A stretch of DNA of 64,000 nucleotides from an uncultured Planctomycetota bacterium. GTDB lineage: Bacteria; Planctomycetota; Planctomycetia; Isosphaerales; Isosphaeraceae. Made by a program: the position numbers and the translations under genes. The first letter of the stretch is position 1. Each line of letters begins with the position of its first letter. Below are positions 1 through 64,000 of this stretch, piece after piece. The stretch covers positions 576,001 through 640,000 of the forward strand of contig CAWGMQ010000010.1 of NCBI GenBank assembly GCA_963823665.1, written 5' to 3'. Under the pieces are notes generated by a model. That model saw only the letters and a list, made by a program, of their open reading frames with translations. It made no database searches and was not told the origin of the DNA.

Positions 1-152
1 CCGGAGTCCTGCGAAGCAAGCGCGTTCGCGTTCGCTACTGCCAGCGCTCAAAGGTATTGCCGGGTCCGCATGTCGGCCACGCCAGATTTGACGGCTCATT
101 CACTGCTCGCAAAATCGCGACTGCGACAGCTCCGATGCAAGCTGACGAGCAC

Positions 153-704
153 TCAGGGCTTGCTGAAATCATAATTCACATACCCGTCTTTGGCGAGCCG
201 GACCCCTGACTCCTCATACGCGGCGGGGTCGCTTGGCGCCCAGGTTCCGAGCCCGTCCACATAACGATTGAACATGCAGAACGCCGCCGCGATCAGAACG
301 GCATCGTGGATCGCCTTGTCATCGGCGCCAGCGGCGCGGGCGCGGTCGATATCCTGCGACTGCACAAGGCGCCCGTCGCGGCGCACCTTCTCAGCGATCG
401 CCAGCAGCGCCTCCATCTTCTCCGAGACGGGCGCGGCCGTCGCTTCCTCGAGCACCTGATCCACCAGATGCCGTTCTGCTCCGAAGTGCACGCGTGCCGC
501 CGCCGCATGCGACTGCATGCAAAAGCAGCACTCGTTTCCGGACGAAACATAGGCAGCGATCAATTCGCGTTCAGCGGAGGTCAGGGACGACGGTCCCCGC
601 AGCAGGGCCTCGGCCAGACCGCTCAGGTGCGTCTGCGTCTCGGGGTACGCGATCATCGGCCCGACGATACCGGGTGCGCCTTCAGGCAGCTTGATGTGTG
701 CCAT
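153..704 (-). CDS. Peroxidase-related enzyme, AhpD/carboxymuconolactone decarboxylase family
   Basis: ERELIAAYVSSGNECCFCMQSH (CxxC plus His) and AAAFCMFNRYVDGL are typical of CMD/AhpD-like proteins. Confidence 0.85.
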   Translation of the reverse strand: MAHIKLPEGAPGIVGPMIAYPETQTHLSGLAEALLRGPSSLTSAERELIAAYVSSGNECCFCMQSHAAAARVHFGAERHLVDQVLEEATAAPVSEKMEALLAIAEKVRRDGRLVQSQDIDRARAAGADDKAIHDAVLIAAAFCMFNRYVDGLGTWAPSDPAAYEESGVRLAKDGYVNYDFSKP

Positions 705-1043
705 TGAGAACCTCTGAAGTTGAAGAAAGAAAACAGTTGCGGGTGTTCGATACTCGGATCGGCAAACTCTGTCAGTGATTCATGTGTGTTCCTGTTCCTC
801 AAAAACGATGCGCGATCTGGAAGTCCTCTCGATGCGGAGTTTCTCTACGGAAGACTTGGAATTCGGTCCCCGCGCTCGCAGGCCGATACCGAGCCTGAAT
901 TCGCTTCTAGATTGCGATCGCGCCAGGCGCGGGCTGGCGAATTAGCCACCGATGCACGACGACGACCTGAGGCGGTCGAATTCATCGAGCGCAGGCAAGA
1001 GCACGGGGCCGTCTACGCAGGTGCGCACCCGGCGCGATCGGAG

Positions 1044-1487
1044 TCAAGAAATGGCAAACGAGCGGGGAGGACGTTCGATCAGGGATGTGCAAACCGGGGC
1101 CCGAACTGAGCATTGGCCAGTTGGGAGATGCCGTGAAGCCAGGTAGGTCTGCACCAGCGCCGTCGGCAGGGAGCACCAGAGTTCGCTCGCCGTTGAAGAC
1201 GCGCGTGCCGGCACTTGCGGCAGCCGGTTCCCTTCTGAGCAGGAAGCCCCGGCACAAGGCAATTTGCGACCGGGTAGCATCGGGCCTGGACTGCCCGGCA
1301 AAGCACCGGCGAGCACGAGTTGCTGCAGGTTTGAAAACGACCCGTGCGCCGATCGGCTCGTTTCTGTTAAGACGCCGCGACCGCAGCCCCCTTGAGCCGA
1401 TTTCGAAGTAACCCCAGCGAGCGCGACAGCCGCCACCATGGCTGCCGCGACTGATATCTTCGCGCGAATACGGGACGAAGAGAACAT
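1044..1487 (-). CDS. Small exported Cys-containing protein with C-terminal ERPPR motif
   Basis: Signal-peptide-like N-terminus, PCAGASCS motif, ends LIERPPRSFAIS; start could be 1487 or 1499. Confidence 0.55.
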   Translation of the reverse strand: MFSSSRIRAKISVAAAMVAAVALAGVTSKSAQGGCGRGVLTETSRSAHGSFSNLQQLVLAGALPGSPGPMLPGRKLPCAGASCSEGNRLPQVPARASSTASELWCSLPTALVQTYLASRHLPTGQCSVRAPVCTSLIERPPRSFAIS

Positions 1488-1652
1488 TTCCACTCGCATT
1501 CTTGAAGTTGCGTCCGGCCGGACATGGACAGTCAAAAGTTAACCCCGCGCGGATGAGATTTCAAGTGACGGTTGAGGACCTGTCGATCGATAGACCGGCT
1601 GAAGACGAAGGCGAGAGTGAACGCCAGACGGAGCGGCGGTCCTGAGAGCAAC

Positions 1653-2177
1653 TTATCCTTTAGAAGCAACGCGCGGTACTACGACCAGCTCAAACCAGCT
1701 AGAGACCCAGGCAAGAGCGTAAGCGAAACTCACCGGTGGGCCGGATAGCACGATTCCCAGGAACAATGGGAGAAACACAAATTGAAGAATCCAGTCACGA
1801 CCACCTGTGAATGAATTGGCCCACGGCTCGATCGGTGCCGACACGACCTCGGCGTATCCGAGGATGTAAACCTGGAAAGGTGTCAGCAGTGACGCAAGCA
1901 CGAGAGCCATGAGCTCGAGCCCAGCGAGGACAGTGAAGCGGGTAATCCGTGCGGCACGCCGCTCCTCTGGCTGCCGTCGCAGCGAGATCCGGTACCGCTT
2001 TGAAATCACGTACAAGCTGAAGAAGACGATATTCGCCAGCGGCAACAGGCCGCCAAGCAGCAGCAGATGAATGGCGCGTTCAGGAACATTGGCGAAGAAA
2101 CAGGCGCGAACCGCGGCGCAATTGCCAGCGATGATCGCAATCACCGCCATCCCCTTGGAAATAGAGAAGCGACGGAT
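1653..2177 (-). CDS. Hypothetical multi-pass membrane protein
   Basis: About four hydrophobic segments. Frame extends upstream of ATG 2150 to an ATC at 2177 preceded by GGAGGT, giving xRRFSISKGMAVIA. Confidence 0.6.
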   Translation of the reverse strand: MRRFSISKGMAVIAIIAGNCAAVRACFFANVPERAIHLLLLGGLLPLANIVFFSLYVISKRYRISLRRQPEERRAARITRFTVLAGLELMALVLASLLTPFQVYILGYAEVVSAPIEPWANSFTGGRDWILQFVFLPLFLGIVLSGPPVSFAYALAWVSSWFELVVVPRVASKG

Positions 2178-2408
2178 AGAGCACCTCCAGATTCACGAAA
2201 TGCAAGCTGAGACTTCTTGGCAAATCCGGATCTAACGCACAGGCCCCCGAGAACCAAAAGAAAGCCACGCCCGCCAACCACGCCGGGTTTGAGAGCTCAA
2301 TCATCGCGCACACGATCTCGTCGAACCCACAGGCGACCAGTGCCTATAGAGCCGAGCGCAACAACAGGCTCCCAAATCCACGGCGGAAAACGCGTGATGG
2401 CGCCCGAA

Positions 2409-2978
2409 TCACGACAACGGCTTCCGGCCCATCCAACTCGCGGTCCCAGATGTAGCAACGAGCGCGCGGATGTGTCGCTCGAGTTTTGCAATTGCCGTGA
2501 TTCGGCGATCATGTCCGCACTGGACGACGGCTGTCATCCGGCACACGTCGTTCCTCGAACAGCGGAAGCTTGGTGCCCTCAATGCGTCGATGCTCTTGGT
2601 TTTGCACGTCTCGACTCCGGGCGCGCCGTTCCCGCAGATTTCGAATGAAACATATCCATTGCGTGCGACCGGCTTCGATTCTTCCGGCCCGAGGGTGATT
2701 CTCAAATGCAATCCCAGCGCTCCTGAGTACTTCGCAAGATCGCCAAGCGTGAGCTCGCCGTCCGTCATATTTTCAAGCTTGGAAATCCTGCTTTGTGTGC
2801 AGCCGAAGCTGCGGGCGATGTCCTTTTGGGACAGCCCGCTCATGGCGCGCTTGATCATCAGATCCTTGATGACTCTTCGGTCAGCCAGTCTCCGTTCATA
2901 TGCGGCGGCGAATCCGTCATTGCCAGATGCTTCTTGCACCATGTCTGAGACGCTATTGTACGTCTTTCTGTCTGCCAT
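2409..2978 (-). CDS. XRE/Cro-type HTH protein, putative HigA-like antitoxin
   Basis: GLSQKDIARSFGCTQSRISKLE helix-turn-helix; overlaps the upstream toxin-like gene. Confidence 0.75.
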   Translation of the reverse strand: MADRKTYNSVSDMVQEASGNDGFAAAYERRLADRRVIKDLMIKRAMSGLSQKDIARSFGCTQSRISKLENMTDGELTLGDLAKYSGALGLHLRITLGPEESKPVARNGYVSFEICGNGAPGVETCKTKSIDALRAPSFRCSRNDVCRMTAVVQCGHDRRITAIAKLERHIRALVATSGTASWMGRKPLS

Positions 2979-3378
2979 GGTCCCGCTCCGCCTTTCCTCG
3001 CAGCTTGGTGATGAATGACTTGCAGAATTGAATGGCGTCTTTCTGTGTCCACTGGTCTCCTATCGTGAGGAGATGCAACTCCCTCGCGACAATGTCTGGG
3101 TAGACGTACAGCCGCGTCTCGGCGAGATTTGGGCCACCCCCCTTTTGATCAATCGCGACAACTCCGAGCGGCTCGTCATGGGTGAAGCCAAATCTGATCT
3201 GCAAAGGCTTGACGCCATTATTAAGCGTTTTCATGTATGTATCGAGGTTGTCGAGGACCGCAACGAGCTCCTTCGGATGCTTCTTCGTGTAACGCTTTTG
3301 TCGCCTCTCATATTCCTCATGGCGCCGAATGACCCAGGGATCACCGGATCCATCGGACATTCTGATTTCCGTGCTCAC
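2953..3378 (-). CDS. Putative RelE/HigB-like toxin
   Basis: Basic ~140 aa ORF with RLYVY...LLTIGD..TQ..D pattern, directly upstream of and overlapping an HTH gene. Confidence 0.5.
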   Translation of the reverse strand: MSTEIRMSDGSGDPWVIRRHEEYERRQKRYTKKHPKELVAVLDNLDTYMKTLNNGVKPLQIRFGFTHDEPLGVVAIDQKGGGPNLAETRLYVYPDIVARELHLLTIGDQWTQKDAIQFCKSFITKLRGKAERDHGRQKDVQ

Positions 3379-3856
3379 GAGAATTATATTCCAGTTTGGA
3401 ATTTTGTCCAGATCGAGCTAGCTCGCGCAGTTCCGCGCATTTGGCAAATCGCCAATTGCCGCCGAGGTCGCCCGAGGCGCGTGATTCCGCCTCATTTGGC
3501 TAACGGCGACACCATCGGAAGTAGGCGTTTCGGATCTCTCTTGATGAAGACGGAGTATCCTGCCGCGCCCGACCGTCTGGGGCAACACAGTTGAGCACAC
3601 CGGTGAGGCGCACGACGATCGCCTATATGCCAGCGCGCCAGCACGGAACTTGCTCTTTCCCCATTCGGAACGATCTGGTATGAATCCCCCCGCATCAACC
3701 GCCGCACTTCTCGGTCTGCGCTTGATTTGCGCCCCAGATCGCGTTGTGCTGCGGCTTCTCCCTGTCCAGACGCAGCTCGGACCATCGAGTCTCACATCTC
3801 TCTCGCGTTCAAGGCGTCGCGTAGACCAGGGCGTTCCCAAGGAGGGGATCGATTCC

Positions 3857-5890
3857 ATGGGCCGGCGACTACTGTTGATTCTCGGAATCTTGCTCGCGGC
3901 ATCCTCCGGCGGCAGCACTGCGCTCGCGCAGGAACAGGACCAGGGGCAAGACCGCCCGCCGGCCGCGCCGACGCCGGTCCCCTTCTCCCCACCCTCGGGC
4001 GACACCAACGCCGAGACTGCGATTCCCGAGGACCTGAAATTGCCTCCGGCTCCGGTTGAAGCCGGTGAGAAGATCGACGAGCCCGCGAGCCGCCCTGCGG
4101 CGAAAGACGACAACACCGGCGATTCCCACCCGCGAACCGTCAAGTCCACCCCGGCCAATCCCAGGGGGAAGTCCGCGAAAGAGAAAGACAAGGAAAAGGG
4201 GAAGGGGCCAGCGACCGAGGAGGAGAGCGAGCCCCCCCGTCAACTGGACGCCGGAATTGATGATCTCATCCGCGGCGCAAAGCCAAAGGGCAAGGATCCG
4301 CTGCGCATCCGCACCGATCCCAGCGTGGTTCGCACTCAAGGACCGGCCGCCCCTGACGGTGCGCCCGCCTGCGCCGGCTCGCACGGAAGCCACCGGCCCG
4401 ACCGTGGACCGGCTTCCCATCGGCAAGCAATCGGTCGCCGTGACGGTCGACGTCCAGGCTCCCGCCAGCATGAATTTGAACCAGGTCGCGAATCTCAAGC
4501 TGTCCATCCGCAACACCGGGACCTCGGATGCGCTCAACGTCGACGTCGAGGACGAGCTTCCCGAAGGACTCAAATATGTCGCCAGCGTCCCCGAAATGGT
4601 CCGATCGCACGAATCGCATCTGAGCTTCCGCATTCCCACGCTCGCGGCCGGCTCTGAGCGGACGATCAGCGTCAAGGTGAAGCCGACCAAGACCGGGCCG
4701 TTCGACCATGCCGCGACCGTGAAGTTCGAGACCGGCTGCCGGTCGCGCACACGAGTGCTCGAGCCCAAGCTCAAGGTCGACGTCGTTGCCAATCCCACCA
4801 CCGGAAAGGTCCTGAAGGGCCAGCCGGTCGAGTTCAAGGTGACCATCACGAATCTCGGGCGACGGCCGGGCGCGAAACGTCGCGATCCAGGCCAAGCTCA
4901 GCCCGGGCCTCCGCCACGATACTGCGCTCCAAGAGCGAAGATCCTGTCCTCTACGAGCTCACTCTGCCCGAGCTCTTGCCCGGCCACTCCGAGAAGCTCG
5001 ACACCTCGTCGCCGACGCCGTCATCGGCGGCGAGCAGAGTTGCACCGTCACCGCCAAGAGCGATGACGTCGTCTTCGTGCAAGAAGACGCCCAGGTGACC
5101 AAGACCATCGCCGTGGTCACGCCCCAGCTCGAGGTCCACGTCGTCGGCCCCGACCAGCGTTTCACCGATACCATCGCAGACTACGAGGTCATTCTCCAGA
5201 ACTCGGGCACCGCCCCGGCCCGGAGAATCCGCGTCACCACCACGCTGCCGACCAGCGGAAAACTGGTCGGTCAGCGTCCCCCCGACGCGCGCTACGACGC
5301 GACAACCCGCCGGCTCACATGGACGATCGACCAGATCGACCCGCAGGCCAAACCACTCTCATTTCCGTTCCATGTCCGGGTGGGCGACAAGGGCCGCTAC
5401 GAAGTGCTCGCCGAGGCGAGCGGCGACAGCGGCCTCAAGGAAGACAGACCTCAAGCGCACCGACGTCCTCGGCATGCCCGACGTCGATGTGCTCGTGAGC
5501 GAAGCCAAGCGAGTCGTCGATCAGGGCGGACAGACCACGTTCGAGATCCGCTTGAGAAACTACGGCACCAAGGACGCGACCAACATTCAGGTCACCGCCA
5601 CACTCTCGCCCAACCTCGAAGTTCAGAAGGTAGGCGGCGGGTCGAAGGAAGTCTCAATGCAAACGTCGCCGACTAAGGACAAAGTCATGTTCTCCCAGAT
5701 CCCCAAGCTGGGGCCGGGAAAAGAGATGACCCTCTGGACGACCGTGAAAGTCATCGGCCCGGCGCCGAAGCTCGCGACTTGCAAGGTGGTCATCACCCAC
5801 GACGATCTGAGCGATACGTTCGAAGACATGGCCGGCGTCAAGGTAACCGCCGCCCGCGGTGCCGCCCCCGAAGCGACGAGCAAGCAATAG
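3857..5890 (+). CDS. Secreted DUF11 (OmcB-like) repeat protein, split by several frameshifts
   Basis: Signal peptide, then repeated xxNxGxxxAxNVxVxDxLP motifs spread over ORFs 3650, 4056, 5077 and 5372. Confidence 0.75.
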
Positions 5891-6000
5891 CGATCAAAGC
5901 AGGAACCGCTGCCATTCGCTCCGCGAAATTGCGTCCGCGCTCGCCCGCTCCGGCGGCAGAACTTCGGCCCTGCGTGGCACCGGCACTGCCGGTGGTCCGG

Positions 6001-6030
6001 TGTAGCAGGCACACTCCGTGTGCCGCCCGC
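6001..6030 (+). repeat. GTAG-type REP-like hairpin, family A copy 1
   Basis: TGTAGCAGGCACACTCCGTGTGCCGCCCGC with stem GGCACAC/GTGTGCC; 29/30 identical to 9401-9430. Confidence 0.75.
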
Positions 6031-6070
6031 TGAACGCGCTCGATGGGTGGCACCGGCTCCGCCCGTAGCC

Positions 6071-6119
6071 CTCGTTCCCACGCTCCGCGTGGGGATGTCC
6101 CAGCTACCGCTCTGCGGCG
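6071..6119 (+). repeat. REP-like element, family B copy 1
   Basis: CTCGTTCCCACGCTCCGCGTGGGGATG...CCGCTCTGCGGCG; similar to 41094-41143. Confidence 0.65.
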
Positions 6120-6247
6120 AGCCCGACTCTGGTCTGGCAACTCGATGAGTGACCCGTTCCCGTACGTCCGCGTTGCTCAAAACGAGTTCGCGACGGCCCG
6201 AATGACCCAGTCGGCATGCAGCCTATCGAACCCGACGCGGCAACCCC

Positions 6248-6847
6248 TCACAACACCACCCCCGGCTCCTGCTTGTAAGCCGACCCGATCCTGCAAAGCT
6301 GCTCGAGCAGCGCGGCAAATAAGTCAAACAGCGATTTCAGCCGCTCCACGTCCTTGATCACCCCCACGACCAGGAAATGCAGCTCATCGACATTGTCCGG
6401 AAACTTGGGCCCAAACCACCCCTCGCTGTCTTTCACATCAAGCTTGATCGTCGGCTGAGCCTGCACGAGCGCCCTGAGCTTTTTGTCGGCGAAGAGATGC
6501 TGCACTCTCGGCTCGTTATTTCCCTGGATGATGAACGCTTCGTCGAATTCCGGATCGCCCACCTCGATGTCCTGCATGCCCAGCATCTTGCCTAGCCCGC
6601 TGAAAACTCCCTTCCGGTAGATCGTGAACCGGAAGCCCTCCGTGTTGAAGTAAGGAGCACGCATGCGAGTATAAGTGATAGACGATTTTCCCGTTGAGAC
6701 CGTGTAGGTATCAAGGGTAATCGTCCATGGCCCGACAACCGCCTGCACCGTGTTCCCTTTCCATCCGCCACCTTCGACAAACTTCGCGCCGATCTCCGCG
6801 CAAAGCTGCCGCCACACTTCATCTTTGCTAGGACCGAAGAACGCCAT
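6248..6847 (-). CDS. Conserved hypothetical protein (DUF3137-like)
   Basis: Clean 199 aa ORF with GMQDIEVGDPEFDEAFIIQG motif and upstream GGGAG. Confidence 0.7.
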   Translation of the reverse strand: MAFFGPSKDEVWRQLCAEIGAKFVEGGGWKGNTVQAVVGPWTITLDTYTVSTGKSSITYTRMRAPYFNTEGFRFTIYRKGVFSGLGKMLGMQDIEVGDPEFDEAFIIQGNNEPRVQHLFADKKLRALVQAQPTIKLDVKDSEGWFGPKFPDNVDELHFLVVGVIKDVERLKSLFDLFAALLEQLCRIGSAYKQEPGVVL

Positions 6848-6965
6848 CGGAAACTCCCTTCAGAATGACAGTCGACGCAGTTCACCACGGCGTGACCACG
6901 GTCGTGAAACCGTGGTCTGGACGGGGAATGTGTGCCTCGCACGTCAGTGCGACCGCCCCGGCGGA

Positions 6966-7520
6966 TCACGCTTGCGCCCAGGATAATCCCATGCTCTCCC
7001 CTTCCAGATCGATACCCCACTCACTTTTCACGAACTCGGGAACGAAACCCATCGTCGCCCTCCCATCCGCCCACCAGATCGTCTCCTGCCGCCTGGCGAT
7101 CTCGGTGGAGAGATAGCGAGGATCAGGCAGCATCCCCACCCGTCCCAGGTCGAGCCGGTCCGCGTCCCAGCACGTCTGGATCGTACGGTCCGGATGGGTG
7201 CGCTCCCGCGTGTGGCCAGCGCACGCGCGATGCAACAGGCGGAAATGCTCATCATCAATTTCAAATACTTCACCCCGAAGTGCCCGCGCCAGCTCCGCCG
7301 CGCGCGGCCCGTGCTGCGGATCGTGGTGTTCGTTCACGCGCCGGCAATCGTGCAGCACGGCGAAAAGCTGAACCACTTCAATCGTGGCACCCGTCTCCTC
7401 CGCCAGACGAAGCCCATTCTCGAGCACCCTGGCCCAGTGCGCCACGCCGTGAAATCCAATCCAGGGCAGAGTGTAGTCCTCGAGAACGGTGTGCAAGATC
7501 AGTGGCAGATTCAGGGGCAT
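6966..7520 (-). CDS. HD-domain phosphohydrolase
   Basis: [17 protein letters not shown] and [13 protein letters not shown] motifs. Confidence 0.85.
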
Positions 7521-7727
7521 GGCACTCTGTCTCTCTTCATTGGCGGAGTGGCACCTCCACGAAGCCGAATGGTGCCGCGCAGCGATTCTTATCATACCGC
7601 GCGACCGGTCCTCTCCGCTGGCCCGCGACCGTCGTTCAGCGGCCGGCTGCAGGGGCGAACACGTTCGCGGCCAGCTCCGCCTCGCACCCCGTCAAGGAAG
7701 AAGAGGTTCCGAGGCCAGGCGCCAGAG

Positions 7728-8270
7728 ATGGCGACCAGCAACGTCTTCTTCGTTGCCGTCGTTACCTTCTGTTCAAAGACTTATGGAATCACGGTCGGGA
7801 AGGCGACGCTCCTGGCCAACCTCGAGCTGCTCGAGGGCGCAGGGGGCCACCCCGCCACGATGGCCTGGTGGCAGAAGAACAAGGAAGCCTGGGACCAGAC
7901 CCGCACCGAGCTCCAGACCCCGCTCGCCGCAATGCAGAACTACCTCGCCTGGCTCAAGCGACTTCCGGGCAAGCCGGTCTTCGTGCGCTACCCGGCTGCG
8001 TATGACTTTCTCTTCGTCTACTGGTACTTGATTCGTTTCGCCGGCGAGAGCCCGTTCAGTCACTCGGCGCTCGACATCAAGACCTTTGCCATGGCCATGC
8101 TGCGTGTGCCATACCGCGACGCAACCAAACGGAACATGCCAAAGCAATGGTTCTCAGACGCTCCGCACACGCACAACGCTCTGGACGACGCAATTGAACA
8201 GGGCCGGCTGTTCTGCAACATGCTCGCCGAACACCGGCGTCAATGTGCTGCCGCCGGCAATTCACCGTGA
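7728..8270 (+). pseudogene. DEDDh 3'-5' exoribonuclease (Rv2179c-like), N-terminally truncated
   Basis: YPAAYDF, ALDIKT and HTHNALDDA are present, but the N-terminal DxE motif was not found. Confidence 0.6.
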
Positions 8271-9271
8271 CCGCGATACCACGCGACGATATCGGCCAGT
8301 GTCTCGTCGAACGGCCGAAAAGATACGCCGATCTCCCGCTCGCTCTTGGCGTGGTTCATACGGCTTCGCTCGTTTTCACGCGCGAGCAATTTCACCGACG
8401 CCAGGCTGATCAGCACGGGTCGACCGGTGATTCTGGCATAAGCCTCATACCCGGTCGCGATCACGAACAAGAGCGGGATCGGAATGCGCAAGCTCGGTGC
8501 TTTGGTCCCGGTCGCGCGCTCGAGGCCCGCGGCGACTTCGTACATCGTCATGTGACGCCCCGCGCACAGGTACTTCTCGCCACGCCGCCCGCGTTCTGCC
8601 ACCGCAACCGAAAACGTCGCCACGTCGCGGGCATCGACCACCGCGAACGACCCCGGCACCAGCCCGGGCAGCTTCCGCCGGGCGAAATCGAGCACGAGCT
8701 GGCCGCTGGCGGTCGGGCCGGCGTCGCCGGGTCCGAACATGAATCCGGGAAGCACGAATGTCGCGTCGAAATCCGCATGGCTCTCGAGAAAGGCCATGAT
8801 CGCGTGATCGCACAAGATCTTGCTGCGGAAGTAATCGTTCGCGTCAGCCTCGGCCCGTGGCATCGTCTCGTCAATGCGCGATCCTGGCGGCCCGTCCAGC
8901 ACGCCCCCCGACGAGGTGTGCACCATCCTCCGCACCCCCACCCCATACGCAGCGTCCAGCAGTGCCTCGGTCCCCGTCACATTAACGCGAAAAAGCTCGT
9001 CCCAGTGCCGTCCACCCTTGTAACTGTCGCGAAAGAACGCCGCCGTATGGAACAGCACATCCACCCCTCGCAACGCCTCCTTGAACGACGAAATGTCCTT
9101 CATGTCCCCCTCGACAATCTCCACGTCCAGTCCGCCGAGAAGGTCCTTGGCTTTTGGCCGCGAGCGCACGAGCGCCTTCACGCGATGCCCTCGCTCCACG
9201 AGCGCGCGCACCAGGTTGTTCCCCAGAAGCCCGGTCGCACCGGTAACGAAAGCGGTCGTGAACGGAGTCAT
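8240..9271 (-). CDS. NAD-dependent epimerase/dehydratase (extended SDR, dihydroflavonol reductase-like)
   Basis: [18 protein letters not shown] and YFRSK motifs. Confidence 0.9.
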
Positions 9272-9400
9272 GTCGGCCACTCGTCGAAGGATGTTGCCGG
9301 ACCAGTGTTCCATGTCATTACGTCCGGAATGTCGCCATACTACCCGCCCCGTCGCCCAGGAAGAACCGTCCGCCGGTTGTCGCGTGTGGACGACGATCCA

Positions 9401-9430
9401 TGTAGCAGGCACACTCCCTGTGCCGCCCGC
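9401..9430 (+). repeat. GTAG-type REP-like hairpin, family A copy 2
   Basis: Near-identical to 6001-6030. Confidence 0.75.
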
Positions 9431-9581
9431 GTCATTCATCGGTCATGCGCTGATCATCTTGCCAGCACATCGCTCCGCGGAGGAGCATGGATTCACCACA
9501 AAAATCGAGATCGTGGAATACAACATCGGCGTGGTGCGTCCAAGGTGTATGAGAAGTGTCGCCAATATGGAGGGTATTACC

Positions 9582-10472
9582 ATGCATCAGCCCCCTGTGA
9601 ATCGAAGCGGGATCTCGTTCACGCTCAGAGCGCCTGCGTGTTTCTCGGTGCTGGGCGCCATCCTGATCATTGCATCGACCGGCTCCGGCCTCGGCGATCG
9701 CCGGGCCGCCCACGGCCAAACTGCGAAGGCGGCACCAAGTGCGCCCTCGGCGGGAGGCTCTGGCAGCCTCGACGAGATGCGAGCGCTCATCCGCGAGCTC
9801 GAATCCCAGGCCGAAGTGCAGCGTGATCAGCTCCAGAACACCGAAACCAGCTTGCGGCGGGCGCGAGCGATCCTCACCGATCTCGAACGAGTCCAGCAGC
9901 CCCAAGAACCCATCTCGCCTGAGCGTTCATCCAAGCACACGTTCAATCCCAATGATCCGATGCAGGGCGAGACGCTCTCTCAGCAAGCGCTGGCTGAGAA
10001 AACGCCATGGTCATGGTCTGTCGAAACCGCGACTCCCGAGGCGTGTGCCCGCCACTTCGGCGGCGGTTACGACGTCGAGATCAAAGCCCCCGATGTGCCC
10101 TCCCTGCCGCCGATGGTCGAGGTTCGAAAAGGCGGCAACACCATCGTGTCCTGGCGCGCGCACATCGCGTCGGTCTTCCTGCGAGGGGTCGATACACTTT
10201 ATTACGCCGAATTCAGTCCCTATTCCTCCGGCTGTAGCATTGTCGCTTACCACCTCAAGCATGGCGAACAATGGAAGACCCCGCTCTGGGGCATCGGGCC
10301 GCTCGGTAATTCGATGTACACGAACCGCGTCAACATGAAACTGGACGGCAACCACGTGATCCTTTACGGCGACGAATCCGCCGGCCGCTACATCCAGCTC
10401 CTCGACATTCGAACCGGCAGAGTCGTCGGGCGCCGCAGAGGCGCGGACTTGAAGCTCACCGTGCCGAGGTGA
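9582..10472 (+). CDS. Hypothetical exported protein with coiled coil and beta-rich C-terminal domain
   Basis: Hydrophobic N-terminal segment, coiled-coil-like LIRELESQAEVQRDQLQ, C-terminal ESAGRYIQLLDIRTG; start uncertain. Confidence 0.6.
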   Translation: MHQPPVNRSGISFTLRAPACFSVLGAILIIASTGSGLGDRRAAHGQTAKAAPSAPSAGGSGSLDEMRALIRELESQAEVQRDQLQNTETSLRRARAILTDLERVQQPQEPISPERSSKHTFNPNDPMQGETLSQQALAEKTPWSWSVETATPEACARHFGGGYDVEIKAPDVPSLPPMVEVRKGGNTIVSWRAHIASVFLRGVDTLYYAEFSPYSSGCSIVAYHLKHGEQWKTPLWGIGPLGNSMYTNRVNMKLDGNHVILYGDESAGRYIQLLDIRTGRVVGRRRGADLKLTVPR

Positions 10473-10632
10473 GTGATACCGAGCACGGCCCCACGATCGA
10501 GACCCCCCGGCGGAAATACGTTCGCAAACTGCGGACGAGACCGACGGTATTAAACCTGGTCCGGGTAGGCGACCTCGTAAGTTTCAAGTAATATTGACCA
10601 TGCAAAGAGATCTTCGTTTCCGGGGCACCGCA

Positions 10633-11253
10633 ATGGCGACCGCACCGCACACCATGACTGATGTTCCATCCAGCCAGGAATGGAAGGACGTGCTCGAAGA
10701 AATACTTCCGCGGCAGGGCCAGTGGAGCGAGCAAGAGTATCTCGTTCTGACCGACCACCGGACGCGCCTGATCGAGTTCACCGACGGTTTTCTGGAAGTT
10801 CTGCCGATGCCGACCGACAAGCACCAGGCGATCTTGGGGTTCCTCTACACTGCCTTCCTGAGCTTCATCGAGCCTCGAGGCGGCAAGGTCCGCTTTTCGC
10901 CGTTGCGGCTGCGAATTCGGTCGGGTAAGTACCGCGAACCCGATCTTCTGTTGCTGCGACATGCCGACGATTCGCGCCGCCAGAACCGGTTCTGGCTCGG
11001 CGCCGATCTGGCTCTCGAAGTCGTCAGCGAAGAGAAACCGGAACGAGACCTGGTTGAGAAGCGGGGCGACTACGCCGAGGGCCGCGTTCCGGAATACTGG
11101 ATCGTTAACCCGCAGTCACAAACAATCACGGTCCTGGCATTGCGCGGAGATTCTTACGTCGAAGCAGGCGTCTATCCGCGCGGGGAAACAGCAGCATCGG
11201 TGGCGCTGCCGGACTTTTCGGTCGCCGTTTCCGCGGTTTTCGACGCCGATTGA
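10633..11253 (+). CDS. Uma2 (DUF820) family endonuclease
   Basis: REPDL, LALEVVS and KRGDYAEGRVPEYWIVNP motifs. Confidence 0.9.
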   Translation: MATAPHTMTDVPSSQEWKDVLEEILPRQGQWSEQEYLVLTDHRTRLIEFTDGFLEVLPMPTDKHQAILGFLYTAFLSFIEPRGGKVRFSPLRLRIRSGKYREPDLLLLRHADDSRRQNRFWLGADLALEVVSEEKPERDLVEKRGDYAEGRVPEYWIVNPQSQTITVLALRGDSYVEAGVYPRGETAASVALPDFSVAVSAVFDAD

Positions 11254-11301
11254 AGCGGCAGACCCGGCAACGCCGCGATCGCTGCTCCAATCCGCGTCGC
11301 T

Positions 11302-12627
11302 TCACTCGATCTCTTTGATAAACAAATTCGTGAACTGAACCGGATCTCCATGATGCTGCAGCCCGATCGGCCCACGCGCCGGGATCCCCGGCAATTGCAC
11401 CTGATCAATCACCGTCTGCCCGTTCAGCGCGACCGTCACCCTGTCCTTCTTCATTGTGATCAAGAACCGGTTCCACTTGCCCGGAGCGCTGTCGGCCTTG
11501 ACCTTTGGAATTGCCCCTGATCGCACCTCTGCGGGCATCGTCTTGTCCACTCGATAGTCATAAAGCTCACCCGAGCCGATTGTGTTGCACGTGATATTCA
11601 CCTGCGCTCGTCCCGACCCGCGTAGCAAGACGCCGCTATCCCCGGCATAGGGAATCTCAATCGTCTTCGCTGAGCCGTCGTCGTTCTTCGCGTCGTCTCC
11701 GTTAGGAAGCACGACCGCGCGTTTCCGCGGCGCCGGCTTGCCGGGCAGGCGCCAGTCAACCGACAGCACGAAGTCCCCATAAGCTTTCTCTGTCCAGAGG
11801 TCTTTCTCCTTGGCTGTGCTCTTGCCGTCGTATTCGAGAATCGAATCCTTCGCCCGCCAGTGTCCCTCGTGGCCCGGGTCAAGCCGCCAGCCGCGCAGGT
11901 CGAGCCCCGAATAGACCGAGACGAAACCTTCGTCCAGAGTCGCCCTCTCCGCATCGCTCGGCCGCGTGGAGGGCAGTTCCTTGATGCGCAGATTGCGGAA
12001 GTGGCACTCCGACCCCTCGGATTCGAGGCAGATATAGCCAGCGCGCGGCACGCACTTGCTCGCGCCCGACACCTCTTTACCGTTGACCGCGAGCTTCAGC
12101 ACACCGTCCTGGCACGTCACCCGGTAGTGGTTCCACTCCGGTGAAGGCCGCGCCCGATTTTCGCTCGGCAGACAGCGCATCCACCCGGCCGGGTGCGGTC
12201 GGTCAGGCGTCATCGTCGCGCCCCAGATCCCAAAAACGTCGCCGTGGCTCGTATAGTTCGGAGTCTCATGACCGTCCAGGATCTGCACCTCGAACGACCG
12301 CGTGAACGGCACTCCGACCGCCGGCAGCGCATCGCTCCAGACAAACAGCCCCGCATTGCCCCCTGCTTGAAGGTGCCGCCACTCCAACTCCATCACGAAG
12401 TTCTCATAAGGCCGGTCCGTCCGCATCACGCCGGTCGGCTTGCCCGTCGAGACAATCATCCCGTCGCGCACCGTGAACGTCTCCGGCGCCACGTTCACTC
12501 TGACCCAGCCCGAGAGGTCCTTGCCGTTGAAGAGCGGCCGGAAATCGTCATCGGCTCGCGTCGAGCTCGTTCCGGCCCAAACGACGCAGACGATCAATCG
12601 CAACATCATGACCAAAGATCGTTTCAT
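11302..12627 (-). CDS. Secreted tandem DUF1080 (3-keto-disaccharide hydrolase-like) protein
   Basis: Signal peptide; LFNGKDLSGW...GYICLESEG, then a second domain ending GPIGLQHHG..VQFTNL. Confidence 0.9.
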   Translation of the reverse strand: MKRSLVMMLRLIVCVVWAGTSSTRADDDFRPLFNGKDLSGWVRVNVAPETFTVRDGMIVSTGKPTGVMRTDRPYENFVMELEWRHLQAGGNAGLFVWSDALPAVGVPFTRSFEVQILDGHETPNYTSHGDVFGIWGATMTPDRPHPAGWMRCLPSENRARPSPEWNHYRVTCQDGVLKLAVNGKEVSGASKCVPRAGYICLESEGSECHFRNLRIKELPSTRPSDAERATLDEGFVSVYSGLDLRGWRLDPGHEGHWRAKDSILEYDGKSTAKEKDLWTEKAYGDFVLSVDWRLPGKPAPRKRAVVLPNGDDAKNDDGSAKTIEIPYAGDSGVLLRGSGRAQVNITCNTIGSGELYDYRVDKTMPAEVRSGAIPKVKADSAPGKWNRFLITMKKDRVTVALNGQTVIDQVQLPGIPARGPIGLQHHGDPVQFTNLFIKEIE

Positions 12628-12668
12628 CGTGAATCTCTCGATGCGTACTTGATCGCACAGGAACGGAT

Positions 12669-13621
12669 TCATTTGTCGAGTTTGACAGCCTCACCGCCGG
12701 CGCGGGTGATGAGAGCGTACCAGGTCGCCCGGTCTTGCTTCGGCGAGAGAGACCGGACCGCGCCGTCGCAAAAGAGGGCATTTGGCCCTTGCGCGTGCGT
12801 CGAGCCGCTGTACACCTTGCGGGCCAGCGCGTCGTCGCCCTCGTAGGACGGCGACGTGTGCACGTCGAACTCACTTCCGCCCCAGCCGCCGACCGCCCAG
12901 CCGAAGCTGTCGAGTTTCTCGACGAAAGCCAGCGTGAACGCGAGGCCATCGGTAATGTCCGCCACTTTAACACTGCGGGCCAGTGGTTTGCCGTCTTTTG
13001 CATTCACCAGACCATCCGGCGTGGAAACGGTCATGATCACACCGAGGTACGTCCCACGCTCTTTCACGAAATCTTCGCCCCACGGCCTGCGAGCATCCCC
13101 TTTGGGAGGAAGTCTGCGGTAACTGGTGGTGCCCAGGTGCCAACGCATGTGGCCGCCGCCCCAGTTCGCGCCAAAGTGGCCCTTGGCGAAGACGGCCTTG
13201 GGCTCGGGATATCGCACGTCGCCGGCAGCGACTTTATCGATATTGGGATTGTCCGGACACAGGTACATGTTCACTGAAGTACCGACGACAGTATGGTTGG
13301 CGATGTACCAGTTCTCGACGTAGAAGTTGTATGCGTTGAAGAGCGGGATCTGCTCCGCATAAGCTAAAATGCTCGTAAATGCACCCTGTCCGTTGCCATG
13401 ACCCTCGCCGAGAATCAAGGCCGGCGGCAGCGTTCCCCAGGCTTGCGAGTAATTGAGCGTCGCCAGGCCAATCTGTTTGAGGTTCATGACGCAGCTCGCC
13501 CGCGCGCCGCTGCTTTGGAGGACTGAACGGCCGGTAGCAGCATCGCGACCGATAGGCAAGTCACGGCCGTGACCACCAGCAGCTCGATCAGACTGAAGCC
13601 CCTCGCGTGATCTCGTCGCAT
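12669..13621 (-). CDS. DUF1559 prepilin-type protein, frameshift near 13530
   Basis: [11 protein letters not shown]-methylation motif in one frame; [11 protein letters not shown] and [14 protein letters not shown] (H-X9-DG) in the next. Confidence 0.85.
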
Positions 13622-13726
13622 CGGAGATTCCTCCTGTACCTGAGTCACTCGTCCGCAGCGCTTGTCCGGCTCTCCGCTCATTCTACCCGGCGCACCCGCC
13701 CCGCGCACATCGCTCTGATCCCCGTT

Positions 13727-15088
13727 TCACTCCTCATCTTTTCCCGCGAGTGTCTTCCGGATATCAACGCCGATCCACGCCAGCGTTCCCAGGACATAAC
13801 TCCCAGCCAGAAGGAAGAAGGGAAGCACCAGGTCGTGCTGCTTGAGCAATCCTCCCAGCCAGCGTGCTTCGAGCGCCGCCATGAAACTGGCCATCATGTT
13901 CATCGTGCCCGAGAGCACCCCGGTATAACGCCCTCCGATGTCCGCCGCCGCGGCCCAGGCCGGCGCCATCGCCAGGTCGTTGCCGAAGAACGCCAGAGTC
14001 AGCAGGAAACCCAGGGTCACGGTATCTTCGGCCCAGGGCACAAGAACGATCGCCGTCGCAGCCAGAGCAAGGCCCGACACGCCCACGATTCGCCGGCTCA
14101 AGGCCTTACCCCACCGGCGGATGATCGCGTCCGAGAGCGACCCGCCGGCCAGGCAGGCCAGCACTCCAAACGCAAACGGCAGCGAAGTCAGCCACGCCGT
14201 CGGCCCAGACTCGAGTCCGCGGTGGTGCTTCAAATAGGTCGGCAGTAAGGTCAAGTAAAAATTCCCGCTGAACCCGAGGAAGCCATACATCAGGCACAGC
14301 GACCACACGCTCTTCGATCTCGCGAACAATCCCCAGGGAATAGCCCCATGACCGTGACCACCGCCAGACGCCCGCCCCAGCACGATCAGCTTGCGCTCAG
14401 CCTCATTGATCGACGGCATCTCTTCGGGCCGATTGCGAAACCATGGCCAGAAAAGCGCGCACCAGACAATTCCCAGCAAGCCCACCAAAACAACCGGCAG
14501 CTTCCAATCGCCAAGGTAACCGAAGAGGCCCGCGAGGAGCAGGGGAGCGATCGCTCCGCCCATACGGCTCGACATCCAGATCGCGCCCTGGGCCGAACCC
14601 CGCTCGGTCGACGGCATCCAGTCTGCCATCATTCGTGCGATCGAGGGAAAAGTTCCGGCCTGGAACGCGCCGAACAGGAAGCGGACCACGACCAGAAAGC
14701 CGACAATCACGAGCACTCGCGGCGGAAGCAGCGCGACCAGCACGAGCATGACGGTCAAGCTCGATCCGCCCAGCACGATCGCGGCGATCGTATGCCGCAC
14801 GCCGAATCGGTCTCCCAGGGCACCCCACGGCATCTCGAAGAGCCCGTAGCCGATCATGAACGCCGCCATCACGTTGCCCAGGTCATCCTCTGATAGACCG
14901 AGCGGAACCTTGAACTCGGCCCATGCCGTCGCGAAACCCACCCGATGAAGGTACGTCACGATCGCCAGGCTGCACGCCGTCGCCAGAACCTGATAACGCA
15001 CGCGCGTCGGTCGTTCGGGCAGCCCCACGTCAGGGGCCTTGGTCGCCCCCACGTCGGCCCAGTCGGTGTGGCTATCGTTGGATTGCAT
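13727..15088 (-). CDS. MFS transporter, anion:cation symporter (sugar acid) family
   Basis: About 12 TM helices; GALGDRFGVR and ERGSAQG motifs. Confidence 0.9.
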   Translation of the reverse strand: MQSNDSHTDWADVGATKAPDVGLPERPTRVRYQVLATACSLAIVTYLHRVGFATAWAEFKVPLGLSEDDLGNVMAAFMIGYGLFEMPWGALGDRFGVRHTIAAIVLGGSSLTVMLVLVALLPPRVLVIVGFLVVVRFLFGAFQAGTFPSIARMMADWMPSTERGSAQGAIWMSSRMGGAIAPLLLAGLFGYLGDWKLPVVLVGLLGIVWCALFWPWFRNRPEEMPSINEAERKLIVLGRASGGGHGHGAIPWGLFARSKSVWSLCLMYGFLGFSGNFYLTLLPTYLKHHRGLESGPTAWLTSLPFAFGVLACLAGGSLSDAIIRRWGKALSRRIVGVSGLALAATAIVLVPWAEDTVTLGFLLTLAFFGNDLAMAPAWAAAADIGGRYTGVLSGTMNMMASFMAALEARWLGGLLKQHDLVLPFFLLAGSYVLGTLAWIGVDIRKTLAGKDEE

Positions 15089-15221
15089 CGCGTCGCGTGG
15101 TATCGTCAGGGGAGAGCAGGTCGCGTGCGCCGAGTTGTTGACAGTACGAGGCCCACAGACGCACTGCAAGCCCCGCAATCGGCTGAAATCTTGTTTGCTA
15201 CGCGAATGGGAGTTTCGTGGC

Positions 15222-16376
15222 GTGAAGATCACCGGCTTCGAAACCTGGCTGGCAAACGCGGGCTTGAGGAACTATCTGTTCATCCGCCTGCGCACCGATA
15301 ATGGCTTGACCGGCCTGGGCGAGGCTTCGCTGGAATGGCAGGAAAAGACCGTTCAAACGCTGTTGCACGAATGGGTCGAGGCCCGGGTTGTAGGCAAGGA
15401 TCCGTTCGACATTGAAGCCACAATCGGCGGCATGATCCGCGACCAGTACCAGGGAGGCGCGACCGTCATGACCGCGATCAGCGGCGTCGAGATCGCCATG
15501 TGGGATTTGATCGGCAAGGCCTGCCGCCAGCCCGTCTACCGCCTTCTGGGCGGCCGCTATCACGCCAAGATCCGCACCTACGCCAACGGCTGGTACGGCG
15601 GGGCTCGCACGCCCGAGGAGTTTGCCGGCCGCGCCGCGGCCGCCGTCGATCGTGGCTATCACGCGCTCAAGTTCGACCCCTTCGGCACAGCCTGGAAGTC
15701 CCTCGATCCCGAGGAAGCCGATCTGGCAGTCGAAACCGTCGCCGCGGTGCGAAAGGCCGTCGGACCTCGAGTGGGTCTGATGATCGAGTTTCACGGTCGG
15801 CTTGGCGCCCGCGCCGCCACCGCGATGATCCGCCGCCTCGAGCCGTTTGACCCCGCGTGGTGTGAGGAGCCCGTCGCGCCCGAGTGCGTGGAGCTGCTCG
15901 CCGAAGTGAAGCGATCGGCCCGCCCCCCCATCGCCGCCGGCGAACGGCTCTACACGCTCGCGGATTTTCACCGGCTGACCGCCTTGGGCGCCGTCGACAT
16001 CGTGCAGATGGACCTCGCCCACTGTGGCGGAATCTCGATGGGCAAGAAGATCGCCGCCATGGCCCAGGCCCAGGACATTCAAGTGGCACCGCACTGCTCG
16101 ATCGGGCCCGTCGCCCTGGCAGCCGCTCTTCATTTTGATGTGAGCACGCCCAACTTCATGATCCAGGAATCGTTCGCCGAGTTCGATGTCCCCTGGCGAA
16201 ACGACCTGGTCGCAGGCTGGAATCCGCTCAACCGCGGCGAGCTCTCGCTCGGAGACGCCCCCGGCCTCGGCCTCGAGCTCGACGACGCCGCCATCGCCAG
16301 CCATCCGTATGTCGCCCACGCCTTCCCCAGCCTTTGGGACCGGCAGTGGCAAACGAATTTCACTCAGAATGAATAA
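15222..16376 (+). CDS. Mandelate racemase/muconate lactonizing enzyme family, galactonate dehydratase-like
   Basis: KFDPFG, IEFHGR, EEP, GER, PHC and QE enolase-superfamily motifs. Confidence 0.9.
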   Translation: MKITGFETWLANAGLRNYLFIRLRTDNGLTGLGEASLEWQEKTVQTLLHEWVEARVVGKDPFDIEATIGGMIRDQYQGGATVMTAISGVEIAMWDLIGKACRQPVYRLLGGRYHAKIRTYANGWYGGARTPEEFAGRAAAAVDRGYHALKFDPFGTAWKSLDPEEADLAVETVAAVRKAVGPRVGLMIEFHGRLGARAATAMIRRLEPFDPAWCEEPVAPECVELLAEVKRSARPPIAAGERLYTLADFHRLTALGAVDIVQMDLAHCGGISMGKKIAAMAQAQDIQVAPHCSIGPVALAAALHFDVSTPNFMIQESFAEFDVPWRNDLVAGWNPLNRGELSLGDAPGLGLELDDAAIASHPYVAHAFPSLWDRQWQTNFTQNE

Positions 16377-16390
16377 CATGGAGGGTCATC

Positions 16391-17476
16391 ATTCCCGTCT
16401 TTCGCCTCGCGCTCACCGGCGATTTCCTGAATTCAGCCGGCTCCGTCGCCTGCGGTGACGCCGGCCTCGGCGTGCTGTCAGGACGCCCCGATATTCGCTG
16501 GCATTTCATCAACGACCTGGCCCCACGTGCCGATGACTCCGGTTACTGGAGCAGGCTTTATTCCCTGGAGCTCAGCCCCGCCCATATCAAAGATGTCGAT
16601 GGCCTGATCGTGCTTCGGCCCTGGGTGACGAAGCGCACGTTCGCCTCGGGCGCCGGCGATCTGTGCGTGATCGGCCGTTCGGGAGCGGGCTACGACAAGA
16701 TTGACCTGGAGGCCTGCACCGAGAACGGCGTCGCAGTATTCAACGCGCCCCTGGCGCTGAATCATTCAACCGCATCCTCGGCGCTCCTCTTCATGCTGGC
16801 TCTTTCCAAGCGCCTGTTCGAGCAGGACCGCACCACCCGGGCCGGCCGCTGGGACCGGCAACCCGAACTACTCGGCCAAGAGATCGCCGGTCGAACCCTC
16901 GGAATCGTCGGCCTGGGCCACAGCGGCAGAGAGCTCGTCCGATTGGTAGCTCCGTTCGAGATGCGACTGATCGCCTTTTCGCCACATGCTGATCCAGCCC
17001 AGGCCAGCTCACTGGGAGTACGTCTCACCTCGCTCGAAGAGGTGATGAGCCAGTCCGACTTCGTGAGCCTGCACTGCAAGCTGACCGAGGCAACGCGAGG
17101 AATGATCACCGCCCAAGAGCTCGCGAAGATGAAACCATCCGCCTATTTGATCAACGTCGGCCGCGGCGAGCTGATCGACCAGTACGCGCTCTACGAAGCA
17201 CTTCGCGCTCGCAAGATCGGCGGCGCCGGCCTCGATGTCTTCGAGGTCGAACCCTTGCCGATCGACGACCCGTTAATCGCCCTCGACAACGTGATCCTCA
17301 CGCCGCACTGGTCGGCATCGACGTTGGACGTCTGGCAGGCGACCGGCCGGGAGATGGCAAACGGAATCATCCGCGCCGCCCGCGACGAGGTCCCGGAAAA
17401 CGTAGTCAACCCCGAGGTGCTCGATGTCGCGCTCTTCCGCGACAAGCTGGCAAGGTTCGCGGAACGTTCCGATTGA
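16391..17476 (+). CDS. D-isomer-specific 2-hydroxyacid dehydrogenase
   Basis: GIVGLGHSG, INVGRG, LDVFEVEP and TPH motifs. First canonical start is 16472, but the frame is open to an SD-preceded ATC/ATT at 16388/16391. Confidence 0.85.
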   Translation: MPVFRLALTGDFLNSAGSVACGDAGLGVLSGRPDIRWHFINDLAPRADDSGYWSRLYSLELSPAHIKDVDGLIVLRPWVTKRTFASGAGDLCVIGRSGAGYDKIDLEACTENGVAVFNAPLALNHSTASSALLFMLALSKRLFEQDRTTRAGRWDRQPELLGQEIAGRTLGIVGLGHSGRELVRLVAPFEMRLIAFSPHADPAQASSLGVRLTSLEEVMSQSDFVSLHCKLTEATRGMITAQELAKMKPSAYLINVGRGELIDQYALYEALRARKIGGAGLDVFEVEPLPIDDPLIALDNVILTPHWSASTLDVWQATGREMANGIIRAARDEVPENVVNPEVLDVALFRDKLARFAERSD

Positions 17477-17478
17477 TC

Positions 17479-17760
17479 AAAGACCCGGAGGGTCGACATC
17501 ATATAGCTCGGGCCGTGAGCCCCGAGCGGCGGAGGCAAATACCGCGCAAATTCAACAAAGACCCGAAGGGTCGACATCATATAGCTCGGGGCGTGAGCCC
17601 CGAGTGGCGGAGGCAAATTCCGCGCAAATTCAAAGAAGACCCGAAGGGTCGACATCATATAGCTCGGGGCGTGAGCCCCGAGTGGCGGAGGCAAATTCCG
17701 CGCAAATTCAACGAAGACCCGAAGGGTCGACATCAGATACCTCGGGGCGTGAGCCCCGAA
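17479..17760. repeat. 78-bp tandem repeat (3.6 copies) of a double-hairpin REP-like unit
   Basis: Units start at 17479, 17557, 17635 and 17713; hairpins GACCC-GAA-GGGTC and CTCGGGGC-GTGA-GCCCCGAG. Confidence 0.9.
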
Positions 17761-17777
17761 GGGAACCGCGTCGGAAT

Positions 17778-18600
17778 TCAATCCCGGCGCTCGAGTCGAT
17801 ACCGAATCGTCAGCTTCCCCGTTTCGTTTGCCGCCGCTTCTAATTGCAATAACCCGACATCGCCCCCGCGCGTCTTGAATGCAAACGTGTCGGGGCGTTC
17901 CACCAGATGGGCGTCGATACTCATCCACGCGGTGCCGGACGGATTCCCCGGCTGCCGATCCAGAATCTCGCGGGCGTCTTCGACCGTCAATTCTCCGAAA
18001 GACTGCGGCAGAATGCGAGCTTCGACCATGTCGAGTCCAATGAGTGCAAAGCGAAGCTCCGGACCCGCGTCCGCGTCTTTCGCCGCGCCGCCCGCCGGTC
18101 TCGCGCCACGTTGACGGCTCACGTTACTGAGGAGGTCGATTCCTTGATCCTGGCACCACCGTGCGAATCGTTCATTCCGTCGAAAGGAAGGCCCGTTCGC
18201 AATCTCATCCGCAGTCAGAAACTCCGGCGGAGCCATTTTTCGCCCGGTTTCCAGATCCATCAGGCACTCCCGTCCTTGTGCCGGTAGTTCAAGCGTTGTC
18301 GTGACCGTTTGCGCGAACGGCGTTCCGTGCGTTTTCGCGGTGCGCGGCAAAACGACCACTTGGGCCAACTTCGCCGCCGTGCGCTCCCGGCTCACCCTGA
18401 GGGGCCAACCAAAGCCTGTACCGTAGTCGATACCGATCGGTGTCTTTATCTTTTGGAAAGACCTGGATGATCCCGTGCCCTCCCTCTCGCGTCGTGAACA
18501 AAAACGTCGCCAGCTCGTCGTATTTGAAGTCGGTCCACGTTTCTTCGAAATGCGCCAGTGATCCGGTTGCTTCACGGCCAAGCCGCAATGGCTCCCCTCG
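17778..18600 (-). pseudogene. Fragment of a protein with two internally repeated domains, frameshifted
   Basis: TFLFTTREGGHGIIQV..YRLRYRL and TFAFKTRGGDVGLLQL..LTIRYRL occur in different frames; no clear 5' end. Confidence 0.5.
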
Positions 18601-18694
18601 GGCGTCGACTCTTTCTCTGCTCGTCTGTATCGGCACAAATGCCGCGAAAAGGTATGATGAAGCGGAAGCAATCGATTGCACGATAGGAGATTCC

Positions 18695-18995
18695 ATGAGT
18701 TCCGTCGAAGCTCAAGCCGCTCCCGCTTTGCCGAGCCCTCCAAATGACAAGTGGCGCAGAAACACGGGCCTTTTACCGGCTCTTGCCGGATCTACTGAAC
18801 AGTCACCGAGGCCAGTATGTCGCGATCCACGACGAGCATTTGGTGGAATCAGGTGTTGACAAGCTAGCAGTTGCTCGACGCGCCTATTCGCGCTTCGGTT
18901 ACGTTCCGATCTTCGTAAGTTTGGTCACCGACCGGCCACTCACCCCCGTGCGCACTCCGTCGCCACGACTCGTTCGAGACGAGTATTCGGCGTGA
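18695..18995 (+). CDS. DUF5678-like small protein, frameshift near 18760
   Basis: AGGAG SD; MSSVEAQ..KWRR continues as AFYRLLPDLLNSHRGQYVAIHDEHLVESG. Confidence 0.7.
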
Positions 18996-19370
18996 TTCGA
19001 TACAATTACAACCGCCAGATCGATCCTCCTGCTCCGTTCGTTCACGTCTCACTGCGCTGCGCGGAATCGGGAAAATCCCTGTCCAACCTGCCTGCTCAAA
19101 TCGATCCTGCTGCGGACCGGACGGTGATACCGGAGAGCTTGGTCGAACTATTGGGCCTGACCCCATAGATGAAATGCCGGTCGCGGGATTCGGAGGCCGG
19201 GTGATCCTTGTCACCACGTACGTCACTGAGTTGGGGCTCAGCACGCTACCGCCGCAGTCAGTCGAAGTGATCGCGCACTCTGATGAACCGTACATCCTGC
19301 TTGGGGCGCCGTATTGAACCGCCATCGACTGCTACTGGACGGTCCTTCACTCATCCTCGAAATCGGCTGA
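18992..19370 (+). CDS. Retropepsin-like (clan AA) aspartic protease, two frameshifts; missed by the ORF track
   Basis: GTGA overlap with the previous gene; reads MIRYNYNRQIDPPAP...AQIDPAADRTVIP...PYILLG..LNRHRLLLDGP. Confidence 0.65.
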
Positions 19371-19534
19371 ACATGAGCTGGAGGTGCCGACAGAATCTTG
19401 TCAGCCACCGTTTCCCAATCCGGAAGCGGTTCCCCCAATTTCCAACCGTCGCTATAATCCACCGCGCACTCCAATCACAACCAGGAAGGCAGGACCGCTG
19501 CACCGCAGCGACCCTCAATCTCAAGGAGGAGACA

Positions 19535-20382
19535 ATGGCAATCATCCGTCCCGTGTTGGCGCGCACATTCGCAGTGCTGCTCATCTTTCTCGGCACGATC
19601 TCCACAAAAACCCAGGCGCAACCCCCATCCGGGGTCGTAGTCGAAGCTGCCGCGAACAAGCTGCTAGATCCGCTCGGCGGCCCGACCCATCCCGCGCCCG
19701 AACTGAAAATCGACGTCCAGTTCCAGAGCGCCCCCACTCTCTTCCGCCAGGGCAAGTTCGCCGAAGCCGAACGGCAGTTCGCCTGGATCGCCCAGGTCCG
19801 CAAGGGCACCACCTGGGGCGAGCGCAGCCAGTATTACCTGGCCGAATGCCAGTATCGTCAGAAGAAATACGTCGAGGCCCTCGCGAGCCTGGAACGCCTC
19901 CAGCTCGAGTACCCCGCGACCGACTACTGCAACCAGCTCATCCGCCGCGAGTATGAGATCGCCCAGCACAGCATCACTTGGACCAAGCCCGCAGTCTTGA
20001 CCGGAAGGAATTCGCCTTTGCCGCCAAATGTTGACGGTGGCCAGCGGGTAGCCAGCGCCGAAAAACTAGCTCTCCGGGCGCTCGAGAACGTCCGCCACCA
20101 TGCTCCGTCAAGTTCGCTGGCGGCCGAAGCCTCCATCAAGGTAGCCGAGTACTATATGGCCAAAGGCGACTATGCCTCAGCCGCGATCTATTACGATCTT
20201 TTCATCGCCGAATACCGCAAGAGCCCGCTCTGCCCGCGCGCCGGCTCGGCGCGGTCGAGGCTCGAGTCCGTAACTACCTCTTGAGCCAGCGCGATTCCCC
20301 AGGGATGCGGCTAGCTCGCGAGCTGGCAACACTCTCGCTACCAGCCTTCCTGAAGTTCGAGAATACCGTGTTGGGTCGCTGA
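19535..20382 (+). CDS. Exported BamD/YfiO-like TPR protein, frameshift near 20240
   Basis: AAGGAGGAG SD, signal peptide, TPR helices such as QYYLAECQYRQKKYVEAL. Confidence 0.65.
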
Positions 20383-20579
20383 TCCATAAATGCACGGCCT
20401 GACCTCGATGAACTACTCCCAATCAGCCGGCAAGCACCTCGAAGGCGGGGGATGGCCGGCTTCGATCGCGCCACCAATGGTACCCATGGAATGCACGCCG
20501 TTGTCGCAGAGTTCAAAACTCGGTAGAACCGATCACAACGAAGAGCATTTAGCCACGGATGAAACCCGAGGATCACCAC

Positions 20580-21431
20580 ATGCGAAACTGGGGCTTCATC
20601 GGCGCCGGCAAGATGGCCTCCGCTCTGATCCATGGCATGCTCCGCGCCGGAATCGCCCCGGCCGGAGCCATCTTCGCCAGCGATCCCTTGCCCGCGGCCC
20701 GAAGCGCACTCGCCAGCGAAGCCGCCATCACCGTATTTGAATCCAATATCGACGTGGTTCAGCACAGCAGCGTCTTGGTCCTTGCGGTGAAGCCGCAGAG
20801 TATGAATCACGTCTTGGCCGAGTTGCGACCCGTGATAACCCCCGAGCACCTGGTCGTCTCGATCGCGGCCGGAATCACGATCGAGTCAATCGTCCACGGC
20901 CTCGGCCGGCATTCACGCGTCATCCGGGTCATGCCCAACACGCCCGCCTTGGTCGGCGAAGGCATCTCGGCGTTTGCCCCCGGCGGTGGCGCTCGCCCTG
21001 AAGATCAGGACCTGGTCGAGGCGTTCCTGGGCTCTGTGGGCAGGGCGGTCCGTGTCAGCGAGCCGATGCTCGACGCCGTCACGGGGCTCTCGGGCAGCGG
21101 TCCGGCGTTCGTCTACTTGATGATCGAGGCCCTTTCCGATGGCGGCGTTCGCGCCGGGCTGCCTCGCGACGTCGCCAGCCTGCTGGCCGTCCAGACCGTG
21201 CTGGGCTCCGCCAAGATGGTGCGCGAAACCGGCCTCCATCCCGGCGTGCTCAAGGACCAGGTCGCCTCCCCCGGCGGCACGACGATCGCCGGGCTCCATG
21301 CGCTCGAGCTGGCCGGAGTCCGCGGCGCGTTCATCGAAGCCGTCGTCGCCGCCAGCCGTCGCTCGTCCGAGCTGGCGTCCCTGGCCGCTTCCATCACACC
21401 TCCCAAGTCGCCCGACGAGACCCACCCATGA
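20580..21431 (+). CDS. proC: Pyrroline-5-carboxylate reductase
   Basis: GFIGAGKM, LAVKPQ, RVMPNTP, SGSGPAF and SPGGTT motifs. Confidence 0.95.
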   Translation: MRNWGFIGAGKMASALIHGMLRAGIAPAGAIFASDPLPAARSALASEAAITVFESNIDVVQHSSVLVLAVKPQSMNHVLAELRPVITPEHLVVSIAAGITIESIVHGLGRHSRVIRVMPNTPALVGEGISAFAPGGGARPEDQDLVEAFLGSVGRAVRVSEPMLDAVTGLSGSGPAFVYLMIEALSDGGVRAGLPRDVASLLAVQTVLGSAKMVRETGLHPGVLKDQVASPGGTTIAGLHALELAGVRGAFIEAVVAASRRSSELASLAASITPPKSPDETHP

Positions 21432-22042
21432 AACTCGGGGTGATTTCCGACATCCACGGCGACATCACCGCCCTCGAGCTCGCCTGGTCACACCTGACCG
21501 TGATGGGCGCAGACCAGATCGTCTCCGCAGGAGACCTCGCCGGCTACGGCCCATTTCCCGACCGCGTCGTCGCGTTCCTGCAAGAGCACAAAATTCCCTC
21601 GGTCCGCGGCAACCACGACCGCTGGGCACTCGAGCGCGGCCCCGGCGTCCCCGACTCATTCGGCGGCGGCACGCCCAGCAGTGAAACGCTTGATTTCCTC
21701 GACACACTCCCCGCCGGCATTCGCCTCAACCTGACCGTCTCCGTTTCCATCTTCCACGGGTCGCCGCGGTCCGACATGGAATTCGTCAATCGCGACAGCC
21801 ATCCCCCCAGCGTCCTTCGCGGTTATCTCACCGGGCAGTCATGCCGCCTGCTGATCCTCGGCCACACTCACACGCCCATGTCCTTCCGCTGCTCGGAGGG
21901 CCTGGTGATCAATCCCGGATCGATCGTGTCGGTCCCGGGCGTGGATACGTCGAGAACATTCGCCGTGGTTGATCTACACACCCTCGAAGTGACCTTTCAC
22001 GACGTCGAGAGCGGAGCCCCTTTCACCGCCGCCGAATGGTGA
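21428..22042 (+). CDS. Metallophosphoesterase (YfcE-like)
   Basis: DIHG, GD, GNHD, FHG and GHTH motifs; ATGA overlap with proC. Confidence 0.9.
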   Translation: MKLGVISDIHGDITALELAWSHLTVMGADQIVSAGDLAGYGPFPDRVVAFLQEHKIPSVRGNHDRWALERGPGVPDSFGGGTPSSETLDFLDTLPAGIRLNLTVSVSIFHGSPRSDMEFVNRDSHPPSVLRGYLTGQSCRLLILGHTHTPMSFRCSEGLVINPGSIVSVPGVDTSRTFAVVDLHTLEVTFHDVESGAPFTAAEW

Positions 22043-22137
22043 TTCGAAAATAATTCCAAGAATCTCGCGACAGGTTTCGCCCCAAATGCCTTACAAAGAG
22101 GGAGGGATGAAGATCGACCCGATCCGGAGCTTCGCCC

Positions 22138-27354
<5,217 letters not shown>

Positions 27355-27406
27355 TCATCGCACGATTGGGTCCTTGTCCCAGGAATCCTTTTTATCCCGG
27401 AAACCG

Positions 27407-27820
27407 TCAAACCGACCAGTCCTCCAGCACAAGCCCGGGAACTTGACCGAAGTCGCGGCGATTTCGCGTGACCAGGATCGACTGCCTCACCAAAGCAATC
27501 GAGGCGATCTTCCGGTCTTGTGTGCCGACGCGAATTCGAACAAGGCGCTGAAAATTGGTCTCGGCGGCCTGGTCGAACGGGAGAACTGGGAATTGCGCAA
27601 AGTCCAGGAGCGCTTGTTCGAGCATAGCGTAAGCTGCGATTCGTTTCGGCCCATCGTTTGCCCGAGCCAAGGTTGACAGCCGGCCGCGAAGGGTCTCCTC
27701 GACAGTCACCACGCTAATTCCGACCTCACCCAGGGAGCGCAACGCCAAGCGACGCGCGACCTGGGGGTGCCCATGCTGAAACAGCGTCAGGTGGTCGGTG
27801 TCAAAGACGTATCGGGGCAT
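27407..27820 (-). CDS. PIN-domain (VapC-like) toxin
   Basis: FDTD, VEE, QDRKIA and LVTRNRRDF motifs. Confidence 0.9.
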   Translation of the reverse strand: MPRYVFDTDHLTLFQHGHPQVARRLALRSLGEVGISVVTVEETLRGRLSTLARANDGPKRIAAYAMLEQALLDFAQFPVLPFDQAAETNFQRLVRIRVGTQDRKIASIALVRQSILVTRNRRDFGQVPGLVLEDWSV

Positions 27821-28158
27821 TCACCGGGGCCCGAGTTCTGCTGCTCACGGAGATCCATCTCTTCGCGGAACTTGCGAATCTCTTCTAGGTAGATGTCGAA
27901 GTCGGGGTCATCTTTGGCGTAGCCAAAGCGGCTCATGATCGGATTCTCCCGCCAAATCTCGACCCACTGAAGCGATCCCTCGTCGAACTGCTGGCGAACC
28001 GCGGCGCGGAGCCGCTCGATGGCTTCCTCGCGGGTGGGCGCCGTCGCCGACAACTCACACTGACCCACGAGCCGGGCCGTGAATTGCCCTGCGGGCTCCG
28101 CGCGGATCTGGACCAGGCAGGTAGGATACACGCTAGGCACTTGAGTTTCCGCGCTCAT
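27787..28158 (-). CDS. Putative antitoxin with HicB-like N-terminal fold
   Basis: [15 protein letters not shown] motif and [11 protein letters not shown] tail; overlaps the PIN gene. Confidence 0.7.
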
Positions 28159-28362
28159 GCGATCAGCTCCGCGATGTTCTGGCGGATCATATGCACAGTC
28201 TATCGCCCTGGCCAGCACGCGGCAATCCGAACACACCGACCCGCGGTCCGAGGTCGATTCTCGCGATCCATTCTCCAAGACACCCGGGGTTGGTACACTC
28301 GGAACGCATGGTGGCAGCCAATCCGACCCAGCCCTGATTCCTCCCCACTCAAGAACCCGCTC

Positions 28363-29928
<1,566 letters not shown>

Positions 29929-30059
29929 TCCGCACAGCTTTTACTGGAAGCGTTTCCTGCCCTCATCGGCCTTCCCGGACGATCGATTCGTGATATCATC
30001 TAGACGAAGCAGGCTCGTTCTCGGTGTTGAAGCCGCGGCAGGAAGAAGGAGACCAGTTC

Positions 30060-31277
30060 ATGGGGCGAATCTCGTTGCGACTGACGGCGATGTGGCTGCT
30101 GGTATGCGCAAGCGCGATTTCGGTCGCTCAGGCCGAAACGAAGACAATCGCCCGCTGCGGGGCCGGTTTCCTCGAGGAAATCGACGGCTCTCGCGTGCTC
30201 CACGTCTCGGGCGAGCCCTATGAAATGGGCTACCAGCAAGGAGCCTTGCTCCGTGACGACATCCGCGAGAACATCCGCTTTCTCTTCCAGGTGAAGGCAA
30301 AAGAAATCACAGTCGAGGTCAAGGGCCTGAAGCTCCTCGATCCCAAGCGAGTCATTCAGGGCATCGTCTCGCAGCAGCGCAAGCACATCCCCGCGCGGTT
30401 CTTCGACGAGATGCGCGGAATTGCCGACGGCGCCGGCGTGGACGTGCAAGACGTGATCGTCGCCAATTTCATCCCCGAGCTCTTCCATTGCTCGGGCTTT
30501 GCATTGAGTGGATCGGCGACCAAGGACGGCACTTTGTACCACGGCCGTATCCTGGATTACGGCTGCGACTGGCGGCTCCAGGAGCACGCGGTCCTCACCG
30601 TCGCACAGCCCCGCGGCCGGATCCCGTTCGTGAACGTGACCTACGCCGGCTTCGTCGGCTCCGTGACCGGAATGAACGCCGAGCGAGTGTCGATCGGCGA
30701 AATGGGTGGGCGTGGCATGGGCCACTGGGACGGGGTTCCCATGGCCCTCCTCGTCCGGATGGTTCTCGAAGAGGCTGACAAACTCGACCGCGCAATCGAC
30801 ATCTTCCGCAACAACCCCCGAACCTGTGAGTATTACTTCGTGGTCGCCGACGGCGAAACCGGCAAGGCGGTCGGGATGGAAGCCTCCTGGGATAAGTTCG
30901 GTGTCATCGGAATGGGCGAAAGCCATCCCCGGCTGCCCCACCCGTTCAAGGACGCCGTCCTCCTCTCTGCCGGCGATCGCTACGAGCATCTCGTGAAGCG
31001 AGTCGAAAAGGGCCTGGGCTCGTTCGACGCCGAGTCCGCCCGCAGTTTGATGGACCGGCCCGTCGCGATGAAATCGAATCTGCACAGCGTCTTGTTTGAA
31101 ACCACCACGACGCGATTCTGGGTCGCCAACGCCTCCAAGGACGGCAGGCCCGCCTCCGAGCAGCCATACCACGAATTCAAGCTGCGCGACCTCCTCGCTC
31201 ATCAGGCTCACACAGGCTCCCCGGAGCTCGCGCCACCACCGGCGCCTCGGGCCGCGTCCGTCGGTCTGGCACGTTGA
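30060..31277 (+). CDS. Secreted C45 family Ntn-hydrolase
   Basis: Signal peptide, GYQQG, autoproteolytic Cys in FHCSGFA, HGRILDY and TGMN. Confidence 0.85.
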   Translation: MGRISLRLTAMWLLVCASAISVAQAETKTIARCGAGFLEEIDGSRVLHVSGEPYEMGYQQGALLRDDIRENIRFLFQVKAKEITVEVKGLKLLDPKRVIQGIVSQQRKHIPARFFDEMRGIADGAGVDVQDVIVANFIPELFHCSGFALSGSATKDGTLYHGRILDYGCDWRLQEHAVLTVAQPRGRIPFVNVTYAGFVGSVTGMNAERVSIGEMGGRGMGHWDGVPMALLVRMVLEEADKLDRAIDIFRNNPRTCEYYFVVADGETGKAVGMEASWDKFGVIGMGESHPRLPHPFKDAVLLSAGDRYEHLVKRVEKGLGSFDAESARSLMDRPVAMKSNLHSVLFETTTTRFWVANASKDGRPASEQPYHEFKLRDLLAHQAHTGSPELAPPPAPRAASVGLAR

Positions 31278-31362
31278 ACATACAGATCCTTGCCCGCTTC
31301 CCCGAATTCCTGATCCGTATCCTGGACCGCTCAAGCGTCACACATCCGAGGAGAGTAGTTTG

Positions 31363-31970
31363 ATGCGGAATCTCTTGACCGCCGCGGCTCTGCTTGCGGC
31401 CTGGGCCGTCGTTTCGCAACCCGCGGTCGCAGCAATCCAAGAAAATCGACCTGCGCACCAAGGAAGGCGCCGCGGCTGTCAAGGGAGAATGGAAGTACCA
31501 CGACGTCAAGATCGTCGAGGTCGATGGCAAGGCACCCGACGGCAAGCCCAACAAGACCTACAACATCGAGCCTCATGCCGAGAAGGCCGAGTTCGACGAC
31601 AGCAAGTGGGAGACGGTCGCCCCCGAGACCTTGAAGGACCGCCGCTCCACCGGCCAGGTCTGCTTCTGCTGGTATCGAATCAAGGTCACCATCCCCCCGG
31701 AAGCCGCAGGGCAAAGCCGTCTACTTCCAGACAACCGTCGACGACTACGGCGAGATCTGGGTCGACGGCCACCTCCCTCGCACTCCCGGCAAGGGGGGCG
31801 AGGCCGTCGTCGCCGGCTTCAATGCGCCCAATCGCGTCGAGCTCAAGGAACCCAAGCCCGGCAAGGTCTATCAAATCGCCGTCTTCGGAATCAACGGTCC
31901 GATCTCGGCCGCCCCCACCAACTGGATCTTCCTGGGCGACACCTTCCTCGAGATCGTTGACAAGAAGTGA
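31363..31970 (+). CDS. Secreted galactose-binding-like (jelly-roll) protein, two frameshifts
   Basis: Signal peptide; [17 protein letters not shown] and [11 protein letters not shown] motifs across frames. Confidence 0.65.
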
Positions 31971-31984
31971 GCGGCTCGAACGCC

Positions 31985-32879
31985 ATGGTTCTGCTCGAAA
32001 CCAATCTGGGCGGCGGTAAGCTCCCGAAGCGCAGCGGCAAGGTTCGCGACGTTTATGACCTGGGTGACCGCCTTCTCCTGGTCGCGACCGATCGCTTGAG
32101 CGCGTTTGACTGGGTGCTCCCGAACGGCATCCCCGACAAAGGCCGGGTCCTGACCGGCCTCTCGATTTACTGGTTCGATCTCATCAAGGTTCCCAACCAC
32201 TTGATCACGACCGATGTCGACTCGGCTCTGCGCGAGCTGCCTCCCGGCGAGCGCGACGCACTCCGGGGCCGCTCGATGGTTGTCAAGAAGGCCCGGGTCG
32301 TTCCTTTCGAATGCGTCGTTCGTGGCTATCTCTCCGGTAGTGCTTGGAAGGAATACCGCGCCTCCGGCGCCGTCTGCGGCATCCCGCTTCCCCCGGGCCT
32401 GCTCGAAAGCCAGGCGATCGATCCCATCTTCACGCCCGCTACCAAGGCCCAGACCGGCCATGACGAGAACGTCACGTTCGACTTCATGGCGGCTTCCGTC
32501 GGCAAGGAAGTCGCGGAAACGTTACAATCAATGAGCCTGGAGGTGTATCGGGTCGCGTCCGAGCACGCGGCCCGCCACGGGCTCATTCTGGCGGATACCA
32601 AGTTCGAATGGGGGTTTGACGACCAGACCGGTGAGCTTCTGCTGGTCGACGAAGTCCTCACGCCAGACAGCTCTCGCTTCTGGCCGGCCCAGGCGTACCA
32701 GCCCGGCGGCCCGCAGCCGTCCTTTGACAAGCAGTTTGTTCGCGACTGGCTCGAATCCACGGCCTGGGACAAGGCAAGCCCCCCACCCGCGTTGCCCGAT
32801 CCGATCGTCCAGAAGACGCGAGCCAAGTACATCGAAGCCTATCGAGCTCCTGACCGGACGCGCCTTCCAATCGAGCTGA
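31985..32879 (+). CDS. purC: SAICAR synthetase, frameshift near 32842
   Basis: [34 protein letters not shown] and SFDKQ motifs. Confidence 0.95.
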
Positions 32880-32899
32880 ACCGGAGGAAGAGGCCCGGA

Positions 32900-34065
32900 A
32901 TGCTCCGATACCTGACCGCTGGTGAATCGCACGGGCCCGCCCTCACGGCGATCGTCGAAGGTTTTCCCTCGGGCATCACGCTCGACACGGCCTTGATCGA
33001 CCGCGAGCTCGAGCGCCGCCAGGGCGGTTACGGGCGCGGCAAGCGGCAGAAACTCGAGACCGACCGCATCATCGTCGAATCGGGAGTTTACCACGGCGTC
33101 ACGACCGGAAGCCCGCTCACGCTGCGTCTGCTCAACAACGACGCCAAACTCGAGCGCCTCAGCGAGCCGGCTGCGCCGCGAGGCGGCCACATCGACCTGG
33201 CCGGCGCGATCAACTATCAAACCGGCATCCGCCAGGTCCTCGAACGCGCGAGCGCCGCGAAACCGCACTCCGCGTCGCCGCGGGAGCCTTCGCCAAGCTG
33301 CTCCTCGCCCAGCTCGAAATCACCGTCTTCGGCTACGTGCGCGAGCTCGGCGGCATTTCAGCCGAGCCCAAATCCTTCGACCTCACCGTCCGCGATAGAA
33401 GCCCGGTTTACACCCTGAACCCCGAGGTCGATCAGGCGATCGTCGCCGCCATCGACGCCGCCCGCGAAGCCGGCGACACCTTGGGCGGCGTCGTTGAGAC
33501 CATCGTCACCGGCTGCCCGATCGGTTTGGGCAGCCATGCCCAGTGGGACCGCAAGCTCGACGCCCGTCTGGCGTGCGCCGTCATGAGCATTCAGGCAATC
33601 AAGGCCGTCGAAATCGGCCTCGGAGTCGATGCTGCAAAACGCCCGGGGTCAAAAGTCATGGACCCGATCAGCTTCGAGAAAAACCACCTCGACTCCGACC
33701 GCCGCTTTGGATTCCGCAGACCCACGAACAACGCCGGAGGCATCGAGGGCGGCACGTCCAACGGCGAGCCCATCGTCGTTCGCGCTTCAAAAAAGCCCAT
33801 CAGCACCCTCGCCGCCCGTGGGCCTTCGATCAACATGGCGACCAAGCTCCCCCAGCCCGCGGCCTACGAACGATCGGATGTCTGTGCCGTCCCCGCCGCC
33901 AGCGTGATCGTCGAAAACGTGGTCGCCTTCGAGATCGCCGCGGCCGTGGTCGAAAAATACGTCGGCACAAGCCTCGAGGCAATCCAGTCCGCCATGTCCG
34001 CCTTCCACGAGCTGAACCGAACCCGCCTCGCCCACTGGGGTGATTCGCCCGACTCCAAAGTGTAA
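32900..34065 (+). CDS. aroC: Chorismate synthase, frameshift near 33255
   Basis: [35 protein letters not shown] and ERSD motifs. Confidence 0.95.
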
Positions 34066-34155
34066 TTGAGCGAATCCGCCGATTCGTCTATCCTTACCCG
34101 CGGAGGGACCCGTTTCGCCCGCCCCGTCTTTCGCGGAGCCTGCTGGGAGCCAAGG

Positions 34156-35491
34156 ATGTTTCCCCTCACCCGCCCATTGCGCCAATCTGCTTGCACAGTC
34201 CTGCTCCTGGCATTCACCGCGCTCCCCACGCTGGCCATCGCCGCGATCGCCTGGCGGATCAACCAGCCAGGCCACGTGCGCGATGTCGAAGTCGAGCTGG
34301 GACGCAAGGTCGGAATGCACGTGAGCCTCGACGCAACCAGCTACCCCGCCCCCGGAGAAGTCGTCTACCAGGGCCTGGTCCTTCGCGCAAGAACCGCGAG
34401 GCAAACAATTTGCCGAAATCGGCCGCGCGGACATGGTCCGTCTCTCCCGGTCCGATCACGATCTCACCGTCTTGCTCGAAAACCCCCAGCTCCACGCCTC
34501 GAGCCCCGCCCAGGGAATGGCGTTCCTCGACCGCATTATCCAGCGCTCAATCTCCATCCCATTCGAGCGCATCGGCTTGAGCGCCCCCGCGTGCCGGCTC
34601 GACCTGGGCAAGGACGATCTGCAATTCACGTTCATGGACGTGGCGGGTGAGTTCATCTCCGATCCCGCCGCTCCCACGCTGAAGCTCGCTTACCGCGTTC
34701 CCGGCAGCGGAAAAGGCTCGCGGTGCGAGCTGGTTCTCACCCGCGACCGCCGCACCGAGCCGTTCGAGACGTCGCTCGCATTCCGTACCGTGGAAGGCTC
34801 TCCCTTGCCCGCCCGGATGCTCAGCGTCTTGTTCGACGCCGACGACTGGTTCGGCGCCGAAGCCAAGATCTCCGGATCGCTCGAGTTGCGACAGGCAAAC
34901 TCATCCGACTGGAAAGCCCGCTTCGAAGGCGAGATCCTCGACGTCGATCTCGCCCGGCTCGTCAACCAGCGCTTTCCCCGTCACCGGCTCACCGGAAAGG
35001 CCCGCATCACGTTCGAGAAAGCCGTGTGGGGCCAGCGGCCATCGGGCCAGGGCCCGGGTTGGATCGACGTGAAAGGCCAGCTCGTCGCGGGCGCCGGATC
35101 AATCGGCCTCAACCTGTTCGAATCTCTGGCCAGGGAGATGAAATTCCGGCCCGGTGCTCGCAAGCCGTATGTCGACCCTCGCAAGCCCGAAGTGGAGTTC
35201 CGCTCGCTCGGGCTGTCGTTCGCGATGCAGGCAACAGGCGAGATCCAGATCACCGGTGCCTTGGGCGCTGAGTTTCCGCCCGACGCCATCCTCGCCAGCT
35301 CAAGCTCGACCCTGCTCTCCGCGCCCCAAGGCGCCGCCAGCGTGCACAGCCTGATCAAAACGCTCTTCCCAACCGCTGCGAACAACCCCGGCGTCCTGAT
35401 CCCGCTGACGAGTGAGTCTCAGGTCTTGCTGTCGCTTCCCCGCCCCGCCGGAAGCGACTCAACAACCCGCCCCACCCTCGACGCCAACTGA
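34156..35491 (+). CDS. Hypothetical membrane-anchored beta-rich (AsmA-like) protein, frameshifted near 34390-34430
   Basis: N-terminal TM followed by a long beta-strand-rich ORF (34433-35491). Confidence 0.6.
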
Positions 35492-35516
35492 TCGTGCCAC
35501 GCTCTCGCGCTCTCTT

Positions 35517-35548
35517 CCCCCCCTTGAGAAGGGGGGGCCGGGGGGGTT
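35517..35548. repeat. C/G-run REP-like hairpin between convergent genes
   Basis: CCCCCCCTT-GAG-AAGGGGGGG followed by CCGGGGGGGTT. Confidence 0.6.
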
Positions 35549-35574
35549 CTGGCGTCAGACACCGCACCCGTTCG

Positions 35575-36649
35575 TCACTCTTCACTATGGTCCACAACCG
35601 CTCCATTCGCGCTCGCGATCCCGCCCGAAGCCGTCCGGTTGTTCAAAACCTTGGCGGCGATCTCATCCGCCACCTGGGGATTGTCGCGCAGATACTGCTT
35701 GGCATTCTCACGGCCCTGACCGATCCGCAAATCGCCGTAGTTAAACCACGACCCGGATTTATCAATGATCTTGTCGATGATCGCCAGATCGAGCAGATCG
35801 GCTTCGCGGGAAATACCGTGCGTGTACATCATGTCAAACTCGCAGACGCGGAACGGCGGAGCGACTTTGTTCTTCACCACCTTCGCCTTGATCCGCGAGC
35901 CGACGACTTCCTCGCCGTCCTTGACCGGTCCGATCCGCCGGACGTCGATCCGGCACGAGCTGTAAAACTTGAGAGCACGCCCTCCCGGGGTCGTTTCCGG
36001 GCTTCCGAACATCACCCCGATCTTCTCCCGGATCTGGTTGATGAAGATCAGCACGCACTTGGACCGCGCAACTCCTCCCGTCAGCTTGCGCAACGCCTGG
36101 CTCATGAGCCTCGCCTGAATCCCCACAAACGTGTCGCCGATTTCACCCTCCAGCTCGGCCTTCGGCACCAGCGCAGCAACCGAGTCGATCACCACAATGT
36201 CGACAGCGTTCGACAGCACCAACATCTCCGCGATCTGGAGCGCCTCTTCCGCACTCCCGGGCTGGCTGACCAGCAAGGCTTCAATGTCCACCCCCAGCCG
36301 CTTGCACCACGCCGGGTCGAGCGCGTGCTCGGCATCGATGAACGCTGCCACCCCCCCGTTGCGCTGCGCCTGGGCGACGGCATGCAGCGCGATCGTCGTC
36401 TTGCCGCTCGATTCCGGCCCGAACAGCTCGACCATCCGCCCCCGCGGCAACCCCTTGCCCCCAAGCGCCAGATCCAGTGAGAGCGCCCCCGTCGAAACCC
36501 CCTCGACCTCCATGTGCGATCCCTCGCCCAGCTTCATGATCGCGCCGGCACCAAATGTTTTCTCGATCTGGCTGAGCGCGTTGTTCAAGCGCCTTCTGTT
36601 CGGCCGACATCGCCGCCTTGCTCTCGGTCGCTCCCTGTCGCTTGGCCAC
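35575..36649 (-). CDS. recA: Recombinase A, frameshift near 36587
   Basis: [32 protein letters not shown] and GGRALKFY motifs. Confidence 0.97.
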
Positions 36650-36724
36650 GGCTCTCGCTCCTTCCTTGATTCCCCTTGACTATGTACGTAAGAACAGTAA
36701 TATAGCGACGCATCCGCTGATTGG

Positions 36725-37324
36725 TCAAGGCGAACGCGTCGATTTCTCGCCCTCGAGACGTGCCCGGCCCAGGGGCTCGTAACTCGGCCCTTCCGCTGTC
36801 GGCCGTGAGGCAAACCCGACGACCTCAACAGCCGTGAAGTCACCGCACGACCACGAGCGATATCGTTCCACGACTTTCGTCAAATCGCAAGGCCCTCGCC
36901 GGCCGGGCTTGAATCGGCCCAACGTCACGTGCGGATGAAAGCGCTCGTCTGACGGATAACCCGCTCTTGCCGCGGCGCCGGTAACGGCGCGCTGGATCTC
37001 GTCAAGAAGTGCGGGTTTCCGTGCCGGAAGCCCGGCCCAGACGACTCTCGGCCGCCCCGGCGAGGGAAACGCGCCCACGCCCTCGAAATGCAGCTCGCAA
37101 GGTGGGAAGCGGCCGACGCTCGAGCCAACGACCTCGAGCAGGCGGCTCAGATCACCGTTTCGCACGTCGCCCAGGAACGCAAGTGTCATGTGGAATGCGG
37201 TCTTCTCGCTCGTCCAGCGGCATCCGGTAAGCTCCGGCGCAAGCGTTCTTTGCACCTCTCTGAGCGCCTCTCCCATCGGCTCCGGAATCTCGATCGCAAA
37301 GAATGTTCGCGTGGTCTGGCTCAT
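36725..37324 (-). CDS. thpR: RNA 2',3'-cyclic phosphodiesterase
   Basis: RTFFAI and two HxT motifs (HMTL, HVTL); immediately upstream of recA. Confidence 0.9.
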
Positions 37325-37370
37325 CGATTGCAAACGCCCAGAGGCGCCTCCGAGCCGTCCTCCCCGTCCG

Positions 37371-37817
37371 CTAATGCAGTTGGTCTCTGATCCAGTCCAG
37401 CAGGCGATCGAGCATGCGCGGAGGCGACTTCACACTGTCGTCCTCTTCAACGAAGCGCTCGAAATGGTCGCCCTTGACCACGAGGACCAGCCGCGTCACG
37501 TCACGGCGATGCTCATCCGGATCGAAATCCTCGACCTTGAACCCCTTGAGCGGGTTCCCTTTCTGCGTGAAATCGACTTTGAGCTGCCCCCGGCCCGCCG
37601 AACTGAACCACACCTTGCTCTTTCCGCCCGGGGCGATCGCACCCACGTCCACTCGCGTATCCGCATAGCTCGCGGACACGCCCTGCATCGGCTCATCCCC
37701 TTCGTTCACGATCATCGCCGAAGCCGTCGACGTGCCCCAGTACCGCATCGCACACTCGAGCCCGACCGCGATCGCGACGACCAGCACGCCCACCAGGATG
37801 ACCCAGCGTCGAGACAT
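37371..37817 (-). CDS. Hypothetical membrane-anchored protein
   Basis: N-terminal TM WVILVGVLVVAIAVG; lies within the operon. Confidence 0.7.
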   Translation of the reverse strand: MSRRWVILVGVLVVAIAVGLECAMRYWGTSTASAMIVNEGDEPMQGVSASYADTRVDVGAIAPGGKSKVWFSSAGRGQLKVDFTQKGNPLKGFKVEDFDPDEHRRDVTRLVLVVKGDHFERFVEEDDSVKSPPRMLDRLLDWIRDQLH

Positions 37818-37852
37818 TGCAGGAGCCTGGAGTGACGAAGTAGAGACCCAGA

Positions 37853-38831
37853 TCAAGACGCCGCAGCGTGATGGCTTACCAGATCGTTGATCTCCGCCGA
37901 CGCGCCGAAATTCTCGCGGTACCGCGCCGCGAACTCTTGTAGCGTGTACGCATGTTGCTGCGGACCATGCTGCTCGACGGCATACACCCCCGCCAGCGCC
38001 GCCAGCCGGCCCACCACAGGCCAGGGCAGCTTGCGCTTGTAACCCAGAACCAAGCCCGACCGGAATGCATCGCCAGCCCCCGTCGGATCAACCACCTTCT
38101 TGCATTTGGCAGCCGGTATCTCGAAGGTTTCTTCGCCCACGGTGATCACCGAGCCTGCCTCCCCGCGCGTCATGACCGTGATCGGCACCCTCCGGCGCAG
38201 CTCAGCCTCCGTGATGCCCAGCTTCTCGGCGAGCATCCCGAATTCGTAATCGTTCCCCGCCAGAATCCGTGCACCGGCGCATCCTTTCTCCAGGTCGTCG
38301 CGTGAAAGCCTCGGCAACTGCATCGACGGATCGTAGAGATAGGGAACCCCCGCCTCGGTGCATTCCGCCACCGCCCGGTTCATCGCTCCGGGATCGTTGG
38401 GCGCGATCAGCACCAGGTCGTCCGGTGCCGACCCCCGCTTCCGGCAGCGAGATCGTCCGCGCGTGCGACATCGCCCCCGGATAGAACGCCGTGATCTGGT
38501 TATCTTGCAAGTCCGTGTTGATGAAACACGAGGCGGTGTGCTCCCCGCCAATCACCTTCACCGCGTGGCAGTCGACCCCGATCGACTCCAGAAACGACCG
38601 GTAATCCGCGAAATCGTCCCCGACCGCCCCGACCAGCACCGGGCGCTGTCCCAGCAGCCCCAGGTTGTAAGCGATGTTCGCCCCCGTGCCGCCCCGCCGT
38701 CGTGTCAGCGAGTCGACCAGGAACGAAACCGACAGCACGTGCATCTTGTCCGGCAGGATGTGGTCCTGAAAACGCCCGGGAAACACCATGATATAGTCAT
38801 AGGCGATCGAGCCCGTCACAAAGATCCGCAT
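37853..38831 (-). CDS. PfkB family kinase (adenosine kinase-like), frameshift near 38430
   Basis: TGSIAYD, GGTGANIAY, NDYE and DPTGAGDAF motifs. Confidence 0.9.
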
Positions 38832-38856
38832 GCGTTCGACCTCGTTCGTTGTGTAT

Positions 38857-40350
38857 TCAAGACTCATCCTGCTTTCCTAGCATCGCCAGCGTCTGTTCAA
38901 TCCGGCTACGGCAGACGTCGCGCCCCAGGATGGCGAGGCAGTCGTAAAGCCCCGGCCCAACCCCTTGCCCTGTGACCGCCACCCGTAGCGGGTTCACGAC
39001 CTCACCCATCTTCCGGCCGCTCCGCTCCCCGTAGTCGTGCACTGCCTTCTCTAGCGTGGATACATCGAATGGCTCCGTCTCCGCGAGCACCCGGTCGAGT
39101 TCCAGAAGCATCGCGTCAACGCCCTCCTTTCGCAGCCGTTTCTTCACGGCGTCGGGGTCAAAGGTGAGCTCCCGGGTGAAGAAATACCGGCCCAGCTTCA
39201 GGACATCGGAAAAGACCTTCAGCCGGTCGCCCAGCGCTACGATGACCGCTTCGACCCGCGCACGCTTCCCCGCCGCGAGCGGCTCGCCGACCAATCCCTC
39301 GCGCTTCAGAAACGGAACCACTCCCTCCACTTTCTCCTCGAGTGGCAGCTTCCGCATCCACTCCCCCTCGATCCAGAACAGCTTGTCCTGGTCGTGGCTC
39401 GCCGGCGAGCTGTTCACCTTCTCGAGCGTGAATTTCTCGATCAGCTCCTGCCGGCCAAACACCTCCTGCGAGGCGTCGTAGCTCCAGCCCAGCCGCGCCA
39501 GATAATTCACGAGGGCGTCCGGAAGATAGCCGCGCTCGACGTACTGATGCAGATAAACCAGAATGCCACTCTTCTCATACTCCGCAAGCTTCCGCTTCGA
39601 CATCTTCGCTCGCGACCCTGGCTCCGCAACATAAGGAATATGGGCGAACTGCGGCAACTTGTCGCCCAATGCCTCGAAGACCAGGAGCTGCGGAAAAGTA
39701 TTCGAGAGGTGTTCGTCGGCACGAACCACATGCGTGATCTCCATGTCGACGTCGTCCACGACGCTGGCGAAGTTATAGAGCGGGCTACCGTCGGGTCGCA
39801 CGATCACGAAATCGCCGATCTCATCGGTCGCAAACTCGACGTCCCCCTTGATCAGGTCATGGAGCACGAGCATGCGTCCGGCGGGAACTTGGAACCGCAG
39901 CGCGAACGGGCGGCCTTCCGCCTCATACTGTGCCGCGGTCTGCTCCGAAAGCTCCTTGCGGCGAAACCGATAGGCCCGCTTGTCGCGTTCCGCGGCTGCC
40001 TTGTCCGCGGCTCGCTCTCCCTCGGTGCTGTAGTCGCGGTAGACGTGCCCCGAGCTCGCGAGTCGTGCCGCCGCCTGGCGATAGCGCTCAGCCCGCTGCG
40101 ATTGGTAATACGGCCCTTTTGATCCGCCGACTTCCGGCCCCTCGTCCCAGTCGATCCCGATCCACCGGAACCCGTCGAGGATCCTTGCCACTGCGCTTTC
40201 GACGTGCCGCTGCTGGTCGGTGTCGTCAATTCGTAAAATAAACTGCCCACCCTGGTGACGCGCCAGCAGCCAGTTGAAGAGCGCTGTTCGCACTCCGCCA
40301 ATGTGCAAATAACCGGTCGGGCTGGGCGCGAATCGGGTTCGAATGCTCAT
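38857..40350 (-). CDS. gltX: Glutamate--tRNA ligase
   Basis: RFAPSPTGYLHIGG, LRIDDTD and KMSKR motifs. Confidence 0.95.
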   Translation of the reverse strand: MSIRTRFAPSPTGYLHIGGVRTALFNWLLARHQGGQFILRIDDTDQQRHVESAVARILDGFRWIGIDWDEGPEVGGSKGPYYQSQRAERYRQAAARLASSGHVYRDYSTEGERAADKAAAERDKRAYRFRRKELSEQTAAQYEAEGRPFALRFQVPAGRMLVLHDLIKGDVEFATDEIGDFVIVRPDGSPLYNFASVVDDVDMEITHVVRADEHLSNTFPQLLVFEALGDKLPQFAHIPYVAEPGSRAKMSKRKLAEYEKSGILVYLHQYVERGYLPDALVNYLARLGWSYDASQEVFGRQELIEKFTLEKVNSSPASHDQDKLFWIEGEWMRKLPLEEKVEGVVPFLKREGLVGEPLAAGKRARVEAVIVALGDRLKVFSDVLKLGRYFFTRELTFDPDAVKKRLRKEGVDAMLLELDRVLAETEPFDVSTLEKAVHDYGERSGRKMGEVVNPLRVAVTGQGVGPGLYDCLAILGRDVCRSRIEQTLAMLGKQDES

Positions 40351-40507
40351 GTCACTGATTCGCAGCCGGCTCGCCTGGCTTGGGAGGGTGAAATCGGCGC
40401 ACGCATGCCGCGCGACGCCAAGCTCACGATAGGGTCTAGCGCGCCAACTGTCAACCATCGCAAGGTCGCGACGGGCCATCGCCAGTCGCGCGATCGTGCA
40501 CGGCGGT

Positions 40508-40831
40508 CTAGACTTCCGTCAATTCCGCGGCGTCCAGCTTCTTGTACCCCAATCCCTGCAGCACCTCGAGCACTTCGCTCCAGGTAGGAAACATCCTGCC
40601 GCTGCGTCGTTTGTACTCGTTCATTGCCAGCATGAACTCCATCTCGGCGTCCGAGTAATCGCGCTCGCTGGTCGTCGGATCGACAAATCGCCGCCGGCCG
40701 CTAGCCTGGCGGGCGTTTGCCGCTCGCGTGGCTTGCTCGGAAGCGCGTCGATTCGTCCAGGCCTCGTCGGCCTGGTCTCTACTGGAATTCGCGACAGAAG
40801 CCTCTCTGTCGTCACATAGTGGTCTGCTCAT
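40508..40831 (-). CDS. Conserved small hypothetical protein
   Basis: [46 protein letters not shown], recalled as a planctomycete-conserved motif; start uncertain. Confidence 0.7.
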
Positions 40832-41002
40832 CCGCTCCAAGCTCCTCTCGGTGCCCACCTTGGTGACTACAGAACTCTTGACCAGGCAGCACGTTGGAAG
40901 AAGTTGTCCGGCGACAGGCCTCCTGCGCTTGATGATCCGTCCCCTTCCGTCGGGCGGTGACAACGATTGTCGTTCCCTGAAGCATCCCACTGGTCAGGAT
41001 AG

Positions 41003-41044
41003 AATGTTGGGGTGACATCAGTGTGTCACCCCGACGTTTTTTTT
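41003..41044 (+). terminator. Intrinsic terminator-like hairpin with T8 tail
   Basis: AATGTTGGGGTGACA-TCAGTG-TGTCACCCCGACGTT followed by a T-run. Confidence 0.55.
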
Positions 41045-41093
41045 GGCCGAATGAACGTGCCGAATACTCCGATTTTGCGCGCTGAGGTCGAAT

Positions 41094-41143
41094 CTCGTTC
41101 CCACGCTCCCGCATGGGAACGGCCATCGTGCCGCTCTGCGGCG
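41094..41143 (+). repeat. REP-like element, family B copy 2
   Basis: CTCGTTCCCACGCTCCCGCATGGGAACG...CCGCTCTGCGGCG. Confidence 0.65.
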
Positions 41144-41421
41144 TGCATGCGTCCGGTCTCGAACGCGGTTCCCGACCGATTCCCACAGACCGACAGATTG
41201 ATGAGCGTCCGCTCCGGCGTGAAGAGCCGTAATTTAATGCGGATGCCCGGCCCGGCGATTTCCCATCGTCCTCGAATCCGCCGCGAGGTAGGGGGTTGCG
41301 AAACGCGACAAACTGATACAATGGTTGGTTATCCGTTCCGCATCGGGTCGCGCAGTCTTACTTGAAAACCGGTGATCTTGGTCGCCCGTTCCAACTCAAA
41401 TCGGAGCGAGGGCACTCATAC

Positions 41422-42945
41422 ATGGCCGAACTCGACGCTGATATGCTGCTCGACCAGGTGACCATGCTCGGCTTGGTCTCGCGCGAGCAGCTCCAGGACG
41501 CCAGGACCGCCGCCGACTCAGCCGCTCCCGACGCGGTCGTCCGCATGCTGCTGCGAAAAGGCTTGCTCACAAGCTGGCAGATCGATCGTCTCAAGAAGGG
41601 TGATCCCAGCGGATTCTTCTTCGGCGACGCCAAGATCCTCTTCCATCTCGCCGAAGGCACATTCGCCCGCGTCTATCGCGGTGAACACACCACCACCAAG
41701 GCTGCTCTTGCCGTGAAGGTGCTCCGCCAGCGCTTCGCCCAGATTCCCGATGCCGTCGATCGCTTCCACAAGGAAGCCGAGGCCGGCATGAAGCTAAATC
41801 ATCCCAACATCGTGCAGGTCATCGACCAGGGGCGGCAGGAGAAACATCATTACATGATCATGGAATACGTCGAGGGCATGAACCTTCGCGATTTCATGAA
41901 GCTGCGCACCCGGATCCCGACCGACCAGGCGCTGCCGCTCATGCTCGGCATGGCGCGCGGGCTCAAGTTCTCGAACCAGCAAGGCGTCACCCATCGCGAC
42001 ATCAAGGGCACCAACATCCTCATCTCCAACCAGGGAGAAGCCAAGCTCGTCGATTTCGGGCTGGCCACGATGCAGGGAGAAGAAAAGCAGCCGGGCGTCA
42101 AGAGCCAGCGCACGGTCGACTACTCGGCGCTCGAGCGCACCTGCAACAGCCCCAAGGGCGACCCCCGCTCCGACATCTACTTCCTGGGCTGCGTCTTCTA
42201 CCAGATGGTCACCGGCCAGCTCCCCATGGAAGAATCCGAAAGCAAGGACATGCTCCGGAAAATGCTCAAACGGTCCTTCGGAGCGATCAAGCCCATCAAC
42301 GAGCACCGCTACGCTCCCGAGGAAGAGCTCGGCGGCATCATCGAAAAGATGATGAAGATCGACTTGAAGGCCCGGTATCAGACCATGGAAGACGTCGTCA
42401 ACGAGCTCGAGAACTTTCAAAGAGACTACGAGGCCGCCAAGGCCGGCGGAGCCGTCAAGAAGAAATCCGAGGAGGATGAAGAATTCATCGACTCGATCTT
42501 TCTCCGCCACGAGCTCGAAAAGCCGGTCGCAGCTCCCCAGCCCGCGAAGCCGGCCCCCAAGCCCGTCCCTTCCAAGAGCATCCTCTGCGTCGAAACCCAG
42601 GCCGAAATCCAGGACGCCTTCCGCAAAACCCTCTCGGCCATGGGATACAGGGTCTACCTCGTCTCCGACGCCGAGGTTGCCGCGGAGCGCTATCGTGAGA
42701 ACCCGGTCGATGCCGTGATCTTCGACTCCGACGGCCAGGACGCCGATTCGTTCGACGCCTTTCTCGATATGCACGAACGCGCCCACGAAGACGGCCATCA
42801 GCTCGTCGCTCTCGTCTTGCTCGGGGTCAAGCAGCACGATCTCCGCGAGCGCCTGCCGTCGGACGACCGGCTCATCGTCCTCGACAAGCCGATCAGGATG
42901 AAGCAGGTTCAAGACGCACTCCAGAACTTGGTGCCCATCCGCTGA
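41422..42945 (+). CDS. Cytoplasmic Ser/Thr kinase with C-terminal receiver-like domain
   Basis: AVK, HRDIKGTN and DFG motifs; C-terminal ILCVE...AVIFD...LDKP. Confidence 0.85.
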   Translation: MAELDADMLLDQVTMLGLVSREQLQDARTAADSAAPDAVVRMLLRKGLLTSWQIDRLKKGDPSGFFFGDAKILFHLAEGTFARVYRGEHTTTKAALAVKVLRQRFAQIPDAVDRFHKEAEAGMKLNHPNIVQVIDQGRQEKHHYMIMEYVEGMNLRDFMKLRTRIPTDQALPLMLGMARGLKFSNQQGVTHRDIKGTNILISNQGEAKLVDFGLATMQGEEKQPGVKSQRTVDYSALERTCNSPKGDPRSDIYFLGCVFYQMVTGQLPMEESESKDMLRKMLKRSFGAIKPINEHRYAPEEELGGIIEKMMKIDLKARYQTMEDVVNELENFQRDYEAAKAGGAVKKKSEEDEEFIDSIFLRHELEKPVAAPQPAKPAPKPVPSKSILCVETQAEIQDAFRKTLSAMGYRVYLVSDAEVAAERYRENPVDAVIFDSDGQDADSFDAFLDMHERAHEDGHQLVALVLLGVKQHDLRERLPSDDRLIVLDKPIRMKQVQDALQNLVPIR

Positions 42946-42955
42946 AGCGTATGAA

Positions 42956-43933
42956 ATGAATCCGTTCTCCTCTGGCGGTGCGATGTTCGCAATCAGCGTG
43001 GCGATTCATCTCCTGGGCCAGGTTGCGACCGCCCCCAATCTCCCCGGCGCGCCGACCGCCGAACAGAAGGCCGTGGCATTCCTCGTCCGCGAGGTGCCGC
43101 GCTGGTCTCGCCAGAACCACTGCTTCTCCTGCCACAACAACGGTGACGCCGCCCGGGCTCTCTTCCAGGCATCCAGGGCCGGCATCCGGGTTCCCGACGA
43201 TGCCCTCACCGATACGGTCACTTGGCTCCAGAAGCCGGAAGCCTGGGACCATAATGGCGGGGAAGGCCCGTTCGTCGACAAACGCCTGGCCCGTGTGGCG
43301 TTCACAGGAGCGCTTGCGGCCGCGGTCTCAACGAGCAGGCTCAAGGATCGCAAAGCCCTGTTGAAGGCCGCCGAGCTGCTTGCACGCGACCAGGCCGCTG
43401 ACGGATCGTGGCATCTCGAAGGAGAAGACTCCACGAGCGCACCGGCAAACTACGGCCGCCCGCTGGCCACGCTCCTGGCCAGGGAATGCCTTGCCACCGC
43501 CGAGCCAGCACGCTTTCACACCGCCATCGATCGCGCCGACGCCTGGCTCGGAAATCGCAAAACGCAAAACGTGACGGACGCCTCGGTCGCTCTTCTGTGG
43601 CTGTCCACCGCCCCGCGCCCATCCGACGCCAAGCTCCGCCCCCGCGCACTCGAAGTGCTCGCGCGCGCCCAGTCCCCAGACGGCGGCTGGGGCCCCGACG
43701 CCTTCTCACCCCCCGAACCCTTCGACACCGCGCTCGCTCTGCTCGCCCTCGCGAAATGCGAGCCCTCCGGGGCAGTAAAATCCATGATCACCAGCGGCCG
43801 CAAGTTCCTGATCAAGGATCAGCGCGACGACGGAAGCTGGCCCGAAACCACGCGTCCGCCCGGCATCGTCAGCTACGCCGAGCGAATCTCCACCGCCGGC
43901 TGGGCCACCCTAGCCCTCGTTGCCACCAGATAA
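42956..43933 (+). CDS. Prenyltransferase/squalene cyclase-like repeat protein
   Basis: QW-type repeats QAADGSW, QSPDGGW and QRDDGSW; N-terminal CFSCH. Confidence 0.8.
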   Translation: MNPFSSGGAMFAISVAIHLLGQVATAPNLPGAPTAEQKAVAFLVREVPRWSRQNHCFSCHNNGDAARALFQASRAGIRVPDDALTDTVTWLQKPEAWDHNGGEGPFVDKRLARVAFTGALAAAVSTSRLKDRKALLKAAELLARDQAADGSWHLEGEDSTSAPANYGRPLATLLARECLATAEPARFHTAIDRADAWLGNRKTQNVTDASVALLWLSTAPRPSDAKLRPRALEVLARAQSPDGGWGPDAFSPPEPFDTALALLALAKCEPSGAVKSMITSGRKFLIKDQRDDGSWPETTRPPGIVSYAERISTAGWATLALVATR

Positions 43934-44252
43934 AAGGTGTCAGTCCATGACGACGTGGTTCAGCTCGCGCCTGATACCGACTTGCCAGTCCGCGAGAACG
44001 CGCGGCGAATTCTCCGGCGCATGGCCGAAGGCGCGAAACGAGAGCGCCTCGGTCTAGCCATCAACCGGACAGCAGCCACACCCCACATGCCGCCCGGCCC
44101 AATCGATTGATACAATCATCTGACGGTGGCCTCCGATATCCACGGACTGATCCGCGCGTCAAGCAATCGCGCCGGGCCGCGTTCATGATCTCGGCGGACG
44201 CCAATCATCCCACACGATAGCACCGCATTCGCCTCGTGAGCCGGAGCATTCG

Positions 44253-45974
44253 ATGCCCACCAAATTCGCGGCGATCTGCATCATCCTGCTGTTCCCAGCA
44301 CCGATCCGATCAGACCCTTCGCCACCCGTCGAACCCAACCCCTTCCCCGTCACAATCCGCATCGACGCCTCACGAGAAATCGGCTCCCTGCCCCCCATCT
44401 GGCGATTCTTCGGTGCCGACGAGCCCAACTACGCCTATATGAAAGACGGCCAGAAACTGCTGACACAGCTCGGCCGCCTTCGCCCGGGATCAGTCTGCTT
44501 CCGCACGCACAACCTGCTGACCTCCGGCGATGGCACACCGGCCCTGAAATGGGGATCCACCGGCGCCTATGCCGAAGACCCGCAGGGCCGCCCGGTTTAC
44601 AACTGGTCGATCGTCGACCGGATCTTTGACACCTACCTCGAGCGCGGCGTGCACCCCTACGTGCAGATCGGCTTCATGCCCAGGGAATTCTCGATCAAGC
44701 CCGAGCCCTACCAGCATCGCTGGACACCTTCCGCCAGATATGATGAGATCTACACGGGCTGGTCCTACCCCCCCAAGGACTATGCAAAATGGGCCGAGCT
44801 GGTCTACCAGTGGACGAAGCACTGCATCGAGAAGTACGGCCGCAACGAAGTCGAGTCGTGGTACTGGGAAACATGGAACGAAGCCAACATCGGCTACTGG
44901 CGCGGCACGCCCGAGGAATTCCGCAAGCTGCACGACTATGCCATCGACGCCGTCAAGCGGGCGCTCCCGACGGCGCGGGTCGGCGGCGCCGACTCGGCCG
45001 GCAGCGGCGGCAAGTTCACCCGTGACTTCCTCGAGCACTGCCTGCGCGGGACCAACTTCGCAACCGGCAAGCCCGGCACGCCGATCGATTTCGTCTCGTT
45101 CCACGCCAAGGGCTCGCCGACCTTCTTCGACGGCCACGTCCGCATGGGAATCGCCAACCAGCTTCGGACGATCAATGACGGCTTCCGCATCGTCGCTTCC
45201 TTCCCTGAGCTCAAGGGTAAGCCGATCATCATCGGCGAGTCCGACCCTGACGGCTGCGCCGCCTGCCAGGGCCCGCAGCTCGGTTATCGCAACGGCACGA
45301 TGTACTCGAGCTACACGGCCGCGAGCTTCGCCCGCAAGTATGAACTCGCCCAGCGCCACGGTGTGAACCTCGAAGGCGCCCTGACGTGGGCTTTTGAATT
45401 TGAAGGCCAGCCGTATTTCGCCGGTTTCCGGGTGCTGGCGACGAACGGCATCGACCTACCGGTCATGAACGTGTTCCGCATGTTCAGCCTGATGGGCGGC
45501 CGCCGCCTCGAAGCGCGAAGCTCCGGAGCAATACCGCTCGACGCCATCCTCTCGAGCGGCGTCCGCGGCGATCCCGACGTCTCCGCGCTTGCCGCGCTCG
45601 ATGGCGAAGGAAAAACGCTCTCCGTCCTGATCTGGCATTACCATGACGACGACGTCGCCGGCCCCGACGCGGCGGTCTCGCTCGAGATCAGCGGCCTGCC
45701 CGATGCAGCCGGTCCGTTCCTGCTTCACCACTACCGCGTCGATCGCCTCCACAGCAACGCGTTCGAGGTATGGAAACGCATGGGCTCGCCCCCTCAGCCA
45801 GCGCCCGAGCAATACGCCGAGCTCGCCCGCGCCTCGCAGCTCGCGCTCCTCGACTCGCCGGAATGGCTGCGGGCCCAGCGCGGCGTGCTCAAGCTCGAAT
45901 TGAATCTACCACGCCAGGCGGTATCACTGCTCAGAATCGAGCGCGGCGCCCCTGCCTCGATCTCCAGGCCTTGA
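44253..45974 (+). CDS. Secreted GH39 beta-xylosidase-like glycoside hydrolase
   Basis: Signal peptide, YNWSIVDRIFD, WNE acid/base and IIGESDP nucleophile region. Confidence 0.9.
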   Translation: MPTKFAAICIILLFPAPIRSDPSPPVEPNPFPVTIRIDASREIGSLPPIWRFFGADEPNYAYMKDGQKLLTQLGRLRPGSVCFRTHNLLTSGDGTPALKWGSTGAYAEDPQGRPVYNWSIVDRIFDTYLERGVHPYVQIGFMPREFSIKPEPYQHRWTPSARYDEIYTGWSYPPKDYAKWAELVYQWTKHCIEKYGRNEVESWYWETWNEANIGYWRGTPEEFRKLHDYAIDAVKRALPTARVGGADSAGSGGKFTRDFLEHCLRGTNFATGKPGTPIDFVSFHAKGSPTFFDGHVRMGIANQLRTINDGFRIVASFPELKGKPIIIGESDPDGCAACQGPQLGYRNGTMYSSYTAASFARKYELAQRHGVNLEGALTWAFEFEGQPYFAGFRVLATNGIDLPVMNVFRMFSLMGGRRLEARSSGAIPLDAILSSGVRGDPDVSALAALDGEGKTLSVLIWHYHDDDVAGPDAAVSLEISGLPDAAGPFLLHHYRVDRLHSNAFEVWKRMGSPPQPAPEQYAELARASQLALLDSPEWLRAQRGVLKLELNLPRQAVSLLRIERGAPASISRP

Positions 45975-46029
45975 GAAGAGTACCCCCAAGCACCGAGGGA
46001 ACCCTCGCACTGTCTCTCCCGGCGGAAGC

Positions 46030-46130
46030 CGGCACGGGAATCGAGAAGATCACGCCGGCGTCGAAGATCGTGCCGTCGCCGTCTTTCCCACCGTCGGATG
46101 TCATGCCGTACAAGGTCGAGAGGTCGAGCG
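46030..46130 (-). pseudogene. Isolated remnant of a GloVer-type (LYGxTxxGG...GTIF) repeat protein
   Basis: STLYGMTSDGGKDGDGTIFDAGVIFSIPV occurs as a single repeat without a plausible gene. Confidence 0.45.
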
Positions 46131-46821
46131 TGAGCGAAACCGCGGGCCAATATGTCTTTCGCGCGACCGAGCGAAACCCGCTAGGCCGATCGCGCCTACA
46201 GCAGCCACGGAATGAGTCGGTCACGCTCGTCCTGCGTCGGCGTGAGGCCGACGACCCGGCAGCCATCGAGCGCGGCCATGACCTCACCTTTGAGGATCAA
46301 GGTAAGGAGGTCGTAGTCCGGTATCACGCGGCTCACTTCCCGCTCGATCTCTTCCGGCGAGAGCGATGTGCAGGCGTGATACAGCGAGGCGTAGCCGCAA
46401 ATCGTCCGAGCCGTCCAGCGGCCGACCGCGTCGAGCTCGGTGTCAGCCGCGAAATCCGCGCCGCCGGGCGCCGGCGCAGCCCGGTAGTGAAGCTCACAAA
46501 TACCATCCGCATCGCGATCACCACCGGCAGTTCGCAAGGCTCCATTTCCGCGGCGCTCCTGATTAAGGCGACTCGCATCCCACCAAAGTCTCTTGGCGCA
46601 TCATCTGATTCCGGAGATGTACCCAGGCCACGCATCCACGCGGAAGATCCTCTCGCCGGTCGCGATAAAGTAAGCCCATATCGCCGATCGTATGGCCTTA
46701 TTAAGGAATCGCCAATTTGGCGACGGGAGTTGCGTTTTTTTTGTGCTAAACCGCAGGAATTGGCGAACCACCGTGCTGATACATGGAAAGAGAGCCCATC
46801 CCGCAACCCCCTGCGATGCGC

Positions 46822-47205
46822 TCACGGTATCGTCGCAGGCGCCCCCGGCTTCCGCCTCAGCTCGATTTCGGATCCCTGAGCTCGAAGTTTCAATCCAAAA
46901 GAACGTGCAAGCGCGGGATCAACTTCATCGAGCGCCTTCTTGAGCTTCGCAGCGTCCGGAACAACGAGTGACTCGTCCCCGCCGATTTGCCGGATGAACA
47001 GACGTCCGTCCGCCTTGTAGTCGACCGTGATGGTTGCCCCTTCGGCGAGCTTCACGCCATCAATGGACACGACAACCCACTCCCCGAACAGGTCCTTTGC
47101 CGGCCTAGCCGGGCCACCCGGTCCGGACCACCCTCCGCGCAGCAGCAAGAACCCAACGGCCACGACGGAGCAAAGAGCGAATAGCCTTGACAGTCGCGCC
47201 ACCAC
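46822..47205 (-). CDS. Hypothetical small exported protein
   Basis: Hydrophobic N-terminus and lipocalin-like LFGEWVVVSIDG. Confidence 0.5.
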   Translation of the reverse strand: MVARLSRLFALCSVVAVGFLLLRGGWSGPGGPARPAKDLFGEWVVVSIDGVKLAEGATITVDYKADGRLFIRQIGGDESLVVPDAAKLKKALDEVDPALARSFGLKLRAQGSEIELRRKPGAPATIP

Positions 47206-47645
47206 GCTGGAACCACGGGCGAATCCACGAATCACAGCAATCCGCCTCGAAATAGGAGCCGATATGCGGCAGGCAACCTGGAGACCTGGCCATGCCGTTC
47301 TCGTTGAAGCTAACACCCTGATCGGTCGAAAAGCCAGCATATCCAGGCCGCACCTCCCGCTGGAATGGGCGTGCACGCGCGCGATTGTGCGTCCCCCAAT
47401 TCTCGGCCCGTGCAGTCTCTCGCGTGAGCTTCATCGCGCTGGAACGAGAAGCCGCTGAAGCGCACGTGGAGTTCGCGGCCGCGATGTGATAATTTGTGCC
47501 AACCTCGATTGACGCAGCCGCATCGCGATCGAGCTGGCATCCCACGGCAGTGCTCATCATCGCGTTTTCTCCCTTGTTCTTCGCAGGACACGTCGTCATC
47601 GGCGAGTTGCGGAAGAACAGTGAACGGAAGCCAGCAGCGGGCTGA

Positions 47646-47667
47646 GTAGGTCAGGCGTTAGCCTGAC
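47646..47667 (+). repeat. GTAG-type REP-like hairpin
   Basis: GTAG followed by GTCAGGC-GTTA-GCCTGAC. Confidence 0.55.
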
Positions 47668-47757
47668 GATTTTCTTAAATAGATGGCTAGGCGGCCGCAT
47701 CGAAGGAGCCTCCACCCGTCTCAATAATAGTCAGAATCAAAACACCCACGGTCCACC

Positions 47758-49020
47758 ATGCCAAGAGTCTGCCTTCACCTCAACGCCACCAACGAGTGGT
47801 GGGGCTATGCCAAGTCGTTCAGCGGCTTGGGCACGGAGTACGCCCTGGTCTGTACCGCTTGCTCCGCATTTCCAGAGACAATTGAGGCCAGCCTGCGGTC
47901 AGTCTCAATCGAGCGGTTCGCGCAGATTGAAGAAAATGGCGACTGGGAACCCGGACGCAACGCGATACTCGGCAAACCTCAAGTTCTGGAACGCCCGGAA
48001 CCGCTCTCGTTCCGCCACGCAGAGATCGCCCAGGCTGGCTCGTTGCCGGGAACAATCTCCGACTTGAAGCCCATGGCAACGTCACGCAGCGCCGCATGCT
48101 TGATCTTGACCGACGAGGGCGATGTGCTCGTCATCAGACCGCATGAAAGATCGCTCCGTAGACTCCTGAACGTTCACGAAGTCTCGCCAACGCTCACCCC
48201 GAGATTGTCGCTCGGCGTCTCACCTCTAGGCGACATGGCTGCAATCGTCGAGGCGCGAGGCCGGCGCGGATTCGTGGTCAATCTGGAGAGCGGTCGAAAG
48301 ACCATGGACATGGACCGCGGCGATTACCATCCCGAGCAAACCGAATTCCCCTCGGCCTTCTTCGAGTCCGGCGGCCAACTGCGACTCGTCCATGGAACCG
48401 GCTGGAACCGGCTGGATATCTCCGATCCCAGGACTGGATTGAAATTCACCGATCGGTCACCGACGTCCTATGAGCGGGGCGAAGCGCGGCCCGAACATTA
48501 CCTCGATTACTTCCACGGAGAGCTCTCCGTCTCGCCGGGGGGCGAGCGCATTGTCGACAACGGCTGGGCCTGGCATCCCGTTGGTGGCGTCGCGATCTGG
48601 AGCCTCGGGCGGTGGGCCGAAGAAAACCGCTGGGAGTCTGAAGACGGTCCCTCGAGGCAAGTCCTCTGCTGGCGAGACTATTACTGGGGCGGACCGCTCT
48701 GCTGGGTCGACGATCGCATGTTGGCGGTCTGGGGCTATGGCAATTACGTCGAAAACCTCATCCCCGCCGCGCAGATCTTCGACACCCAAACCGGCCGGCT
48801 CATCCGCTGGTTCGCCGGGCCGGTGGGAACATTCGCCTTCGATCGCTATCTTTTCTCCTCTTCGCCCGAGGCCGGCACTTCTGTTTGGGATATTGCATCA
48901 GGCGAACGCGTGCTGCACGACGCCGCTTTCAATCCGACATGCTTCCATCCCGGAACACGTGAGTTCATCACGCTGACAACCAGCGGTGGACTTCGTCTGA
49001 GCCGGCTCGTTGAAGCTTGA
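47758..49020 (+). CDS. Hypothetical beta-propeller-like protein
   Basis: Clean 420 aa ORF; VSPxG and WD-like strands; N-terminal C/H residues. Confidence 0.7.
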   Translation: MPRVCLHLNATNEWWGYAKSFSGLGTEYALVCTACSAFPETIEASLRSVSIERFAQIEENGDWEPGRNAILGKPQVLERPEPLSFRHAEIAQAGSLPGTISDLKPMATSRSAACLILTDEGDVLVIRPHERSLRRLLNVHEVSPTLTPRLSLGVSPLGDMAAIVEARGRRGFVVNLESGRKTMDMDRGDYHPEQTEFPSAFFESGGQLRLVHGTGWNRLDISDPRTGLKFTDRSPTSYERGEARPEHYLDYFHGELSVSPGGERIVDNGWAWHPVGGVAIWSLGRWAEENRWESEDGPSRQVLCWRDYYWGGPLCWVDDRMLAVWGYGNYVENLIPAAQIFDTQTGRLIRWFAGPVGTFAFDRYLFSSSPEAGTSVWDIASGERVLHDAAFNPTCFHPGTREFITLTTSGGLRLSRLVEA

Positions 49021-49205
49021 GCAGTGACTCCGTAGAACCACATCCTGCCGATATTCCGGTCAGCGAAGCATGGGATTTACAAATGGATATCCGTGAACAG
49101 TTAGGCCATTCCGCCGGCGGCACGGATTCAACCTCCGCTTGACCTCCGCTACTCCCGTCGTCAGACTTCTTCGAGACACTTGCGGCTGCGAGGAGGACGC
49201 ACGCA

Positions 49206-50331
49206 ATGAATTTCGAACAGTTGCTCAAGTTCGGCGTTGATCAGGGTGCGTCGGCCATTCATCTCCAGGCGGAGTCGTCCCCACAGTTGCGTATCGGGGG
49301 GCTGATGCGCAACGTCGAAGGCTCTCCACTGAAAGCCGATGAGCTGAAGGCGTTCATTACCTCGATCGGCCCGAAGTCCGTCGTCGACGATATCGATCGG
49401 TCACTGGCGTCCGGATCGATCTTCTCGACATCGCTCGCGGCCGGCCGGTTCCGCTGCACCATCTTCAATCAGATCGGCGGGCCAAGCCTCGTGCTGCGGC
49501 TGATTCCCTCGACGATCAAAAGCATCGAGGAGCTGAACCTGCCGCGGGCCGTCCGCGAGATCGCGCTGGCTAGCCGCGGGCTCACCCTCGTCGTCGGCCC
49601 CAATGGAAGCGGCAAGAGCACAACCCTGGCCGCGATGGTCGACGTGATCAACGCGGCCTCCTACCAGAAGATCGTGACAATTGAGAACCCCGTCGAAATC
49701 CTTCACGCGAACAAGAAAGCCATGATGACCCAGATGGAGGTCGGGCGGAACGTCACCTCGTTCGAGCACGGTGTCGGCCTGGCGCTAACGCAGGACGCGG
49801 ACGTGATCGTCGTCGGCGATCTTCGCGAGGAAGCGGTGGCGCGGATGGTACTCGGCGCGGCTGAGGCTGGCCAGAGAGTCCTGGCCGTCATGACCGGCCT
49901 TAACGCCACCCAGGCGATTGCACGGTTCGTCTCGTTGTTCCCGCTCGACCAGAGGGAGACCGCGCTCTCCCAACTGGCCACTGCACTCGGGGGGGTCATC
50001 GCTCAGCAGCTCGCCAAGACGCGCGATGGCAAGTTCCGGCCCGCCGTCGAGGTGTTCCGCGGTGGAGCGGCGGTGTCCCAGTCCATCCTGGATAACCGTC
50101 TCCAGGATCTCAGGCATCAAATCGCGAGCCGCCAGGGCGGGATGCAGTCCCTCGACCAGCACCTGATCGAGTTGAACCGGTCCGGCGTGATCAGTGGCAC
50201 GGAGACGATGCGATTGGCCACCAACCCCGAGGCCGTGGGCACTCGAGCTTCGCGCCGTCCGTCAAGTGAATCCCGCCCCGGCGCCTGCCGACCCGGATCT
50301 TCCTTGGCCCGAAGAGGCTCTCAAAAAATAG
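49206..50331 (+). CDS. PilT/PilU-like ATPase with degenerate motifs, frameshift near 50241
   Basis: Walker A GPNGSGKSTT, IHL and GMQSLDQHL; the shifted frame ends PWPEEALKK*. Confidence 0.85.
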
Positions 50332-50366
50332 TTGGCCGGGTAAGAGTCCCTGACATGATGATCAAC

Positions 50367-51408
50367 ATGATGAAGGCCATACGCAGACTACCACTGATCG
50401 CCGCCGCGCTCGTAAGTGCGGCATTTCTCGCAGCAACAATTGTGCAAGCAGCCGACCCGCTCCCCTCGTGGAACGACCGTCCGGCCAAACAATCCATCAT
50501 CACTTTCGTCGAAAAGGTCACAAAACCCGGCTCGGCCGATTTTGTGCCGGTGCCGGAACGCATCGCCACTTTTGACAACGATGGCACGCTCTGGTGCGAG
50601 CAGCCGCTGCCCGTTCAACTCTTCTTCGCGCTCGACCGCGTGAAGGTGCTTGCGCCGCAGCATCCCGAATGGAAGGACAAGGAACCGTTTGCCTCGCTGC
50701 TTAAGGGTGATTTGAAATCGGCGCTCGTCGGCGGCCGCAGCGCGGCGCTGGAGATTTTGTCGGTCACGCACGCGGGCATGACCACGGTGGAATTCGAGCA
50801 GATCGTCAAGGACTGGATCGCGACCGCGAAGACATCCGAAATACAAGAAGCTCTACACCGAGCTGGTCTATCAGCCGATGCTCGAGCTGCTGGCCTATCT
50901 GCGGGCAAATGGCTTCAAGACCTTCATCGTCTCCGGCGGCGGCATCGAGTTCATGCGCCCGTGGGCCGAGCAGGTTTACGGCATCCCGCCGGAACAGGTC
51001 GTCGGCAGCAGCATCAAGACGAAGTTTGAACTGCGCGACGGCAAACCCGTGCTTGTGCGTCTGCCGGAGCTGAACTTCATCGACGACAAGGCGGGCAAGC
51101 CGCTCGGCATCAACCTGCACATCGGCCGCCGGCCGATCGCCGCGTTCGGCAACTCCGATGGCGACCGCGAGATGCTGGAATACACGCAGGGCGGCAGCGG
51201 CGCGCGGTTCATGCTGCTGGTGCTGCACGATGATGCGGAACGCGAATACGCATATGGCCCGGCTCAGGGATTGCCGGACGTCCAGCTTGGTGCCTTCACG
51301 CCGGCGCTTTACGAGCAAGCGAAGAAAGACGGCTGGACGGTTGTCAGCATGAAGGACGATTGGAAGACCGTCTTCGCGTCCCCCGCAGGCTCCGGGCAGG
51401 GCCATTGA
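50367..51408 (+). CDS. Secreted HAD-superfamily hydrolase, frameshift near 50831
   Basis: Signal peptide; FDNDGTLW, IVSGGG and FGNSDGD motifs. Confidence 0.9.
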
Positions 51409-51447
51409 TATCCTGCTCGAGCTGGACGCCACGAGGAGACGGTGACG

Positions 51448-52416
51448 ATGACGAGTGAGCGAACCCCGATTAGCCGCGAGACTTTGGACCAGCGGATTCG
51501 TTCCGAGGTGGCGGCGCTAGAAGGCCATGACCTGGATTGGTGGCACGCCCATCGAGTCGAGCCGTTCCTACTCCCGCGCTGGAGTCTTTCACCCTACGCT
51601 GTGGCGCTGAGCGACGGAATCGCTCTTGTCTTCTTCGACGTTCTTGACGAATTCGGCAGCTATAGCCCAGAGCGCTGGAACGACAGCCTCATCCTTTACG
51701 GGAGTCTAGCCGATGCGGTGCGTCGCCTGGCGACAAGAGATTCGATGACGCGCGTATTCGCCGAAACGACCGCGTCCCTGCTGCGACTGGGAATCCTTGA
51801 TCGTGGCGACAGTGATGCTAAGAGCCAGGCGATGGAAGCCCTGGCCGCATTCGGGCCCGCTGCGGCGGTTGCGGTCCCCAAGATAGTCGAGATCATGAGT
51901 CAAGAGGCGCTTGCCGCCGGGTTGCATGAACAGGCGGTAGCGACGCTGGCCAAAATTGGTCCGGGGGCCGCTGACGCTGTTCCGAAGCTGATCATGATGG
52001 CCGAACTCGACACGGCCAACGCCAGGGCTCGGTGCCTGACAGCATTCGAATCGATCGGACCCGCTGCCGTTGCGGCAGTTCCGTTTCTGATCGACTTCCT
52101 GATGCATCGACCACCTTTCGACCCAGACCCGTTCGACATCAAGATGACCGCGGACGCCCTGGGGAACATCATGGCACTGGAAGCGCTTCCGGCTCTCCTC
52201 CAGACCCTTGCCGAGACGGATGATCCGGAAGTCGCGTTCTCCATCATACGAGCCATCGGAAAGCTCGGCCCTGACGCAACCAAAGCTGCGCCGATACTCG
52301 CAGCGTTCGTCGGCAGTCATCCCGAGGACAGCCGGTTCCGGGAGGACGCGTTCGTCCAGAAGGCCGCCAGCGAGGCCCTCCGTCGAGTCGTCAGACCGAG
52401 ACCGGTCAATCCGTAG
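51448..52416 (+). CDS. HEAT/PBS-lyase repeat protein
   Basis: Repeated LxxIGPxAxxAVPxL units; GAGGAG SD. Confidence 0.8.
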   Translation: MTSERTPISRETLDQRIRSEVAALEGHDLDWWHAHRVEPFLLPRWSLSPYAVALSDGIALVFFDVLDEFGSYSPERWNDSLILYGSLADAVRRLATRDSMTRVFAETTASLLRLGILDRGDSDAKSQAMEALAAFGPAAAVAVPKIVEIMSQEALAAGLHEQAVATLAKIGPGAADAVPKLIMMAELDTANARARCLTAFESIGPAAVAAVPFLIDFLMHRPPFDPDPFDIKMTADALGNIMALEALPALLQTLAETDDPEVAFSIIRAIGKLGPDATKAAPILAAFVGSHPEDSRFREDAFVQKAASEALRRVVRPRPVNP

Positions 52417-52421
52417 TTGGC

Positions 52422-52472
52422 CAGAAGTGCACCTATGTTCGGGCCTGGCTCGACGACGTCCTCGGCGGCTGA
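52422..52472 (+). pseudogene. 3' remnant of an ECF sigma factor (TIGR02999-like), copy 1
   Basis: QKCTYVRAWLDDVLGG*; homologous to 63849-63899; lies just upstream of a kinase gene. Confidence 0.65.
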
Positions 52473-52520
52473 ACCGCCCTTCGGGTAAGATACACTCGGC
52501 GCGGGACTGGATCAGCAATT

Positions 52521-52541
52521 GTAGGGTGGGTGAAACCCACC
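52521..52541 (+). repeat. GTAG-type REP-like hairpin
   Basis: GTAG followed by GGTGGGT-GAA-ACCCACC. Confidence 0.55.
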
Positions 52542-52655
52542 ATCGGCCCCGTCGTCATTTTCATGCGAGCCGAATGGGCAAGTGGCTCACCAGAAGGTTC
52601 GCCCTCGCGAGGGATCGCGTTCGCGGAATCGTTCGTTGCTCTTGAGAACCATCTG

Positions 52656-55600
52656 ATGCCACTCGACCCGCAGCGTGTTCAAGCCGTGTTCCTCTCGGCC
52701 GTCGAATGCCACGAGCCGGCGGCCCGCGCCGCGCTCCTGGACCGCGAGTGCGCGACCGACCCGGAGCTGAGGCGGCGAGTCGAGGCGCTCCTGACTGCTC
52801 TCGACCAGCCCGAGAGCCTCCTCGATCAACCGATCGTCGGACTCGCCCCCGACGGCTTCGGGCCCCACACCAGCCCCGCGGACAACGGGGTCGAGGGCGC
52901 GGGGGCCGAGTCGGCCGTCGATGGCTCCAAGGCTTCCGACCCGACGGTCGGTGTGATGCCGGGCGCCGACTACACCAGGGGTGTCGGCACGCTCGTGGAG
53001 AAGTCCGCCCGCGCCGTGCCCGCCATCTCCGGCTACGAGATCCTGGGCGAGCTGGGTCGAGGCGGCATGGGCATCGTGTACCGCGCCAGGCAGGTCCGCC
53101 TGAATCGCCCCTGCGTGCTCAAGATGATCCTGGGCGGGGCCCACGCCTCGTCCGAGGCAGCCACTCGCTTCCTGGCCGAGGCGGAGGCGATCGCCCGGTT
53201 GCATCACCCCAATATCGTGCAGATTCACCATATCGGTGAGGCCGACGGCTTGCCTTTCTTCGAGCTGGAGTACGTCGACGGCGGCAGCCTTGACCGTCGA
53301 CTCGACGGCACGCCGTGGCCGGCAAAGCGTGCGGCCGCGTTGATCGAATCGATGGCGCGCGGCGTTGCCGAGGCACATCGCTTGGGCATCGTCCACCGCG
53401 ACCTTAAGCCAGGCAACATCCTGATCGCCGTCGATGGCACGCCCAAGATCACCGACTTCGGCCTGGCCAAAACTCTGGCCTCGGACAGCGGCCTGACGCG
53501 GACCGACTCGATCATGGGCTCGCCCGGCTACATGTCTCGCGAGCAGGCCGAGGGCAAGACCAAGGCGGTCGGGCCGCTCGCCGACATCTACGCCTTGGGC
53601 GCGATTCTCTATGAGCTACTGACCGGCGGCCCGCCGTTCCGGGGTACGACCGCCCTCGAGATTCTCGATCAGGTGAAGAACACCGAGCCGGTGCCGCCAT
53701 CGCGGCTCGTCCCCGGCCTGCCGCGGGACGTCGAAACGGTCGCGCTGAAATGCTTGCAGAAGGAGCCGGGCAAGCGCTACGACTCGGCCGCCGCGGTGGC
53801 CGAAGACCTGCGGCGATTCCTCGGCGGCGAGTCGATCCTGGCGCGACCTGTCGGTCCGATTGAGCGGGGATGGCGCTGGTGCCGGCGCAACCCCGTCGTG
53901 GCGGGCCTTACCGCCGCTCTGGCTGCGGTCCTGATGCTGGCCACGGCGGCCTCGCTGGCGGCCTATTGGCGCATGAGCACGCTGGCCCGCGGAGAGCACG
54001 CGGCCCGGCTGGCCGCTGTGAAGGAGATGCAGGCCGCCCAGGACGCCCGCGTGCAGGAGGCCGACCAGCGCCGGCGTGCGGAGGCCAACTTCCACAGGGC
54101 ACGCGCCGCCGTGGACGGCTATCTCACCACGGTCAGCGAGAGCCAGCTCCTCAAAGTTCCCGGGCTCCAGCCCCTCCGCGGCGAGCTATTGGAATCGGCC
54201 CTGCGGTTTTATCAGGACTTTCTCAAGGAGCGGGGCGACGACCCCATGCTCCGCGCCGAGCTGGCCGCGACCCAGCTCCGGATCGGCCGAATCCAGACGG
54301 ATCTTGGGAGCGCCAACGAAGCGCGTCGGGTCCTGAAGTCCGCGATCGCCACCTACCAGGCGGAGGTCACCAAGAACTCGCAGGACCTCGCGCTCCGCAC
54401 CGCCTTGGCCGCCGCCTGGCTGGCCCTGGGCGACCTGGCTTACAACTTCAGCGGGCAGAACTCGAGTCAGGAGCAGCTCGAAGCGTGGGAAAAGAACGCC
54501 GAGATTCGCGAGGGCCTGGCACGCGTCCGACCGGATGATCCCGGCTACCAGGCGGACCTCGCCGAAGCCTTCGAACGCCTCGGGACTGCTCGGGACGGGG
54601 CCGGCCGGGATGGGCTGCCGGCCCGCCTTCGCGGCGCCGAACTCAGCCTCGCTCTCTTCCTCAAGTCCCCGGATGACCCGAAGATCAATTTCGGCCTGGG
54701 AGAGTCGTTGAACAACATCGCCGTCGCCCTGTCGAACTGGGGGCGTCACGGGGACGCCCTGGCGATGTACCTGCGCGGCCTGGAGTATAACCGTTTCGCC
54801 TACGACAAGCTGCCGCACATGATCGAGTACGGCTGCGACCTGGGCACGGCCTACATGAATGCCGTCAGGGAGTGCAGGAAGCTGGGGCGGAGCGACGAGA
54901 CAGTCATCGAGGCACGAAAGGCGGTGGAACACTGCCGGAGCATGGTCCGGGATCACCCGGCCGTAACGATCGTGAAGCGCCATTTCGTCTGGGCCCTGGA
55001 GGCGCTCGTCCAGAGCCAGCGCGACGCAGGCTAGGCGGCCGAGGCGGCACGGACGGGCCGCGAGTTGGGGCAATGGCTCGACATCGTCGTCGATGCGCCC
55101 CAATGGATGTTCGACGGTGCCTGCTGGCACGCCCGGTTGTCCCTGTGGGCGGACGAGAGGAAGAGTTCCCTCACGAACCAGGACCAAGATGAGGCGCATC
55201 GTGAAGCCGCTCGGGCCGTCGAGCAGCTCCAGCGGGCCATCGAGTCCGGCTTCGCCGACCTCGAAGCGATTCGGAGGAACAAGGCCCTGGACCCGCTCCG
55301 GGGCCGGGCCGACTTCCAGAAGTTGGTCGCGAACCTGGAAAAGCGGCTCAGGCCGCGTTCCCAGGGAGCCCCTGCCGTGGCGGGGCCAGAGAGCGGCCCG
55401 GCGCCCAGCCCGGTCTCCGCGGCCGAGCGGGTCTGCCGGGCGCGAGCTGACCGGGCGGCGGTCCTGCATGCCGTCGGCGTGGTCAAGTGGGTCCGCAGGC
55501 ATCACGACGAGGCTCGGGACACGCTCGACGAGGCCCGCGTGCTCTGCGAGCAGCTACTCGGGGAGCGCCCGACCGACGCCCCTCTTCGGACGATCCTGGC

Positions 55601-56484
55601 CGATACTCACAGGACCCTGGGTAGCATGGATTGGGACGCACGTCGGCTCGATCACGCCGAGGCCCACCTGGACGCCGCCCTCGCGGCCGCCCCGGACGAC
55701 ATCGAGGTTCGCCTGGCCCGTGACCGCATCCTCGCCGAGTTTGGACGCGACATCGAGGCCCGCGACGACATCGCCAAGGTCCTCGCCTCGGCCCCGCTCA
55801 GCCCCGCGGCATACCGCATGGCCGCCGCCGTCCATGCCCGGCTGGGCGCCTCGGGACACGGCCGCGGAGACGCTGGCCACGCTCCTCGAACGAGATCCCG
55901 GCGACCACGGGAACTGGTGCGTCTCGGCGGCCCTCCGTGCGCGGGCTGGCGACACGGACCGCTTTCGGCGTTTGTGCCGCCGGATGCTCGATCGCTTCCG
56001 GGGAAGCCAAGACCCCGTGGTCGCGGCGCGGACGGCAAAGTACTGCCTCCTCCTCCCCATGCCCGGACCCGAGCAGGAAGACGCCGGCCGACTCGCGGAA
56101 CAGGCGGTCGCGGGTGCCACCGGGCCGCTCCGGCGCCAGGCCGGTGCGGCCGAAGGGCTGGCCGACTACCGAAGAGGGAGATTCGCCGACGCGCTCGCCG
56201 CCATCGACAAGGCCCAGGCGCTGGACGGTGACGGCGATTGGAATCTCCAGGTATTCGCCGGCTGCGTGCGATCCATGGCCTTGATGCGCCTGGGGAGCCG
56301 CGACGAGGCACGCGCGGCCCTGATGAAGGCATCGGGGCTTTACCGTTCGAACGTGCAGCAGGCTACCGCGCTCGATCCCGGAACGTTCTGGGCCGACCTG
56401 TTGATCTGTGAAGTCCTGCACCGTGAGGCCGAAGCCCTGGTCGTTTACGATCCGGCTTTCCCGGCCAACCCGTTCGCTCGATAG
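52656..56484 (+). CDS. Membrane Ser/Thr kinase with TPR-like C-terminus; in-frame TAG at 55032 and frameshift near 55850
   Basis: GRGGMG, HRDLKPGN, DFG and RWCRRNP followed by a TM; ends DPAFPANPFAR*. Confidence 0.85.
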
Positions 56485-56806
56485 GTCTCTTGATCGGCTT
56501 CAAAAGTCGATCGATCTACGGCGCGCGATAAATGAGAACAATATTTTCGGGCTTTCGCTTCGTTTACAGGGTGCCACTCTTGACGGCGACCTGTTCCGGC
56601 TCTGGGCGTTTCGCGATCGTGACCTGCGCAGTGTTCACCTGGAGCTTGCTGTAAAGGCCGCCCTCTCAAGCCGCCCCATCGCGCTATCGTTCGATGGGAA
56701 GCATGATGCTTTTTAGTCCGTCCGCCGGTTATAATTGCTCGGTCGGAAATCGTCGGAGGACCAGATGAAGGGCAACCCGGCCCGCCCGGGAGGCTCGATG
56801 CAGGGT

Positions 56807-56856
56807 AAGCCGACGTGGTCGAATACCTCAGGGAATTCCACCACGTCGGCTTTTTT
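56807..56856 (+). terminator. Strong intrinsic terminator
   Basis: Perfect 13-bp stem AAGCCGACGTGGT/ACCACGTCGGCTT, extendable, followed by a T-run. Confidence 0.75.
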
Positions 56857-57005
56857 ATTGCGCCGCAAACTCAATTGGACGAGGTGTCGCCGCTAAGCGC
56901 TGAGACGCAAGTTCTGTTTTTTTCGATTCCTTTCGACAGCCATGGCCGGAAATGGCGCGTTCAGGAGTGGAACCGAATGATCTCACCCGGTCGGAGCAAC
57001 ATTCC

Positions 57006-57257
57006 ATGCCACTGGACGCGCAGCGCGTGCAGGCCATTTTCCTGGAGGCTGTAGACTATTGTGACCCCACTGAGCGCGCCTCAATCCTGGATCGCGAATG
57101 CCCGGGCGATTCCGAGCTGCGGCAGCGGGTCGAGGCGCTCCTTGATGCCCACGACCGATTCAACGATTTCGTCAACCAGCCGTCGGCCGGGCCAGACGGC
57201 CGGGCTGTGTCGTCTTACCTGGGGTCCAACTCGTGGCGATCGGGTATGATTGAGTGA
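57006..57257 (+). CDS. Stand-alone homolog of the N-terminal domain of the neighbouring kinase (83 aa)
   Basis: 32/48 aa identical to the 52656 kinase N-terminus; GGAG upstream. Confidence 0.6.
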   Translation: MPLDAQRVQAIFLEAVDYCDPTERASILDRECPGDSELRQRVEALLDAHDRFNDFVNQPSAGPDGRAVSSYLGSNSWRSGMIE

Positions 57258-57408
57258 TCGCCGTTGTGATGCGCTCTCGCGAAAGTTCCCCCGACCCATT
57301 GCAGATCCACGCCGGTTGCGGCTCGATCACTGCCGCCTTCCCGATTTGCGCCTCCTGGCCCATCCTCTCGCCGACCATCGTTCACTAGCCACCGGAAAGA
57401 GAAGCGAC

Positions 57409-58593
57409 ATGCCATCCGATAGCATCCGTGCGGTCCATCGGCCGGGAAAACGGCCCGCGCTGTCTGATGCCGCACTGCTCTGCTCTCTGGAAGCGATCCG
57501 TGCACGGCTGCCGGAGGGGATGACCGTCGTGACCTCGACCCAGGCTGTGGGCTGGGCAAACATCCACGGCGTGATCACGGCGGGGCGACTGGAAGACTTC
57601 TTCGACTACTGCGCACCATTTCACGTCGTCGCGTTTTGCCTCAAGGGCGCGACGACGGTCGAGTGGAAGCGCGGGACACGCTTCACGCGATTCCAGGCCC
57701 AGCCCGGGGAACTGCTCGTCACAGCGGCGGGCGAGGCCAACTCCATCCGTCAGCACCAGCCGAACGAGGCGTTCAGTTGCAGTCTCAGCCCGGACCGATT
57801 GCAGTCCCTCGCCGAGCAAGAATTGGACCCGCACGGACAGACGATCGAGATCGTGCCCGGCTTTAACCGCGACGCGGAGTTATGGAGACTGGGCGAGCGC
57901 CTGGCCGCACGGCTCCGGTCGCCCATCCCTGGTTCGCGGCTCTTCGCGGATGCTCTTCTCACTCAGATCGCGATCAAGCTCTTGTGGGACTATTCATCTC
58001 TGCCGCGCCGGAGCCATACGCCCGAGGTAGAGAAGCTCGCCGATCCCCGGCTCCGCCGGGTGATCGATTACCTCCACGGCTCATTCGGGGAAGAGATCTC
58101 GCTCGACGGACTCGCGGCGATTGCCGGCCTCAGCCCTAACTATTTCCTCCACGCCTTCAAGCAGACCACAGGGCGAACGCCTCACCGCTACCTGACCGAG
58201 CTGCGGATCGCCAAGGCCTGTGAGCTCCTCAAAAACCCTCACGCGTCGATCGTGGACATCAGCCTGGCCGTCGGCTTCTCGTCGCAGAGCCACCTGACGA
58301 CGGTCTTCGGCCGATTCATGAAGACGACCCCAGCCGCCTATCGCGAAGAAGTCCTCGGACTGCGTCACTCCCCGGATCCAGCGCCCAGGCTCGTCGAAGC
58401 CCCCGATCGGATTCGCCACGATATTCTGAGCGTGAGGCGTGCTGGAGAAAAAGCGAATCCGCCGCCTGAACTTGAATTACCTCCTGATCTTCATTCCGAT
58501 CGCGCTCGGGCTCTACTGGTCCGCGGCGAACCCGCTTCTGGTTTTCGCCACGGCGGCGATGACGATCGCGCCGCTCTCGAAAATCGTCGGTAG
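57409..58593 (+). CDS. AraC family transcriptional regulator
   Basis: RLRRVIDYL...FKQTTGRTPHRYL...VGFSSQSHLTTVF..TPAAYR; the true start and stop are uncertain. Confidence 0.9.
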   Translation: MPSDSIRAVHRPGKRPALSDAALLCSLEAIRARLPEGMTVVTSTQAVGWANIHGVITAGRLEDFFDYCAPFHVVAFCLKGATTVEWKRGTRFTRFQAQPGELLVTAAGEANSIRQHQPNEAFSCSLSPDRLQSLAEQELDPHGQTIEIVPGFNRDAELWRLGERLAARLRSPIPGSRLFADALLTQIAIKLLWDYSSLPRRSHTPEVEKLADPRLRRVIDYLHGSFGEEISLDGLAAIAGLSPNYFLHAFKQTTGRTPHRYLTELRIAKACELLKNPHASIVDISLAVGFSSQSHLTTVFGRFMKTTPAAYREEVLGLRHSPDPAPRLVEAPDRIRHDILSVRRAGEKANPPPELELPPDLHSDRARALLVRGEPASGFRHGGDDDRAALENRR

Positions 58594-58682
58594 TACCACC
58601 GAGACGCTGGGCTTCTACCTCGGGCCCACGCTCGGGGGCTCATCTCGTGATGCTCGCGATCGGGTTTTACTACGCCAGGTAA
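58439..58682 (+). pseudogene. Ca2+/H+ exchanger (Cax/ChaA, CaCA family), internally deleted
   Basis: N-terminus LLIFIPIAL..PLSKIVGSTTETLGFYLGPTLGG stops just before the alpha-1 motif and abuts LVMLAIGFYYAR* in another frame. Confidence 0.65.
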
Positions 58683-58813
58683 CCCTTGATCGTAAGAACA
58701 GAGAGCGTGGTTCAGTGATTTCTTGAAAGACCGGCGGCGCAGACCGGGTACTATCGATCGGTCCGTGAAACCGCAGTGGCCAACCCCGAACTCCTTCGCG
58801 TGGAGGTAGCCAG

Positions 58814-59134
58814 ATGGCAAAGCGCCGCGTCAGTAAAGCTCGAGTCCCAGTCAAATCCTCGACCCGCGCCGTGGATTTCGTAGCGAATGCCGCTCGAGAC
58901 GGCGCCGTCGACGCCCGTACGGCGGCGATCCGGACGTGGGACGCGACCAGCCAATTCGCCTCCAAGTGCGTCTACACCACCTGCTTCACGGCCTCTTACG
59001 GGGTGGTGTTTCCCGTGGTGCTACTGGCCCGCGTGATCCCGCGGAACAACGAAGCCGTTCGGGCCATGATCGATGGGGCGCAGGCTGCGATTCGGAAAGT
59101 CGATGACGTGGCGCCCGCCCTCTCACCGGCCTGA
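58814..59134 (+). CDS. Small hypothetical protein with one hydrophobic segment
   Basis: GGAGGT SD; CVYTTCFTASYGVVFPVVLLARVIP. Confidence 0.75.
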   Translation: MAKRRVSKARVPVKSSTRAVDFVANAARDGAVDARTAAIRTWDATSQFASKCVYTTCFTASYGVVFPVVLLARVIPRNNEAVRAMIDGAQAAIRKVDDVAPALSPA

Positions 59135-59177
59135 GCTGTCTTCGAGAGAACTCTCCCCTTGGAAGGAGATCATCGGC

Positions 59178-60055
59178 ATGGAATCAGTCACGATCACCGA
59201 GACCCGTTCGCCCGGCGGAATCGAACCCGCGAACGGCGGCGGAGCTTTCCCCTCCCTTGACATCGAGTTTGATGAGACCGCGGGATCGCTGCGGATTTAC
59301 GACCCAAGGCTGTTCCAGGCCGGACGACGCGGCTTCTGCAAGCGGCTCCTCACGTTGGCGTCCCGTCAGCCGGGGATCATCAAGGCAGAAGTTGAGCTCG
59401 CGTCGGCTTCATGTCAGATCGAGTTCGGTCCTGGCCCGCAGACCGCTCTCTGCATGGCCGACTCGTTTGTGCGTGTGGTTCAAGAGGCTTCCTCGGGTAC
59501 CTCGCTGCTTGACAGAATCTGGTGGTGGCGCCGCCGCCGGGGATGGTCCGGCATGACGTCCTTTCATCTTCCGGAGGGAGTCTCGCTCTGGGAGACCTTC
59601 GAGGTTGACCCCGCCCGGATCCGGCTCCGCCGTTCAGGGGTCGCCGGTAACCGGGCGCGGCTCTCCCGCCTGGCAGACGCCCTTGCCAGCCTCGAGTGCG
59701 TCGAGGCGTGCCGCGTGTCTGCCTGGTCGGACCGTATCACGATCGGTGTGTGGCGGGATGGTCCCCTCTCGGACCGATTCATGGATACGGTCGAGCAAGC
59801 ACTGGCGTGTCTCGAGGCAGCCGAGCTGTTCTGGCCGGAACGTCCCGCTCTGGCCGCGCCGTTTGTCGAAGCAAGCCGGCAGGGCGCCGTCGCCAAGGCG
59901 ACCTGGGGGAGACATATCATCAACATCGCACTGGCGGGCGGCACCTTTTCAATCACGCTGATGGGTCTGGCCTTGCCGGGATTCCGTCCGTCCCGTTCTC
60001 ACCGGCGACCAGGTATCAGCTAGCGCACTGGGTTAATCGATCCCAACCCCCTTGA
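59178..60055 (+). CDS. Tandem basic-HMA-like (HMA_2) domain protein with truncated YbaN/DUF454-like tail; frameshift near 59979
   Basis: AAGGAG SD; AGSLRIYD and DPARIRLRR domain starts; tail LMGLALPG-IPSVPF. Confidence 0.6.
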
Positions 60056-60066
60056 GACACTCAAGA

Positions 60067-62907
60067 ATGGCCGACTTCGATCTCGCCGTCACTTTCCCGT
60101 CCGAGGGCGTGATCCGCCTTCGTAGCCGATCGTTGTTCGGCGATGCCGACAACCCGGACTATCGACGTTTCCTCGAACGGGTGTTCCAGGTCGAGGAGAT
60201 CTCCGACGTCACGATCACGGGGGGAAGTGCGCCCCAGGCGGAGTTGCGATTCTGCCCGAAGACCTCGACGTTGCGAGACGTCGCGAAGCGGATCGGCACC
60301 GTTCTGAGGCAGGGCCGGGAAAAGGGGGTCGCCACATCAAACGGCGAGGTTCACAGAAGCTCGGGCGGCCGCGCCGGGCGGAAAGGCGGCGCGCACGAGA
60401 ACGGACGTGCCCTCACGAATGGTCGTGCCCTCACGAATGGACACGCTCTGACGAATGGGTATGCGCGACAAACGGCCAGGTTCTGGCGAACGGACAAGCT
60501 CCGGCGAAAAAACGCGGGCAATCGAACGGCCAAGTCCCATTGAACGGCCGCACGAGCAACGGCGTAGCTGTCGCACCCTACTTCGAGCATCACGCCCCAC
60601 TTGAACCGGTGCGCGAAATGACGGTCGCGAGTGCGGCATCGGCCCGAGATAAGAATGGAGTTGTCAAGTATTTTCGCCACGGCTCGGTCGTGACTGGATG
60701 GGAGATCAAGCGCGATCATCCTGGCCGGCTGCGCCTCAGGAATCCGGTTCTCTACCGCAAGTCGGAGCTGTGTCAGGCCATCGAGCGGGAATTGATGGGC
60801 ATCCTCGGGATCGATCAGTACAAGACCAGCTCGCTCACGTGCTCGGTCCAGGTCGACTACGATCCGCGACAGCTCAGCAAGCTCCAGGTGATCGAGATCC
60901 TCGACTCGGTCCTCGCCAGCGCCGAGCACCCAACCGCTCCCGACAAGTCAGACCTTCACCTGCCAGTCTGCACGGCCTCGCTGCCAATCGCGGCGGCGGC
61001 CCAGTTCGCCTTCCCTCCGCTCCTGCCGGTGGCGGCAGCGGTGTTTGCGTACACGTCGATCCCAACGTTCAAGGAGGCTTACAAAGTCTTGTTCAAGGAG
61101 AAGCGGCTGGGGGTGGACGTCCTCGACTCGATCGTGGTCGTTGGCTGCCTGGGGACCATGGCGATCTTCCCCGGAGCCGTGCTCTGCTGGTGCCTCGGCT
61201 TCGGTCGTGCACTGGTCAAGAAGACGCAGGATAACTCCAAGAAGCTGCTGCTGAACGCCTTCGGCAAGCAGCCGCGATACGTGTGGCTCTATCGGGACGG
61301 CGTCGAGGTGCAGGTGACGATGGACCGGCTCCAGAAGGGCGACATCATCGTCGTCAGCACCGGCGAGGTGGTGCCGGTCGACGGGCACGTGGTCGAGGGA
61401 ATGGCGATGATCGACCAGCACGCGCTGACCGGCGAGTCGACACCGGCCGAGAAGGGCATCGGCGACCGGGTCTTTGCCTCGACCGTGATGGTGGCCGGCA
61501 AGGTCTTCGTCTCGGTCGAGACGTCGGGCAGCGACACGGCCTCGGCCAAGATCAGCCAGATCCTCAACGACACGGCCGGTTACAAGCTCGCCTCGCAGCA
61601 CAAGGGCGAGCGGCTGGCTGACAAGGCAGTGATCCCGACCTTGACCATCGGCGCCCTTGGGATGGCCACGATGGGCCCCGCCGGCGCGGTCGCGGTGCTT
61701 GAACAGCGACTTCGGCACCGGAATCCGCATGGCCGCGCCGCTGGCCATGCTCAGCTCGCTGGCCTTGTGTGCGAACAAAGGCATCCTGGTCAAGGACGGA
61801 CGGGCACTGGAGCTGATGAACGAGGTCGACACAGTCCTCTTCGACAAGACCGGCACCTTGACCCGCGAGCGGCCCGAGGTCGGTCGGGTCATCGCCGCCC
61901 GCGGGTTCGAAGCGGACCAGATCCTTGGCTTCGCGGCGGCCGCCGAGCGGAAGTTCCATCATCCGATCGCGCAGGCGATCCTCCACAAGGCCGAAGAGCT
62001 CAATCTGGTCCCGCCGCCGACCGACGAGACCCAGTACAAGGTCGGCTATGGCATCACGGTCCACGCCCTGGGGCACACCATCCGCGTGGGCAGCAGGCGG
62101 TTCATGGAGATGGAGGGGATCGAGCTGCCGCCCGAGGTGAGGGCGGCCTTGGAGGAGGCGCACGGCGAGGGTTACACGATGGTCATGGTCGGCGTGGACG
62201 GCCGCCTGGGCGGGGCGATCGAGCTGCGAGCGTCGGTCCGCCCGGAGGTTCGGGAGATCATCGACGGGCTGCGCAAGCGCGGGATCAAGCACATCGCGAT
62301 CATCTCGGGCGACCACGAGGCCCCGACCAGGAAGCTGGCGGAATCTCTGGGAATGGACCGCTACTTCGCCCAGGTCCTGCCCGCGGACAAGGCCGAGTAC
62401 GTCGAGAAACTCCAGAACGAAGGGTGCAAGGTCTGCTTCGTGGGCGACGGTATCAATGATTCGATTGCGCTCAAGAAGGCCAACGTGTCGATCTCGCTCC
62501 GGGGCGCCTCGACGATCGCAACCGACACGGCCCAGATTGTCTTCCTGGAAGAAGGGCTCGCCAAGCTGTGCGAGCTGCGCGACATCGCCCGCGACCTCGA
62601 TCACAACGTGAAACGGAGCTGGTCGATGATCCTGGCTCCCAACATCGCCTGCATCGCGGGCGTCTTCACATTGGGGTTCGGGATCATGGCGTCGGTCGTC
62701 ACCAACAACGTCGCCGCCCTGGCCGCGCTCGCCAACGGCATGCTCCCGCTCCGCAAGGTCGCCCAGATCGAGGCCGAGCGCCGGCACAGGCTGGAGATGA
62801 GCCAGGAAACTTATGGTATTGAGAGAAACGCTGTACCGGCGCCGCCTGCTGCGGCCGCTCGACGAGGCAACAAGAACCGCCGTCCACGGCGAGTTCGCGC
62901 GTCGTAG
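60067..62907 (+). CDS. Atypical P1B-type ATPase with two N-terminal basic-HMA-like domains; frameshifts near 60463 and 61700
   Basis: EGVIRLRS, HPGRLRLR, TGES, DFGTG in place of CPx, DKTGT, HHP, SGD and GDGIND. Confidence 0.88.
60400..60459 (+). repeat. 18-bp coding tandem repeat, NG(R/H)ALT x3, in the ATPase linker
   Basis: Units start at 60400, 60418 and 60436, with a partial unit at 60454. Confidence 0.8.
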
Positions 62908-62993
62908 ACATCAAATCCCGGTCGCCACCGAATTTCAATGGCACCATGAGAAACCGCAGTTCACGATCCGCTCGAAAAAGGATTCCAGCGCTG

Positions 62994-63513
62994 ATGCCAG
63001 CCAAAAAAGCGAGGGTTGCCGGTCCCGCTCCGCCGATCGATCTGGACCTGAAGTCTGAGCCCCCGCCTCGGCCTGTGAACGATCAGGTGAAGCGGTTCGA
63101 CATCTTCCTGATCGATACGGGCTGGAATACGGCCATCTCGAAGCTGGTGCGCTCCCACTTGCCGCTATTATACCAATTTCAACAGCAAGAGAGCCTCTAC
63201 CTGCTTACACCCGAGCAGTCGGTCGAGATCCTGAAGCGCGCCCGAGTTCATCGGTCGCGACCCGACCGTCCTCGTGTACGATCTCTGCGCTCCGGTCGGC
63301 CGCAAGCATCGCAACTATCACGGCTTTCACCTGAGTCTCGGCCGATTCAAGCACCCGGAACAGGCGCTGTCGCGGCTGCAGGAGTTCCTCCGTTTTCTGA
63401 TCTCGAACCGGTCCTCCGCCGCTCTGGATACCGAGGTTCGCCGCGAACTGAATCGCGAGGGAGCCAAAGGCATGATCAAGATCCTCCGCGAGGCGACCAC
63501 CGAATTGCTCTGA
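62994..63513 (+). CDS. Hypothetical soluble protein, frameshift near 63240
   Basis: KRFDIFLIDTGWN...EILKR joins PEFIGRDPTVLVYDL...REATTELL*. Confidence 0.7.
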
Positions 63514-63549
63514 CGACCCAACGCACGAGTCTTGCTTGAGGAGAAGCCG

Positions 63550-63753
63550 ATGAACGAAGAAATCTCCATTTTGCCGATTTTGGTCGGCGCGCTGGCTGTG
63601 CTCTACTTCGGTTATGAGATCGAGCGCCGCCGTCACCAACTGCGCGAAACGTTCAATGTCTTCGACAAACGGGAAAGCACGATCGCTCAGGGGCTGGAGC
63701 TCATGGTTGAAAGCGGCGAGCTCAGGCCGTATGTCCCAGGCCAGGTGAGCTGA
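63550..63753 (+). CDS. Small single-TM protein (67 aa)
   Basis: GAGGAG SD; ILPILVGALAVLYFGY followed by EIERRRHQLR. Confidence 0.75.
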   Translation: MNEEISILPILVGALAVLYFGYEIERRRHQLRETFNVFDKRESTIAQGLELMVESGELRPYVPGQVS

Positions 63754-63785
63754 GCACGGTCCGTGCCGACGGAGCTGTCCGCCAG

Positions 63786-63899
63786 TTCGCAGGCTTGGGT
63801 CACGAGGAGATCGCGGCGTCCCTCGGCATCACAGTCTACCTCGCTCGCCAGAAGTGGACTTACGCCCGTGCCTGGCTCGGCGATGTCTTGGGCGCCTGA
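63786..63899 (+). pseudogene. 3' remnant (region 4) of an ECF sigma factor (TIGR02999-like), copy 2
   Basis: FAGLGHEEIAASLGITVYLARQKWTYARAWL; no upstream sigma region 2 visible. Confidence 0.75.
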
Positions 63900-64000
63900 T
63901 CCGTTCTTCGGGTAAGATGAACGGGACGACCGTTCACGGCGCAGGGAAGCGCAAATCCGAGCCGGAAGCGAGGTAAAAGTGTCAGGAACCGTTTCCCAGT

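Follow-up and report, generated by a model that had tools for sequence, protein, structure and literature searches.

An eroded and split copy of a conserved P1B-type ATPase gene cluster in a planctomycete

Gene content of the locus

The window analysed here is a 64,000-nucleotide stretch of planctomycete DNA (G000:C10:576001-640000) from a 16.5-Mb assembly that is 92% complete. The initial annotation had described six co-oriented units, and three-frame translation together with family scans bears this out, identifying on the plus strand a fragment of a cax gene, a 106-aa ORF, a tandem HMA-like ORF, a P1B-type ATPase in pieces, a frameshifted ORF for a soluble protein and a 67-aa ORF with a single TM segment (Table 1). 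The boundaries drawn at that stage have changed in two respects: the ‘EGVIRLRS’ domain belongs to the pump, and a seventh, truncated gene that had been overlooked (F13) is added to the six. Relatives were collected in one contig scan; 105 were confirmed, and the analysis uses the best 80, which lie in Planctomycetota, Methylococcaceae, Acidobacteriota and Verrucomicrobiota. The AraC-family protein encoded upstream is a possible regulator of the cluster, and a homologue stands beside the cluster in four of these 80 loci (L002, L009, L023 and L031; best 80 of 105). A promoter and terminator scan of the locus gave no signal beyond that of shuffled sequences, and a search of sequencing runs listed no RNA data set holding it.

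Table 1. Features of the locus, with positions in the window.
Positions	Strand	Feature	Evidence and remarks
57409..58380	+	AraC-family regulator, upstream of cluster	PF12833/PF02311; end approximate, ORF continues to 58593
58439..58640	+	5' remnant of Ca2+/H+ exchanger gene (cax), about 67 codons	TIGR00846/TIGR00378 N-terminal match
58814..59134	+	106-aa helical protein, one hydrophobic segment (YxxxYGVVFP)	Hydropathy 1.87; alignment A6; no Pfam family
59178..60023	+	Tandem HMA-like domains with broken DUF454/YbaN tail	Alignment A7; truncated, relatives 275-400 aa
60067..62907	+	P1B-type ATPase of 947 aa, one gene; both HMA-like domains lack Cys	TGES, DKTGT, HP, GDGIND; NSDFGTG, PN, TNN; frameshifts near 60465 and 61697
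62813..62977	+	F13, truncated remnant of conserved ~103-aa gene, overlaps pump 3' end	Family alignment
62994..63513	+	Soluble protein of ~173 aa with the motif FxIFLIDTGWN	One frameshift near 63235 relative to L002 and L023
63550..63753	+	67-aa single-TM protein, basic juxtamembrane helix, without GxxxG	Hydropathy 1.8

Three genes of the window copy are damaged. The cax remnant, recognised as such from the outset, matches the 372-position model TIGR00846 over residues 9-67; an intact cax gene of about 365 aa lies near the pump in 21 of the 80 loci (best 80 of 105). The YbaN-like tail was likewise correctly recognised, as relatives of the tandem HMA gene match PF04304 (DUF454/YbaN) at E values of 7e-19 to 3e-27, and comparison of the window copy with L002 reveals a frameshift, substitutions of conserved residues and, at 60030-60054, the loss of about 770 nt. 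What the window holds of cax and of the YbaN tail is in each case a remnant. The third damaged gene is F13, the truncated form of which is shared with L023. The damage to all three looks real, unlike the frameshifts in the pump discussed below. This genome thus holds an eroded, split copy of a cluster that is itself real and conserved.

Outside the window the system includes two further small families, F19, a single-TM protein with a double GxxxG motif, and F4, a hairpin protein. The 106-aa, soluble, 67-aa, F13, F19 and F4 proteins match no Pfam or NCBIfam family at cut-off, F4 giving weak DUF454 and PGPGW matches (E 0.005-0.006), and an atlas search of the small proteins returned hypothetical clusters only. 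Structure rows from the atlas (TM 0.44-0.50 by query) offer a thioredoxin-like fold for the soluble protein as a lead only. The initial annotation had seen no clear GxxxG motif, and this holds for the window, where the 106-aa protein reads AMIDG and the 67-aa protein, from a family with GxxxG in one of 42 members, has none. It does not hold for the system as a whole: G-x-x-[DNE]-G, typically GxxDG, is found in 71 of 72 relatives of the 106-aa protein (which has 414 homologues), and F19, present in 12 of the 41 full loci defined below (best 80 of 105) and here encoded on contig C3, carries the double motif in 18 of 18 cases. Profile comparison of F19 with DUF1490, DUF6110 and DUF5132 was negative (hhalign probability 6.8%), and neither F19 nor the 106-aa family has a Pfam match to a DUF1490/DUF6110 partner. 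An unannotated gene of the 106-aa type also lies upstream of a pump gene on a Methylobacterium plasmid.

The basic first strands quoted earlier for four HMA-like domains (GSLRIY, PARIRLRR, EGVIRLRS and HPGRLRLR) are present, and the GMxCxxC loop is absent, CxxC being found in none of 68 full-length pump relatives. The assignment of all four as HMA-like is upheld by HMA-type folds in models, but only the second pump domain passes the Pfam HMA_2 (PF19991) cut-off (31.9 bits against 30); the other three fall below it and are assigned from alignment and model. The model of the tandem protein, built from an alignment padded with pump and twin domains, shows a pair of beta-alpha-beta-beta-alpha domains that have an additional strand at the start (pLDDT 85). 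Structure comparison (VIA) of its second domain, the only one represented, gave Z scores of 6-8.3 against HMA domains, the best being 2ew9 (ATP7B domains 5-6; rmsd 3.4 over 70 residues), a middling score, since a Z near 8 can reflect a common arrangement. Foldseek found no match to the tandem model at E <= 0.001. What defines a CoBaHMA domain in PMC8890360 is the presence of basic residues together with a beta-0 strand and a His. The domains here share the absence of CxxC, the basic beta-1 and, in models, the extra N-terminal strand; they differ in the His before beta-1, which is Arg in the window and His in only 15 of 45 pattern-matched pump relatives, a further 23 of the 68 being unmatched by the pattern.

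The pump and its place among P1B-type ATPases

The EGVIRLRS domain (60067-60460) is fused to the pump in the relatives, and the start of the pump is therefore placed at 60067; treating the ORF at 60067-60543 as a separate gene was rejected on the same grounds. Both frameshifts in the pump are probably assembly errors. A near-identical contig of 216 nt lacks base 61697 and differs at one other letter, and a second, of 159 nt, has a single gap within 60429-60586 and no other difference, each being one contig only at a depth under 3. A base within 61697-61701 is missing from contigs of all four sequencing runs, and the extra base at 61697 is also absent from the relative L001. With gaps in near-identical contigs at both sites, a pseudogene assignment on account of the frameshifts was rejected. 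The P-type catalytic motifs TGES, DKTGT and GDGxND are all found in the window pump, which is accordingly predicted to be an active ATPase. Its closest relatives among the best 80 of 105 are Planctomycetota/Isosphaeraceae records at 92-94% identity.

The membrane motifs NSDFGTG (M4), PN (M5) and TNN (M6) are near-invariant across the 68 full-length relatives. In an audit of these 68 DKTGT-bearing pumps, TGES, the M4 Asp and NSD[FLM]GTG (allowing N[SC]D at its start) were found in 68/68 and the M5 Asn in 65/68, while the two M6 Asn residues were found in 62 and 61, TNN being the form in the window pump and most relatives. The conserved membrane residues are Asp, Asn and Thr, without Cys or His.

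Family scans confirm the pump as a P1B ATPase, yet its motifs correspond to none of the seven P1B classes that have been named. The M4 motifs of the named subclasses are CPC, SPC, PCP, SCA or CSC (PMC13460109, excerpt). The CPC/SPC (CPx) of P1B-1, P1B-2 and P1B-4 (CopA, ZntA/CadA and CoaT) is absent from M4 of the pump, and its equivalog scores are far below cut-off. The PCP or CSC of P1B-5 and P1B-7 is also absent, which separates these classes by motif, the tree being without them. FezB, of P1B-6, has D[Y/F]SCA in M4 and HNxxT in M6 (10.1101/2020.01.10.902569, excerpt); both are missing here, while the FezB-type R-rich motif at the N-terminus is present. In a quick tree of 42 rows, with plasmid proteins labelled by motif as references and without FezB, FezH, P1B-5 or P1B-7, the pump and its catalytically degenerate paralogue (below) form one clade (SH-aLRT 100) that adjoins cyanobacterial DFGTG and Deinococcus DFASG pumps. 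AU testing on 18 of the 42 rows, with most N-terminal domains trimmed, rejected a grouping with two DYSCA/HN pumps (p-AU 0.0067; L112 and L113, picked by motif and not FezB itself) and with CopA types (p-AU 3e-44), and the grouping with DFGTG pumps had an SH-aLRT of 99 in this 18-row set. By motif and tree, then, the pump is assigned to an unclassified DxGTG/PN/NN clade of P1B-type ATPases. It stands outside every sampled efflux subclass, and the early view that this is not an ordinary CopA/ZntA locus stands.

A conserved cluster with a paralogue that lacks catalytic motifs

Gene neighbourhoods were counted in 41 full loci, that is, those of the best 80 of 105 that have 5 kb or more of flanking sequence on each side, some genomes giving two loci. 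The 106-aa gene was found in 36 of these, F4 in 34, the paralogue of the pump in 33, the soluble protein in 32, the 67-aa protein in 28, F13 in 23, cax in 16, the HMA-HMA-DUF454 gene in 14, F19 in 12 and EcsC in seven; because the loci are related, such counts overstate their independence. Seven further Methylococcaceae regions, picked for long contigs among 32 matching genomes, have the 106-aa gene, pump, soluble protein, 67-aa protein, F4 and EcsC in 7/7 and the paralogue and cax each in 6/7. The 16 cax genes (41 full loci, best 80 of 105) lie within about 6 kb of the pump, on either side and either strand, and as genomes hold only 0-3 cax matches, chance alone would place one within 12 kb in under 1% of loci. 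Synteny exceeds the chance level by a wide margin. The initial annotation had named in advance what would count against it, and none of this was borne out: the pump nests in no sampled efflux subclass, the domains have HMA-type folds in models and the synteny of the small genes extends over four phyla. The pump is patchily distributed, occurring in seven of 31 related genomes including the source genome and in 32 of 55 genomes of the Methylococcaceae (the family of G031). The cluster is complete in cultured strains, namely Methylococcus capsulatus Texas, Methylotetracoccus oryzae, Aquisphaera insulae and Tautonia sociabilis, and therefore its substrate and any compartment are directly testable; Methylolobus and Methylotetracoccus (L054 and L056) carry it in full.

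The most distinctive feature of the cluster is a conserved pseudo-ATPase, which here lies outside the window on C3. This second ATPase-like gene (the twin) encodes a downstream, full-length paralogue with the same two HMA-like domains as the pump, in which TGE, DKTGT and GDG are lost and the membrane Asp/Asn/Asn kept. In the 46 ORFs without DKTGT, a set that includes a frameshifted pump (L015) and one ORF of uncertain identity (L080), the M4 Asp is retained in 46, the M5 Asn in 44 and the M6 Asn in 45; the positions of TGE, KTGT, HP and GDGIND are scattered, with an Asp still at the phosphorylation position in 37. The twin is modelled with a full P-type fold (pLDDT 86), its best Foldseek matches being the P1B pumps ATP7B, CopA and ZntA. 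Because the catalytic motifs are lost, the twin is predicted to be catalytically inactive. It is not an obligatory partner of the pump: it is absent from eight of the 41 full loci (best 80 of 105) and one of the seven further Methylococcaceae regions, and was not found in G016, a genome that is 98% complete. The literature searched describes no full-length P-type paralogue of this kind, apparently without catalysis yet with its membrane ion-site residues retained in four phyla, nor any P1B pseudo-ATPase, the supplements of the fez preprint (FezH, R-rich pumps) lying outside the scope of that search.

In this genome the module is split. The pump and the 106-aa, soluble and 67-aa proteins are in the window; the twin (C3:1141845-1144223) directly follows the double-GxxxG gene near EcsC on C3, and F4 is on contig C6 next to another copy of the 106-aa gene. 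This scattering over three contigs, the broken reading frame of the twin on C3, the remnants of cax, the YbaN tail and F13, and the deletion relative to L002 would all be expected if the locus were a decaying relic that no longer works. We consider this the least probable of the readings entertained here, as all catalytic motifs of the pump are intact, its nearest tree neighbour has 85% identity with a short branch, the near-identical contigs contradict both of its frameshifts and the F13 truncation recurs in L023.

Plasmid islands of Gloeothece and Nostoc carry their own, shortened DKTGT-less paralogues. Because the Gloeothece paralogue branches with cyanobacterial pumps and away from the twin clade in the 42-row quick tree, the pairing of a pump with a dead paralogue may have arisen more than once, as the tree suggests subject to the usual caution about long branches. 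The Nostoc island also holds a gene annotated as a ‘manganese efflux pump’. In plasmid searches for cax there was no Fischerella record among the matches listed.

Of the best 150 profile matches to the pump, most belong to a broader sister group in which the M4 motif is not conserved, D[FYL]GTGI being found in 20, and such freedom in a large sister group implies that an ion site may not be essential to the lineage. The hosts of the cluster are rich in internal membranes. It is conceivable, then, that pump and twin serve to transport or arrange lipids or to reshape internal membranes and that their basic HMA-like domains bind anionic lipid, as has been hypothesised for CoBaHMA (10.64898/2025.12.07.689555, excerpt). 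The strict conservation of Asp and Asn in both pump and twin, the patchy distribution and the linkage with cax make a substrate other than a metal ion improbable.

Candidate substrate and comparison with known systems

Our preferred reading, to which we give a probability of roughly 0.38, is that the pump carries a hard divalent cation, with Ca2+ the most likely one, from the cytosol and does so within a membrane assembly that includes small helical proteins and the catalysis-less paralogue. By analogy to PacL and Fez proteins, small helical membrane proteins would assemble with the pump, and the twin would be a non-pumping partner, a subunit for ion sensing, gating or scaffolding. The substrate and its direction, the physical assembly and the role of the twin are what we infer here, with Ca2+ as the most likely substrate and Mn2+ or Fe2+ next. 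Ligands confined to oxygen and nitrogen favour Ca, Mn or Mg over Cu or Zn. The linkage with cax, and the gene types shared with the ccyA neighbourhood of Microcystis and with the islands of the cyanobacterial DFGTG pumps, also speak for this reading. Against Ca2+, one Asp with Asn residues makes a weak Ca site next to that of SERCA and fits Mn2+ or Fe2+ equally, and cax is absent from 25 of the 41 full loci (best 80 of 105). The free M4 motifs of the sister group, the loci that lack the twin and the damage to three genes of the window copy count against the preferred reading as well.

The pump might instead move Mn2+ or Fe2+, for export or for storage as in ferrosomes; the locus would then be a general cation island in which cax is a bystander. 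DYSCA/HN pumps share with it the M4 Asp, the M5 Asn and one M6 Asn, DUF454/YbaN provides a further link, and an Nramp gene flanks two Acidobacteria loci. What makes this reading doubtful, if still a serious rival, is that the Cys and His ligands of FezB are missing, that grouping with FezB-type pumps was rejected in the AU test and that neither Feo, ferritin nor Fur was found among the 48 recurrent neighbours scanned, a set of recurrent genes only, with unique neighbours left out. On the same evidence the ferrosome membership considered initially is not supported.

A different extension of the Ca2+ reading has the cluster build a lipid-bounded store of Ca, or of Ca with phosphate or carbonate, as fez does, the GxxxG and hairpin proteins shaping the membrane and the pump filling the store. 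The architecture resembles fez in its R-rich P1B pump, second ATPase-like gene and R-rich and GxxxG membrane proteins (10.1101/2020.01.10.902569, excerpt), gene types are shared with the ccyA neighbourhood (10.1101/2024.07.07.602159, excerpt), and the Methylococcaceae, where the pump is so frequent, include Ca-carbonate formers (10.64898/2025.12.07.689555, excerpt). However, pattern scans found no long glycine-zipper or calcyanin-like protein in the window, as the initial annotation had noted for GlyZip proteins, nor in the 80 loci (best 80 of 105) or the seven further regions, which leaves its calcyanin-like label unsupported; Gly-zipper_OmpA matches in five Methylococcaceae genomes are short lipoproteins, and only short acidic zippers occur in the HMA2 protein of Nostoc. 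Moreover, Methylolobus and Methylotetracoccus, with the full cluster, are genera not listed with ccyA in the available text of 10.64898/2025.12.07.689555, the double-GxxxG gene is present in only 12 of the 41 full loci, and effluxosomes are alike in architecture and yet export. We regard such a store as unlikely. Slightly less probable again, and offered as speculation, is that the cluster represents a third branch of a ferrosome/effluxosome superfamily, a Ca-storing organelle found in planctomycetes, methanotrophs and acidobacteria. The pump filling it would then be an eighth P1B subclass, paired with an obligate-like pseudo-ATPase subunit in which selection still acts on the membrane ion site. 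If the preferred reading of Ca2+ handling is correct, the cluster would be a candidate for how bacteria load intracellular Ca stores.

Neither ferrosome membership nor, by pattern scan, calcyanin membership is supported for the cluster. With ferrosomes (10.1101/2020.01.10.902569, excerpt) it shares an R-rich N-terminal domain without CxxC, a pump of the six-TM type with an M4 Asp, small membrane proteins that are R-rich or, outside the window, carry GxxxG and, as in some fez clusters, a second ATPase gene (FezH). It differs in that the pump has DFGTG/TNN rather than the D[Y/F]SCA/HNxxT of FezB and belongs to a separate clade, that the second ATPase is without catalytic motifs (FezH being compared without its motifs) and that cax, not iron genes, lies nearby. 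In Microcystis, ccyA is flanked by cax, DUF5132 and CoBaHMA-DUF454 (10.1101/2024.07.07.602159, excerpt), and the ccyA neighbourhood and CoBaHMA proteins share with the present cluster cax, an HMA_2 and DUF454 fusion and small single-TM proteins with an amphipathic tail (PMC8890360 and 10.1101/2024.07.07.602159, excerpts). Here, in contrast, a P1B pump and its twin stand at the centre of the cluster, with no (GlyZip)3 protein nearby by pattern scan.

In mycobacteria, small single-TM proteins scaffold R-rich P1B pumps, and the PacL-Ctp effluxosome of Mycobacterium tuberculosis resembles the present system in combining a pump that has a CxxC-less domain with a small single-TM scaffold bearing a Gly motif, although CtpC-type pumps carry CPC and HN (PMC13460109, excerpt). 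The GxxxG protein described here is not detectably related to DUF1490, DUF6110 or DUF5132, and the partners are many more. The DFGTG and DFASG pumps of cyanobacteria (Gloeothece PCC 7822 and Nostoc flagelliforme plasmids) and Deinococcus form one clade with the window pump, and the cyanobacterial islands share cax, DUF5132, DUF454, DUF1345 and DKTGT-less paralogues. These pumps have one HMA domain, however, against two in the window pump, with only 31-35% identity, and the dead paralogues are shortened and branch apart from the twin. Neither the cluster nor the DFGTG clade was described in the literature searched, a scope outside which lies Gaschignard et al. 2024 (CoBaHMA), which may list such pumps. 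Set beside these systems, the cluster is a real and undescribed variant of the R-rich P1B kind.

Second half of the module and EcsC fusions

The region that holds the second half of the module carries genes for EcsC, the double-GxxxG single-TM protein F19, the pseudo-ATPase and, read in the opposite direction, a DUF697-type GTPase, a gene set found identical in kind in two relatives' loci, L028 and L040. In L043 (10187-11935) and L052 the position of this pump paralog is occupied by a 583-aa HMA_2 protein, in which an E1-E2 match was absent.

EcsC proteins of three relatives' loci contain, as a fused domain, a segment matching the 106-aa family's C-terminal half (E 6e-17 to 7e-9), and the C-terminal part of the EcsC encoded near the pseudo-ATPase also resembles this family. 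On Methylobacterium radiotolerans pMRAD05 an unannotated family member (L109:8150-8660) lies immediately 5' of a DLGTG pump.

Features and their coordinates
Feature	Coordinates	Location
Second half of module	G000:C3:1141845-1147200 = L096:8870-14200	contig other than the window's
EcsC with fused 106-aa-family C-terminal half	L028:2483-3601	
EcsC with fused 106-aa-family C-terminal half	L035:13618-14649	
EcsC with fused 106-aa-family C-terminal half	L022:13780-14811	
Cyanobacterial island (L125 + L111)	83-114 kb	Nostoc flagelliforme plasmid NZ_CP024792.1
Cyanobacterial island (L110)		Gloeothece PCC 7822 plasmid

The pump and the window flanks

The inter-HMA linker of the pump (window 60414-60560) consists of low-complexity (A/L)TNG(R/H) repeats; L036 and L038 have longer NGH repeats. 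The pump's large sister group (P0139-P0270) comprises P1B ATPases with active motifs and without conserved ion-binding residues in M4 and M6; the substrate of this group may be a non-metal.

Upstream of the cluster lie remnants of a kinase gene (56950-57250), and immediately 3' a fragment resembling an ECF sigma factor C-terminus (63760-63920), similar to DNA flanking the L023 cluster. Frame errors in the assembly are further indicated by read-through from a PilT-like ATPase into a frameshifted HAD-type hydrolase (49206-51408).

Cyanobacterial plasmid islands

The islands contain two cax genes, DFGTG and DFSHS pumps and DKTGT-less paralogs, together with DUF5132, DUF454 and DUF1345. Among their genes is one for an HMA2 protein whose acidic glycine zippers recall a reduced version of the calcyanin layout.
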